UHGV virus genome: UHGV-0151101
Strand: one strand, 5' to 3'
DNA: 11,233 nt
Source: a virus
Part shown: piece after piece, positions 1 through 11,233 of the stretch
Numbering within the stretch: the first letter of the stretch is position 1
How the letters are laid out: every line of letters begins with the position of its first letter
Position numbers and translations under genes: made by a program
The notes under the pieces: model-generated
What the model saw: the letters and a program-made list of their open reading frames with translations, nothing else
Databases searched by the model: none
What the model was told of the DNA's origin: nothing

Positions 1-616
1 CAGGAGAAGGCTGGCAACAGATGCAACGCATCTGCGCCCGGCCAGCATGAAAAATAACGAGAAATGAACGTTCGGTTTCTTCCACCATCGCACCGGACAG
101 GCGACTATGAGGGGACAACGCCGCGCTCCGTTAACGCGGTAAACCCCGGTGTGTATCGTTTTTGATTATTTCCGCACACTCGCGCAGAGGAGTTCCCCGT
201 CGGGCTGCGGTCTCTGTTAATGCAGGAATACGGCGACGATACAGCGCATGATGTGTCAGGCTTGAATACCTTTATCCTTTAAAAGGGATATCAGTTAAGT
301 TATCCCGTGTAGGGTATAAGCCATTGTCGAGACCACTCATTGAATGGCCTCTGCAATAACCGATGTCTTTCCATCAGTCCGCCACCACAAAGAATCTTTT
401 TTGCCTTAAGGCAGGAGCTTCATCTTTCAGTGGCTGCCAGTGTTATTTCCCCACTTACTGGCTTGGGTTGTTTCGTGGTACTGCCGTAACTGGTTGCCAA
501 GAATAAATTCCGGTTTCATTATCAAGCCCACCCGTAGATGGGCTTTGTAATGGATAGCCGTTGCTCAGTTCTCGTAATGCTTTGATTTTTCAGATAACGC
601 AGTTTTGCGTTTGCCA

Positions 617-1138
617 TCAGCACGCGATATCGAGAGTCAACTGCAGTTGCTCGCGCCAGTACTCAACATTTGCTTCAATAACCGGCTTATCCCATCGCCA
701 GCGAGCCATCTCTCTTGCCCCATTGCTGGCTTTTGATTTCCGGTCATCGCGAATGCGACATGCTTGCTCATATTTCTGCTGCTCAGTCAGTTCACCGCGA
801 AGCAGACTATCAATGTGCAGGTCGCACCACACAGCAAAACGAGCATCACACCAACGGGCAAATGCAACTGAAAGTTTTGGATGTAGCCACGTACCACCAC
901 CCCTGTCCTTTCGTGCCTTGCTGGTTTTTACATACCTCGATTGTGAGGGATGTAAAATTTGAGATTCTTTCCCGGTCAACGCTTCGTCTAAAGCACGAAC
1001 GTATTCAAGCGTTTCTGCCAAACGCATCCAGTTATCAATGCGTTTTCCAAATCTCTCAGCAACACCTGTGACGTTGATCCAACCATCAGTGTTGAAACTG
1101 ACAATTTCACCTTTGTAATTAAGTGGCACGATATTCAT
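617..1138 (-). CDS. KilA-N domain protein (173 aa), accessory gene downstream of the lysis cassette
   Basis: Complete ORF. N-terminal motifs DGWINVTGVAERFGKRIDNWMRL and GGGTWLHPKLSVAFARWCDARFAVWC fit the KilA-N DNA-binding domain pattern as I recall it. Lies after an intrinsic terminator that follows Rz. Upstream ribosome-binding site is weak. Confidence 0.65.
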   Translation of the reverse strand: MNIVPLNYKGEIVSFNTDGWINVTGVAERFGKRIDNWMRLAETLEYVRALDEALTGKESQILHPSQSRYVKTSKARKDRGGGTWLHPKLSVAFARWCDARFAVWCDLHIDSLLRGELTEQQKYEQACRIRDDRKSKASNGAREMARWRWDKPVIEANVEYWREQLQLTLDIAC

Positions 1139-1254
1139 AACGTTTACCTACCATTTGAAATGAACCTTTGCCGCATAGGAAACCAGCCCACCGAGGCTCG
1201 CCAGCACTAACTGGTATCCTCAAAGGCCCATTCCAAAGGGGCAGGTTCGGTGTA

Positions 1255-1285
1255 AAAAACATGCGTTGCGGTACGCATTTATTGC
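1255..1285 (-). terminator. Rho-independent terminator after Rz
   Basis: On the - strand: ATGCGT accgca ACGCAT (6-bp perfect stem, 6-nt loop) followed by GTTTTTT. About 55 nt downstream of the Rz stop. Confidence 0.5.
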
Positions 1286-1339
1286 AAAAAGCCCCGCATC
1301 GCGAGGCTCATTAAATTGACTTTGTGATTTGCAAAAAAA

Positions 1340-1777
1340 TTATTTCAGGCATTGCGTCCTGATGTACTCCTGCAGGTAGTTAACCTGCGCGGTTATCTTG
1401 TCGATTCCACTTCGGAGACGGTAATAATTGAGTTCAGCATCTGCTGTAAGTCTTGGGCTTTCTCCATCGCCCATGCTGCTGGCTCCGGTCGTTGACTTTG
1501 CACAGGTGGCGGCGACTTGCAGGCGCTTACGACCAGCAGAAACATCAGCACGGAGACTTTCGATAGTCGCGTTTGCATCAGCAAGCTCCTTTGTATATCT
1601 GGCGTCGAGTTCTGCTACATCACGTTGACGCTTCTGCATGTCAGCGATGATGTACGTGGCTTTATCGCGCTGCTCTTTGTAGGCGATGGCGTTATCACGG
1701 TAATGATTAACAGCCCATGACAGACAGACGATGATGCAGATAACCAGAGCAGAGATAATCGCGGTTAATCTGCTCAT
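1340..1777 (-). CDS. Rz: Rz i-spanin (inner-membrane spanin subunit), 145 aa
   Basis: N-terminal half [31 protein letters not shown] is near-identical to lambda Rz as recalled; C-terminal half diverged. Start overlaps the R stop (ATGA). Confidence 0.9.
1393..1584 (-). CDS. Rz1: Rz1 o-spanin lipoprotein, embedded in the +1 frame of Rz
   Basis: ORF lies wholly inside Rz in another frame. Signal peptide with lipobox LLVVSAC, then a Pro-rich segment [17 protein letters not shown], parallel to lambda Rz1. Confidence 0.8.
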
Positions 1778-2250
1778 ACCTCAATCTCTCTTACCGTTCC
1801 GCCAGCTTCTTTGAATTTTGCAATCAGGCTGTCAGCCTTATGCTCGAACTGGCCATAACCAGCCCCGGGCAACGAAGCCCAGATATTGCTGCAACGGTCG
1901 ATTGCCTGACGGATATCACCGCGATCAATCATCGGCAAAGCGCCACGCTCTTTAATCTGTTGCAATGCCACAGCGTCCTGGCTTTTCGGAGAGAAGTCTT
2001 TCAGGCCAAGCTGCTTACGGTATGCATCCCACCAACGTGAAAGAAGCTGGTAACGTCCGGCGGCTGTTGATTTGAGTTTGGGGTTTAGCGTGACAAGTTT
2101 GCGAGGGTGATCGGAGTAATCAGTGAATAGCTCTCCGCCAACAATGACGTCATAACCATGATTTCTGGTTTTCTGACGTCCGTTATCAGTTCCCTCTGAC
2201 CATGCCAGCATATCGAGGAACGCCTTACGTTGATTATTGATTTCCACCAT
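1774..2250 (-). CDS. R: Endolysin R (lytic transglycosylase), 158 aa
   Basis: [61 protein letters not shown]... is essentially identical to lambda R as recalled. Confidence 0.95.
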
Positions 2251-2557
2251 CTTCTACTCCGGCTTTTTTAGCAGCGAAGCGTTTGATAAGCGAACCAATC
2301 GAGTCAGTACCGATGTAGCCGATAAACACGCTCGTTATATAAGCGAGATTGCTACTTAGTCCGGCGAAGTCGAGAAGGTCACGAATGAACCAGGCGATAA
2401 TGGCGCACATCGTTGCGTCGATTACTGTTTTTGTAAACGCACCGCCATTATATCTGCCGCGAAGGTACGCCATTGCAAACGCAAGGATTGCCCCGATGCC
2501 TTGTTCCTTTGCCGCGAGAATGGCGGCTAACAGGTCGTGTTTTTCTGGCATCTTCAT
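2234..2557 (-). CDS. S: Holin S, 107 aa, with dual-start Met-Lys-Met motif
   Basis: [39 protein letters not shown]... is near-identical to lambda S as recalled. Two in-frame ATGs at codons 1 and 3. Overlaps the R start. Confidence 0.95.
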
Positions 2558-2994
2558 GTCTTACCCCCAATAAGGGGATTTGCTCTATTTAATTAGGAAT
2601 AAGGTCGATTACTGATAGAACAAATCCAGGCTACTGTGTTTAGTAATCAGATTTGTTCGTGACCGATATGCACGGGCAAAACGGCATGAGGTTGTTAGCG
2701 CAACCTCCTGCCACCGCTTTCACGAAGGTCATATGTAGAAGGCCGCAGCATAACTATCACTGATGAGTTCAGGATAGCCAGTGGCTACGGCTCAGTTTGG
2801 ATTGTGGCGACCGGTGCTGATCTCCGGTTTGCTGCAACTGCCTACAGCGGGCTACGTGGCCACACCGAATCCAGCGAAAGATTCTTGCCCTTACACATCA
2901 GCCTGTGCATTCACCACAACGGAAAGAGCACTGGCTAACCAGGCTCGCCGACTCTTCACGATTATCGACTCAATGCTCTTACCTGTTGTGCAAA

Positions 2995-3082
2995 CAAAAA
3001 AAGCCACCGTTGCAACTTAAGAGTCACTAACGGCAGCTTATGCGAATAGTGTTGCTCATTTGCTCAATGATGTCAACACGTT
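2995..3082 (-). promoter_or_regulatory. Late promoter and terminated leader (pR'/qut/tR'-like) immediately downstream of Q
   Basis: On the - strand a TTGACA -35 hexamer (+ coordinates 3071-3076) sits just after the Q stop, with no clean -10. An imperfect hairpin spans 3002-3038 and is followed by a T7 run (+ strand A-run 2996-3002). Sequence from about 2560 to 2990 resembles the lambda region between tR' and S as I recall it. Confidence 0.4.
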
Positions 3083-3571
3083 CTATGCTACATGTTTAAT
3101 TTTCTCTACACGTTTCCGGGTTTTAAACGCACTATCCAGAACCGGGTAAATCATAAACAACGAAGCATTGAGGATTTCGTCAACTTCCCGGCGACAGGTT
3201 GCGAACGATGGTTTTTGAATACGCCCGCCGCCCCGGCATAACATCTTGCGAGGTCTTGCGACACGATGATAGTAAGATGCAATGGCATGCTTGGAAGATC
3301 CATGAGCGTAGTAGCTGAGGAGGATGCCAAAGGCTTTCTTGTCAATGTACATGACGGAATCGACGACCTGAGAAATCAACATTCCATCATCATCATTACA
3401 CATTGGCCTTGTCATAACTCTTCCCGGCTCTACGCTCTCCATGAACTTAGCTATTACGCTGCTCATGCGCTTTTCCAGACGACCTGAATAAACCCATGCG
3501 CCCCACAGTTCAAGCCAGCCATTCAGCCAATCGTGCTGTTCTTTGGTGAGGTTTAGTTCTCTTATGCTCAT
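3083..3571 (-). CDS. Q: Late-gene antiterminator Q, 162 aa, not the lambda Q type
   Basis: Position between ninH and the lysis cassette. Size and Cys-containing basic segment KMLCRGGGRIQKPSFATCRREVDEIL are consistent with the short Q family of phage 21 as I recall it. Start overlaps the ninH stop (ATGA). Confidence 0.75.
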   Translation of the reverse strand: MSIRELNLTKEQHDWLNGWLELWGAWVYSGRLEKRMSSVIAKFMESVEPGRVMTRPMCNDDDGMLISQVVDSVMYIDKKAFGILLSYYAHGSSKHAIASYYHRVARPRKMLCRGGGRIQKPSFATCRREVDEILNASLFMIYPVLDSAFKTRKRVEKIKHVA

Positions 3572-3756
3572 CGTCTTCCCCTCTTGCCCTGTTTGACCAT
3601 CAGGACGCCGTTAACTATTACGTGACGCTCGCCTTTGCTGTCTCGGTTGTACTTGAGCACTGTTCCTCTTGCGCAGGAAAGCATCCTCGCCACTTCGGTC
3701 TGATTGCCTCGTGTCTGGATAAGAAGCTCTGGTATCGTTTGAATTGTGGCGTTCAT
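3568..3756 (-). CDS. ninH: NinH, 62 aa
   Basis: TIPELLIQTRGNQTEVARMLSCARGTVLKY matches lambda NinH (TIPDMLVEAYGNQTEVARRLKCSRGTVRKY as recalled). Conserved position just upstream of Q. Confidence 0.85.
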   Translation of the reverse strand: MNATIQTIPELLIQTRGNQTEVARMLSCARGTVLKYNRDSKGERHVIVNGVLMVKQGKRGRR

Positions 3757-4115
3757 ACGTTCTCCAGTTCAGTGATTTTTATTCCAAGCCTTCCGCCTGG
3801 TACTTTCACACCACGAATTACGCGAATGTCATCGAATTGCTCGTCGTCTTCCGCAAATCCGGCGTGGATAAGGGAGTCGAGTAAACCCTTCAGGATGTTA
3901 TCGAGGTCGCGGCGGCGGGAGTCTGGAACGTCTGCGATGACTTTGATGCGGAGTCGTGATTTGGTGAAAATATCTAACTTGAGTTGGTGGATGATTTGCT
4001 GAACGTCTTTTCGGTATTTCTGGCCTTTATCGCTGATGTAGTATTGGCTTCCCCGTCTTCGCCAGTAGGTATTCACCGACGGCGGGTATGGAAGCACAAA
4101 CTGATATTCGTTCAT
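3753..4115 (-). CDS. rusA: RusA-family Holliday junction resolvase, 120 aa
   Basis: PYPPSVNTYWRRRGSQYYISDKGQKYRKDV and DVPDSRRRDLDNILKGLLDSL match RusA motifs as recalled. Occupies the lambda ninG position. Confidence 0.9.
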   Translation of the reverse strand: MNEYQFVLPYPPSVNTYWRRRGSQYYISDKGQKYRKDVQQIIHQLKLDIFTKSRLRIKVIADVPDSRRRDLDNILKGLLDSLIHAGFAEDDEQFDDIRVIRGVKVPGGRLGIKITELENV

Positions 4116-4402
4116 GACTTAATCTTCCCCTCCTTCAGCAGTATCGCCTGCGTCCTGATCACGCCTTCGAGGTGGTAAAGTCTGGCGTCTTTGTTGTCGA
4201 GGTTATGGGTGCGTCGGTCGATTTCATCGTGACACGCGCTACAAGCCCATGCGCCGATCAGGTCGTCAGGCTTCATTCCCGTTCCGCAAATTCCAGCCAT
4301 CCGGTAATGTGCCAGAACTGTAGTTTCAGGATTACCATTGCATACGCCGTAAATACGTACCTGGCATTCTCTGCCGCGCGCTTCTTTGCGTAGGTTAGCC
4401 AT
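4112..4402 (-). CDS. DUF1364 / YbcO-like protein, 96 aa, Cys-rich putative nuclease
   Basis: 96 aa with Cys/His cluster CQVRIYGVCNG...AGICGTG...WACSACHDEID. Size and position upstream of rusA as for YbcO of prophage DLP12, from memory. Confidence 0.65.
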   Translation of the reverse strand: MANLRKEARGRECQVRIYGVCNGNPETTVLAHYRMAGICGTGMKPDDLIGAWACSACHDEIDRRTHNLDNKDARLYHLEGVIRTQAILLKEGKIKS

Positions 4403-4671
4403 TATGGTTCACTCCAGTAATTCTCAATTGCAGCAGCCATTCTCTGCATCCACTCAGCCAGCTTTAACGCGGCTTCTCTTTCAGAACCACATTTAGGGAA
4501 ATCCTTCATTTCCATGCTGGCCTTATATGTTCTGAATGCCAGGTCTCCGGTAATAACCAACTCCTGATCAAGCACCGAGCGTTTATTCCGGTGTTGAACG
4601 TAATAGACAGATTCAGTCCGCATTTCTTCTCTGTCTTTTTTGAAGGAAATAAGCTCAGAGAAATCACTCAT
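4402..4671 (-). CDS. Hypothetical nin-region protein, 89 aa
   Basis: Complete ORF translationally coupled on both sides: its start overlaps the ninF stop and its stop overlaps the YbcO-like start (TAATG). I recognise no homolog. Confidence 0.55.
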   Translation of the reverse strand: MSDFSELISFKKDREEMRTESVYYVQHRNKRSVLDQELVITGDLAFRTYKASMEMKDFPKCGSEREAALKLAEWMQRMAAAIENYWSEP

Positions 4672-4840
4672 CGTCTTCTTCCTCGTACATTGAGCTATTC
4701 GGATCGCTCATCAGTTCTGCGCAGCAATCGGAGCACACGTGAACTTCCAGCACATGCAGCTTCTGACCGCAGTTAGCGCACGTTAAAGCCCGCTCGACGC
4801 TTTCTTTCTGGTATTGAATGGATTGGGATTGGCTAAGCAT
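4664..4840 (-). CDS. ninF: NinF, 58 aa (below the supplied ORF-track size cutoff)
   Basis: Translated by hand: MLSQSQSIQYQKESVERALTCANCGQKLHVLEVHVCSDCCAELMSDPNSSMYEEEDDE, matching lambda NinF as recalled. Start overlaps the NinX-like stop. Confidence 0.8.
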   Translation of the reverse strand: MLSQSQSIQYQKESVERALTCANCGQKLHVLEVHVCSDCCAELMSDPNSSMYEEEDDE

Positions 4841-5195
4841 TATTAGCGACCTGCATCATTAGAAATACAATCATGGCTGCGCGGAGAGGCGATTCACCGC
4901 AGAAGCAGTAGTCAGGAACCCAACAACCTTCCTCTAAATCACCTCCTGACCATGCGCACCATTCTTTTTCCGCCGTCATCCACATAGTGCTGATTTTGTT
5001 TTCAGTGATGATCGGATATGCGTCAGCGGCCCTATTACATGGGTCGAAATATCCACAAGGCAAAAACTCACCACCATCAATTCCAGCCAAGCAAACTTCT
5101 TTCTTTTCTGGATCCCAGTCGTAATTGTTTTTTCCTAGCACGATATGCGCGATTTTTAAGTTAATTTCAAAATCACTTAACTGTGAATAATCCAT
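4833..5195 (-). CDS. NinX-like protein, about 120 aa; the ORF track's upstream start at 5237 is less likely
   Basis: Sits between ninE and ninF, the position of ninX in the P22 nin region as I recall it. Start chosen at the ATG of MDYSQLSDF, which has GAGGA 7 nt upstream and lies 2 nt after the ninE stop. Name is by position only. Confidence 0.5.
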   Translation of the reverse strand: MDYSQLSDFEINLKIAHIVLGKNNYDWDPEKKEVCLAGIDGGEFLPCGYFDPCNRAADAYPIITENKISTMWMTAEKEWCAWSGGDLEEGCWVPDYCFCGESPLRAAMIVFLMMQVANNA

Positions 5196-5197
5196 TG

Positions 5198-5374
5198 TCA
5201 TTTCCTCGCACGATGTCTTAGCCACCGGATATCCCACAGGTGAGCCGTGTAGTTGAAGGTTTTTACGTCAGATTCTTTTGGGATTGGCTTGCGTTTATTT
5301 CTGGAGCGTTTCGTTGGAAGGTATTTGCAGTTTTCGCAGATTATGTCGGTGATACTTCGTCGCTGTCTCGCCAC
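5198..5374 (-). CDS. ninE: NinE, 58 aa, GTG start
   Basis: Hand translation (M)[57 protein letters not shown] matches lambda NinE as recalled. AAGGAGG lies 4 nt upstream of the GTG. Overlaps the ninD 3' end by 34 nt, as in lambda. Confidence 0.75.
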
Positions 5375-5514
5375 ACGTCCTCCTTTTCCTGCGGTAGTGG
5401 TAACACCCCTGTTGGTGTTCTTTCACACCGGAGACACCATCGATTCCAGTAAGGTTGATTTGGTCGGAAGCGGTTATCTTCTTTGCATTCACCGCACCGA
5501 TAACATCGCATCAT
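5341..5514 (-). CDS. ninD: NinD, 57 aa, Cys-rich zinc-ribbon-like
   Basis: [34 protein letters not shown]... Start ATG overlaps the ninB stop (ATGA). Size equals lambda NinD (57 aa); called by size and position. Confidence 0.7.
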
Positions 5515-5951
5515 GCTGCCCGGTCTCCCCATCGCGATTTCCACTCCAGAGCCAGTCGCGCTTCGTCTGACCACTTAACGCCACGTTCTGTACCGAATGC
5601 CTGTATAAGCTCTAATAGCTCCGCAAATTCGCTTACACGCATCCTGCTGGTTGACTGGCCTATTACCACAAAGCCATTCCCGGCAAGGTTAGGAACAACA
5701 TCCTGCTGCTTTAATGCTGCGGTAAACACACACTTCCAGCTTTCTGCATCCAGCCAGCGACCATGCCATTCAACCTGACGAGAGACGTCACCAAGGCAAG
5801 CCCAAAGCTTTCGGTTTTGGTCTAAGCTGCGGTTGCGTTCCTGAATGGTTACTACGATTGGTTTGGTTGGGTCTGGAAGAATTTGCTGTACCGCGTGAAT
5901 AGCATTTTGCTGATGTGCTGGAGATCGAATTTCAAAGGTTAGCTTTTTCAT
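5511..5951 (-). CDS. ninB: NinB recombination protein, 146 aa
   Basis: [76 protein letters not shown]... is near-identical to lambda NinB as recalled. True start is the internal Met at 5951, not the track start at 5969. Confidence 0.9.
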
Positions 5952-5966
5952 GACTTCCCTCTCCCC

Positions 5967-5999
5967 CAAATAAAAAGGCCTGCGATTACCAGCAGGCCT
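5967..5999 (-). terminator. tR2-like intrinsic terminator between the helicase gene and ninB
   Basis: Perfect 8-bp stem AGGCCTGC / GCAGGCCT (5976-5983 and 5992-5999) with 8-nt loop, followed on the - strand by TTTTTATTT. This is where lambda tR2 sits. Confidence 0.6.
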
Positions 6000-6024
6000 G
6001 TTATTAGCTCAGTGATGTAGATGG

Positions 6025-7401
6025 TCATACGTCAGCCCCTTGTGCATATCGTCTGCCACGCGCAGCAGGTGCATTTGATGTTGTGCAAATCTGTCTGGCT
6101 TCATCCTGGTCACATGCAACAAAGTGTCCGTTGCAGAACCGCTGGTAAACCGTACCAAGCGAGCCAAAACGGTTTTTCGTCACAATGATTTCAGCAAATG
6201 GCGCGGCGCTACTGTTCTCGTCATATACCGCCTCCCGATAGAGCATGATGATTGAGTCTGCGTCCTGTTCAATGCTTCCTGAATCACGCAAATCTGCGTT
6301 TGTCGGGCGTTTATTTGGTCGCTTCTCAACATCGCGCGAAAGCTGACTCAGGGAGATTACTGGCGTTTTCAGGTCTTTCGCCATCGCCTTCAGGCTTCCG
6401 GAGATGTGAGCAATTGCGAGGTCGTTGCGATCTGCTTTCGGCTTCTCAATCAGGCCAAGATAATCCGCCATGATGAGTGAGAGGTTTGGATTTTCCTGTT
6501 TGTGCCGTTCTGCGATTGAGCGTATTTCTTCGACCGATAACCGCGAGGCATCGACCACCCATACATCCAAATCTGCAAGCTGACTCATTCCGTTAGCAAC
6601 ACGTGCCCAGCCCTCGTCATCCATCGATGCAGGATTTCGCAGTACGCTAACCGACATCCTCCCGGCGTTGGCAATGCTTCGCTCTGCGATCTGCAATGCG
6701 CTCATTTCCATCGAGAAAATCAACACTCCGCGCCGGACGTCAGAACCAGGAATAACGCGGCTTGCAACGCCTTCGGCAATCTTCAGCGCCAGTTCGGTTT
6801 TCCCCATACCAGGACGAGCAGCGATTATCACCAGGTCTTCCGCGTTCATCCCTCCGGTGATGGCATCAAGTTCTTCGATTCCGGTCTTCAGGGTATCTGA
6901 CTCTTCTCCGTTCCTCAGACGCCTGTCAAGCGTGTCAGTGTAGTCGGTGATGATTTCCCCTAACCGTACCGGTTTAACCTCGTCACGTGGCTTTCTGATG
7001 GCTGAAAGACGCTTTACAAGTTCATCCATCGCCTGACTCGATGCGTCGATGGTTCCGCTCTGAATTGGTTCACGCATTTCATCCATGATTTCCAGCACCA
7101 GACGGCGGTGATAGTTATCCGCGACCATTCCGGCATATCCCTTCAGGTTTGCGGCACTCGGGCAGTTTTTGCTGGTCATCAGGATTGACGTGAAATGCTC
7201 CTCTCCGCACGCCTCGGCAACCATCAGCGCGTCGATTAGGTTTCTGTTTCTCGCCTGCTTGCGGATAACCTCGAAGGCTTTCCGGTAGAGCGGAATTGAA
7301 AACGCTTCCGGCTCCAGCGTTGCCAGAACGTCACTGGCAGTTGGTGTTAATCCACCAATCAGCAAGCCACCGATAACGCTCGCTTCGATATCCTGTCTCA
7401 T
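6025..7401 (-). CDS. Replicative DNA helicase, DnaB family, 458 aa
   Basis: Walker [16 protein letters not shown] and helicase motifs ([15 protein letters not shown]). Resembles the phage-encoded DnaB-type helicase of P22 (gene 12) by recall. Start overlaps the O-like stop. Confidence 0.9.
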
Positions 7402-8219
7402 GCAATCCCCCTGTCTGCAAACTTCCCTTCCCGTACTCCCGTTAACGAATCTTCCCTCAGCAGGTAATCAAAATCTGCCGTCCAGCCAGTGTCGTTGTCT
7501 CCGAAGTAAAACGGCTTGGCCTGATGCACAAACGCCCTGACATACGCTCTGAAACCGTCCACGTTTGGCGTTTTCAGTTGCGGGATGATTTTCTTCAGGC
7601 GGCGTTTGCGTTTCTCGTTGACCGCAACAGCGTGTGGCAGTCTGTCACCGACTTCGGTGTTGTAGGCGTTCAGGAAGGATTCATAGTCGATTCGTTCTGC
7701 CTTGCGACGTTCAGGTTTAACCTGCCCATCGCCGCCCCCGTTAGGGGGTAAGGGGGTATTTGTATTTATTGTCTTTTGTATATTGTCTTTTGTGTTTAGC
7801 TGACTTGGCTTATACCCATTAGCCGACTTGGCTAATGTTTTATTAGCTGTTTTAGCTAATGTTAAGCTGTCCTGGCTAATCCACTGAGAAACCACCTTGT
7901 TCACTCCGATTTTCACGCCATCAGCAATGAGGAATTTACGCTCGATAAGCTGGCGCTTGGCAGCGCAAACATGAGTGTGATGAATACCTGTCATGGCTGC
8001 TATCTGCGTGTTTGTGAGTCGATCCATCGGCTTATTGAATCCGTATGTCTTGCGCATGATAGCGAGCATCACCTTCAACTGCCGGACGGTTAAATCAGCC
8101 ATCAGCAGACTGTCGGTAATCTCGTTAGCAACGCGCATGAAACCATCTTCGGTATCTGCCACGCGATGCTCCACGACCTCCAGTTGAGGCCTGTAATCAG
8201 CTAACTTAACGACGCCCAT
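7398..8219 (-). CDS. Replication initiator, lambda O-like, 273 aa, with the origin inside the gene
   Basis: Position after cII. N-terminal DNA-binding region, central low-complexity linker ([47 protein letters not shown]) encoded by iteron DNA, C-terminal domain. GGAG lies 7 nt upstream of the start. Confidence 0.85.
7756..7880. repeat. Replication origin: four ~19-bp iterons plus an adjacent AT-rich tract
   Basis: Iterons at about 7796-7814, 7819-7837, 7843-7861 and 7862-7880 (TTAGCTGACTTGGCT, TTAGCCGACTTGGCTAATG, TTAGCTGTTTTAGCTAATG, TTAAGCTGTCCTGGCTAAT). AT-rich 7757-7795 holds a 12-bp direct repeat ATTGTCTTTTGT at 7768-7779 and 7782-7793. Same layout as lambda ori inside O. Confidence 0.65.
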
Positions 8220-8367
8220 GTTTCACTCCTGCTTTGGCTAGTCTGTAAACACCAACAAGGCGCTCTGCGAACGCCCTGTTATTTGCTGCGGCTACCACTA
8301 ATCCCTCAGGTGAATCAGGGTGTCGAATCTCTTCTTTTTCCTGGTATTTCTTACGACGTTTTGTCAT
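8206..8367 (-). CDS. Possible small basic protein, 53 aa, between cII and the O-like gene
   Basis: Hand translation [57 protein letters not shown] 5 nt upstream of the ATG; 3' end overlaps the O-like start by 14 nt. No homolog recognised. Confidence 0.3.
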   Translation of the reverse strand: MTKRRKKYQEKEEIRHPDSPEGLVVAAANNRAFAERLVGVYRLAKAGVKHGRR

Positions 8368-8376
8368 AATTACTCC

Positions 8377-8452
8377 TGTGGATTGATCCAGTAATTCCCT
8401 CAGAATTGCATATCAATTTGCTTAAAATCCTCGGTGGCGGCCGGGGATTTTT
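8377..8452 (+). ncRNA. Candidate oop-like antisense RNA covering the cII 3' end
   Basis: CATAAT -10-like hexamer at 8365-8370. Weak A/T-rich stem AAAATCC / GGATTTT (8424-8430 and 8445-8451) then a T-run, antisense to the cII codons for KKSPAATED, the same relative position as lambda oop. Predicted length about 76 nt. Confidence 0.35.
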
Positions 8453-8696
8453 TCTTTGTGATTTCATCAAGCGCATACTTAAAAGCCCTGCTAATCGGAC
8501 TGATGTCTGATGCCATTCCGAAAGCACACAAGACCGAAGCAATAAATCTCCAGTCCGTTCTGCTTATCTTCGATTCATGACAGCCAATCATCTTTGCCAG
8601 ACCGCGCTGGGTAAGCGTTGACAGGTTGATGAGTAAATCAGTTTCAGCGCGATCAATTTCTCGCTGTGTTGGCTTGCTGTAGCTTGCTTGTGCCAT
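8400..8696 (-). CDS. cII: cII-family lysogeny activator, 98 aa
   Basis: SKISRTDWRFIASVLCAFGM and C-terminal KKKSPAATEDFKQIDMQF parallel lambda cII (SQISRWKRDWIPKFSMLLAVLEWG, KKRPAATERSEQIQMEF as recalled). Located between cro and the O-like gene. Confidence 0.85.
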   Translation of the reverse strand: MAQASYSKPTQREIDRAETDLLINLSTLTQRGLAKMIGCHESKISRTDWRFIASVLCAFGMASDISPISRAFKYALDEITKKKSPAATEDFKQIDMQF

Positions 8697-8712
8697 TTGT
8701 TAATTTTCCTAT
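8672..8712 (+). promoter_or_regulatory. PRE-like cII-dependent promoter (TTGC-N6-TTGC), pointing toward cro and the repressor
   Basis: TTGC tgtagc TTGC at 8674-8687, then 6 nt, then the complement of the cII ATG (CAT at 8694-8696) and a -10-like TAATTT at 8701-8706. Lambda PRE has the same architecture as I recall it. Confidence 0.6.
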
Positions 8713-8762
8713 ATTGATATTGAGTTATAGCGGCACACCCAATGGATTTGCCGCTGATGTTT

Positions 8763-8806
8763 GCTCACCCGGTTAGAGGTGAAAGGCCAGAACTGTTAAA
8801 GAGCAA
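8763..8806 (-). promoter_or_regulatory. nutR: boxA plus boxB hairpin
   Basis: On the - strand, boxA TGCTCTTTAACA begins 6 nt after the cro stop. boxB UCACCU-CUAACC-GGGUGA (6-bp stem, hexaloop CUAACC) at + coordinates 8763-8783. Confidence 0.65.
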
Positions 8807-8811
8807 TTTGC

Positions 8812-8997
8812 TTATGCCGCTTGGCGGTAAGCACTTTCTTGATACTTCAGGGCGCCAGCTGTAACGATTTCCAATCGATAGGCGTCTTTCTCTGGGATAA
8901 CTTCTTTCCACTGAGAGACTGCTGCATCGCTAATGCCTAGTGCTTTAGCAACAGCACGCTGGGTTCCGAAGTGGTCAATAACATCTTTTTTGTACAT
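8812..8997 (-). CDS. cro: Cro repressor, 61 aa, P22 Cro type
   Basis: MYKKDVIDHFGTQRAVAKALGISDAAVSQWKEVIPEKDAYRLEIVTAGALKYQ... matches P22 Cro as recalled. GGAG 7 nt upstream of the start. Confidence 0.9.
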   Translation of the reverse strand: MYKKDVIDHFGTQRAVAKALGISDAAVSQWKEVIPEKDAYRLEIVTAGALKYQESAYRQAA

Positions 8998-9077
8998 AGA
9001 CTCGCTCCGAAATTAAAGAACACTTAAATTATTCACCAAAGGAATCTTAAGTCAAGTTTATTTAAGATGTCTTAACT
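8998..9077. promoter_or_regulatory. Right operator region with divergent PR (- strand, cro) and PRM (+ strand, repressor)
   Basis: 18-bp palindromic operators ATTAAAGAACACTTAAAT (9012-9029) and ATTTAAGATGTCTTAACT (9060-9077), plus a weaker CTTAAG-containing site near 9045-9062. PR on the - strand is TTGACT-N17-ATAATT. The repressor ATG at 9078 directly abuts an operator. Confidence 0.75.
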
Positions 9078-9728
9078 ATGAATACACAACTGATGGGTGA
9101 GCGTATTCGCGCTCGCAGAAAAGAACTCAAGATTAGGCAGGCTGCCCTTGGCAAGATGGTTGGCGTGTCTAATGTTGCTATTTCCCAATGGGAGCGATCT
9201 GAAACTGAGCCCAATGGCGAAAACCTATTGGCCTTAGCCAAGGCTTTGCAGTGCTCCCCTGATTACCTGTTGAAAGGAGAGGATAGTCTTTCAAACATTG
9301 CCTATCACAGCAGGCATGATCCAAGAGGTTCGTATCCTCTAATTAGTTGGGTAAGCGCAGGATGTTGGATGGAAGCTGTAGAGCCATATCATAGGCGTGC
9401 AATAGATAACTGGTACGACACAACGGTAGATTGTTCTGAAGACTCTTTTTGGCTCGACGTTAAAGGCGATTCAATGACTGCCCCGGCAGGACTGAGTATT
9501 CCTGAGGGGATGATTATTCTCGTCGACCCAGAAGTCGAACCACGTAATGGAAAGCTGGTAGTCGCCAAACTTGAAGGAGAAAACGAGGCGACATTCAAAA
9601 AGTTAGTTATTGATGCCGGTAGAAAATTCCTGAAACCACTCAATCCACAATACCCAATGATTGAAATCAATGGGAACTGTAAAATCATTGGCGTTGTCGT
9701 TGATGCCAAGCTAGCAAACCTTCCTTAA
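9078..9728 (+). CDS. c2: Prophage repressor, 216 aa, P22 c2 type (cI family, LexA-like autocleavage domain)
   Basis: MNTQLMGERIRARRKELKIRQAALGKMVGVSNVAISQWERSETEPNGENLLALAKALQCSPDYLLKG... and the C-terminal peptidase-like domain (GDSM...K) match P22 c2 as recalled. Confidence 0.95.
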   Translation: MNTQLMGERIRARRKELKIRQAALGKMVGVSNVAISQWERSETEPNGENLLALAKALQCSPDYLLKGEDSLSNIAYHSRHDPRGSYPLISWVSAGCWMEAVEPYHRRAIDNWYDTTVDCSEDSFWLDVKGDSMTAPAGLSIPEGMIILVDPEVEPRNGKLVVAKLEGENEATFKKLVIDAGRKFLKPLNPQYPMIEINGNCKIIGVVVDAKLANLP

Positions 9729-9750
9729 GGGGCTTTCGCCCCTTTTTTTA
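9729..9750 (+). terminator. Intrinsic terminator after the repressor gene
   Basis: GGGGC tttc GCCCC followed by TTTTTTT, starting 1 nt after the c2 stop. Confidence 0.7.
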
Positions 9751-9793
9751 TTTCCCGTTAAAAATCAAAGACAAACTAAATTCACGCCCATAA

Positions 9794-9853
9794 AATTAAG
9801 TTTTCTTCAAAAATGCACTTGACCAATAAATTAAGAAGTCTTAAATTTAAGCC
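9794..9853 (+). promoter_or_regulatory. PL promoter with OL operators
   Basis: TTGACC (9819-9824), 17-nt spacer, TAAATT (9842-9847). Operator-like AATTAAGAAGTCTTAAAT at 9829-9846 overlaps the spacer and -10. A second, weaker half-site pair lies at 9794-9811. Confidence 0.55.
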
Positions 9854-9893
9854 ATCAGCAGGACGCTGGAAGCCAAACGGAACAGATTGGCAG

Positions 9894-9933
9894 GCTCTTT
9901 AACATCGACGGACTCTCAACCTAACCGTTGAGA
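9894..9933 (+). promoter_or_regulatory. nutL: boxA plus boxB hairpin
   Basis: boxA GCTCTTTAACA at 9894-9904. boxB TCTCAAC-CTAACC-GTTGAGA at 9914-9933, with the same CUAACC hexaloop as nutR. Confidence 0.65.
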
Positions 9934-10043
9934 CCAGAACTTGAGTGGTTTTGGGGATGGCGCGAATTGCAGCTGCAAGACAGCGATCGAGAAGATAAGC
10001 ACCTCGACGCGTCATGCGCCAAAGCCACTTAAAGGAGACCATC

Positions 10044-10349
10044 ATGGTAACCATTGTCTGGAAAGAATCCAAAGGTACGGCAAAAAGCCGCTACAAAGCT
10101 CGCAGAGCAGAACTTATTGCCGAGCGACGCAGTAATGAAGCACTGGCGCGAAAAATTGCGCTAAAGCTCTCTGGTTGCGTCAGAGCAGACAAAGCAGCAT
10201 CACTAGGAAGCCTTTGCTGCAAGAAGAAAGAAGAAGTCGTTCGAAAAAATAGAAGTATTTATTACAAAGATTCAAACCCATTAGGAAACAAAATACATGC
10301 AGTCCAAAAAATAAAATTGTACAGTAAACTACCGTACGGTGCTTATTGA
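10044..10349 (+). CDS. N: N-like early antiterminator, 101 aa, phage-21-type arginine-rich motif
   Basis: N-terminal GTAKSRYKARRAELIAERR matches the phage 21 N boxB-binding peptide as I recall it. AAAGGAGA ribosome-binding site 6 nt upstream of the ATG at 10044. Follows PL and nutL. Confidence 0.8.
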   Translation: MVTIVWKESKGTAKSRYKARRAELIAERRSNEALARKIALKLSGCVRADKAASLGSLCCKKKEEVVRKNRSIYYKDSNPLGNKIHAVQKIKLYSKLPYGAY

Positions 10350-10351
10350 GT

Positions 10352-10690
10352 ATGCTTATGGTGAAAAAGACTATTTATGTTAATCCTGACCGCGGACAAA
10401 ACAGAAAAGTATCTGATAGAGGTCTTACATCTCGAGACAGGAGGAGAATAGCGAGATGGGAAAAAAGGATAGCATATGCATTAAAAAACGGTGTAACACC
10501 TGGATTTAATGCTATAGATGACGGTCCTGAATATAAGATTAATGAAGAACCAATGGACAAAGTTGACAAAGCATTAGCAACACCATTTCCTCGCGATGTC
10601 GAAAAAATTGAAGATGAAAAATATGAGGATGTAATGCACAGAGTTGTTAATCACGCTCACCAACGAAATCCAAATAAAAAATGGTCATAG
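10352..10690 (+). CDS. Hypothetical protein, about 112 aa, in an AT-rich segment immediately downstream of N
   Basis: Complete ORF beginning 3 nt after the N stop (start ATG at 10352 or 10358 uncertain). Basic N-terminal half, acidic C-terminal half. Followed by a strong intrinsic terminator. No homolog recognised. Confidence 0.5.
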   Translation: MLMVKKTIYVNPDRGQNRKVSDRGLTSRDRRRIARWEKRIAYALKNGVTPGFNAIDDGPEYKINEEPMDKVDKALATPFPRDVEKIEDEKYEDVMHRVVNHAHQRNPNKKWS

Positions 10691-10712
10691 CCCACTTCGG
10701 TGGGTTTTTTAT
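10691..10712 (+). terminator. Intrinsic terminator (tL1-like) after the N-distal ORF
   Basis: CCCAC ttcg GTGGG followed by TTTTTTAT, immediately after the TAG stop at 10688-10690. Confidence 0.7.
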
Positions 10713-10823
10713 TGTCTGAACAAACCTAATTTACTACCGCAAGCCACGCAGTGAAATGGAGGTGACTTGTGTTGGTCGCCAGAAAATGAAATTAGGCAGC
10801 AAAACACTTATTTGAGGTGATAT

Positions 10824-10910
10824 ATGGAAGAAGAATTTGAAGAGTTCGAAGAGCATCCGCAGGATGTGATGGAACAATACCAGGACTATCCGTATGACTA
10901 CGACTATTGA
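10824..10910 (+). CDS. Candidate 28-aa hyper-acidic, Tyr-rich micro-protein
   Basis: AGGTGA Shine-Dalgarno sequence 4 nt upstream of the ATG. Hand translation MEEEFEEFEEHPQDVMEQYQDYPYDYDY. Shares an exact 18-bp initiation cassette with the next gene. Confidence 0.3.
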   Translation: MEEEFEEFEEHPQDVMEQYQDYPYDYDY

Positions 10911-11049
10911 TAAGAATCAATGGTGTGGACAATACGAACGACGACAATGATTGCCAGAGAACTTGGTAAACAGAACTACAAGGCTGCCTGATGGTGGCCT
11001 TTATTTTTGTCCGTAAATAATTTCATGCTTATTACAATCAAGGTGATAT

Positions 11050-11233
11050 ATGGAAGAACAAGCAAACAAGATTCTCGTAGAACTACTGCAAAAAGCCAGT
11101 AATGGAATAGACGCGGCTGTTTCATTTAGCCAGGCACAGATTCCTGATGTTGTTCATCAGTTGCTGCTATGGAATATGGTTGACAGTCTGATTAAAACAT
11201 TAATGGCCATTCTAACAATCCCACTGGTTTTCT
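11050..11233 (+). CDS. 5' part of a gene running off the window; encoded protein has a hydrophobic segment
   Basis: Same 18-bp cassette AGGTGATATATGGAAGAA. Open to the window edge: MEEQANKILVELLQKASNGIDAAVSFSQAQIPDVVHQLLLWNMVDSLIKTLMAILTIPLVF. Likely membrane-associated. Confidence 0.45.
   Translation, partial: MEEQANKILVELLQKASNGIDAAVSFSQAQIPDVVHQLLLWNMVDSLIKTLMAILTIPLVF

Follow-up and report, generated by a model that had tools for sequence, protein, structure and literature searches.

The morons of phages HK97 and HK022 are genes that are inserted between late genes and carry a promoter and a terminator of their own. In phage lambda, the leader of the N gene comprises the nutL boxB hairpin, a long RNase III hairpin and the N ribosome-binding site, and phage T7 has RNase III sites between its genes. 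The rha genes of phages phi80 and P22 (ORF201 in P22) are cited as blocking phage growth in IHF-deficient hosts (Henthorn & Friedman 1995, as cited in PMC4936722). An 89-nt small non-coding RNA of Salmonella phage P22, named P22F, has since been described (Naaz et al. 2026, Noncoding RNA 12:21, PMC13397905). Its detection was confined to infected cells and confirmed by RT-PCR; it accumulates in infected cells and vesicles as a discrete RNA of 89 nt, which stops 6 nt short of the rha start codon (PMC13397905). The copies listed in that paper are identical ones only, from P22-like phages, and the authors proposed an IsrK-like role for the RNA (PMC13397905). The system referred to is isrK-orf45-anrP of prophage Gifsy-1, in which, as that paper describes it, IsrK has its own promoter and a trans-activating mechanism. 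In the literature that precedes the P22F paper, we found no described leader of Rha or KilA-N genes.

The window, by which we mean the whole stretch of 11,233 nt that was analysed (viral genome UHGV-0151101), contains a member of the P22F family, as judged by homology at the equivalent locus, before the first gene after Rz. Positions 1232-1154 match nucleotides 1-79 of P22F at 78 of 79 positions (P22F sequence from PMC13397905). As in P22, the element immediately precedes the start codon of the first gene after Rz; this gene is rha in P22 and encodes a KilA-N domain protein here. The window is a segment of a lambdoid prophage or phage with the lambdoid gene order cI, cII, O, DnaB, NinB, RusA, Q, S, R, Rz, in which cI is on the plus strand and the other genes are on the minus strand; a DnaB-type helicase, NinB, NinX, YbcO and RusA lie in sequence between O and Q. 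The nearest records are phages HK544 (97.6%), ev099 and Emek, several Stx-converting phages and many E. coli prophages. No tRNA or tmRNA was found anywhere in the window, an Rfam 15 covariance-model scan of its full length (E<=1) returned a single match, to an unrelated snoRNA model at 8819-8883, and the other P22 small RNAs P22B, P22E, oop and 23as have no meaningful homologues in it. The genes that frame the locus are as follows.

9078-9728, plus strand: cI
3571-3083, minus strand: Q
2557-2234, minus strand: holin S
2250-1774, minus strand: endolysin
1340-1777, minus strand: Rz i-spanin gene (Pfam Phage_lysis, E=1.9e-36), the final gene of the lysis cassette and the upstream neighbour of the KilA-N gene
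1584-1393, minus strand: Rz1, embedded in Rz
617-1138, minus strand: KilA-N domain protein gene, the 'cargo' of the cassette, from Pfam, PHROG and the annotation of relatives

The KilA-N gene is an ordinary, known prophage accessory gene of the DNA-binding type, and by itself it adds nothing new. Its ORF (1138-617, 173 aa, with the stop included in the coordinates) was originally recognized from its letters alone, and the profile search upheld that identification, with a match to Pfam KilA-N (PF04383) over aa 7-114 at 77.5 bits against a cutoff of 23.8 (E=8.2e-22). The protein also matches phrog_129 'transcriptional regulator' (E=3e-57), an annotation that suggests a regulatory function. Its C-terminal region, aa 122-169, matches phrog_518 'Rha-like transcriptional regulator' (E=4e-9) and, at a score of 16.2 bits that is under the cutoff of 25, ORF11CD3 (PF10549, E=0.013). 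A PDB sequence search with the protein gave zero relatives. Hundreds of records from phages and E. coli already carry an annotation of the gene, for example 'KilA-N domain-containing protein' (WP_001028465.1) in E. coli, HK544, Emek and ev099. Its predicted position before the packaging genes fits its relatives, since in UPEC-245U about 800 unannotated nucleotides separate the same KilA-N gene from that of the terminase small subunit. The gene occupies the accessory slot between Rz and the packaging genes, and terminator structures do separate it from Rz.

What distinguishes the locus is the spacer between Rz and the KilA-N gene, whose predicted fold is unusually stable (z=-3.95). As read from the sequence, a conserved leader of about 150 nt (1285-1136) consists of a small stem, P1, a stem of about 100 nt, P2, a ribosome-binding site and the ATG.

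1286-1309, minus strand: intrinsic terminator t1, GAGCCUCGC-GAU-GCGGGGCUU then U5; 9-bp stem, -14.1 kcal/mol, z=-3.0
1254-1278, minus strand: leader stem P1 (AUGCGU-ACCGCA-ACGCAU) and U6 run, with the hairpin at 1278-1261 and U6 at 1260-1254; from a pattern scan
1146-1246, minus strand: leader stem P2, a predicted imperfect hairpin of about 100 nt; -48.2 kcal/mol, z=-4.75
1146-1149, minus strand: Shine-Dalgarno sequence AGGU, 7 nt upstream of the KilA-N ATG, read from the sequence

Two predicted structures in this spacer combine a GC-rich stem-loop with a U-run, one at 1309-1286 (U5) and one at 1278-1254 (U6). The original prediction placed a clean intrinsic terminator at 1255-1285. A hairpin followed by U6 is indeed present there, but it is weak and coincides with the leader stem P1, and the stronger t1 had been overlooked. 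The P1 hairpin of the window has 6 bp and -6.9 kcal/mol, a stability reached by 18 of 200 shuffled sequences, and its U-run is limited to window-type leaders, most relatives having no U-run after P1. The position of t1 corresponds to an annotated rho-independent terminator in HK544, Emek, ES18 and phi80, and a terminator adjoins P1 in most diverged cassettes.

In a sensitive DNA search with the spacer, leader bases 1154-1252 proved to be 98% identical to the region upstream of P22 rha, and the leader is 75-92% identical to regions upstream of ES18 gene 79 (Rha-like), an HNH gene in Klebsiella phage RothC, Rha in Hafnia phage Meifeng and an anti-repressor gene in E. coli phage IdasGreatGrand. 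Similarity in these alignments reaches the shared ATG and then ceases. A scan of IMG/VR for the exact core yielded 128 copies, which represent 74 distinct leaders. Mean pairwise identity is 0.82-0.93 inside the leader, with a mid-leader value that is inflated because the central 22 nt served as the search key, as opposed to 0.30-0.42 in the 120 nt on each side. The leader precedes at least seven different cargo genes, which encode Rha with ORF11CD3 (51 loci), a second type of KilA-N with ORF11CD3 (41 loci), the KilA-N type of the window (12 loci), HNH_3 (7 loci), long Rha proteins (3 and 2 loci), P22_AR_N with ORF11CD3 (1 locus) and T5orf172/MUG113 (1 locus). These cargos are members of the domain-swapping 'Bro network' together with homing-endonuclease-like genes. 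Every cargo class occurs behind several leader variants, and for 10 of 39 identical P2 sequences there are at least two cargo classes downstream. In 82 of 123 leader loci the nearest upstream ORF is Rz; the remaining loci have another spanin, Q or an earlier cassette in that position. The leader stands out as an isolated block of conservation that is combined with unrelated cargos, the switch falling precisely at the start codon.

With a covariance model of the leader (R1), diverged copies are also recognized, before HK97 gp73, before phi80 rha (64 bits) and before a second phi80 gene. Several phages contain second or third copies, which are on the same strand and each follow a terminator, forming tandem cassettes of terminator, leader and cargo; those of phi80 carry rha and ORF x171.28. 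The KilA-N gene of the window shares with the rha genes of P22 and phi80 both the slot after Rz and the leader, and its C-terminal region matches the Rha-type phrog_518 and, below the cutoff, ORF11CD3, but its N-terminal domain is KilA-N, where those proteins have Phage_pRha. The KilA-N allele of the window is also present behind a diverged leader subtype, in the SE1/ABTNLsp11242 phages.

The R1 model identified full-length copies in 21 representative genomes from ten genera of Enterobacterales (Enterobacter, Citrobacter, Kluyvera, Pseudocitrobacter, Trabulsiella, Kosakonia, Cedecea, Silvania, Brenneria and Symbiopectobacterium). Matches from an 18-mer scan in non-enterobacterial metagenome-assembled genomes were discarded as chance events, since they have no match to the model and we estimate that about 17 would be expected by chance; one contig with an 18-mer match is probably a contaminant. 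Among 5426 complete E. coli genomes, 954 (~18%) carry the leader, at up to five places per genome. These E. coli copies are either unannotated or lie under an over-extended 'Rha family' coding sequence. Likewise, the Rha starts assigned to P22 ORF201, to phi80 and in PGAP records fall inside the hairpin, and annotators thus appear to overrun the leader.

The fold of the leader is a conserved secondary structure on the sense strand that is kept by compensatory changes. RNAalifold returned a 4-bp GC stem, P1, with a conserved ACCGCA loop, followed by an imperfect P2 hairpin of 86-100 nt with 35 pairs. The P1 hairpin and its ACCGCA loop are kept in the 74 distinct leaders, and the closing pair covaries (C-G in 60, U-A in 13). 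Over the same 74 leaders, 99% of the alignment cells are paired, as against 33-50% when the partners are slid, and four pairs show compensatory changes, in 50 cells, which none of 500 shuffles reached. Leaders of the main type are about 80% identical, so that covariation among them rests on these four pairs. When eight diverged copies were added, 18 of the 35 pairs became compensatory, a count made in an alignment fitted to the covariance model, and 96% of cells were paired versus 29-47% after sliding. At the base of P2, ACCUGCC is predicted to pair with the Shine-Dalgarno region GGUAGGU in the lineage of the window, and in diverged leaders CCUUU pairs with AAAGG. The R1 model scores 150-177 bits on the sense strand and about 20 bits on the antisense strand. 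This asymmetry fits the presence of G-U pairs, and hence an element that functions as RNA rather than DNA.

Alternatively, the conserved block could act as DNA, either as a 'boundary' homology patch or as a homing or recombination site, with the RNA fold being incidental. The reassortment of leader and cargo, the existence of homing-endonuclease-like cargos (HNH and T5orf172) and the tandem cassettes would all suit such a role. We nevertheless consider it improbable given the compensatory changes, the occurrence of G-U pairs on the sense strand only (~160 versus ~20 bits) and the retention of the fold by diverged leaders in spite of changes in sequence.

Conservation of the block as a coding region deserves even less credence. 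A short upstream ORF can be drawn from a GTG at the tip of P2; translating it would open the stem and couple to the cargo start, and in P22 this frame is annotated as the N-terminus of Rha (ORF201). The GTG is invariant and has GAGG about 10 nt upstream, and in some leaders the frame ends at a TGA that overlaps the ATG or runs in frame into the cargo. However, among the 74 leaders the point where the frame closes falls in every one of the three registers with respect to the ATG, in the window a TAG closes it 9 nt before the ATG, and the variable codons mostly encode radical changes (G/D, Y/C/I, K/T/R) that track base pairing. The use of all three registers and the mostly radical changes led us to reject a reading frame in P2, and such a coupled ORF can scarcely be believed.

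A pattern scan revealed no promoter-like match on the minus strand, at a sensitivity low enough that pR′ upstream of S was missed as well, and a weak promoter may have escaped it. The lack of a promoter in this weak test, together with the two terminators upstream, points to Q-modified read-through from pR′. We think it probable, though well short of assured, that the locus is an accessory cassette of the late operon with a leader-controlled KilA-N gene, and that the small ORF at its downstream end is a by-product of the joint. The order on the minus strand is Rz stop, t1, P1, P2, Shine-Dalgarno sequence, ATG and a KilA-N gene of the 'Bro network'. By standard lambdoid biology, the KilA-N gene would be transcribed from pR′ by Q-antiterminated late transcription, which would ignore t1 and P1. 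The ribosome-binding site is predicted by the fold to lie in or beside the base of P2, and with the Shine-Dalgarno sequence in or abutting that base, translation would be limited or would need an opening event. This would provide limited or conditional translation of a potentially harmful DNA-binding protein. The P2 hairpin may then be cut out, or may persist as a stable RNA of about 90 nt, as its near-identical homologue P22F does in P22 infection, although the boundaries of P22F were taken from read coverage and the RNA could therefore be a degradation-resistant fragment and not a functional product. The KilA-N gene therefore appears to have regulation of its own, as originally proposed, but a promoter of its own was not found and its control looks post-transcriptional.

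We regard it as likely that the leader works in cis, as part of the late transcript, to control translation or processing. The helix geometry of P2 would fit an RNase III site, for which about 20 bp or more of helix and an internal loop are expected. In this respect the leader resembles that of lambda N and the T7 sites, which likewise combine a small GC hairpin, a long imperfect hairpin with an asymmetric internal loop, and a Shine-Dalgarno sequence and AUG within a polycistronic transcript; it has no sequence relation to them, however, and belongs to the late rather than the early operon. The linker between P1 and P2, inspected by eye, contains only partial ATCAA-like matches to an IHF site. 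The specific step of Shine-Dalgarno occlusion is a weak part of the scheme. The predicted pairing probability of the Shine-Dalgarno sequence is 0.99 in the window and averages 0.88 over the leaders, values that are not clearly higher than the 0.31-0.99 of control genes in the window, and the pairs between the Shine-Dalgarno and anti-Shine-Dalgarno segments show no covariation among the 74 leaders.

That P22F builds up as a distinct RNA of 89 nt in infected cells and vesicles raises the alternative that the leader serves chiefly to encode a small RNA acting in trans, which, after its release, would pair with other phage or host RNAs or with its own mRNA in a long, untranslated form, in the manner of IsrK, the link to the start codon of the cargo being secondary. 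In keeping with this possibility, loop and bulge residues of the leader are conserved as strongly as the stems, and an IsrK-like role is what the discoverers of P22F proposed. There is also a resemblance in layout, in that the IsrK system, as far as it is described in PMC13397905, has a small RNA whose 3′ end is a few tens of nt before an ORF, in an operon with an anti-repressor-type protein. The leader differs in having no sequence or structure match to Rfam IsrK, or indeed to any other small RNA family in Rfam. Moreover, the distance to the Shine-Dalgarno sequence and ATG is fixed, conservation breaks off precisely at the ATG, the transcripts of the window contain no other stretch complementary to the leader over 10 nt or more, and the 3′ end of P22F lacks a terminator. 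A predominantly trans-acting role thus seems unlikely to us, if not negligibly so.

A broader version of the cis-acting leader can be put forward only tentatively, and we hold it to be possible but doubtful. P1-P2 may be a portable riboregulator of exchangeable cassettes of terminator, leader and cargo, at times in tandem twos or threes, within late operons of temperate enterobacterial phages. A shared host or phage factor, for instance RNase III, a P1-binding protein or IHF-dependent control, would let it gate the translation of homing endonucleases and of DNA-binding proteins of the Bro network (Rha, KilA-N, Ant-like), and it would release a functional small RNA of the P22F type.

The downstream end of the cassette contains four features.

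596-611, minus strand: small hairpin AACGCA-AAAC-UGCGUU just past the KilA-N stop, with no U-run; -6.4 kcal/mol
522-617, minus strand: 31-codon ORF MANAKLRYLKNQSITRTEQRLSITKPIYGWA, with a TGATG overlap with the KilA-N gene; judged not to be a gene
524-545, minus strand: very stable hairpin AAGCCCAUC-UACG-GGUGGGCUU with a UNCG-type loop, at the start of the conserved 3′ flank
344-487, minus strand: homologue of P22G (nt 59-204), 137/144 identical (P22G sequence from PMC13397905)

The original prediction had joined the KilA-N gene to a coupled ORF of 32 aa ending at 519 as a possible independently expressed two-gene module. Such a module would use a promoter within 1138-1260, would be isolated by a terminator and would encode a peptide coupled to KilA-N, for example a modulator or antitoxin. 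The TGATG overlap at 619-615 is real, as predicted (KilA-N stop TGA at 619-617, small-ORF ATG at 617-615), and two terminator-like hairpins do lie upstream. The ORF is also present, but it has 31 codons and ends with a TGA at 524-522; the peptide as first written out likewise had 31 residues. A TGA followed by TG with 31 open codons should arise by chance in about 1% of genes by our estimate, and the overlap is thus unremarkable alone. Absence or frame disruption in close relatives would have spoken against the ORF and was not seen: it is intact in all nine of the sequence variants collected, all of which are very close to the window, with seven variable sites in 93 nt. Its integrity throughout the close relatives seen leaves a small chance that it is a gene. 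Its substitutions are three nonsynonymous and three or four synonymous, and with only six or seven substituted sites its dN/dS is indecisive.

Other observations argue against the module. The ORF has no purine-rich Shine-Dalgarno sequence, as read from the sequence, and it matches no Pfam, PHROG or NCBIfam family; among the listed E. coli genomes with the junction, the PGAP annotation under the match calls the KilA-N gene alone. It straddles a mosaic joint near 556, and its last ~11 codons are inside a 3′ flank (window 300-556) that is conserved in phages that have another gene or none at the site, namely phage L, HK97, HK022 and P22. Positions 500-556 match more than 1000 E. coli genomes, whereas 148 genomes have the KilA-N junction. 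In phage L this conserved flank comes almost immediately after Rz, leaving the site 'empty', and the frame equivalent to the small ORF, read directly, has no start codon. The hairpin at 524-545 (-16.0 kcal/mol, z=-5.2) encodes the last seven residues of the ORF (KPIYGWA), and a C-to-U variant in its stem retains the pair as G-U. Upstream, conserved hairpins fill all of 1139-1285, where the promoter of the module would have to lie, and the insensitive scan found no promoter-like site on the minus strand. We judge the small ORF, from these sequence features, to be a by-product of the joint between the tail of the cassette and the next conserved element, and not a coupled gene; perhaps it is translated, at a rather slim chance, and the independently transcribed two-gene module is very unlikely.

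Neither a promoter of its own upstream, in the low-sensitivity scan, nor a terminator downstream was found for the KilA-N gene. The small hairpin at 596-611 was equalled in stability by 9 of 200 shuffles, and no hairpin with a U-run occurs 3′ of the KilA-N stop. The locus resembles the morons of HK97 and HK022 in being an extra gene between lysis and packaging genes, with an 'empty' counterpart in phage L, but it differs from them in that no promoter was found, the terminator is upstream, and the unit is defined by a shared RNA leader. Beyond the joint, the P22G homologue at 344-487 consists of the upstream region and a 5′ remnant of a DUF2560-family gene, in which the ATG has become AAG at 407-405; in phage L and ABTNLsp11242, the DUF2560/orf118 gene is annotated from the equivalent ATG.

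The present analysis adds the fold, the P1 stem, the swapping of cargo and the breadth across Enterobacterales to the description of P22F (PMC13397905). This strongly conserved and structured RNA, unannotated and barely described, occurs in about 18% of complete E. coli genomes, O157:H7 and Stx-phage lineages among them, as well as in the classic phages P22, phi80, ES18 and HK97, and it now has one experimental sighting in the form of the small RNA P22F. Where the leader ends, one regulator gene is exchanged for another, unrelated one. Prophage annotation would benefit from a defined family and model of this RNA, which would also offer a handle on how phages restrain potentially toxic DNA-binding proteins. 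In addition, a 40-year-old observation on rha and IHF would become testable at a specific sequence. If the leader is truly a portable riboregulator, then it would constitute a new and widespread family of phage RNAs with a shared control logic, and this could explain the rha-IHF phenotype of phi80 and P22.

Downstream of the cargo gene, the interchangeable gene that begins at the ATG of the conserved leader RNA, the window carries several further features, and the Q-to-S spacer lies upstream:

344-487, minus strand: P22G-like stretch, 137 of 144 positions identical to the 3′ two-thirds of P22G, a small RNA of Salmonella phage P22 (PMC13397905)
405-407, minus strand: start-codon remnant of a DUF2560-family gene, with AAG in place of ATG
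524-545, minus strand: very stable UACG-loop hairpin (-16 kcal/mol, z=-5.2)
2558-3082: Q-to-S spacer, 525 nt

The P22G-like stretch also covers the 5′ end of a DUF2560-family gene, known in phage L as orf118, together with the sequence upstream of it. Because AAG stands where the start codon should be, this gene looks dead in this prophage, while the RNA-like stretch has been retained. Between the remnant and the terminase/cos region, which lies past the window edge, positions 1-300 hold no noteworthy ORFs, and relatives are without annotation there. More than 1000 E. coli genomes have a match to the flank that starts with the UACG-loop hairpin, irrespective of the gene preceding this flank, and the hairpin may serve as a processing or stability element.

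According to the HK544 annotation, pR′, qut and tR′ should lie within the Q-to-S spacer. A simple promoter scan reported no minus-strand promoter in this interval and is therefore insensitive, given that pR′ is expected there. The spacer also contains no homologue of P22E, another small RNA of P22.

Several annotated Rha start codons fall inside P2, the leader's long hairpin that holds the P22F homologue, 12-23 codons upstream of the ATG common to all cargo genes. These include P22 ORF201 (GTG), phi80 rha and the PGAP 'Rha family transcriptional regulator' of E. coli:

L004:1185-1254: annotated Rha start region within P2, P22
L159:940-978: annotated Rha start region within P2, phi80

The starts have probably been placed too far upstream in all three annotations.

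A weak match to the leader covariance model (19 bits) occurs in HK97 upstream of gp73 (L129:2059-2205). Since it is correctly positioned and keeps the leader's layout (stem P1, long hairpin, AAAGGU-ATG), it suggests that the family is much wider than the copies collected by exact match to the central core. Separately, a full-length copy of the enterobacterial phage leader with a high score (163 bits) is present in a 4-kb contig labelled as a Candidatus Nanosynbacter MAG (L142, JARKOR010000234.1), which is probably a contaminant or mis-binned.

In the diverged copies inspected, a hairpin and U-run precede the leader. Two or three leader-cargo units are arranged in tandem on one strand in L030, L043, L044, L073, L025, L036, L065, L032, L089, L158 and L159 (phi80), a layout that resembles a cassette array inside late operons.

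Follow-up and report, generated by a model that had tools for sequence, protein, structure and literature searches.

A lambda-type oop/pO cassette and an HK97 gp53 family gene between the cII and replication initiator genes of a lambdoid phage

Gene organization around the cII-initiator interval

The analyzed window, a stretch of 11,233 nucleotides representing virus genome UHGV-0151101, carries a lambdoid early-right operon in reversed orientation. This region is 99.7% identical to the Shiga toxin (Stx) phages Nil2, 1717, and 2851, and 98.9% identical to HK97. The features considered in this report are as follows:

8400-8696, - strand: cII (Pfam Phage_CII PF05269, E 2.7e-33; phrog_191; ORF list)
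8378-8454, + strand: oop antisense RNA homologue, ~75-77 nt (base-for-base alignment with lambda oop, HK97, and HK629)
8424-8453, + strand: predicted oop intrinsic terminator (terminator scan; covariation)
8335-8370, + strand: predicted pO promoter (-10 CATAAT at 8365-8370; extended -10 TG at 8362-8363; -35-region block at 8335-8346)
8206-8367, - strand: 53-aa gene of the HK97 gp53 family, phrog_1331 (PHROG E 1.4e-37; 100% identical to HK97 gp53)
8253-8281, - strand: 13-bp mRNA-sense hairpin in gp53 codons 29-38 (fold; covariation)
7398-8219, - strand: O-like replication initiator gene of the P22 gp18/HK97 O type (Pfam Phage_rep_O PF04492)
7798-7880, no strand given: four iterons of 16 nt, AGCYGNNYTRGCTWAT, spaced 20-24 nt (repeat search)
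6025-7401, - strand: DnaB-like replicative helicase gene (Pfam DnaB_C, E 9.5e-78, and DnaB)

In a replication module of the lambda O-P type, lambda P or a DnaC/IstB-like loader follows the initiator. Here, the next gene instead encodes the protein with DnaB_C and DnaB matches, and thus a DnaB-like helicase gene takes the place of lambda P. This order, in which a Phage_rep_O initiator gene containing iterons precedes a DnaB-like helicase gene, is that of the P22 gp18-gp12 type, and the HK97 record itself remarks on similarity to P22 gp18 and DnaB. The four iterons within the initiator gene presumably constitute the origin, and rep_origin features analogous to them are annotated in P22, Sf6, and ES18.

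The interval between cII and the initiator gene (8220-8399) spans exactly 180 bp, compared to a gap of 32 bp in lambda (cII ends at 38653 and O starts at 38686). These values match those given in a first-pass annotation made from the sequence alone, which had described the interval as expanded from about 30 to about 180 bp. The description is correct with regard to size, but the interval is not a novelty, as it corresponds to a known alternative gene arrangement. In Hayes et al. (2012; PMC3349717), a “cII-oop-orf-O-P” layout is described for phages including Nil2, a 33-bp oop/pO segment is reported as conserved in 23 lambdoid phages including Nil2 and HK97, and lambda is noted as naturally lacking the ORF. 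Given that the oop homologue and gp53 are also already annotated in GenBank records of near-identical phages, the arrangement is not new. The identities of its parts (oop, pO, gp53, and the initiator) are hardly open to doubt, and the interval very probably represents the usual lambdoid pO/oop cassette, with a single additional gene inserted between the cassette and the initiator gene.

The oop homologue and its promoter

The predicted antisense RNA aligns with lambda oop without gaps over its entire length, and both the 5′ end and the terminator core are invariant. Its start at G8378 is placed by homology to the 5′ G of lambda oop, and its end corresponds to the end of the T-run. The RNA has a computed fold of -30.4 kcal/mol (z = -5.3 versus shuffles) and covers positions 8400-8454 of cII on the - strand. 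It resembles lambda oop in its length of ~77 nt, its terminator type, its antisense position over the final 55 nt of cII (an overlap equal to that in lambda), and a near-identical 5′ end (GUGGAUUGAUCCAGUAAU vs. GUUGAUAGAUCCAGUAAU). Differences are found in the register of the first stem, where GGAUUGAU pairs with AUCAAUUU here compared to GAUCCAG with CUGGAUU in lambda, and at two compensated pairs in the terminator stem. An antisense RNA of about 76 nt, ending within the 3′ end of cII and close to lambda oop in size and position, had been proposed from the sequence alone. The length of 75-77 nt agrees with this proposal, and the alignment goes beyond it by identifying a sequence homologue of lambda oop.

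This layout is kept in all 31 distinct lambda-type variants, and no oop variant departs from the conserved RNA 5′ end. The corresponding element is annotated as oop promoter and terminator in the P22 record and as “similar to coliphage lambda oop RNA” in the record for HK629. A search of the entire window against Rfam at the gathering threshold gave no match, although that collection may not include an oop model.

The stem and T-run noted in the first-pass annotation within the 3′ end of cII are present as a terminator-like hairpin of 12 pairs (8424-8451) followed by T6. Its GC core at 8428-8435 pairs with 8440-8447 around a GGCG loop, and the T-run occupies 8448-8453. Across 19 variants, 98% of cells are paired, compared to 36-62% in slid controls, and two pairs exhibit compensatory double changes (CG/UA and GC/CG). 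Two terminator-like sites were found versus 1.3 expected, meaning that the pattern match alone is not above chance. The oop, pO, and ORF features stand above chance because of homology and conservation rather than pattern matches.

The -10-like CATAAT noted earlier on the + strand is indeed present at 8365-8370 and is preceded by TGT, which creates an extended -10 element. This element, TGTCATAAT, is identical to that of lambda pO, and in both phages it overlies the start codon of the gene next to cII (O in lambda and gp53 here). The CAT of CATAAT is the complement of the gp53 ATG. Thus, the -10 hexamer does coincide with the small ORF's start codon, but this is not special to this phage, since lambda TGTCATAAT overlies the O ATG in the same manner. 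The first-pass annotation suggested that promoter and ORF may interfere with each other; in lambda, interference is documented only between pO and convergent pR transcription (PMC3985674). Because gp53 uses the ribosome-binding site, ATG, and second codon of lambda O, its first 11 codons double as the predicted pO promoter. The -35 region is where the two promoters diverge, with TTGAGT in lambda and, here, a CCTGGTA block typical of phages that carry gp53 or the orf48 gene of P22. In addition, pO is located ~140-150 nt farther from the origin iterons than in lambda.

The conserved -35-region block (TTTTTCCTGGTA, 8335-8346) places CTGGTA, which matches the consensus at 3 of 6 bases, at an 18-nt spacer from the -10 hexamer, and the -35 is accordingly weak (2-3 matches out of 6). 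Because of this poor -35, pO is not called by a consensus promoter scan. Given these features, it could be argued that the oop-like sequence is an inactive relic, in which the lambda-type -35 was replaced upon gp53 insertion, pO fell silent, and the hairpin is retained solely for a structural or bidirectional role where cII ends. The lack of an Rfam match, subject to the caveat above, would also fit this idea. However, several observations make it highly improbable. The extended -10 is the same as that of lambda, and synonymous sites within the -35-region block hardly vary among divergent gp53 genes: third-position entropy is 0-0.41 bits in codons 8-11, compared to 1.35 bits in the middle of the ORF. 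Nucleotides of this region (TACCAGGAMAAA) are also common to gp53 and the unrelated orf48. Furthermore, the RNA 5′ end is retained in every variant, and the terminator stems preserve pairing through compensatory changes. OOP is transcribed in the P22-like prophage BTP1, where it was detected by transcriptomics (PMC7067206). BTP1 has the same junction with orf48 in place of gp53, and has the P22/orf48-type -35. Finally, Hayes et al. describe a lambda/P22 hybrid whose pO combines the lambda -10 with the P22 -35 (PMC3349717).

If the locus operates as in lambda, transcription from a lambda-type pO on the + strand would produce a 77-nt oop RNA that stops at the intrinsic terminator within the 3′ end of cII. 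In lambda, oop RNA reduces CII by way of RNase III (work of Krinke and Wulff, cited in PMC7067206), and a similar mechanism is probable here by analogy. Likewise, firing of pO would be expected from lambda to counteract pR transcription, and these lambda-like actions of oop and pO may jointly bias the phage toward lytic growth.

The gp53 gene and its junction with the initiator

The protein product of the 53-aa gene is 100% identical to HK97 gp53 and Sf6 gp42, and it matches phrog_1331 over its full length (residues 1-53 on profile positions 1-53 of 53). It has a net charge of ~+8, and a Shine-Dalgarno sequence (GGAG, 8376-8373) lies 5 nt before the ATG (8367-8365). These characteristics bear out an earlier description of a basic 53-aa ORF on the - strand, with a good ribosome-binding site and an overlap with the O-like start that is now measured as 14 nt. 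Family members include Sf6 gene 42, ES18 gp58, and epsilon34 gene 49. In each, an identical 53-aa protein is encoded between cII and the initiator gene with the 14-nt overlap, and variation between phages is confined to the flanking cro, cI, and cII alleles.

Conservation of the frame had been proposed as a check on this ORF, and the frame is conserved. Among 12 divergent homologues, dN/dS ranges from 0.06 to 0.33 with dS of ~1-2 (saturated), and entropy is 1.35 bits at third codon positions versus 0.32 at positions 1 and 2. All indels are multiples of three across Erwinia, Serratia, Rahnella, Cronobacter, Citrobacter, and Enterobacter, and certain residues are invariant across genera. Judged from these comparisons, gp53 is a real gene under purifying selection, and, from its context, it is presumably translated from the pR message.

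The protein is predicted to have a basic, disordered N-terminus and two helices (residues 20-29 and 31-46), although the AlphaFold2 model is weak (pLDDT 68). Searches of Pfam (including DUF2740, PF10872), NCBIfam, PADLOC, and PDB sequences by profile gave no match. When 1.8 billion representative proteins were searched exhaustively by profile, only 28 clusters were recovered, all comprising small enterobacterial proteins; two long, low-complexity matches were disregarded. Nothing relevant was found in the literature on HK97 gp53 and DUF2740. We also considered and rejected the idea that gp53 is a split-off N-terminus of O, because the initiator bears an N-terminal tag of its own and aligns with lambda O from approximately residue 17 onward.

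The initiator ATG (8219-8217) falls within the 14-nt overlap, which is kept in 86 of 86 loci, and its Shine-Dalgarno sequence (AGGAG, 8230-8226) is located inside gp53. The first 10 codons of the initiator travel with gp53 as a mosaic unit, such that this N-terminal tag is common to several initiator families. The 13-bp hairpin in the gp53 coding region ends 33 nt (about 35) upstream of the initiator ATG. Its stability exceeds that of synonymous recodings in 11 of 12 homologues (z = -3.9 for the copy in the window), and seven pairs exhibit double changes, with the hairpin being absent in the three most divergent members. A role for this hairpin as an intrinsic terminator was rejected, since the homologues carry a conserved U-tract on neither strand. 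From this arrangement, we infer that the initiator is translationally coupled to gp53.

The same slot in P22 is occupied by orf48 (DUF2740, PF10872), a 48-aa ORF that likewise overlaps the initiator start, occurs only with phage-encoded helicases, and begins with a segment (MTK/MPK....YQ[ED]K) encoded by the pO promoter. It, too, contains a conserved hairpin in the mRNA, located about as far ahead of the initiator start, although the hairpin sequence is different. The initiator overlap is 8 nt compared to 14 nt for gp53, and the initiator start is shifted by 139 nt compared to 148 nt. The two proteins have no detectable homology past the first 11 residues, and homology between them was rejected on this basis (hhalign probability 1%, with the alignment confined to residues 1-11).

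Association of small ORFs with phage helicases

A census was conducted of ~190 classifiable loci, fetched only by the oop motif. Loci with gp53 carry 64 DnaB-like and 5 primase-helicase genes, and loci with orf48 carry 37 DnaB-like and 17 primase-helicase genes. In contrast, loci that have no small ORF carry 57 lambda P and 8 IstB/DnaC-like genes. All 19 divergent loci conform to this pattern. One apparent exception (L328) proved to carry a third small ORF of 86 aa, and the L281 and L285 loci are rearranged or disrupted. Thus, a small ORF (gp53, orf48/DUF2740, or the 86-aa ORF) appears to be present only where the module encodes its own helicase and absent where a host-DnaB loader is used, although the loci are related and the sets partly overlap, such that independent events are fewer than the perfect association suggests. 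In the consulted passages of Hayes et al. (PMC3349717), we found neither this helicase-versus-loader association nor a selection analysis nor the hairpins.

ES18 is informative in this regard. This phage carries gp53 together with an origin-binding domain 94% identical to that of lambda O, a non-lambda C-terminal domain, and a primase-helicase. Therefore, the link follows the helicase partner rather than the origin-binding domain. The association could nevertheless reflect blocks that are inherited together.

No helicase loader is known to have been identified for P22-type phages. We tentatively favor a role for gp53 as a small replication accessory protein of modules that encode their own helicase. 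Specifically, gp53 may help recruit or load the phage helicase, a step that lambda P or a DnaC-like protein carries out for host DnaB. Several points weigh against a replication role. A helicase loader of 53 residues would be remarkably small, the occurrence of three unrelated ORFs at a single site also fits an accessory-gene hot spot, gp53 has no detectable homologue of known function in Pfam, NCBIfam, PADLOC, or PDB, and P22 genetics is not known to count any genes other than 18 and 12 among those for replication. More generally, it is conceivable, albeit somewhat doubtful, that the slot ORFs as a group are functionally tied to phage helicases, either as miniature recruitment or loading factors or as cis devices whose hairpin sets initiator synthesis. 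If so, they would represent an unrecognized third component of the P22-type initiator-helicase module with a role analogous to that of lambda P.

One alternative is that gp53 has no part in replication and is an accessory gene (e.g., for host takeover, counter-defense, or phage exclusion) residing in a recombination hot spot, with its helicase link simply inherited. The slot is indeed either empty or occupied by one of at least three unrelated small ORFs, and it adjoins the conserved 33-bp oop/pO junction that is annotated as boundary sequence bsq5 in Sf6. Moreover, gp53 is a small protein with a narrow taxonomic range and no known homologues. One gp53 nucleotide sequence is present in 70 of 88 loci with differing neighbors, as might be expected of a recently spreading cassette. 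However, gp53 lies within the replication operon, where reading frames overlap, and lacks both a promoter and a terminator of its own. There are also no exceptions to the helicase rule among the ~190 classifiable loci, even though gp53 is paired with initiators of four or more types, with three or more types of cII, and with two types of helicase, and the link holds in ES18 across an exchanged origin-binding domain. Given these findings, and the lack of a PADLOC match for gp53, we consider an accessory function outside replication somewhat unlikely.

Alternatively, gp53 might act mainly in cis, wherein translation through the ORF opens the hairpin, feeds ribosomes to the initiator, and sets the distance between pO and the origin, while the peptide itself has little or no function. 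The invariant 14-nt overlap, the location of the initiator Shine-Dalgarno sequence, the conserved hairpin upstream of the initiator ATG, and the separate hairpin and similar start shift of the unrelated orf48 are all consistent with this idea, as is the critical nature of the pO-to-ori distance in lambda (PMC3985674). However, dN/dS is ~0.1 over the whole ORF and synonymous sites in its middle are saturated, indicating that the amino acid sequence is selected. Residues invariant across genera would not be expected of a mere spacer, and the three most divergent members have lost the hairpin while keeping the ORF, its PDSPDGL motif, and its genomic context. A predominantly cis-acting gp53 is therefore quite unlikely.

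The gp53 and orf48 genes are carried by hundreds of Stx, P22-like, and HK97-like phages, and the occurrence of a small ORF alongside a phage helicase, with none alongside a loader for host DnaB, offers a testable lead on helicase loading in P22-type phages. Because Stx phage replication drives toxin production, an unrecognized replication factor, if real, would be of some practical interest. The “orf48” of accessory-gene screens reflects unrelated numbering and is not P22 orf48. The P22 gene is also present in HK022 and BTP1, where it is not annotated in the records.

An oop-like RNA at the cII-initiator junction

As mapped from its ORFs and Pfam matches, the window carries a lambdoid early-right operon in reverse, with rightward (pR) transcription on the - strand.

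Genes of the early-right region (ORF map and Pfam)
9078-9728, +, C2/CI-like repressor
8812-8997, -, P22-type Cro
8400-8696, -, cII
8206-8367, -, 53-aa ORF (gp53)
7398-8219, -, O-like initiator, P22 gp18 / HK97 O type
6025-7401, -, DnaB-like helicase

The segment 8150-8500 shares 99.7% identity with Stx phages Nil2, 1717, YYZ-2008 and 2851, and 98.9% with HK97. The top sigma-70-like site of the region (TTGACT-16-AATAAT, 9028-9055, -), between the repressor and cro genes, is presumably pR. A terminator-like hairpin called within the cII coding sequence (8531-8556, -) has a poor U-tract and is within chance (1.3 per region).

The interval separating cII from the initiator gene, put at about 180 bp in the first-pass annotation, is exactly 180 bp (8220-8399); in lambda it is 32 bp, compared to a first-pass figure of about 30 bp. 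The antisense RNA of about 76 nt proposed to end in the 3′ part of cII is, judging from alignment, a homologue of oop, the lambda small RNA antisense to cII. The + strand at 8330-8470 matches the lambda l-strand from the extended -10 through the U-run.

Elements shared with lambda (alignment, + strand)
Extended -10: TGTCATAAT
Discriminator: ACTCCTGT
RNA 5′ end: G(U/G)GAU(A/U)GAUCCAGUAAU
Terminator core: CUCGG...CCGGG, then U-run

With its start set at the G homologous to that of lambda, the RNA would span 8378-8454 (+) and overlap the 3′ end of cII by 55 nt, as given for lambda oop by Hayes et al. (PMC3349717). Folding of the predicted RNA gives -30.4 kcal/mol (z = -5.3), and the proposed stem and T-run are present at 8424-8453 as a hairpin of 12 pairs plus T6; in lambda oop, by comparison, the first stem is in a different register. 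The terminator is 98% paired across 19 distinct lambda-type variants, whereas slid controls reach only 36-62%, and two of its pairs are swapped on both sides (CG/UA, GC/CG) among these variants. Phages with a P22 c1-type cII have the same promoter and 5′ end, a shorter oop body and a different terminator, also with compensated changes. An oop promoter and terminator are annotated in the P22 record and an oop homologue in the HK629 record, and an OOP transcript was detected in the P22-like prophage BTP1 (PMC7067206). Taken as bare pattern matches, the features of oop and its promoter, pO, would not exceed chance: the terminator scan returned two terminator-like sites versus 1.3 expected, and pO is absent from the promoter scan calls. 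The Rfam scan of the window gave no match at the gathering threshold.

The -10-like CATAAT (8365-8370, +) does coincide with the start codon of the small ORF, CAT being the complement of its ATG. This overlap, flagged in the first-pass annotation, is no peculiarity of this phage: in lambda, the identical hexamer covers the O start codon, and the arrangement is therefore ancestral.

The 53-aa gene and the signals within it

The 53-aa ORF is a real, already known gene. Its product is 100% identical to HK97 gp53 and Sf6 gene 42, and matches phrog_1331 end to end (E 1.4e-37). As proposed, it has a good ribosome-binding site (GGAG, 5 nt ahead of the ATG) and overlaps the initiator start, by 14 nt. 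No relative was found in Pfam, NCBIfam, PADLOC or PDB, an exhaustive profile search yielded only 28 clusters, and all homologues of identifiable source are from Enterobacterales. Selection was assessed using 12 divergent nucleotide homologues (Erwinia, Cronobacter and Enterobacter phages, ES18, prophages of Serratia, Rahnella and Citrobacter, and others). Nei-Gojobori dN/dS is 0.06-0.33 (dS ~1-2), indels occur only in multiples of three, and mid-gene entropy is 1.35 bits at third positions versus 0.32 at positions 1 and 2. Because the frame is under purifying selection in these homologues, the unconserved frame that the first-pass annotation had named as counterevidence is not what is seen. 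An AlphaFold2 model is of low confidence (pLDDT 68); a basic disordered N-terminus and helices at residues 20-29 and 31-46 are predicted.

At its two ends, gp53 shows suppressed synonymous variation (0.64 bits over codons 1-12 and 0.91 bits C-terminally). Codons 8-11 (TACCAGGAAAAA; + strand TTTTTCCTGGTA, 8335-8346) are almost invariant at the nucleotide level, with a spacing of 18 nt to the -10-like hexamer in every divergent locus examined; this block is the putative -35 region of pO. The AGGAG and ATG of the initiator fall within the C-terminal codons.

This cII-oop-small ORF-initiator anatomy is already known. Hayes et al. 2012 (PMC3349717) describe an oop/pO segment of 33 bp that is conserved in 23 lambdoid phages, a set that includes Nil2 and HK97, with HK97 gp53 homologues as the alternative occupant of the slot, and the Sf6 record annotates the junction as 'boundary sequence'. 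The initial observation was correct and its interpretation is supported, with both features previously described.

Slot occupants and helicase partners

In all 88 gp53 loci, gp53 overlaps the next gene by 14 nt, and the initiators begin with a common 10-residue tag or close variant. These initiators are of the HK97/P22 gp18, Sf6 gp43 / HK022, lambda-O (in ES18) and 386-aa types; the next gene in a further divergent locus (L222) is of the HTH_36/DnaD_N type. At least three cII types lie upstream. Given this constancy amid varied neighbors, gp53 and the first ten initiator codons form a separate mosaic unit.

The same slot is filled in P22, HK022 and BTP1 by orf48 (48 aa, Pfam DUF2740). Homology between gp53 and orf48 was rejected (profile comparison probability 1%), their likeness being confined to residues 1-11, which are encoded by common promoter DNA, ATGACAAAAC-N11-TACCAGGAMAAA. 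The orf48 gene, at 3391-3537 in HK022 (L218), 3067-3213 in BTP1 (L220) and 2350-2496 in P22 (L009), is missing from the RefSeq annotation of the first two, and the RefSeq record of P22 calls it 'tail protein', apparently in error. A third small ORF (86 aa, MRKNTEMHKEVKRNRF...), unrelated to either, comes first after the oop junction in loci L328 and L308; in L328 a 306-aa initiator and a DnaB-like helicase follow, and the L308 contig ends before the downstream genes.

We conducted a census of two sets of 120 viral contigs selected by oop-body motifs alone (lambda-cII type and P22-c1 type), in which the gene after the initiator was classified by tblastn and the labels confirmed by Pfam. Among about 190 classifiable loci, a small ORF occupies the slot if and only if the module encodes its own helicase rather than a host-DnaB loader.

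Gene after the initiator, by slot occupant (raw counts of related contigs; set 1 and set 3 overlap)
gp53: DnaB-like helicase 64, Toprim primase-helicase 5, lambda P 0, IstB/DnaC-like loader 0
orf48: DnaB-like helicase 37, Toprim primase-helicase 17, lambda P 0, IstB/DnaC-like loader 0
No small ORF: DnaB-like helicase 0, Toprim primase-helicase 0, lambda P 57, IstB/DnaC-like loader 8

Two long loci, rearranged or disrupted, were unclassifiable, and the sole apparent exception carries an 86-aa small ORF ahead of its initiator and helicase. The rule also holds in 10 of 10 divergent gp53 loci and in all nine more retrieved by exact protein. The most informative case is ES18 (L007), whose initiator (1649-2497) is a mosaic of three parts: the N-terminal tag that accompanies gp53, an origin-binding domain from lambda O (94% identity, residues 17-155) and a C-terminal domain of non-lambda type, with a primase-helicase gene next. 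Thus, the small ORF follows the helicase partner even where the middle segment has been exchanged. In L151 and related loci, a 968-aa Toprim primase-helicase after the initiator carries an intein-like insert (Hint and LAGLIDADG domains) beside the nucleotide-binding motif.

Message hairpins and proposed working

The gp53 message contains a 13-bp hairpin (8253-8281, -), with 33 nt between its end and the initiator ATG. Because it includes G-U pairs, it is a feature of the mRNA-sense strand only. In 11 of 12 homologues its stability exceeds that of synonymous recodings (window z -3.9, mean z -2.1), and it covaries, with double changes at seven pairs. One pair (CG 4, GC 4, UG 3, GU 2) couples position 1 of codon 32 (Ala/Pro/Ser) with position 3 of the Arg36 codon. 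At a similar distance, the orf48 message contains a conserved hairpin of its own, CAGCCUGG-UCGAUU-CCGGGCUG (z -1.7 to -4.5 in 6 of 6 sequences). Neither has a conserved U-tract, which rules out terminators. Together, the helicase rule and the paired hairpins offer modest new leads to gp53 and orf48 function.

From this context, we tentatively favor the possibility that gp53 works for replication modules with a helicase of their own. That it is an unrelated accessory gene is somewhat less likely, given the census. A role exclusively in cis would draw on the hairpin and the initiator signals within the gene, and is unlikely next to the selection on its protein; the three most divergent members lack the hairpin and retain the ORF.

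What each part is, how the parts are arranged and that gp53 is under purifying selection are established, and a working scheme can be proposed. By analogy with lambda (PMC12197685, PMC3985674), oop would pair with the cII 3′ end and lower CII through RNase III, and pO firing would dampen convergent pR transcription. The context suggests that gp53 would be translated from the pR message via the ribosome-binding site used for O in lambda, and that the initiator would be translationally coupled to it.

The O-like gene contains, at 7798-7880, four iterons of 16 nt (AGCYGNNYTRGCTWAT, spacing 20-24 nt) that are presumed to be the origin; a short direct repeat, ATTGTCTTTTGT, precedes them in two copies (~7768-7795). 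In lambda, a shift of just 6-10 bp in the position of pO relative to ori crippled plasmid replication (PMC3985674). Compared to lambda, pO in the window is ~140-150 nt further from the iterons, and the pO-to-ori geometry of helicase-type modules must therefore differ from that of lambda.

Follow-up and report, generated by a model that had tools for sequence, protein, structure and literature searches.

A probable lambdoid replication origin of the HK97 specificity type inside the initiator gene of a mosaic phage genome

The closest described counterparts of the locus considered here are the replication origins of the lambdoid phages. In lambda, the iterons, which have the form ATCCCTCAAAACGAGGGA, are annotated at 39034, 39054, 39078 and 39101, i.e. 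with a spacing of 20/24/23 bp that is the same in P22 and in the DNA described below, and an inverted repeat to the right of the AT-rich tract is a defining feature of the origin. In the P22 record (BK000583), a rep_origin feature annotated as "similar to phage lambda" lies at 32840..32984, within gene 18, and this feature corresponds to about 7735-7879 of the DNA analysed here. According to the phage L paper, gene 18 of P22 holds four repeats of ~20 bp that are of its own type. A lambda hybrid in which only the P22 orf48-18-12 segment replaces O-P replicates and, moreover, escapes a lambda-blocking dnaB allele (PMC3349717), so that a P22-type origin has to be contained within that segment and the module has to be independent of the P-DnaB interaction. 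Variation is seen also in the number of iterons: the Stx phages of the lambda type (933W, P27) carry six of them inside the O gene, the iteron number altering the length of the protein linker (PMC7466680). HK97 is listed by Casjens and co-workers as a separate origin-binding specificity, distinct from those of P22 and lambda (PMC2629481, Table 1).

Here we describe a locus of this kind in a stretch of viral DNA of 11,233 bp (UHGV virus genome UHGV-0151101; this whole stretch is hereafter called the window). The gene for an initiator that resembles lambda O and P22 gp18 is preceded, on the same strand, by a 53-aa gp53-like ORF, cII, and a P22-type cro, with the gene of a LexA-like cI repressor in the divergent orientation; directly downstream is the gene of a DnaB-type helicase that is 90% identical to P22 gp12 at the amino acid level, and farther downstream are the nin genes, Q, holin, lysin, Rz, and a KilA-N gene. 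From this gene order, the window can be recognised as the part of a lambdoid phage or prophage that extends from the early right region to the lysis genes, in reverse orientation. In the sense direction, the initiator gene consists of the N-domain coding region, four iterons, an AT-rich tract, a GC-rich element, and the C-domain coding region (Table 1). With a probability that we put at roughly 0.9, this central part of the gene is the vegetative (theta-type) replication origin of the phage or prophage, of the HK97/ST104 specificity type, embedded in the gene of its own initiator. The likeness to lambda ori extends to the homologous N-domain, the four dyad iterons, the homologous AT-rich tract, and an inverted repeat at an equal distance. 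The first-pass annotation of this DNA had proposed the canonical lambdoid layout, and the location within an O-like gene, the 20/24/23 spacing, the homology of the AT-rich tract, and the position of the P22 rep_origin feature all agree with that proposal.

Table 1. Positions of the probable origin components and associated genes in the window
Feature	Positions	Strand	Sense sequence	Basis or details
Initiator gene, O-like / P22 gp18-like, 273 aa	7398-8219	minus		ORF; Pfam Phage_rep_O
Coding region of the predicted N-terminal origin-binding domain, aa 1-113	7881-8219	minus		Pfam boundary; motif TGIHHTHVC at aa 77-85
Iteron 1, first in the direction of transcription	7863-7879	minus	TTAGCCAGGACAGCTTA	frame 1, peptide ISQDSL
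Iteron 2	7843-7859	minus	TTAGCTAAAACAGCTAA	perfect 6-bp dyad arms; frame 0, peptide LAKTAN
Iteron 3	7819-7835	minus	TTAGCCAAGTCGGCTAA	consensus copy; frame 0, peptide LAKSAN
Iteron 4	7796-7812	minus	TAAGCCAAGTCAGCTAA	touches the AT-rich tract; frame 2, peptide (Y)KPSQLN
AT-rich tract, presumed DNA unwinding element	7757-7795 (39 bp)	minus	ACACAAAAGACAATATACAAAAGACAATAAATACAAATA	two copies of ACAAAAGACAAT, period 14 nt
GC-rich element right of the AT-rich tract	7735-7756	minus	CCCCCTTACCCCCTAACGGGGG	contains the inverted repeat CCCCC-TAAC-GGGGG, 7735-7748
DnaB-type replicative helicase gene, 458 aa, presumed partner of the initiator	6025-7401	minus		Pfam DnaB_C and DnaB N-terminal domains

The Phage_rep_O domain of Pfam covers residues 19-113 of the initiator (E 5.8e-33). 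Residues 17-149 are 42% identical to lambda O, and the resemblance to lambda O is limited to the N-terminal 149 residues; the identity to P22 gp18 amounts to 51% over 259 aa, with the C-domain included. The C-domain of lambda O is unrelated to that of the initiator in the window, and the partner of lambda O is P, a loader of the host DnaB, whereas the module in the window encodes a DnaB-type helicase of its own. In both the gp18-like C-domain and the gp12-like helicase gene immediately downstream, the locus conforms to the P22 gene 18/12 type. The stop codon of the initiator gene overlaps the start codon of the helicase gene (ATGA, 7398-7401), which suggests translational coupling; coupling is suggested also at the other end of the gene, where the 53-aa ORF (8206-8367) overlaps the initiator start by 14 nt (8206-8219). 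Two database proteins, of 446-474 aa, consist of this initiator (97-99% identical) joined to PF16532; these may be products of gene calling or real fusions.

The structure of the initiator was modelled with AlphaFold, which without an alignment gave an uninformative model (mean pLDDT of 38.7) and with an alignment of 48 sequences one with a mean pLDDT of 52.5. In the latter model (mean pLDDT 52.5), the N-domain contains helices at residues 45-60, 70-77 and 81-93 followed by a beta hairpin at 97-106, and the C-domain is helical; this order of elements in the N-domain is the one expected of a winged helix-turn-helix and, as such, is suggestive only. A Foldseek search of the PDB gave no match at E <= 0.001; all the matches were weak (E >= 0.05), and nearly all of the top 50 were winged-helix regulators of the MarR, CRP/FNR and IclR families. 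Sequence searches of the PDB with the full protein and with a profile of the N-domain yielded no match even at E <= 10. The lowest-confidence stretch of the model, residues 107-175, is the one encoded by the origin. Since the listed homologues are all at least 70% identical, the underlying alignment is shallow, so that neither the winged-helix topology nor the disorder of the linker is more than suggestive. It had been claimed previously that the iterons encode a flexible linker. They start at codon 114, right after the Phage_rep_O domain that ends at residue 113, and the encoded segment is hydrophilic and differs in length between relatives; together with the low confidence of the model in this stretch, this makes a flexible linker plausible.

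The iterons have the form TTAGCC-N5-GGCTAA and are 17-19 bp long. They start at nucleotides 341, 361, 385 and 408 of the gene and are thus spaced by 20/24/23 bp in the gene sense. A repeat search recovered a 16-nt core in four copies (7798-7813, 7821-7836, 7845-7860 and 7865-7880), spaced by 23/24/20 on the plus strand. In the whole 11,233-bp window, the consensus TTAGCYGNNNTGGCTAA is matched with at most one mismatch only at 7796, 7819, 7843 and 7863; with up to three mismatches allowed, there are 8 matches as against 1.47 expected, a count that none of the 200 dinucleotide-preserving shuffles of the window reached. Outside the origin, the consensus is represented by a single weak site (4395-4411, three mismatches), i.e. 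at the chance level. Accordingly, the four ~19-bp iterons reported for this DNA at the outset stand, coordinates included. The dyad symmetry attributed to each of them is fully developed only in the inner two, which are strong dyads with 6-bp arms and single-strand fold z scores of -4.6 and -2.6, the dyad of iteron 3 reaching 19 bp (ATTAGCC...GGCTAAT); the outer two are weak dyads, with about four of the six arm positions complementary and fold z scores of -0.6 and +0.3. A terminator-like call at iteron 3 on the plus strand was rejected as a terminator: the signal arises from the dyad and the T-rich spacer after it, on a strand that runs antisense to the operon.

The variation of the iterons was traced in 80 IMG/VR loci that encode relatives of the N-domain, supplemented with additional phage records. 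The iteron half-sites co-vary with a short motif of the N-domain, and three pairings were found among the relatives of the window, P22, and other phages: IHHTHVC or KHHTHC occurs together with TTAGC..GCTAA, MAPTKC (in P22, TGMAPTKCS) with TTTACC..GGTAAA, and ILPHKC (TGILPHKCS) with TTACCC..GGGTAA. All the proteins with TGIHHTHVC, down to ~57% identity of the N-domain, are accompanied by TTAGC..GCTAA iterons, which in nearly all cases show the 20/24/23 spacing. The P22 iterons, TTTACC-N5-GGTAAA, differ from the TTAGCC-N5-GGCTAA of the window at symmetric positions of the arms, and this difference, together with that between the N-domain motifs, predicts a different origin specificity for the two phages. 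In the best explanation of these data, the origin specificity would be set by the iteron half-sites together with the TGIHHTHVC motif. The previous proposal that the iteron sequence defines the replication specificity fits both this co-variation and the typing in PMC2629481, but the specificity is not peculiar to this phage, being that of the known HK97 type. The number of iterons varies among the relatives (Cronobacter phage phiES15 and others), from three to at least five, and in some of them the 20/24/23 array is extended by extra copies; each additional copy lengthens the linker of the initiator, as in the six-iteron Stx phages. Those phages, 933W and P27, combine lambda-type iterons with O and P proteins, as opposed to the four HK97-type iterons and the helicase partner seen here. 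The same module of N-domain and iterons is found joined to unrelated C-terminal domains, the partners being a DnaB-type helicase, a lambda-P-like loader, or an AAA ATPase, while the core of the AT-rich tract is unchanged across all these combinations. One N-domain/iteron module with varied C-domains and partners is what the classical modular picture of lambdoid origins would lead one to expect, with the mosaicism operating at the level of domains inside one gene.

The AT-rich tract adjoins the last iteron and, as had been stated before, follows the iterons in the direction of transcription, which is confirmed by the order of the elements in this minus-strand gene and by a GC content of ~20% over 7757-7795. 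The composition of 7756-7795 is 26 T, 7 G, 5 A and 2 C; in 40-nt windows over the tract, the GC content is 22-37%, compared with 47.6% for the whole window. Of all the 30-60-bp stretches in the window, the tract is the third to fifth least stable, ~3 standard deviations below the mean stability. The 12-bp tandem repeat that was noted earlier in this tract is real as far as the 12-mer is concerned: on the plus strand, ATTGTCTTTTGT occurs exactly twice, at 7768-7779 and 7782-7793, with 0.12 occurrences expected and one of 200 shuffles reaching two. It is not a strict tandem, since the copies are 2 nt apart and thus form a near-tandem direct repeat with a period of 14. After iteron 4, lambda has ACACAAAAGACACTATTACAAAAGAA where the window has ACACAAAAGACAATATACAAAAGACAAT. 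The ACACAAAAGACA...ACAAAAGA tract is homologous to that of lambda and is present in all the relatives examined, whatever their iteron type or C-terminal partner, and, as in lambdoid origins, the tract that carries the conserved ACAAAAGA motifs comes directly after the last iteron. Segment by segment, the identity to P22 is 59% for the N-domain DNA, 58% for the iterons, 40/40 for the AT-rich tract, 87% for the GC-rich element, and 61% for the C-domain. The tract can best be explained as a generic module that would be common to all lambdoid origins. As an island of perfect identity between flanks of ~60% on both sides, it also has the look of a crossover point, or mosaic joint, at which the specificity module meets the partner module.

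To the right of the AT-rich tract, the GC-rich element contains an inverted repeat that is a positional analogue of the GTCAGAG...CTCTGAC following the AT-rich tract of lambda. When related origins were grouped into types by the flank sequence right of the tract, five of the six sequence-distinct types showed an inverted repeat of at least 5 bp at 43-47 nt from the start of the tract, with the arms CCCCC/GGGGG, GTCATC/GATGAC, CCCAC/GTGGG, TCTGC/GCAGA and, in lambda, GTCAGAG/CTCTGAC. The chance of such a repeat at this fixed distance is 0.04-0.09 per type, a significance that is overstated to some degree because the positional window of 40-50 nt was picked after the data had been seen. Given that the origin types encode different peptides at this place, the symmetry is a property of the DNA. 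We take the repeat at 7735-7748 as the probable counterpart of the right-hand inverted repeat of lambda; the full origin would then occupy about 7735-7880, slightly more than the 7756-7880 delimited before. A bolder joint proposal, namely, that the inverted repeat is an origin component selected for its structure (possibly, to mark a boundary or the point of entry in helicase loading) and that the pairing of N-domain residues 79-85 with arm positions 3-4 of the iterons constitutes a predictive recognition code, is speculative and, in our judgement, would probably fail as a whole. Neither the inverted-repeat component nor the code was found in the literature searched, which covered little of the older work on lambda.

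The functioning of such an origin can be envisaged by homology with lambda O and ori and with the P22 gene 18/12 module, from which the steps of initiator binding, unwinding, helicase delivery and origin activity in vivo are borrowed. Dimers of the initiator would bind the four dyad iterons via the N-terminal winged-helix-like domain, reading the TTAGC/GCTAA half-sites. The four sites, about two helical turns apart (20/24/23 bp), would be wrapped into an "O-some" which, on supercoiled DNA transcribed from pR, could destabilise the adjoining AT-rich tract at 7757-7795. The gp18-like C-domain would then bring the phage's own DnaB-type helicase, the gp12-like product of 6025-7401, onto the opened DNA. 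This would be a route different from that of lambda, where P hijacks the host DnaB.

Several other readings of the same elements have to be weighed against an origin. The repeats could, in principle, reflect nothing but a repetitive or low-complexity peptide linker (LAKxAN), with no cis-acting role of the DNA, and indeed iterons 2 and 3 share frame 0 and encode the similar LAKTAN and LAKSAN within a segment that is hydrophilic and modelled with low confidence. However, iterons 1 and 4 show the same DNA motif in two other frames and encode the unrelated ISQDSL and KPSQLN. With one motif thus read in three frames (1, 0, 0, 2), the repeats are repeats of DNA, and a peptide repeat is excluded as their source. 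The pattern of conservation follows the dyad half-sites rather than the codon positions: in 43 distinct origin sequences of the same type, the information content is 1.71 bits per position in the arms, compared with 1.22 in the five central positions and 1.17 in the spacers between iterons, and the polymorphisms among close relatives fall in the iteron centres. The more distant relatives in phages of Klebsiella and Yersinia retain 76-81% identity over the iteron segment, as against 64% over the adjacent N-domain coding DNA, so that the iterons are conserved better than their coding surroundings. Finally, the iterons are spaced exactly as in lambda, where the record annotates them as O-binding sites. 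The peptide reading is thus largely refuted by the frame analysis, and we give it hardly any credence. A slightly better chance, albeit a very small one, can be granted to the view that the AT-rich tract is perfectly conserved because recombination has recently created a joint there, at a mosaic boundary, and not because of selection for an unwinding element. The identity island does lie exactly between reassorting modules, the N-domain and iterons having been combined with at least four C-terminal or partner types, and the lambda record places misc_recomb sites immediately to the right of the lambda AT-rich tract. Yet lambda and all the divergent relatives, in which the flanks cannot be aligned, retain the ACACAAAAGA..CAAAAGA core, and this demands a long-term constraint. 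Besides, the two views are compatible, as a conserved element would be also a natural site of crossover.

More serious, although still very improbable, is the suggestion that the iterons are initiator-binding sites with a mainly regulatory role (autoregulation, titration, control of copy number, or recognition of their structure by defence systems of the host), with replication starting elsewhere. Iterons of plasmid systems serve also in copy control; moreover, ChIP-seq of OLD and of LmuB, a component of Lamassu, shows enrichment at the lambda iterons in the course of replication. Against this reading stand the complete, contiguous anatomy of the lambda type (iterons, homologous AT-rich tract, right-hand inverted repeat), the replication that the P22 orf48-18-12 segment alone confers on a lambda hybrid, and the rest of the window, which offers the one weak, chance-level consensus site as its only other candidate. 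We therefore favour the lambdoid origin. The assignment to a plasmid iteron origin of the Rep_3 (RepA/pi) type was considered and discarded, as Phage_rep_O was the only domain detected and the iterons lie inside the gene, not beside it; the system in the window would work like an iteron origin but is not a member of the Rep_3 family.

The assignment of this origin to the HK97 type follows from direct comparison. By DNA, the initiator gene is 99.1-99.4% identical to gene O of HK446 and of HK97 (99.1%) and to the counterpart in HZ41, and ~98.8-98.9% identical to the genes of the Stx phages 1717, 2851 and Nil2 and of several P22-like phages of Salmonella. Compared with HK97, the N-domain DNA is identical at 338 of 339 positions and the iterons at 85 of 85; by the criterion used in PMC2629481 for the N-domain (at least 92% identity to HK97 gpO), taken together with the identity of the iterons, the locus belongs to the HK97 specificity type. 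Over the 221 bp of 7700-7920, the identity is 100% to HK97 and 99.5% to gene 18 of ST104, and HK97 gene O (gp54) lies, like its counterpart in the window, between a gp53-like ORF on the upstream side and the gene of a DnaB-like helicase on the downstream side. In HK97, HK446, ST104, 1717, 2851 and Nil2, the origin is essentially without difference from that described here, the rest of the window being another mosaic. The 221-bp segment is found in 398 of 5,426 complete E. coli genomes (~7%, coverage of at least 80%), with 384 records matching at 99% or more. Hence, as judged from comparison of sequences, the origin appears to be real but already known, with a textbook layout and an exact sequence that is present in HK97 and in hundreds of genomes, and it opens no new biological question. 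The description shows where the origin would lie in a replication module that is very common among prophages and is shared by those of E. coli, many P22-like phages of Salmonella, and Stx2 phages, in the records of which the origin is usually left unannotated; in particular, the records of HK97, ST104, 2851 and mEp213 contain no rep_origin feature. For the origin of HK97, the literature search found indirect statements only; no paper giving the exact iteron strings was found in a search that largely did not extend to the older lambda and HK97 literature, and for the HK97-type iteron variant, no footprint, origin cloning or mapping of replication starts was found in the literature searched. Knowledge of the iteron type of a prophage is of practical use because replication of Stx phages drives toxin production (PMC7466680) and because, as reported in recent papers, the Lamassu and OLD defence systems associate with the iterons of lambdoid origins during replication.

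Beyond the origin itself, the whole window is a new mosaic, no phage record covering more than 67% of it (megablast: CUS-3, 67%; Kapi1, 64%; HK97, 55%). In phage Kapi1 (1290-1425 of the locus compared) and many Stx2a phages, the C-domain is 99% identical to that of the initiator in the window, but the N-terminal part is unrelated; the ~57% DNA identity between the N-domain regions of the window and Kapi1 was dismissed as alignment noise, these domains not being homologous. The repeats of the Kapi1 type, CATCATGTGCGGTTGTTTGTGCGG, are translated as a segment rich in AHD/AQTTAH and presumably represent another origin specificity type.

Two further structured segments were noted near the origin. 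At the start of the C-domain coding region lies an imperfect palindrome of 29 bp, GCGACGTTCAGGTTTAACCTGCCCATCGC (7704-7732), and the 37-nt strand across it (7700-7736) has a fold z score of -3.2; since only the inner AGGTT..AACCT is kept in P22 and other relatives, the palindrome may merely reflect the KPE(R/K)RK peptide. On the plus strand, at 8424-8451, there is a strong terminator-like hairpin followed by a T-run, antisense to the 3' end of cII. A scan of the whole window with Rfam gave no family at the gathering score, 8424-8451 included. The hairpin lies at the place of the oop RNA terminator in lambda and P22, and the P22 record annotates the oop promoter and terminator at the equivalent position.

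Follow-up and report, generated by a model that had tools for sequence, protein, structure and literature searches.

Matched nut sites beside a P22-like repressor in a mosaic lambdoid prophage: very probably the imm21 module of coliphage 21

The immunity region of the DNA studied here (the window, a stretch of 11,233 nucleotides) raises the question of whether antitermination and repression have been brought together from different phages. An earlier note had described two nut sites sharing one boxB loop, a phage-21-type N, and a repressor and Cro resembling those of P22, and had read this combination as recombination between modules inside the immunity region itself. Our comparison indicates that a mosaic lambdoid prophage carries here what is almost certainly the imm21 module of coliphage 21. 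Over 8360–10266, nucleotide identity is 97.7–98.9% with phage 21 (OL657228) and with lambda imm21 (OM418625), and the block running from cII through nutR, cro, cI and nutL to N is 83.5% identical to P22. The orientation of the window is inverted, its minus strand corresponding to the pR operon and its plus strand to the pL operon. The nut sites consist of the following elements:

8794–8804, minus strand: nutR boxA, GCTCTTTAACA, exact match; boxA-R is annotated in phage 21
8764–8783, minus strand: nutR boxB hairpin UUCACCU-CUAACC-GGGUGAG, loop at 8771–8776, from folding; identical to the phage 21 nutR stem-loop
9894–9904, plus strand: nutL boxA, GCTCTTTAACA, exact match; boxA-L is annotated in phage 21
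9914–9933, plus strand: nutL boxB hairpin UCUCAAC-CUAACC-GUUGAGA, loop at 9921–9926, from folding; identical in phage 21 nutL

Both shared elements reported by the earlier note, the common boxA and the CUAACC hexaloop, are present. GCTCTTTAACA occurs exactly twice in the window and nowhere else in it, and each copy is followed at a distance of 9–11 nt by a CUAACC hairpin; with one mismatch allowed, about 0.18 boxA matches are expected by chance, and two or more were obtained in 2 of 200 shuffles. The stems named there, CUCAAC/GUUGAG and UCACCU/GGGUGA, can be extended to UCUCAAC/GUUGAGA and (U)UCACCU/GGGUGA(G), and both hairpins are predicted to be stable when folded in isolation, boxB-L at −7.4 kcal/mol (z −5.1; 0 of 200 shuffles equally stable) and boxB-R at −7.6 kcal/mol (z −2.6). 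They are retained in 51-nt contexts, and boxB-L is also retained in the fold of the 206-nt pL leader. The stem sequences of the two sites are wholly different and only the loop is common. As natural variation of 21-type boxBs is small, support from covariation comes chiefly from this comparison of nutL with nutR: among the IMG/VR matches listed (at least 120 stretches), three real sequence types were found, namely nutL, nutR and a nutR variant, GCUCACCU-CUAACC-GGGUAAGC, which has lost an internal C-G and gained two basal pairs, the other matches listed being unrelated and boxA-like.

Chance structures or ordinary terminators, rather than protein-binding boxB elements, might be suspected from the weak z-scores of the 51-nt folds (−1.2 and −0.5) and from an Rfam scan of the whole window (E ≤ 1), whose sole match was a chance snoRNA, with none over nut, boxB or any other RNA. 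However, identical loops on unrelated stems follow perfect boxA copies at the canonical positions: in the ORF map and promoter scan, nutL falls after pL and before N, and nutR separates cro from cII, in the same order as annotated for phage 21. The terminator scan called neither hairpin terminator-like, both sites match the annotated phage 21 features base for base, and sites of this type are conserved in at least dozens of viral contigs among the IMG/VR matches listed. Moreover, the structure of the boxB/N-peptide complex has been solved, and the CUAACC hexaloop is that of the phi21 boxB RNA of PDB 1NYB (PMC12550061). The probability that these hairpins are fortuitous or mere terminators is practically negligible, and we treat them as boxB elements. 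Some other repeats of the window were judged to be due to chance: the direct repeat AGGCCAGAACT/AGACCAGAACT (8784–8794 and 9931–9941), since about 1 million position pairs predict several 10/11 matches, and the inverted repeats I1 and I2.

Downstream of nutL, the pL operon carries:

10044–10349, plus strand: N antiterminator, 101 aa (alignment; 1NYB peptide; PHROG 271, N-like, E 4.6e-31)
10358–10690, plus strand: nun, HK022-type transcription arrest factor (PDB 6ALG and 1HJI; PHROG 5632, E 4e-69)
10689–10712, plus strand: first intrinsic terminator of the pL operon past nutL (terminator scan)
10720–10815, plus strand: relic of a 21/CUS-3-type N 3' end, TNLIYYRKPRSEMEVTCVGRQKMKLGSKTLI followed by a stop (alignment and translation)

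N therefore lies outside positions 8763–9933, the range given in the earlier note. Its arginine-rich motif had been given correctly: GTAKSRYKARRAELIAERR occupies residues 11–29, within residues 8–29, a stretch that matches the phi21 N peptide (PDB 1NYB chain A) at every position. A full-text literature search for the peptide string of this motif returned no match. The description of N as phage-21-type holds for residues 1–57, comprising the arginine-rich motif and the central region (100% identity to phage 21 N), but fails for the last 44 residues (58–101), for which identity drops to about 45% with phage 21 N but is 98–100% with the allele linked to nun in mEp235, mEpX1 and Kapi1, phages whose database records give E. 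coli as host. Over its whole length, N is 99% identical to mEp235 N. The gene is thus a chimera with a specificity-determining part of the 21 type; orthology to phage 21 N does not extend through the C-terminal RNA polymerase-binding part and, the last 44 residues being another allele, we infer rather than observe full functional equivalence with phi21 N. Nevertheless, N and its nut sites are of the 21 type rather than of the P22 gene 24 type. N and P22 gp24 are 25.7% identical in a global alignment, the gp24 motif, GNAKTRRHERRRKLAIER, is unrelated to that of N, and the P22 boxBs, GCGCUGACAAAGCGC and CGCCGACAACGCGG, carry GACAA-type pentaloops; neither a gp24-type motif nor a boxB of that kind was found at this locus.

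One could argue that the N/nut system is decaying, N having been inactivated when the nun cassette replaced its 3' part, with vestigial nut sites in a defective prophage. The departure of N from phage 21 past residue 57, the 21-type N 3'-end relic displaced to 10720–10815 and a frame-breaking 103-bp deletion in the neighbouring gene ral would agree with this. Yet the N ORF is intact, and the same chimeric allele is found (98–100%) in mEp235, mEpX1 and Kapi1. The conserved pattern RK..IYY....G....QKIKL.SK, found at the C-termini of lambda and 21 N, is retained in the alternative C-terminus, which is also similar to that of gp24 in phages L, ST64T and ES18; the gp24 proteins of L and P22, which differ in exactly this C-terminal part, were reported to be interchangeable (PMC8022706). 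Decay of the system seems to us quite unlikely.

On the repressor side, the elements are as follows:

8400–8696, minus strand: cII, 98 aa, an ORF (Pfam Phage_CII, E 2.7e-33)
8812–8997, minus strand: cro, 61 aa (Pfam P22_Cro, E 5.7e-28)
9011–9077, no strand assigned: OR, three 18-bp operators with pR and pRM (operator repeat family D1, inverted repeat I3, promoter scan)
9078–9728, plus strand: cI repressor, 216 aa, with HTH and S24 autocleavage domain (Pfam HTH_3, Peptidase_S24)
9727–9751, plus strand: intrinsic terminator closing the cI (pRM/pRE) transcripts, a 7-bp G+C-rich stem and then a T run
9763–9847, plus strand: OL operators (OL1–3) and pL (repeat families, promoter scan, phage 21 annotation)

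The P22-like character of both regulators was borne out: cI, a c2-type repressor by its HTH and S24 domains, is 93.5% identical to P22 c2 in amino acids, and Cro, a member of the P22_Cro family, is 98.4% identical to P22 Cro. Residues 1–68 of cI differ at two positions from the P22 c2 N-terminal domain structures 1ADR/2R1J, and Cro differs at one residue from PDB 1RZS. Both proteins are, at the same time, 100% identical to those of phage 21 (phage 21 cI being read from the start codon used for P22 c2). OR, whose operators are also annotated in phage 21, matches that phage at 85 of 86 positions and P22 at 82 of 86; its minus-strand pR has a −35 (TTGACT) that starts at 9055 and a −10 (AATAAT) that ends at 9028. 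The three 18-bp P22/21-type operators of OL are likewise conserved, and pL has its −35 (TTGACC) at 9819–9824, its −10 (TAAATT) at 9842–9847 and its start at about 9854, start and OL1–3 being mapped from the phage 21 annotation with an offset of 7200. Promoters and terminators thus occupy canonical positions. The terminator at 9727–9751, conserved in phage 21, had been proposed (at 9729) as a target for N-dependent read-through; it ends cI transcripts and lies upstream of pL, and is for that reason no target of N acting from nutL. The natural target for N-mediated read-through is the terminator at 10689–10712. The first gene past nutR and tR1 in the pR operon is cII, whose product is 100% identical to mEp235 CII and 89.8% identical to that of phage 21, diverging only near the C-terminus.

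The near-identity of the DNA-binding domains and of OR suggests that the repressors of phage 21 and P22 recognise the same operators, as was reportedly described by Botstein and Herskowitz in 1974 and by Poteete and colleagues in 1980. Given these protein and operator identities, the window's prophage would be expected to show cross-immunity with lambda imm21, and also with lambda immP22.

Is the locus then a novel recombinant, in which a crossover within the immunity region brought phage 21 N and nut together with P22 c2 and cro? The cassette of P22 from boxA-R to boxA-L (cro, OR, c2, OL and pL) is indeed homologous (83.5% in nucleotides), and the alignment check proposed in the earlier note came out as anticipated. 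Nucleotide homology with P22 is confined to 8794–9908, starting exactly at boxA-R and ending 4 nt past boxA-L, while N residues 1–57 and the nut sites are those of phage 21. The P22 boxA is identical over GCTCTTTAAC at nutL and differs at one position at nutR (GCTCTTTACC). By contrast, cII, N and the boxBs fall outside the homology: N and the boxBs are unrelated to those of P22, and P22 c1 is unrelated to the cII found here (21%). However, the cI and Cro proteins are those of phage 21 itself, and the cassette is about 98–99% identical to phage 21 in nucleotides, against 81% (cI) and 90% (cro) for P22, so that the junction must have been inherited from the phage 21 lineage. It is, moreover, ancient, since third-codon-position identity between cI and P22 c2 is only 54% despite the 93.5% amino-acid identity. 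Such a novel recombinant is accordingly very improbable, and at the level of sequence the comparison with phage 21 already refutes it.

As cI and Cro are fully identical to phage 21's own and the whole block is 97.7–98.9% phage 21, the region is simply imm21; its regulators share the immunity type of P22 c2 and Cro because phage 21 natively encodes such proteins. Judged from these alignments, a 21-type N beside a P22-type repressor is classical imm21 and no new recombinant. The boundary between 21 and P22 modules is real, ancient and a property of phage 21 itself. Of the recombination originally proposed, the boxA-to-boxA boundary stands, whereas the idea that the window is an unusual recombinant does not; it displays the phage 21 state.

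How the module would operate can be outlined by analogy with lambda and with the NMR structure of the phi21 N peptide bound to boxB. The cI and Cro proteins would act on the operators, three each at OR and OL; upon derepression, the pL and pR transcripts would bear nutL (boxA 9894–9904, boxB 9914–9933) and nutR (boxA 8804–8794, boxB 8783–8764). The N-terminal arginine-rich helix of N would bind the CUAACC hexaloop boxB, boxA would recruit NusB/S10, and the remainder of N, with NusA and NusG, would lock onto RNA polymerase, which could then pass the terminator at 10689–10712 on the left and tR1 and those beyond it on the right. We infer that N and nut are active in this way in the window's own prophage. 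The architecture is that of the lambda N/nut/Nus system, in which a boxA, a spacer and a boxB hairpin follow both pL and cro, and a long hairpin also lies between nutL and the N ribosome-binding site. The elements themselves differ from those of lambda, which has GAAAA or GAAGA pentaloops instead of the CUAACC hexaloop, a boxA of the form CGCUCUUA rather than the rrn-like GCUCUUUAACA, and a different N arginine-rich motif. Because these motifs differ, N specificity is, as is well established, not interchangeable between the lambda and 21 types. The phi21 N/boxB pair, with its solved structure, is a textbook model of RNA–peptide recognition.

The claim that nut specificity travels with N is supported by the phages compared, in which boxB type co-occurs with the N arginine-rich motif. 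One cro–cI cassette type was found with three N/boxB types and, conversely, at least five unrelated cI/cro cassettes lie between nutL/nutR pairs of the 21 type in the IMG/VR scan. The phages CUS-3, N7 and Gally have the same P22/21-type cro–cI cassette and boxA as the window, and an N core (residues 36–99) nearly identical to that of phage 21 N, but their arginine-rich motif is DNARNRRRARRQAQREQ and their boxBs are CCCGC-CGAAAU-GCGGG at both nut sites. All nutR-side junctions seen are located exactly at boxA, and nutL-side junctions either at boxA (P22) or within the conserved linker between pL leader and boxA. The cro–OR–cI–OL–pL cartridge, lying between two inverted boxA copies, could thus be a unit of exchange, and a second specificity set, whose members co-vary, would consist of the two boxBs and the N arginine-rich motif. 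Synonymous distances among the cassettes of phage 21, P22 and CUS-3 are roughly equal, a hint that the exchanges were few and ancient.

The locus also bears on the history of nun. The Nun protein is identical to PDB 6ALG chain N at 107 of 109 residues and is also matched by the 1HJI arginine-rich peptide; by sequence, it has both the lambda-boxB-binding arginine-rich motif and the C-terminal RNA polymerase-blocking region. It is accompanied by the alternative N 3' end, inside which the annotated nun promoter is located (ATGCAG 10297–10302, TACAGT 10320–10325); the 29-nt segment holding the promoter annotated in phage O276 is identical here at 29 of 29 positions. The N 3'-end relic at 10720–10815 is displaced by the nun cassette: positions 10719–10957 align with the phage 21 locus at 3046–3284, from N codon 68 onward, with 92.5% identity. 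HK022, HK75 and O276 keep 114 nt of the alternative N 3' end as an unannotated relic. These relics, and the fact that nun travels with this N 3' end, suggest an N–nun phage like that of the window as the ancestor of the HK022 lineage, which lacks N and uses put RNA. Taken jointly, a boxA-flanked cartridge under exchange, a three-part set of motif, boxB-L and boxB-R, and an origin of the HK022 lineage from an N–nun phage form a tentative proposal that is more doubtful than probable. Both threads, module exchange and nun, are refinements of the classical picture of modular evolution and may already be published; the idea of module exchange holds but is old.

As a discovery, the locus carries little weight. 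The imm21 immunity region with its N/nut antitermination is already known and well studied, and the finding is real but ordinary. Sequences of phage 21 segments were first deposited decades ago (accession list), and the imm21 region has been used for decades in lambda hybrids and is part of the DE3 prophage in BL21(DE3). What the check contributes is a negative result that clarifies matters, an apparent chimera proving to be the native state of phage 21. Its by-products show, in a small natural example, that the specificities of antitermination and of immunity are inherited independently of one another among lambdoid phages, and they bring minor gains in annotation: the boxA-bounded cassette, three arginine-rich-motif/boxB sets on one cassette, the N–nun chimera, whose N holds the nun promoter, and HK022's relic of N.

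That the window as a whole might be phage 21, mEp235 or an already sequenced E. coli prophage was rejected, colinear coverage remaining below 80% in all phage records and complete E. coli genomes compared. It contains no tRNA genes. Phage 21 (OL657228) has the same N-terminal three quarters of cII, cro, OR, cI with its terminator, OL/pL, nutR, nutL, N leader and N residues 1–57, but it lacks the HK022-type nun and terminator inserted after N, and its cII C-terminus is different; the replication genes of the window, furthermore, include a DnaB-type helicase replacing lambda-type P, and its lysis genes are not those of phage 21. Phages mEp235 (JQ182731) and Kapi1 (MT813197) are 99.5–99.6% identical over 8700–10400, chimeric N and nun included, but cover 49–64% of the 11.2-kb window, the remainder being a different mosaic. 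The mEpimmI paper makes no mention of mEp235; the annotation of mEp235 already gives N, Nun, 'similar to P22 C2/Cro' and both boxA sites. The block is also present in the plaque-forming phages mEp235, Kapi1, HK629 and phiv205-1, and 80% or more of its length was found in no fewer than 438 (roughly 8%) of the 5426 complete E. coli genomes.

Read from the sequence and an ORF map, the window holds a lambdoid early region that runs in the inverted orientation.

Features of the window
1340-2557, minus strand: lambda-type S/R/Rz lysis genes
minus strand: Q-type gene and nin genes
6025-7401, minus strand: DnaB-type helicase
7398-8219, minus strand: O-type initiator
8400-8696, minus strand: cII
8783-8764: boxB-R hairpin, stem UUCACCU/GGGUGAG, loop CUAACC
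8812-8997, minus strand: cro
-35 at 9055, -10 ending at 9028, minus strand: promoter pR
9078-9728, plus strand: cI
9727-9751, plus strand: terminator of the cI transcripts, upstream of pL and nutL
-35 at 9819-9824, -10 at 9842-9847, start at about 9854, plus strand: promoter pL (start mapped from the phage 21 annotation)
9914-9933: boxB-L hairpin, stem UCUCAAC/GUUGAGA, loop CUAACC
10044-10349, plus strand: N
10358-10690, plus strand: nun (HK022 Nun ORF; also matched to PDB 6ALG)

No colinear match over at least 80% of the window was found among phage records or complete Escherichia coli genomes. The window combines common modules into a new mosaic: lambda-type S/R/Rz genes, a DnaB-type helicase, the phage 21 immunity region (imm21) and nun.

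An earlier note had singled out the stretch from nutR to nutL, N falling beyond the coordinates it gave, for joining a P22-type repressor and Cro to an N and nut sites of phage 21 type. The P22 likeness is borne out, cI being 93.5% identical to P22 c2 and Cro 98.4% identical to P22 Cro; only two of the 68 residues of the cI N-terminal domain differ from the crystallised P22 c2 domain (1ADR, 2R1J), and Cro differs from 1RZS at one residue. Yet both proteins are 100% identical to their phage 21 counterparts. Similarly, nutL, nutR, OL/pL and the cI terminator are identical or nearly so, base for base, to annotated phage 21 features, and OR matches at 85 of 86 positions. In a megablast search of phage genomes with 8700-10400, 92% of the query aligned at 98.9% identity with phage 21 (OL657228), the DE3 prophage and lambda imm21, and 100% of it at 99.5-99.6% with mEp235 and Kapi1; the colinear match to phage 21 extends over 8360-10266 (97.7%). 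Given the identity of cI, Cro and the nut sites to those of phage 21, the association of P22-type immunity proteins with a 21-type N/nut system is the native state of imm21. Judged by sequence, the flagged combination is this canonical, long-known region, and we reject the idea that the window is a new recombinant of phages 21 and P22, since cI, Cro and both nut sites were already phage 21's own. At least 80% of 8760-10350 is present in 438 of 5426 complete E. coli genomes. The complete genome of phage 21 was published in 2022 (PMC9119081), and segments spanning imm21 had been deposited long before. The annotation of the phage 21 record (OL657228) is odd at 1861-2529: cI has been given an internal start (190 aa), although the 216-aa frame aligns with P22 c2 over its full length, and the label OR2 is given to two operators.

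The matched nut sites were confirmed. The boxA sequence GCTCTTTAACA occurs exactly twice in the window, at 8794-8804 (minus strand) and 9894-9904 (plus strand), against a chance expectation of about 0.18, and a hairpin with the loop CUAACC lies 9-11 nt 3' of each copy; the loops are identical and the stems unrelated. Both boxB elements are predicted to be stable, with isolated hairpins of -7.4 (nutL) and -7.6 (nutR) kcal/mol (z -5.1 and -2.6), and both are retained in 51-nt contexts, as is boxB-L when the 206-nt pL leader is folded whole. The RNA of PDB 1NYB is described in a 2025 paper (PMC12550061) as the phi21 boxB with its CUAACC hexaloop. The N leader as a whole folds at -72.7 kcal/mol (z -4.6) and includes a long, nearly perfect hairpin at about 9941-10032, between boxB-L and the N ribosome-binding site and ending just before the latter, which recalls the hairpin that RNase III processes in the lambda N leader. 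An 11-nt direct repeat (AGGCCAGAACT/AGACCAGAACT) is found in the nutR spacer (8784-8794) and the 3' flank of boxB-L (9931-9941); its copies would be complementary as RNAs, but the repeat is probably due to chance.

The earlier proposal of recombination within the immunity region holds in that a module boundary is real, and fails in that it is not new. Nucleotide homology to P22 is confined to 8794-9908; it sets in at the final base of boxA-R and stops four bases beyond boxA-L, and both boxBs, N and cII lie outside this stretch and are unrelated to P22. Within it, cI is 93.5% identical to P22 c2 as protein but 81% as DNA and 54% at third codon positions, and cro shows 16 synonymous codon differences and one non-synonymous. 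These distances mark the exchange as ancient, an event in the history of phage 21 and not of the window. CUS-3, N7 and Gally represent a third lineage of the P22/21-type cro-cI cassette at a similar synonymous distance. Their boxA is the same, but each of their nut sites carries a third type of boxB, CCCGC-CGAAAU-GCGGG, and in their N the arginine-rich motif (ARM) DNARNRRRARRQAQREQ is joined, after residue ~35, to a phage-21-like core; in the CUS-3 record a 'boundary sequence' is marked between cI and N.

Scanning IMG/VR for the pattern of a 21-type nutL/nutR pair returned at least 34 contigs. Among the matches listed, 25 enclose the 21-type cassette, and in nine (L044, L087, L111, L011, L030, L067, L069, L046 and L102) the pair surrounds one of four further, unrelated cI/cro cassettes, 1.26-2.85 kb long and in some cases holding additional genes. 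Identity of these loci to the window begins exactly at boxA on the nutR side and, on the nutL side, a little before boxA, within the conserved pL leader. Eight of the nine have a diverged N (MATIIWKEAKGTAKSRYKARRAAKIEQ...) with an unchanged boxB-L and a variant boxB-R, GCUCACCU-CUAACC-GGGUAAGC, in which two extra basal pairs accompany an internal C.A mismatch; the ninth, L067, has the standard 21-type ARM and boxB-R. Taken together, these comparisons indicate that boxB specificity travels with the N ARM, as the earlier note had supposed, and that the immunity cartridge enclosed by the two inverted boxAs assorts independently. Lambdoid phages have long been seen as modular in this way. About 110-410 nt downstream of its nutL match, on the locus reverse strand, L067 encodes an N with the phage 21 ARM and central part and a C-terminus resembling that of P22 gp24 (…VAIYSAGYRKSKQLTAR), another C-terminal swap.

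The N of the window is itself composite. Its ARM is that of phage 21, as first read: residues 11-29 are GTAKSRYKARRAELIAERR, and the phi21 N peptide of PDB 1NYB matches residues 8-29 with 100% identity. In contrast, gp24, the P22 counterpart of N, is only 25.7% identical in global alignment, with an unrelated ARM, and the P22 boxBs (GCGCUGACAAAGCGC and CGCCGACAACGCGG) are unlike those of the window, so that N and boxB are closer to phage 21 than to P22. However, N is not 21-type throughout: residues 1-57 are identical to phage 21 N, whereas the last 44 (58-101; window 10215-10349) are ~45% identical. This tail is 98-100% identical to that of N in mEp235, mEpX1 and Kapi1, 85% identical in PA28 and a group of Stx1a phages, and has a more distant likeness (61-75%) to the C-termini of gp24 in Salmonella phages L, ST64T, ES18 and BTP1; it retains RK..IYY....G....QKIKL.SK, a pattern common to the lambda and 21 N C-termini. 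The allele (85-100%) was found only in nun carriers (mEp235, mEpX1, Kapi1, PDP110P1, PA28 and the Stx1a group), and nun lies directly 3' of N in mEp235, mEpX1, Kapi1, PA28 and the Stx1a group. N is thus a chimera of a 21-type head and a different, nun-linked tail, and is presumably functional, as the ORF is intact and database records list E. coli as host for the phages with this allele.

The adjacent ORF encodes HK022 Nun, with 107 of 109 residues matching PDB 6ALG and a further match to the ARM peptide 1HJI (Nun 20-45). The nun promoter annotated in O276 (ATGCAG ... TACAGT; L128 765-793) is identical at 29 of 29 positions to 10297-10325, inside the last 18 codons of N, which would explain why this N 3' allele and nun are always linked. 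HK022, HK75 and O276 are without N, yet keep 114 nt of the 3' end of this allele, unannotated and 97% identical to window 10232-10345, just upstream of nun (in HK022, L007 1501-1614); they may thus descend from a phage with both N and nun in which putL took the place of the 5' part of N. Past the nun terminator, 10720-10815 preserves as a relic the final 31 codons of an N gene of the 21/CUS-3 type (TNLIYYRKPRSEMEVTCVGRQKMKLGSKTLI and stop), with 92.5% identity to phage 21. The cassette of alternative N 3' end, nun and terminator (~10232-10718) therefore looks to have been inserted into a 21-type N gene or to have replaced part of one. Robert et al. are said to have reported in 1987 that lambda-type nut sites are targets of Nun and 21-type ones are not; a 21-type N and Nun would therefore be predicted to coexist without self-exclusion.

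Antitermination by lambda N is well established and is applied here to identical phi21 parts; we infer the working of N and nut in this prophage from that system. In the lysogen, cI on OR and OL would shut off pR and pL. After induction, the pL transcript would bear boxA-L and boxB-L ~40-80 nt from its start, and the pR transcript boxA-R and boxB-R just past cro. The arginine-rich helix of N would bind the hexaloop boxB, boxA would bind NusB/S10, and N with NusA and NusG would make RNA polymerase termination-resistant, allowing it to pass the terminator at 10689-10712 leftward and tR1 and later terminators rightward. The terminator at 9729 had also been put forward as a target of N read-through, which is not borne out: it lies upstream of pL and nutL and ends the cI transcripts, and is therefore not a substrate for N loaded at nutL. 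Further along, ral (start 10893; window 10893-10993) is a pseudogene: compared with phage 21 ral it has lost 103 bp internally, between the short repeats GGACAAT/GGGCAAT, and this deletion breaks the frame.

What the first reader, a model, noticed from the sequence alone, without database searches (positions are those of the whole stretch)
10150..10712. AT-rich cargo module fused downstream of N, encoding an unrecognised charged protein
Base composition drops sharply across the 3' part of N and the following ORF: by my count 10201-10260 is about 37% G+C and 10261-10320 about 27%, against roughly 50% elsewhere. The about 112-aa ORF is co-transcribed from PL with N and closed by a strong terminator. 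In lambdoid phages this slot usually holds host-takeover, anti-restriction or superinfection-exclusion genes (ral, sieB, kil). This protein, basic N-terminally and acidic C-terminally, matches none I recognise and may be an undescribed early anti-defence or exclusion factor.
Basis: partly seen in the sequence, partly recalled or inferred. Interest (0 to 1): 0.7.

Follow-up and report, generated by a model that had tools for sequence, protein, structure and literature searches.

The report
Known phage Nun exclusion gene
The "unrecognised" 112-codon gene after N is the well-studied Nun protein of phage HK022, which lets a resident prophage block infection by lambda-type phages by jamming RNA polymerase on their early transcripts; it is a known gene, not a new factor.

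Summary
G+C is 36.7% at 10201-10260 and 26.7% at 10261-10320, against 47.6% for the window. A 112-codon ORF (10352-10690) starts 2 nt after the N stop and ends in a hairpin plus T-run terminator.

The protein is not undescribed. It is 107/109 identical to HK022 Nun (PDB 6ALG chain N, E 8e-71). Its RNA-binding arginine-rich motif is 26/26 identical to the Nun peptide solved with lambda boxB RNA (1HJI). The polymerase-contacting residues H93, H98, H100, R102, K106, K107 and W108 are all present.

The novelty claim is wrong.

The added detail is anatomical:
- The AT-rich block starts inside N at about 10240. There a phage-21-type N 5' part joins a P22/ES18-type N 3' allele of 29% G+C.
- That 3' allele contains the stretch annotated as the nun promoter in the HK022-derived hybrid O276.
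- The original phage-21-type N 3' end lies displaced after the nun terminator (10717-10815).
- The window's own nut sites are 21-type, so its own transcripts should escape Nun.
- This N-nun arrangement occurs in 213 of 5426 complete E. coli genomes, where it is mostly labelled hypothetical.

The parts
9819..9847 (+). PL promoter-like site (TTGACC-17-TAAATT). The transcription start is about 9853-9854 by transfer from the phage 21 annotation.
   Evidence: Promoter scan. The phage 21 record marks the pL start at L003 1205. Window 9700-10266 is 97.2% identical to L003 1052-1617.
9894..9932 (+). nutL of phage-21 type: boxA GCTCTTTA (9894-9901) and boxB hairpin CTCAAC-CTAACC-GTTGAG (9915-9932).
   Evidence: Exact single match of the hairpin. 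It folds as a 7-bp stem. The phage 21 record annotates boxA-L and nutL at the matching positions. No lambda-type boxB occurs anywhere in the window at up to 3 mismatches.
8765..8804 (-). nutR of phage-21 type, between cro and cII: boxA GCTCTTTA (8804-8797) and boxB TCACC-TCTAACC-GGGTGA (8782-8765).
   Evidence: Read from the sequence. The hairpin folds. Phage 21 annotates nutR and boxA-R in the same position.
10044..10349 (+). Antiterminator gene N (101 aa), a chimera. Codons 1 to about 65 (10044-10239) are phage-21 type. The remainder (about 10240-10349) is an AT-enriched P22/ES18 gp24-type C-terminal allele.
   Evidence: PHROG 271 N-like, E 4.6e-31. The arginine-rich motif is 22/22 identical to the phage 21 N peptide in PDB 1NYB. 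There is 97% DNA identity to phage 21 up to about 10240, with the alignment ending at 10266. The C-terminal 44 aa match the C-termini of ES18 gp54, BTP1 N and ST64T gp24 at 66-77% aa identity (alignments A2 and A3).
10297..10325 (+). Prophage promoter for nun (P_Nun), inside the N coding sequence: -35 ATGCAG (10297-10302), 17-nt spacer, -10 TACAGT (10320-10325), with an A-rich tract between them.
   Evidence: The record of phage O276, which carries the HK022 immunity region, annotates the 'nun gene promoter' -35 and -10 at L001 1566-1571 and 1589-1594. The window matches HK022 across the whole -35/-10 interval, with no mismatch from 10265 to 10347. Promoter activity in this phage is inferred, not shown.
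10352..10690 (+). nun, encoding the Nun transcription arrest and exclusion factor. It is 112 codons from ATG 10352 or 110 from ATG 10358; the mature protein is 109 aa in the PDB numbering.
   Evidence: PDB 6ALG chain N, E 8.2e-71, 107/109 identical (differences S11R and D63E). PDB 1HJI chain B, 26/26 identical. PHROG 5632, E 8.5e-71. 97.1% DNA identity to HK022 over 10232-10707.
10689..10714 (+). Intrinsic terminator after nun: a 7-bp G+C-rich stem with a TTCG loop, then TTTTTTATT. It overlaps the nun stop codon.
   Evidence: Terminator scan and fold, centroid -10.3 kcal/mol. HK022 keeps the stem through a compensatory change, CCCAC/GTGGG to CCCGC/GCGGG.
10717..10815 (+). Displaced 3' end of the phage-21-type N gene. 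It encodes ...NLIYYRKPRSEMEVTCVGRQKMKLGSKTLI*, has no start codon, and marks the right-hand junction of the inserted module.
   Evidence: Window 10719-10957 is 92.5% identical to phage 21 L003 1597-1835. L003 1597-1617 is matched twice, by window 10246-10266 and by 10719-10739.

Best explanation
The ORF at 10352/10358-10690 is an ortholog of nun of coliphage HK022. The AT-rich block from about 10240 to 10714 is a self-contained nun expression module recombined into the 3' end of a phage-21-type N gene.

Proposed mechanism:
1. In a lysogen, nun is transcribed at a low constitutive level from P_Nun (-35 at 10297-10302, -10 at 10320-10325). This promoter lies inside the AT-enriched last third of N. 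The transcript stops at the terminator at 10689-10714. After induction, nun is also read from PL together with N.
2. When a phage with lambda-type nut sites superinfects, Nun's N-terminal arginine-rich helix (residues 20-44) binds the boxB hairpin of the nascent nutL and nutR RNA. There it competes with lambda N.
3. The basic C-terminal tail (H93 to S109) then inserts into the transcribing RNA polymerase between the enzyme and the nucleic acids. This blocks translocation, so early lambda transcription arrests just past nut and the incoming phage fails. [quoted passage not shown]
4. The resident phage is spared because both of its own nut sites carry phage-21-type boxB hairpins. These are served by its own 21-type N.

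Shown here: the sequence identity, conservation of the functional residues, the promoter and terminator sequences, the nut types and the module boundaries.

Taken from the literature on HK022 Nun: steps 2-3, and the constitutive activity of the promoter in step 1.

Inferred: that the same holds in this phage, and that the phage is immune to its own Nun.
For: Identity:
- 107/109 identical to the Nun chain of the cryo-EM arrest complex 6ALG.
- 26/26 identical to the Nun peptide of the boxB complex 1HJI.
- PHROG 5632 'Nun-like' matched full length, E 8.5e-71.
- Annotated as Nun in mEp235 and mEpX1, which are 99.6-99.8% identical over 10150-10712.

Functional residues: H93, H98, H100, R102, K106, K107 and W108 are all present. 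These are the positions mutated or discussed in PMC5386594. The two substitutions, S11R and D63E, lie outside both the RNA-binding motif and the C-terminal segment.

Mechanism and specificity come from the papers. Nun binds lambda boxB through its arginine-rich motif, competes with N and arrests RNA polymerase. Its only known role is to exclude lambda and lambda imm434, which share nut sites. The Nus factors stimulate it. The level in lysogens is about 100 nM (PMC5386594; PMC4124055).

Promoter: the annotated nun promoter hexamers of O276/HK022 are conserved base for base.

Terminator.

Self-immunity: no lambda-type boxB in the window. nutL and nutR are 21-type. The N arginine-rich motif is 22/22 identical to the phage 21 N peptide of 1NYB.

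Module boundaries.

Maintenance in nature: the module is present in 221 of 5426 complete E. coli genomes, always on the chromosome, and 213 carry this same N-nun-remnant arrangement.
Against: Nothing here was measured in this phage. Promoter activity, Nun protein level and lambda exclusion are all transferred from HK022.

P_Nun is a poor consensus match (-35 ATGCAG), and the generic promoter scan did not pick it up. The primary paper that mapped it (King et al. 2000) could not be read here. The hexamer positions therefore rest on a GenBank annotation.

The statement that Nun ignores 21-type nut sites comes from the literature and my own knowledge (Robert et al. 1987). It was not tested here.

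S11R and D63E are untested substitutions.
Confidence: 0.93

Rival explanations
1. The gene is a Nun ortholog by descent but does another job in this N-bearing phage. It might modulate the phage's own N-dependent antitermination, or exclude a different set of phages. In that case lambda exclusion would be incidental or absent.
For: In HK022, nun sits where N would be and the phage has no N. Here Nun coexists with a working-type N and would be co-expressed with it from PL. The literature notes that no role other than lambda exclusion is known and that nun mutants grow and lysogenise normally (PMC4124055), which leaves room for unnoticed roles. Overproduced Nun acts without nut.
Against: The RNA-binding motif is identical to the one solved on lambda boxB. 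The phage's own nut hairpins are of a different, 21-type sequence. The module keeps its own promoter and terminator unchanged, which fits expression in the prophage state for exclusion.
Confidence: 0.04
2. One reading: an undescribed early anti-defence, anti-restriction or host-takeover protein.
For: The slot after N often holds such genes, and a ral remnant lies 200 nt downstream. General libraries give no name: Pfam, NCBIfam and PADLOC return nothing, and RefSeq calls it hypothetical in E. coli genomes.
Against: It is 98% identical to a protein with solved structures and decades of genetics. It shows no similarity to Ral or to any defence or anti-defence model.
Confidence: 0.01
3. The low G+C only records foreign origin of the module and has no function of its own. 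On this view the AT-rich N 3' end is not a promoter in this phage, and nun is expressed only from PL.
For: The whole right end of the window stays at 37-44% G+C beyond the module, so early-left regions here are generally AT-rich. The P_Nun hexamers match the consensus poorly.
Against: The lowest G+C, 29%, is confined to the roughly 110 nt that carry the annotated promoter. Compared with the homologous ES18 and UPF_BP1 N 3' ends, the substitutions around the hexamers go toward A/T while largely keeping the protein: CAGCGCATAAAGCTGAACAGC becomes CAAAAAATAAAATTGTACAGT, and QRIKLNS becomes QKIKLYS. The stretch matches HK022 with no mismatch from 10265 to 10347.
Confidence: 0.1

Closest known systems
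Nun transcription termination/arrest factor of coliphage HK022 (PDB 6ALG chain N; 1HJI chain B)
   Same: 107/109 identical protein, with an identical boxB-binding motif and identical C-terminal polymerase-binding tail. The upstream promoter stretch is the same and a terminator follows. DNA identity is 97.1% over 10232-10707. Both sit in the PL operon next to the immunity region.
   Different: HK022 has no N gene. Its nun follows PL-putL, and only 38 codons of an N 3' end remain upstream. Here nun follows a complete, chimeric N with 21-type nut sites. There are two conservative substitutions, S11R and D63E. HK022 has IS903 downstream; the window has a displaced N 3' end and a ral remnant.
N-nun loci of phages mEp235, mEpX1, Kapi1 and PDP110P1, and of Stx1a phages such as PA28
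   Same: The arrangement is the same: 21-type N fused to the AT-rich N 3' allele, then nun, then the displaced N remnant. mEpX1 and mEp235 are 99.6-99.8% identical over 10150-10712, and their Nun is 100% identical. In those records it is annotated 'transcription termination factor Nun' or 'Nun-like'.
   Different: The flanks diverge after about 10816. In PA28-type Stx1 phages the module is 92% identical, a 1-nt deletion shifts the N stop over the nun start, and the terminator hairpin is degraded.
Lambdoid N antiterminators (lambda N, phage 21 N, P22 gp24)
   Same: Nun has an arginine-rich N-terminal helix that binds a boxB hairpin in nascent RNA and a C-terminal part that engages RNA polymerase. 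It also depends on the Nus factors. The literature calls it a lambda N homolog (PMC4124055).
   Different: The outcome is opposite: arrest instead of antitermination. Nun does not match the N PHROG or the Pfam N_peptide model. It acts on a competitor's transcripts, not on the phage's own.
Nun-like ORF43 and ORF42 of Hafnia phage Pocitis76
   Same: They lie directly downstream of an N gene. They carry the C-terminal tail motif VVNHA(H/S)QRN..KKW and match PHROG 5632 at E 2e-16 and 1e-8.
   Different: They are only about 43% identical. There are two tandem copies with different arginine-rich N-termini, and ORF43 resembles the lambda N motif (MDAQARRREKRKAKQEEWKK). Their function is untested.

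Membership tests
HK022 Nun family (transcription arrest / lambda exclusion factor) | Full-length sequence similarity to HK022 Nun | tested here: met
   6ALG chain N, E 8.2e-71, 107/109 identical over the whole chain. PHROG 5632 matched at positions 1-112 of 112, E 8.5e-71.
HK022 Nun family (transcription arrest / lambda exclusion factor) | N-terminal arginine-rich motif that binds lambda boxB RNA | tested here: met
   DRGLTSRDRRRIARWEKRIAYALKNG is 26/26 identical to the Nun peptide of the solved boxB complex 1HJI. RNA binding itself was not assayed.
HK022 Nun family (transcription arrest / lambda exclusion factor) | C-terminal polymerase-binding segment with H93, H98, H100, R102, K106, K107 and penultimate W108 | tested here: met
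   All residues are present at those positions. Their roles are described in PMC5386594.
HK022 Nun family (transcription arrest / lambda exclusion factor) | Own constitutive prophage promoter just upstream of the coding sequence, and a terminator just downstream | tested here: inconclusive
   The sequence of the annotated nun promoter is conserved base for base, and a terminator is present. Promoter activity cannot be measured with these tools, and the mapping paper could not be read.
HK022 Nun family (transcription arrest / lambda exclusion factor) | Location at the start of the PL operon next to the immunity region | tested here: met
   The order is cI (9078-9728), PL, nutL, N, nun. The position is second in the operon, not first as in HK022.
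HK022 Nun family (transcription arrest / lambda exclusion factor) | nut-dependent arrest of RNA polymerase and exclusion of lambda by lysogens | not testable with these tools
   This needs plating of lambda, lambda imm434 and lambda imm21 on lysogens, or in vitro transcription on pL-nutL templates.
Lambdoid N antiterminator, phage 21 type (the upstream gene) | Arginine-rich motif of phage 21 N together with matching 21-type boxA and boxB nut sites in both early operons | tested here: met
   22/22 identical to the 1NYB peptide. nutL is at 9894-9932 and nutR at 8765-8804. PHROG 271, E 4.6e-31. The Pfam N_peptide score is only 18.4 bits, below the 27.9 cut-off.
   No PADLOC, Pfam or NCBIfam hit. 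The real ral homolog is a separate, disrupted ORF at 10894-10950.

The most novel reading that the evidence does not exclude
The N-nun tandem seen here may be the ancestral and normal home of nun, with the textbook HK022 arrangement (nun in place of N) a derived, rare form.

Support:
- 213 of 221 nun-bearing E. coli genomes have the N-nun arrangement.
- HK022 and HK75 still carry 38 codons of an N 3' end upstream of nun.
- That stretch holds the sequence annotated as the nun promoter in the HK022-derived hybrid O276, and it looks like N coding sequence recoded toward A/T.
- A distant Hafnia phage has two tandem Nun-like genes with different arginine-rich heads after its N.

Together these hint at a wider family of 'anti-N' exclusion factors: duplicates of N whose RNA-binding heads are swapped to target the nut sites of different rival phages.
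Probability: 0.3. Interest if true: 0.35.

Novelty: already known. Interest (0 to 1): 0.12.

Why it matters
For the scan, this is a clear-cut negative. A candidate flagged as an undescribed early factor is one of the best-studied phage exclusion proteins, with solved structures.

It is still worth recording for two reasons.

First, Pfam, NCBIfam and PADLOC have no model for Nun. In the 30 E. coli chromosomes listed, out of about 220 that carry the module, RefSeq labels it 'hypothetical protein' or 'regulator'. Automated pipelines, and readers working from memory, will keep rediscovering it.

Second, the boundary analysis explains the composition drop. A low-G+C N 3' allele that houses the annotated nun promoter has been recombined into a 21-type N. 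The same analysis shows that nun usually travels together with N, rather than replacing it as in HK022.

Tried and rejected
- Pfam, NCBIfam and PADLOC scans of the protein returned nothing. This reflects missing models, not novelty.
- An Rfam scan of the whole window gave no family at gathering score.
- A direct blastn of the AT-rich N 3' end (10150-10360) against the displaced remnant (10701-10900) found no significant DNA similarity. The two N ends are related only at the protein level and through third sequences. They are therefore not a simple target duplication, although a short ATTTA(T/C)TAC match sits at both junctions.
- MAFFT aligned HK022 sequence upstream of 10232 with the middle of N, which hints at a longer N remnant with a deletion. 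The match is short and I did not test it against shuffles, so I make no claim.
- The paper that mapped the nun promoters (King et al. 2000, PMC94296) is not held. I used the O276 GenBank annotation instead.
- Literature searches for a description of N and Nun coexisting in mEp235, mEpX1 or Kapi1 found nothing relevant.
- I did not run structure prediction, fold search or the large protein-database searches. A solved structure of a 98% identical protein already settles the identity.

Full report
**Observation**

G+C is 36.7% for 10201-10260 and 26.7% for 10261-10320. It is 37.3% for 10150-10712, against 47.6% for the window. About 1% of equally long windows are as low, and the minimum starts at 10174.

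An ORF of 112 codons runs from ATG 10352 to TAG 10688-10690. It starts 2 nt after the N stop at 10347-10349. A hairpin at 10689-10706 with a TTCG loop, followed by TTTTTTATT, closes it.

The N-terminal 46 residues are basic (pI 11.5) and the middle is acidic (pI 4.15). The last 17 residues are again strongly basic. No + strand terminator-like site lies between the cI terminator and 10689, so reading from PL through N into this ORF is anatomically plausible.

**Identity**

The protein is Nun of coliphage HK022.
- Against the solved structures it matches 6ALG chain N ('Transcription termination factor nun') at E 8.2e-71. It is 107 of 109 residues identical; the differences are S11R and D63E.
- It matches the 26-residue Nun peptide of 1HJI at 26/26.
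- PHROG 5632 'Nun-like transcription termination factor' is matched end to end at E 8.5e-71.
- At the DNA level, 10150-10712 is 99.8% identical to phage mEpX1 and 99.6% to mEp235, where the gene is annotated as Nun. 10232-10707 is 97.1% identical to HK022 itself.
- Pfam, NCBIfam and PADLOC have no model for it. RefSeq labels it 'hypothetical protein' or 'regulator' in the 30 E. coli chromosomes listed. This probably explains why it looked unfamiliar.

**Surroundings**

The upstream gene, 10044-10349, is an N antiterminator (PHROG 271, E 4.6e-31). Its arginine-rich motif is 22/22 identical to the phage 21 N peptide of 1NYB.

nutL lies upstream of N: boxA at 9894-9901 and boxB CTCAAC-CTAACC-GTTGAG at 9915-9932. 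nutR lies on the other strand between cro and cII, at 8765-8804. Both are of phage-21 type. No lambda-type boxB (GCCCTGAARAAGGGC) occurs in the window even at three mismatches.

**Module boundaries and the composition drop**

Window 9700-10266 aligns to phage 21 at 97%, but mismatches pile up after about 10240 and the alignment ends at 10266. Phage 21 similarity then resumes at 10719 (92.5%) and continues from the same point of the phage 21 N gene (alignment).

The segment from about 10240 to about 10716 is therefore an insertion relative to phage 21. The original N 3' end is still present after the terminator, at 10717-10815. It encodes NLIYYRKPRSEMEVTCVGRQKMKLGSKTLI*, against phage 21 NRIYYSKPRSEMGVTCVGRQKIKLGSKPLI*.

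The inserted segment supplies a replacement N C-terminus. That C-terminus is a genuine N allele, since it matches the C-termini of ES18 gp54, BTP1 N, ST64T gp24 and phage L gp24 at 66-77% amino-acid identity (alignments).

G+C by part is 48.5% for the 21-type part of N, 29.1% for the replacement N end, 36.9% for nun and 43.8% for the remnant.

**The promoter inside N**

Phage O276 is a hybrid carrying the HK022 immunity region. Its record annotates a 'nun gene promoter' with -35 ATGCAG and -10 TACAGT. These fall at window 10297-10302 and 10320-10325, and the window matches HK022 with no mismatch from 10265 to 10347.

Compared with the homologous ES18 and UPF_BP1 N 3' ends, this stretch has moved toward A/T while largely keeping the peptide. 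CAGCGCATAAAGCTGAACAGC becomes CAAAAAATAAAATTGTACAGT, and QRIKLNS becomes QKIKLYS. My reading is that the extreme AT-richness of the N 3' end reflects its second job as the prophage promoter for nun.

HK022 and HK75, which lack N, still carry these 38 N codons upstream of nun, unannotated.

The paper that mapped the promoter (King et al. 2000) is cited in PMC5386594 for the Nun level in lysogens, about 100 nM. It could not be read here. From memory, its abstract says the promoter is constitutive in the prophage and that its transcripts should stop after nun.

**Mechanism**

This part is transferred from HK022. Nun binds the boxB hairpin of nascent lambda nut RNA through its arginine-rich motif and competes with lambda N. 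It stalls RNA polymerase translocation through its C-terminal segment, which fits into the elongation complex. H93/R94, N97/H98/H100 and Q101-S109 (including R102, K106, K107 and W108) make the contacts. The Nus factors stimulate arrest when lambda boxA is present (PMC5386594).

Its only known role is exclusion of lambda and lambda imm434, which share nut sites. nun mutants grow and lysogenise normally (PMC4124055).

All these residues are present in the window's protein. The window's own nut sites are 21-type, so I infer that the resident phage is not a target of its own Nun. That Nun does not act on phage 21 nut rests on Robert et al. 1987 as I remember it, not on a test here.

**Distribution**

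The module occurs in 221 of 5426 complete E. coli genomes, always chromosomal. Of these, 213 carry the whole N-nun-remnant arrangement of 10045-10830. In the phage collection, 30 records encode Nun. They include HK022, HK75, O276, mEp235, mEpX1, Kapi1, PDP110P1 and a set of Stx1a phages at 92.7% amino-acid identity.

The window as a whole is a mosaic lambdoid early region. The best overall matches are CUS-3 (67% covered, 94% identity) and Kapi1 (64% covered, 97.9% identity).

**Verdict**

It is wrong on the point that gave it interest, because the gene is known and structurally characterised.

What is added here is anatomical:
- the chimeric N;
- the displaced N remnant;
- the annotated promoter inside recoded N sequence;
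- the finding that N-nun, not the HK022 arrangement, is the common context.

These points are modest and untested by experiment.

Noticed in passing
window 10717-10815: A displaced, start-less 3' end of a phage-21-type N gene lies just after the nun terminator. The functional N upstream therefore ends in a different, P22/ES18-type C-terminus. A short ATTTA(T/C)TAC match sits at both junctions (10258-10266 and 10725-10733).
   Followed up: yes
L002 (HK022) 1501-1620; L007 (HK75) about 1075-1194: HK022 and HK75 are known for lacking N, yet they keep 38 codons of an N 3' end directly upstream of nun. The stretch is unannotated and matches the window's N tail at 97% aa identity. The annotated nun promoter lies inside this remnant.
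   Followed up: partly
window 10894-10950: A ral pseudogene. The first 13 codons match phage 21 and lambda Ral (MTTTIDKNQWCGQ). A 103-bp internal deletion between GG(A/G)CAAT repeats then shifts the frame and stops after 18 aa. The Ral C-terminal coding part (…IRTTTMIARELGKQNYKAA*) follows out of frame.
   Followed up: partly
window 10824-10910: A 28-codon, very acidic ORF (MEEEFEEFEEHPQDVMEQYQDYPYDYDY) matches PHROG 16060 (unknown function, E 7e-19). It is conserved in phage 21 between N and ral but not annotated there, and it overlaps the ral start.
   Followed up: partly
L006 (Hafnia phage Pocitis76) 2001-2267 and 2375-2680: Two tandem Nun-like ORFs lie directly after that phage's N gene. 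Both end in the Nun tail motif (VVNHAHQRNRHKKW and VVNHASQRNPKLKW). Their arginine-rich heads differ, and one closely resembles the lambda N motif (MDAQARRREKRKAKQEEWKK). This suggests Nun-type factors with swapped RNA specificities.
   Followed up: partly
L005 (Stx1 phage PA28) 888-1564: In PA28-type Stx1a phages the nun ORF is intact at 112 codons, but RefSeq annotates only the last 45. A 1-nt deletion extends N over the nun start. The terminator hairpin after nun is degraded and no longer folds.
   Followed up: partly
window 10319-10337: An imperfect palindrome, GTACAGTAAACTACCGTAC, overlaps the nun promoter -10 hexamer and the likely transcript start. The scan scored it as terminator-like on the minus strand. 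It is identical in HK022.
   Followed up: no
window 11051-11233: A partial ORF running off the window end (MEEQANKILVELLQKASNG…) matches PHROG 3054 (unknown function, E 8e-30). It follows a second terminator-like hairpin at 10980-11001.
   Followed up: no
Nun residues 84-112 (window about 10601-10687): The C-terminal tail of Nun weakly matches the last 28 positions of PHROG 12139, a 289-position family of unknown function (E 2.5e-4). Residues 23-68 weakly match PHROG 22612 (E 3.3e-4). These may be other phage proteins sharing Nun's polymerase-binding tail or its RNA-binding head.
   Followed up: no

Follow-up and report, generated by a model that had tools for sequence, protein, structure and literature searches.

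Why do two unrelated genes of one phage operon begin with the same 18 bases? The question is raised by the end of the window (the whole stretch of DNA that was analysed, 11,233 nucleotides of the virus genome UHGV-0151101), where the 18-mer AGGTGATATATGGAAGAA occurs at 10815–10832 and again at 11041–11058, both times on the + strand, heading first a 28-codon acidic ORF and then the gene of a hydrophobic protein. The original prediction took the two genes for a paired module of a small acidic peptide and a membrane protein, perhaps an exclusion or toxin-neutraliser pair. We consider a different account to be the probable one: the first copy is native to orf28, a micro-gene of phage lambda, the second has been grafted onto the membrane-protein gene, and the repeat marks a recombination joint, not a functional pair.

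The duplicated cassette and its surroundings

The features to which the text refers are the following:

10014–10349, + strand: N antiterminator gene; arginine-rich motif of the phage-21 type, C-terminus variant
10346–10690, + strand: nun-like transcription termination factor gene, probable start ATG at 10352
10689–10714, + strand: intrinsic-terminator-like hairpin and T run after nun (7-bp stem at 10689–10706, then TTTTATTG)
10719–10815, + strand: 3′-terminal relic of an N gene of the phage-21 type, 97 bases, ending ..IYYRKPRSEMEVTCVGRQKMKLGSKTLI*
10815–10832, + strand: cassette copy 1, exact match; apparently native to orf28, to which it supplies ribosome-binding site, ATG and two Glu codons
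10824–10910, + strand: orf28 (homolog of lambda lambdap47), an acidic 28-aa micro-ORF overlapping the start of ral by 17 nt
10894–10991, + strand: ral pseudogene with a 103-bp internal deletion after 10933, between TGGACAAT and TGGGCAAT; 18-codon stub
10980–11009, + strand: terminator-like hairpin and T run (9-bp stem at 10980–11001, then TATTTTTG), spanning the ral stop codon
11009–11040, + strand: spacer similar to the N 3′ end of HF4s, an allele of the P22 gene-24 type
11041–11058, + strand: cassette copy 2, exact match; initiation region of the orf28 type, apparently grafted onto the membrane-protein gene
11050–11233, + strand: first 61 codons of a two-transmembrane phage protein of 149 aa (phrog_3054), continuing past the window

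An exact-match scan found the 18-mer exactly twice in the window; a third site is absent even if up to two mismatches are allowed, and in shuffled sequence the mean number of matches was 0.01, with two copies in none of 200 shuffles, so that the identity asserted in the original prediction is borne out. Its content is also as predicted, each copy consisting of AGGTGAT followed by ATG GAA GAA, that is, a Shine-Dalgarno sequence, a start codon and two Glu codons. We read AGGTGAT as a 7-nt complement to the 3′ end of 16S rRNA, and it is plausible that both copies are translation-initiation regions. The first base of copy 1 is overlapped by the TGA stop of the N relic; the cassette is therefore the junction of an N stop, a ribosome-binding site and ATG GAA GAA.

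The region is the early-left (PL) operon of a lambda-like prophage. The N gene of the window matches the Pfam N_peptide family only weakly, below the curated cutoff, but antitermination protein N is annotated for it in phages mEp235 and mEpX1 (99% identical), where the arrangement of N plus Nun is likewise already annotated (99% identity); the nun-like gene matches phrog_5632, “Nun-like transcription termination factor”, over residues 3–114 with an E value of 9e-71. A terminator-like hairpin does precede copy 1, the “tL1-like terminator” of the original prediction; it follows the nun-like gene and is itself followed by the 97-base relic of N. Homology to the 3′ ends of the N genes of phage 21, CUS-3 and Escherichia coli T309 begins at this relic (10719), and seen over 10014–10815 the nun module looks inserted into an N gene at IYY codons. 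Between 10700 and 11233 no sigma-70-like promoter is predicted.

The first gene is lambda orf28

The ORF at 10824–10910 encodes MEEEFEEFEEHPQDVMEQYQDYPYDYDY, 28 codons with the translation given originally, and it behaves as a real coding sequence. Twelve of the 28 residues are acidic, with neither lysine nor arginine present, and the peptide is 100% identical to that of orf28 of phage lambda (lambdap47, NP_040623), which occupies 34271–34357 of the lambda reference genome, overlaps the start of ral (34087–34287) and is labelled a hypothetical protein in the record. The family is phrog_16060 (E value 7e-19 over residues 1–28 of 28); Pfam, NCBIfam and PADLOC returned no match to the peptide. 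A literature search on orf28 or lambdap47 returned strain tables and one table of CRISPRi essentiality, and no functional study. In the CRISPRi table, lambda orf28 is non-essential and dispensable for plaque formation (PMC10695390), and lambda strains deleted for orf28 and ral together exist and are viable (PMC2327257).

The sequence of copy 1 also stands at the head of orf28 in the genomes of lambda, phage 21 and CUS-3, as well as in 103 copies from phage contigs; in more diverged homologs of orf28 the initiation region is recognisably related to the cassette. The 103 copies, fetched by means of the 18-mer and comprising 19 unique sequences, provided a coding test among close relatives: every one is intact, ral-deleted alleles included, and 89 give an identical peptide, while outside the overlap with ral 12 sites vary, 11 of them at codon position 3 (for a single named position we calculate a binomial chance of about 5e-5 that 11 or more of the 12 would fall there).

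For greater depth, diverged ral genes were found independently of orf28 in Providencia, Kluyvera, Proteus, Erwinia, Pantoea and one unassigned contig, their products being 61–79% identical to Ral, and every such lineage has an acidic ORF of 22–30 codons upstream. Indels between these micro-ORFs are in frame; a peptide core F-(D/E)-(E/Q)-H-P-x-D-(D/V)-M-x-(Q/R)-Y-Q-D-Y is conserved across the lineages, and in seven deep lineages the sites that vary before the ral ATG number 19, 5 and 5 at codon positions 3, 1 and 2, respectively. In the C-terminal portion of the peptide, some of the conservation is imposed by ral, whose ribosome-binding site and first codons overlap it. Taken at the level of sequence, orf28 bears clear signs of a genuine conserved micro-gene under purifying selection across the Enterobacterales. 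In Kluyvera genomosp. 1 (L148, 1498–1694) ral is apparently frameshifted, with the N-terminal 50 codons and the C-terminal TTAMIARELEAQKQQAAN in different frames; the acidic ORF upstream is intact there and has a GTG start.

A scan of phage contigs anchored on orf28, with a degenerate pattern for the peptide core and independent of ral, returned 51 new contigs, in 47 of which a Ral-like ORF begins within the 3′ end of the micro-ORF. In the four exceptional contigs ral is cut down to its last few codons plus the terminator, and the acidic ORF is intact; this ral-less sample is small, consisting of one deletion common to several contigs plus L183. L179 and L208 on the one side and L210 on the other apparently have the same deletion junction, and between their micro-ORFs 10 of 81 nt are different, 8 being third codon positions; seven of the codon changes are synonymous and three conservative. 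Micro-ORFs without ral thus still diverge mostly synonymously, which argues, for this single lineage, that the peptide matters in itself. The locus in this lineage is composed as follows:

L179, 3435–3865 (also in L208 and L210), − strand: Lar-family gene, overlapping orf28-like ORF, ral 3′ remnant with terminator, and a 28-aa hydrophobic ORF, MISTGNYIFGWLVIGVLMGLGFIAGGNG

The gene directly upstream, which overlaps the start of the micro-ORF, encodes a member of the Lar family of restriction-alleviation proteins (PF14354, 36.6 bits against a cutoff of 28.6). As it is seen in one lineage, the association with Lar is a lead, and it hints at a link of the peptide with restriction alleviation. In another contig, L177, a zinc-finger-like ORF (..CPVCGHDFDPRTPVCH..) overlaps the start of the orf28-like ORF by 4 nt.

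A dead ral gene lies between the two copies

Two features between the cassettes had been overlooked, namely a ral pseudogene and a second terminator-like hairpin. The bases after the ATG at 10894 read MTTTIDKNQWCGQ, matching lambda Ral; alignment with the intact ral of CUS-3 and phage 21 reveals the deletion of 103 bp, which frameshifts the gene and is flanked by TGGACAAT and TGGGCAAT, two near-repeats. An intact protein of about 59–67 aa matching PF11058, by which the Ral family is recognised (CUS-3 Ral matches it at 4e-48), is not encoded in the window. The same allele in E. coli T309.Ta3 is annotated by PGAP as “antirestriction Ral family protein, frameshifted”. Seven sampled phage contigs have the 18-codon stub, and seven have the 226-nt spacing of the cassettes found in the window allele. 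The ral-deleted allele recurs in several phage contigs and many E. coli prophages, and orf28 is intact there. At the position equivalent to 10980–11009, a terminator is annotated in the record of phage 21.

Judged by where the sequences occur, the constant partner of orf28 is ral, both in the 47 of 51 new contigs and in all eight diverged ral lineages. In all eight, the orf28 stop lies 8–17 nt inside ral, and the ribosome-binding site of ral lies inside orf28. Folding of the orf28–ral leader pairs the two start regions with each other, with a z score of −1.87 that is not clearly beyond shuffled sequences and without compensatory changes; the argument for coupling of the two genes is hence one of geometry. 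Ral stimulates de novo methylation by EcoKI via HsdM's N-terminal domain and not by DNA mimicry (PMC12707154, PMC9410887); orf28 is not mentioned in either paper.

Matches to Ral in the genome collection are mostly 98%-identical lambda DNA in unrelated assemblies, two loci being informative. Ral is 98–100% identical in assemblies of Nocardioides, Paenibacillus, Shewanella, Pseudomonas, Bradyrhizobium and others (L126–L141, L144, L146, L147, L149); several of the contigs concerned are about 48.4–48.5 kb long, or tiny. Ral in these assemblies is almost certainly contaminating phage lambda DNA.

The second gene belongs to a mobile family of membrane proteins

The second gene was predicted to encode a hydrophobic protein running past the window, and so it does: in a near-identical E. 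coli prophage (L001, 3333–3782) the full gene encodes 149 aa with two hydrophobic helices and the same N-terminal 61 residues. The complete protein matches phrog_3054 over residues 1–149 (E value 4e-64), and its homologs fall into 516 clusters; among those listed, all are “hypothetical” and none has a Pfam domain. The protein itself has no match in Pfam, NCBIfam or PADLOC. An AlphaFold2 model of low confidence (pLDDT 64, pTM 0.44) is helical, with hydrophobic helices at about 33–68 and 106–125; it is in its N-terminal 45 residues and its C-terminal helix, WLKIWLAPKLYLIEYAASL, that the protein is conserved. The versions of CUS-3 (L002, 2425–2847) and Sf6 have the N-terminal ~40 residues and the C-terminal helix in common with that of L001 and the window, and their central transmembrane and loop region is replaced, which makes the membrane gene a mosaic in itself.

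The range of phrog_3054 includes Vibrio schitoviruses, phi92-like virulent coliphages, and phages of Pseudomonas and Rheinheimera. In Pantoea and some E. coli prophages the gene lies between the lysis genes and terminase, and in a Citrobacter prophage it lies in the early-left operon, without the cassette. It is a mobile accessory gene of many phages and many genome positions. Nothing in the neighbourhoods of distant members, those of phi92, a Vibrio schitovirus and Klebsiella phage RothC, pointed to a function.

The cassette as a switch point

A search for the cassette in other phages, suggested along with the original prediction, found it before an orf28 body 103 times and before a membrane-gene body 34 times among phage contigs. 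Two upstream contexts, the phage-21-type N end and the lambda type, join either body (41 and 40 contigs with orf28 only, 18 in tandem, 5 and 4 with the membrane gene only), and in both classes of genes these N-end contexts extend well past the cassette. A particularly close comparison is that of L068 with the tandem contig L063: the 200 nt upstream are 100% identical and the membrane gene is 96% identical, and what L068 lacks is exactly the inter-repeat unit. L068 has the variant base of copy 1 at cassette position 4, where the second copy of L063 has G, which confines the exchange to the cassette's last 14 bases.

Distant phrog_3054 genes begin with ATG AAC GAA CAA or ATG CAA GAA GAA, and their upstream DNA is unrelated. 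Because these starts differ and because diverged orf28 genes keep a related initiation region, the cassette is taken to be native to orf28 and to have been grafted onto the membrane gene; the crossover for the graft would have been at or near the shared third codon, GAA. The original prediction had itself allowed that the cassette might prove a remnant of one gene's 5′ end, duplicated by recombination and with no conserved frame downstream. Copy 2 does appear to be such a copied 5′ end, but the frames behind both copies are conserved in relatives.

The 45 nt before copy 2 (10996–11040) were compared with the 3′ end of N of HF4s, and 1.5% of shuffled sequences scored as well; the similarity is concentrated in 11009–11040, and the C-terminus concerned, ..KQRGKSIPAYYD, is that of P22-type N genes. 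With this moderate support, 11009–11040 is probably a degenerate relic of N that was brought in with the membrane gene. Derivation of HF4s by a simple deletion between cassettes was considered and rejected, as its N gene ends in the P22 type, homologous to the spacer before copy 2. Another mosaic joint was seen in the IMG/VR contig L087, in which the membrane gene contributes its first ~13 codons to a direct fusion with an N 3′ end of the phage-21 type (..GTAGAGCTACCGCAAGCCACGCAGTGA).

A model of the locus and its rivals

According to the account that we prefer, the 18-mer would be the end of N joined to the start of whichever gene fills the first slot after N. Copy 1 would stand in its native place, starting orf28, the 28-codon acidic micro-gene of lambda, which is presumably translated from a strong ribosome-binding site right after the N stop. 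Ribosomes translating orf28 would cross the ribosome-binding site and the AUG of ral before they stop 8–17 nt inside it, and by virtue of this position of its stop orf28 may gate the translation of ral by coupling. The peptide probably has an additional function of its own, possibly in restriction alleviation. The ral gene of the window has been lost by the 103-bp deletion, between microhomologies; with ral destroyed, orf28 alone survives of the two. Copy 2 would have originated when a phrog_3054 gene entered the slot after N and there gave up its upstream region and second codon for the initiation region of orf28; by a later unequal exchange the membrane gene, accompanied by a remnant of the 3′ end of a P22-type N, would have come to lie behind orf28–ral. 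As direct repeats, the two copies bracket orf28–ral, a unit that may be lost or gained by recombination over short homology. As no promoter-like site is predicted downstream of 10700, PL is presumably the promoter of both genes, with N allowing transcription to pass the two terminators. The order of events is ambiguous; genomes with N, cassette and membrane gene could have preceded the tandem arrangement or have arisen from it by deletion.

A two-gene module, be it a toxin with its neutraliser or a pair for superinfection exclusion, with identical initiation signals on both genes, would explain at once why the genes are adjacent, on the same strand and identically initiated in the window and in the 18 tandem contigs, and the 28-aa hydrophobic ORF behind the acidic ORF in one ral-less lineage is superficially similar to such a pair, although it is a different gene. 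The distribution of the two genes largely refutes this model. The membrane gene comes next after orf28 in 14 of the 88 copies that could be assessed, and its own copies co-occur with orf28 in 15 of 27 cases, the other 12 having no orf28 upstream; lambda and phage 21 have orf28–ral followed by ea10 and lack the membrane gene, and in HF4s N is followed directly by the membrane gene, orf28–ral being absent. Add to this that the membrane gene occurs in virulent phages and in the gap between lysis genes and terminase, that a ral gene and a terminator separate the two genes, and that neither protein matches a defence model in PADLOC, and an obligate module becomes highly improbable; orf28 and the membrane gene are neighbours by recombination and not obligate partners. 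Another alternative is convergence on an optimal ribosome-binding site followed by Met-Glu-Glu, without any recombination. The motif is indeed a strong match to Shine-Dalgarno; moreover, distant phrog_3054 genes start with ATG-NNN-GAA, so that only the nine upstream bases and codon 2 have to match. We find this scarcely credible all the same, since an identity of 18 in 18 is not expected by chance, the same N-end contexts precede both classes of genes well beyond the cassette, L068 and L063 differ by exactly the inter-repeat unit, and the spacer in front of copy 2 is similar to the 3′ end of N.

There remains the question of what orf28 itself is for. It may be merely a translated leader for ral, with a functionless peptide that is a decaying remnant in the window; all lineages retain the geometry of the ral overlap, the ORF is very small and can be dispensed with (PMC10695390), and strains in which it is deleted along with ral are viable (PMC2327257). 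This is rather unlikely, for the conservation is at the level of amino acids, with E/D exchanges and in-frame indels across ~35% divergence of Ral, all 103 sampled copies are intact, including those in ral-deleted alleles, and the predominance of synonymous change continues in lineages without ral. That orf28 is a functional acidic micro-protein beyond its role as ral leader, a conserved accessory of restriction-alleviation genes of phages, is itself somewhat doubtful, if worth entertaining: the peptide might modulate or chaperone the basic, zinc-ribbon-like Ral (and, in one lineage, the Lar-family protein), or it might act directly on type I restriction enzymes, or its acidic N-terminus might serve as a translation-sensing leader.

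Significance

With the graft as the preferred explanation of the repeat, the locus resolves into annotated elements and a well-known evolutionary process, lambdoid mosaicism, and is in this sense already known. Its annotation should name lambda orf28, a defunct ral, a hypothetical membrane gene of wide occurrence and a mosaic joint, and should not speak of a new module for exclusion or toxin neutralisation. The locus offers a very clean case of the swapping of accessory genes among lambdoid phages, in which an 18-bp initiation region reaching to the third codon is the crossover site, and natural genomes with and without the cassette-bracketed unit exist. What residual interest there is lies in orf28, selected across the Enterobacterales and tied to ral save in a few ral-less contigs; if its peptide is functional, an uncharacterised player would be added to the Ral system of phage lambda.

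Comparison with known systems

Compared with lambda orf28, the gene of the window has the same 28-aa product, ribosome-binding site, start, 17-nt overlap with ral and PHROG family; it differs in its surroundings, as lambda orf28 follows a spacer on the sieB side and that of the window the relic of a phage-21-type N 3′ end, and in its partner, the ral of the window being inactivated by the 103-bp deletion. The strongly acidic composition, the position beside an anti-restriction gene and early expression give orf28 a likeness to T7 Ocr and ArdA that goes no further than resemblance, 28 aa standing against more than 110. With translationally coupled overlapping pairs orf28–ral has the same geometry in common, the upstream stop lying past the downstream start and the ribosome-binding site inside the upstream ORF, but here the upstream partner is itself a conserved peptide and not an arbitrary leader.

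The full-length protein near-identical to that of the window matches the family phrog_3054 (with Sf6 gp34, CUS-3 ECRS218_0047, HF4s gp37 and phi92 gp220 among its members) from end to end, and helices conserved at the N- and the C-terminus enclose its two hydrophobic ones; an initiation region of the orf28 type, with Glu as second residue, is limited to those copies that occupy the post-N slot. As for the joint, it resembles the mosaic joints or boundary sequences of lambdoid phages, where homology likewise switches exactly at a short border sequence, in this case the 18-mer, and a feature “bsq5; boundary sequence” is recorded nearby in CUS-3. It differs from them in two respects: it includes the first three codons, so that two unrelated proteins have Met-Glu-Glu in common, and it is present in tandem, with orf28–ral bracketed by direct repeats.
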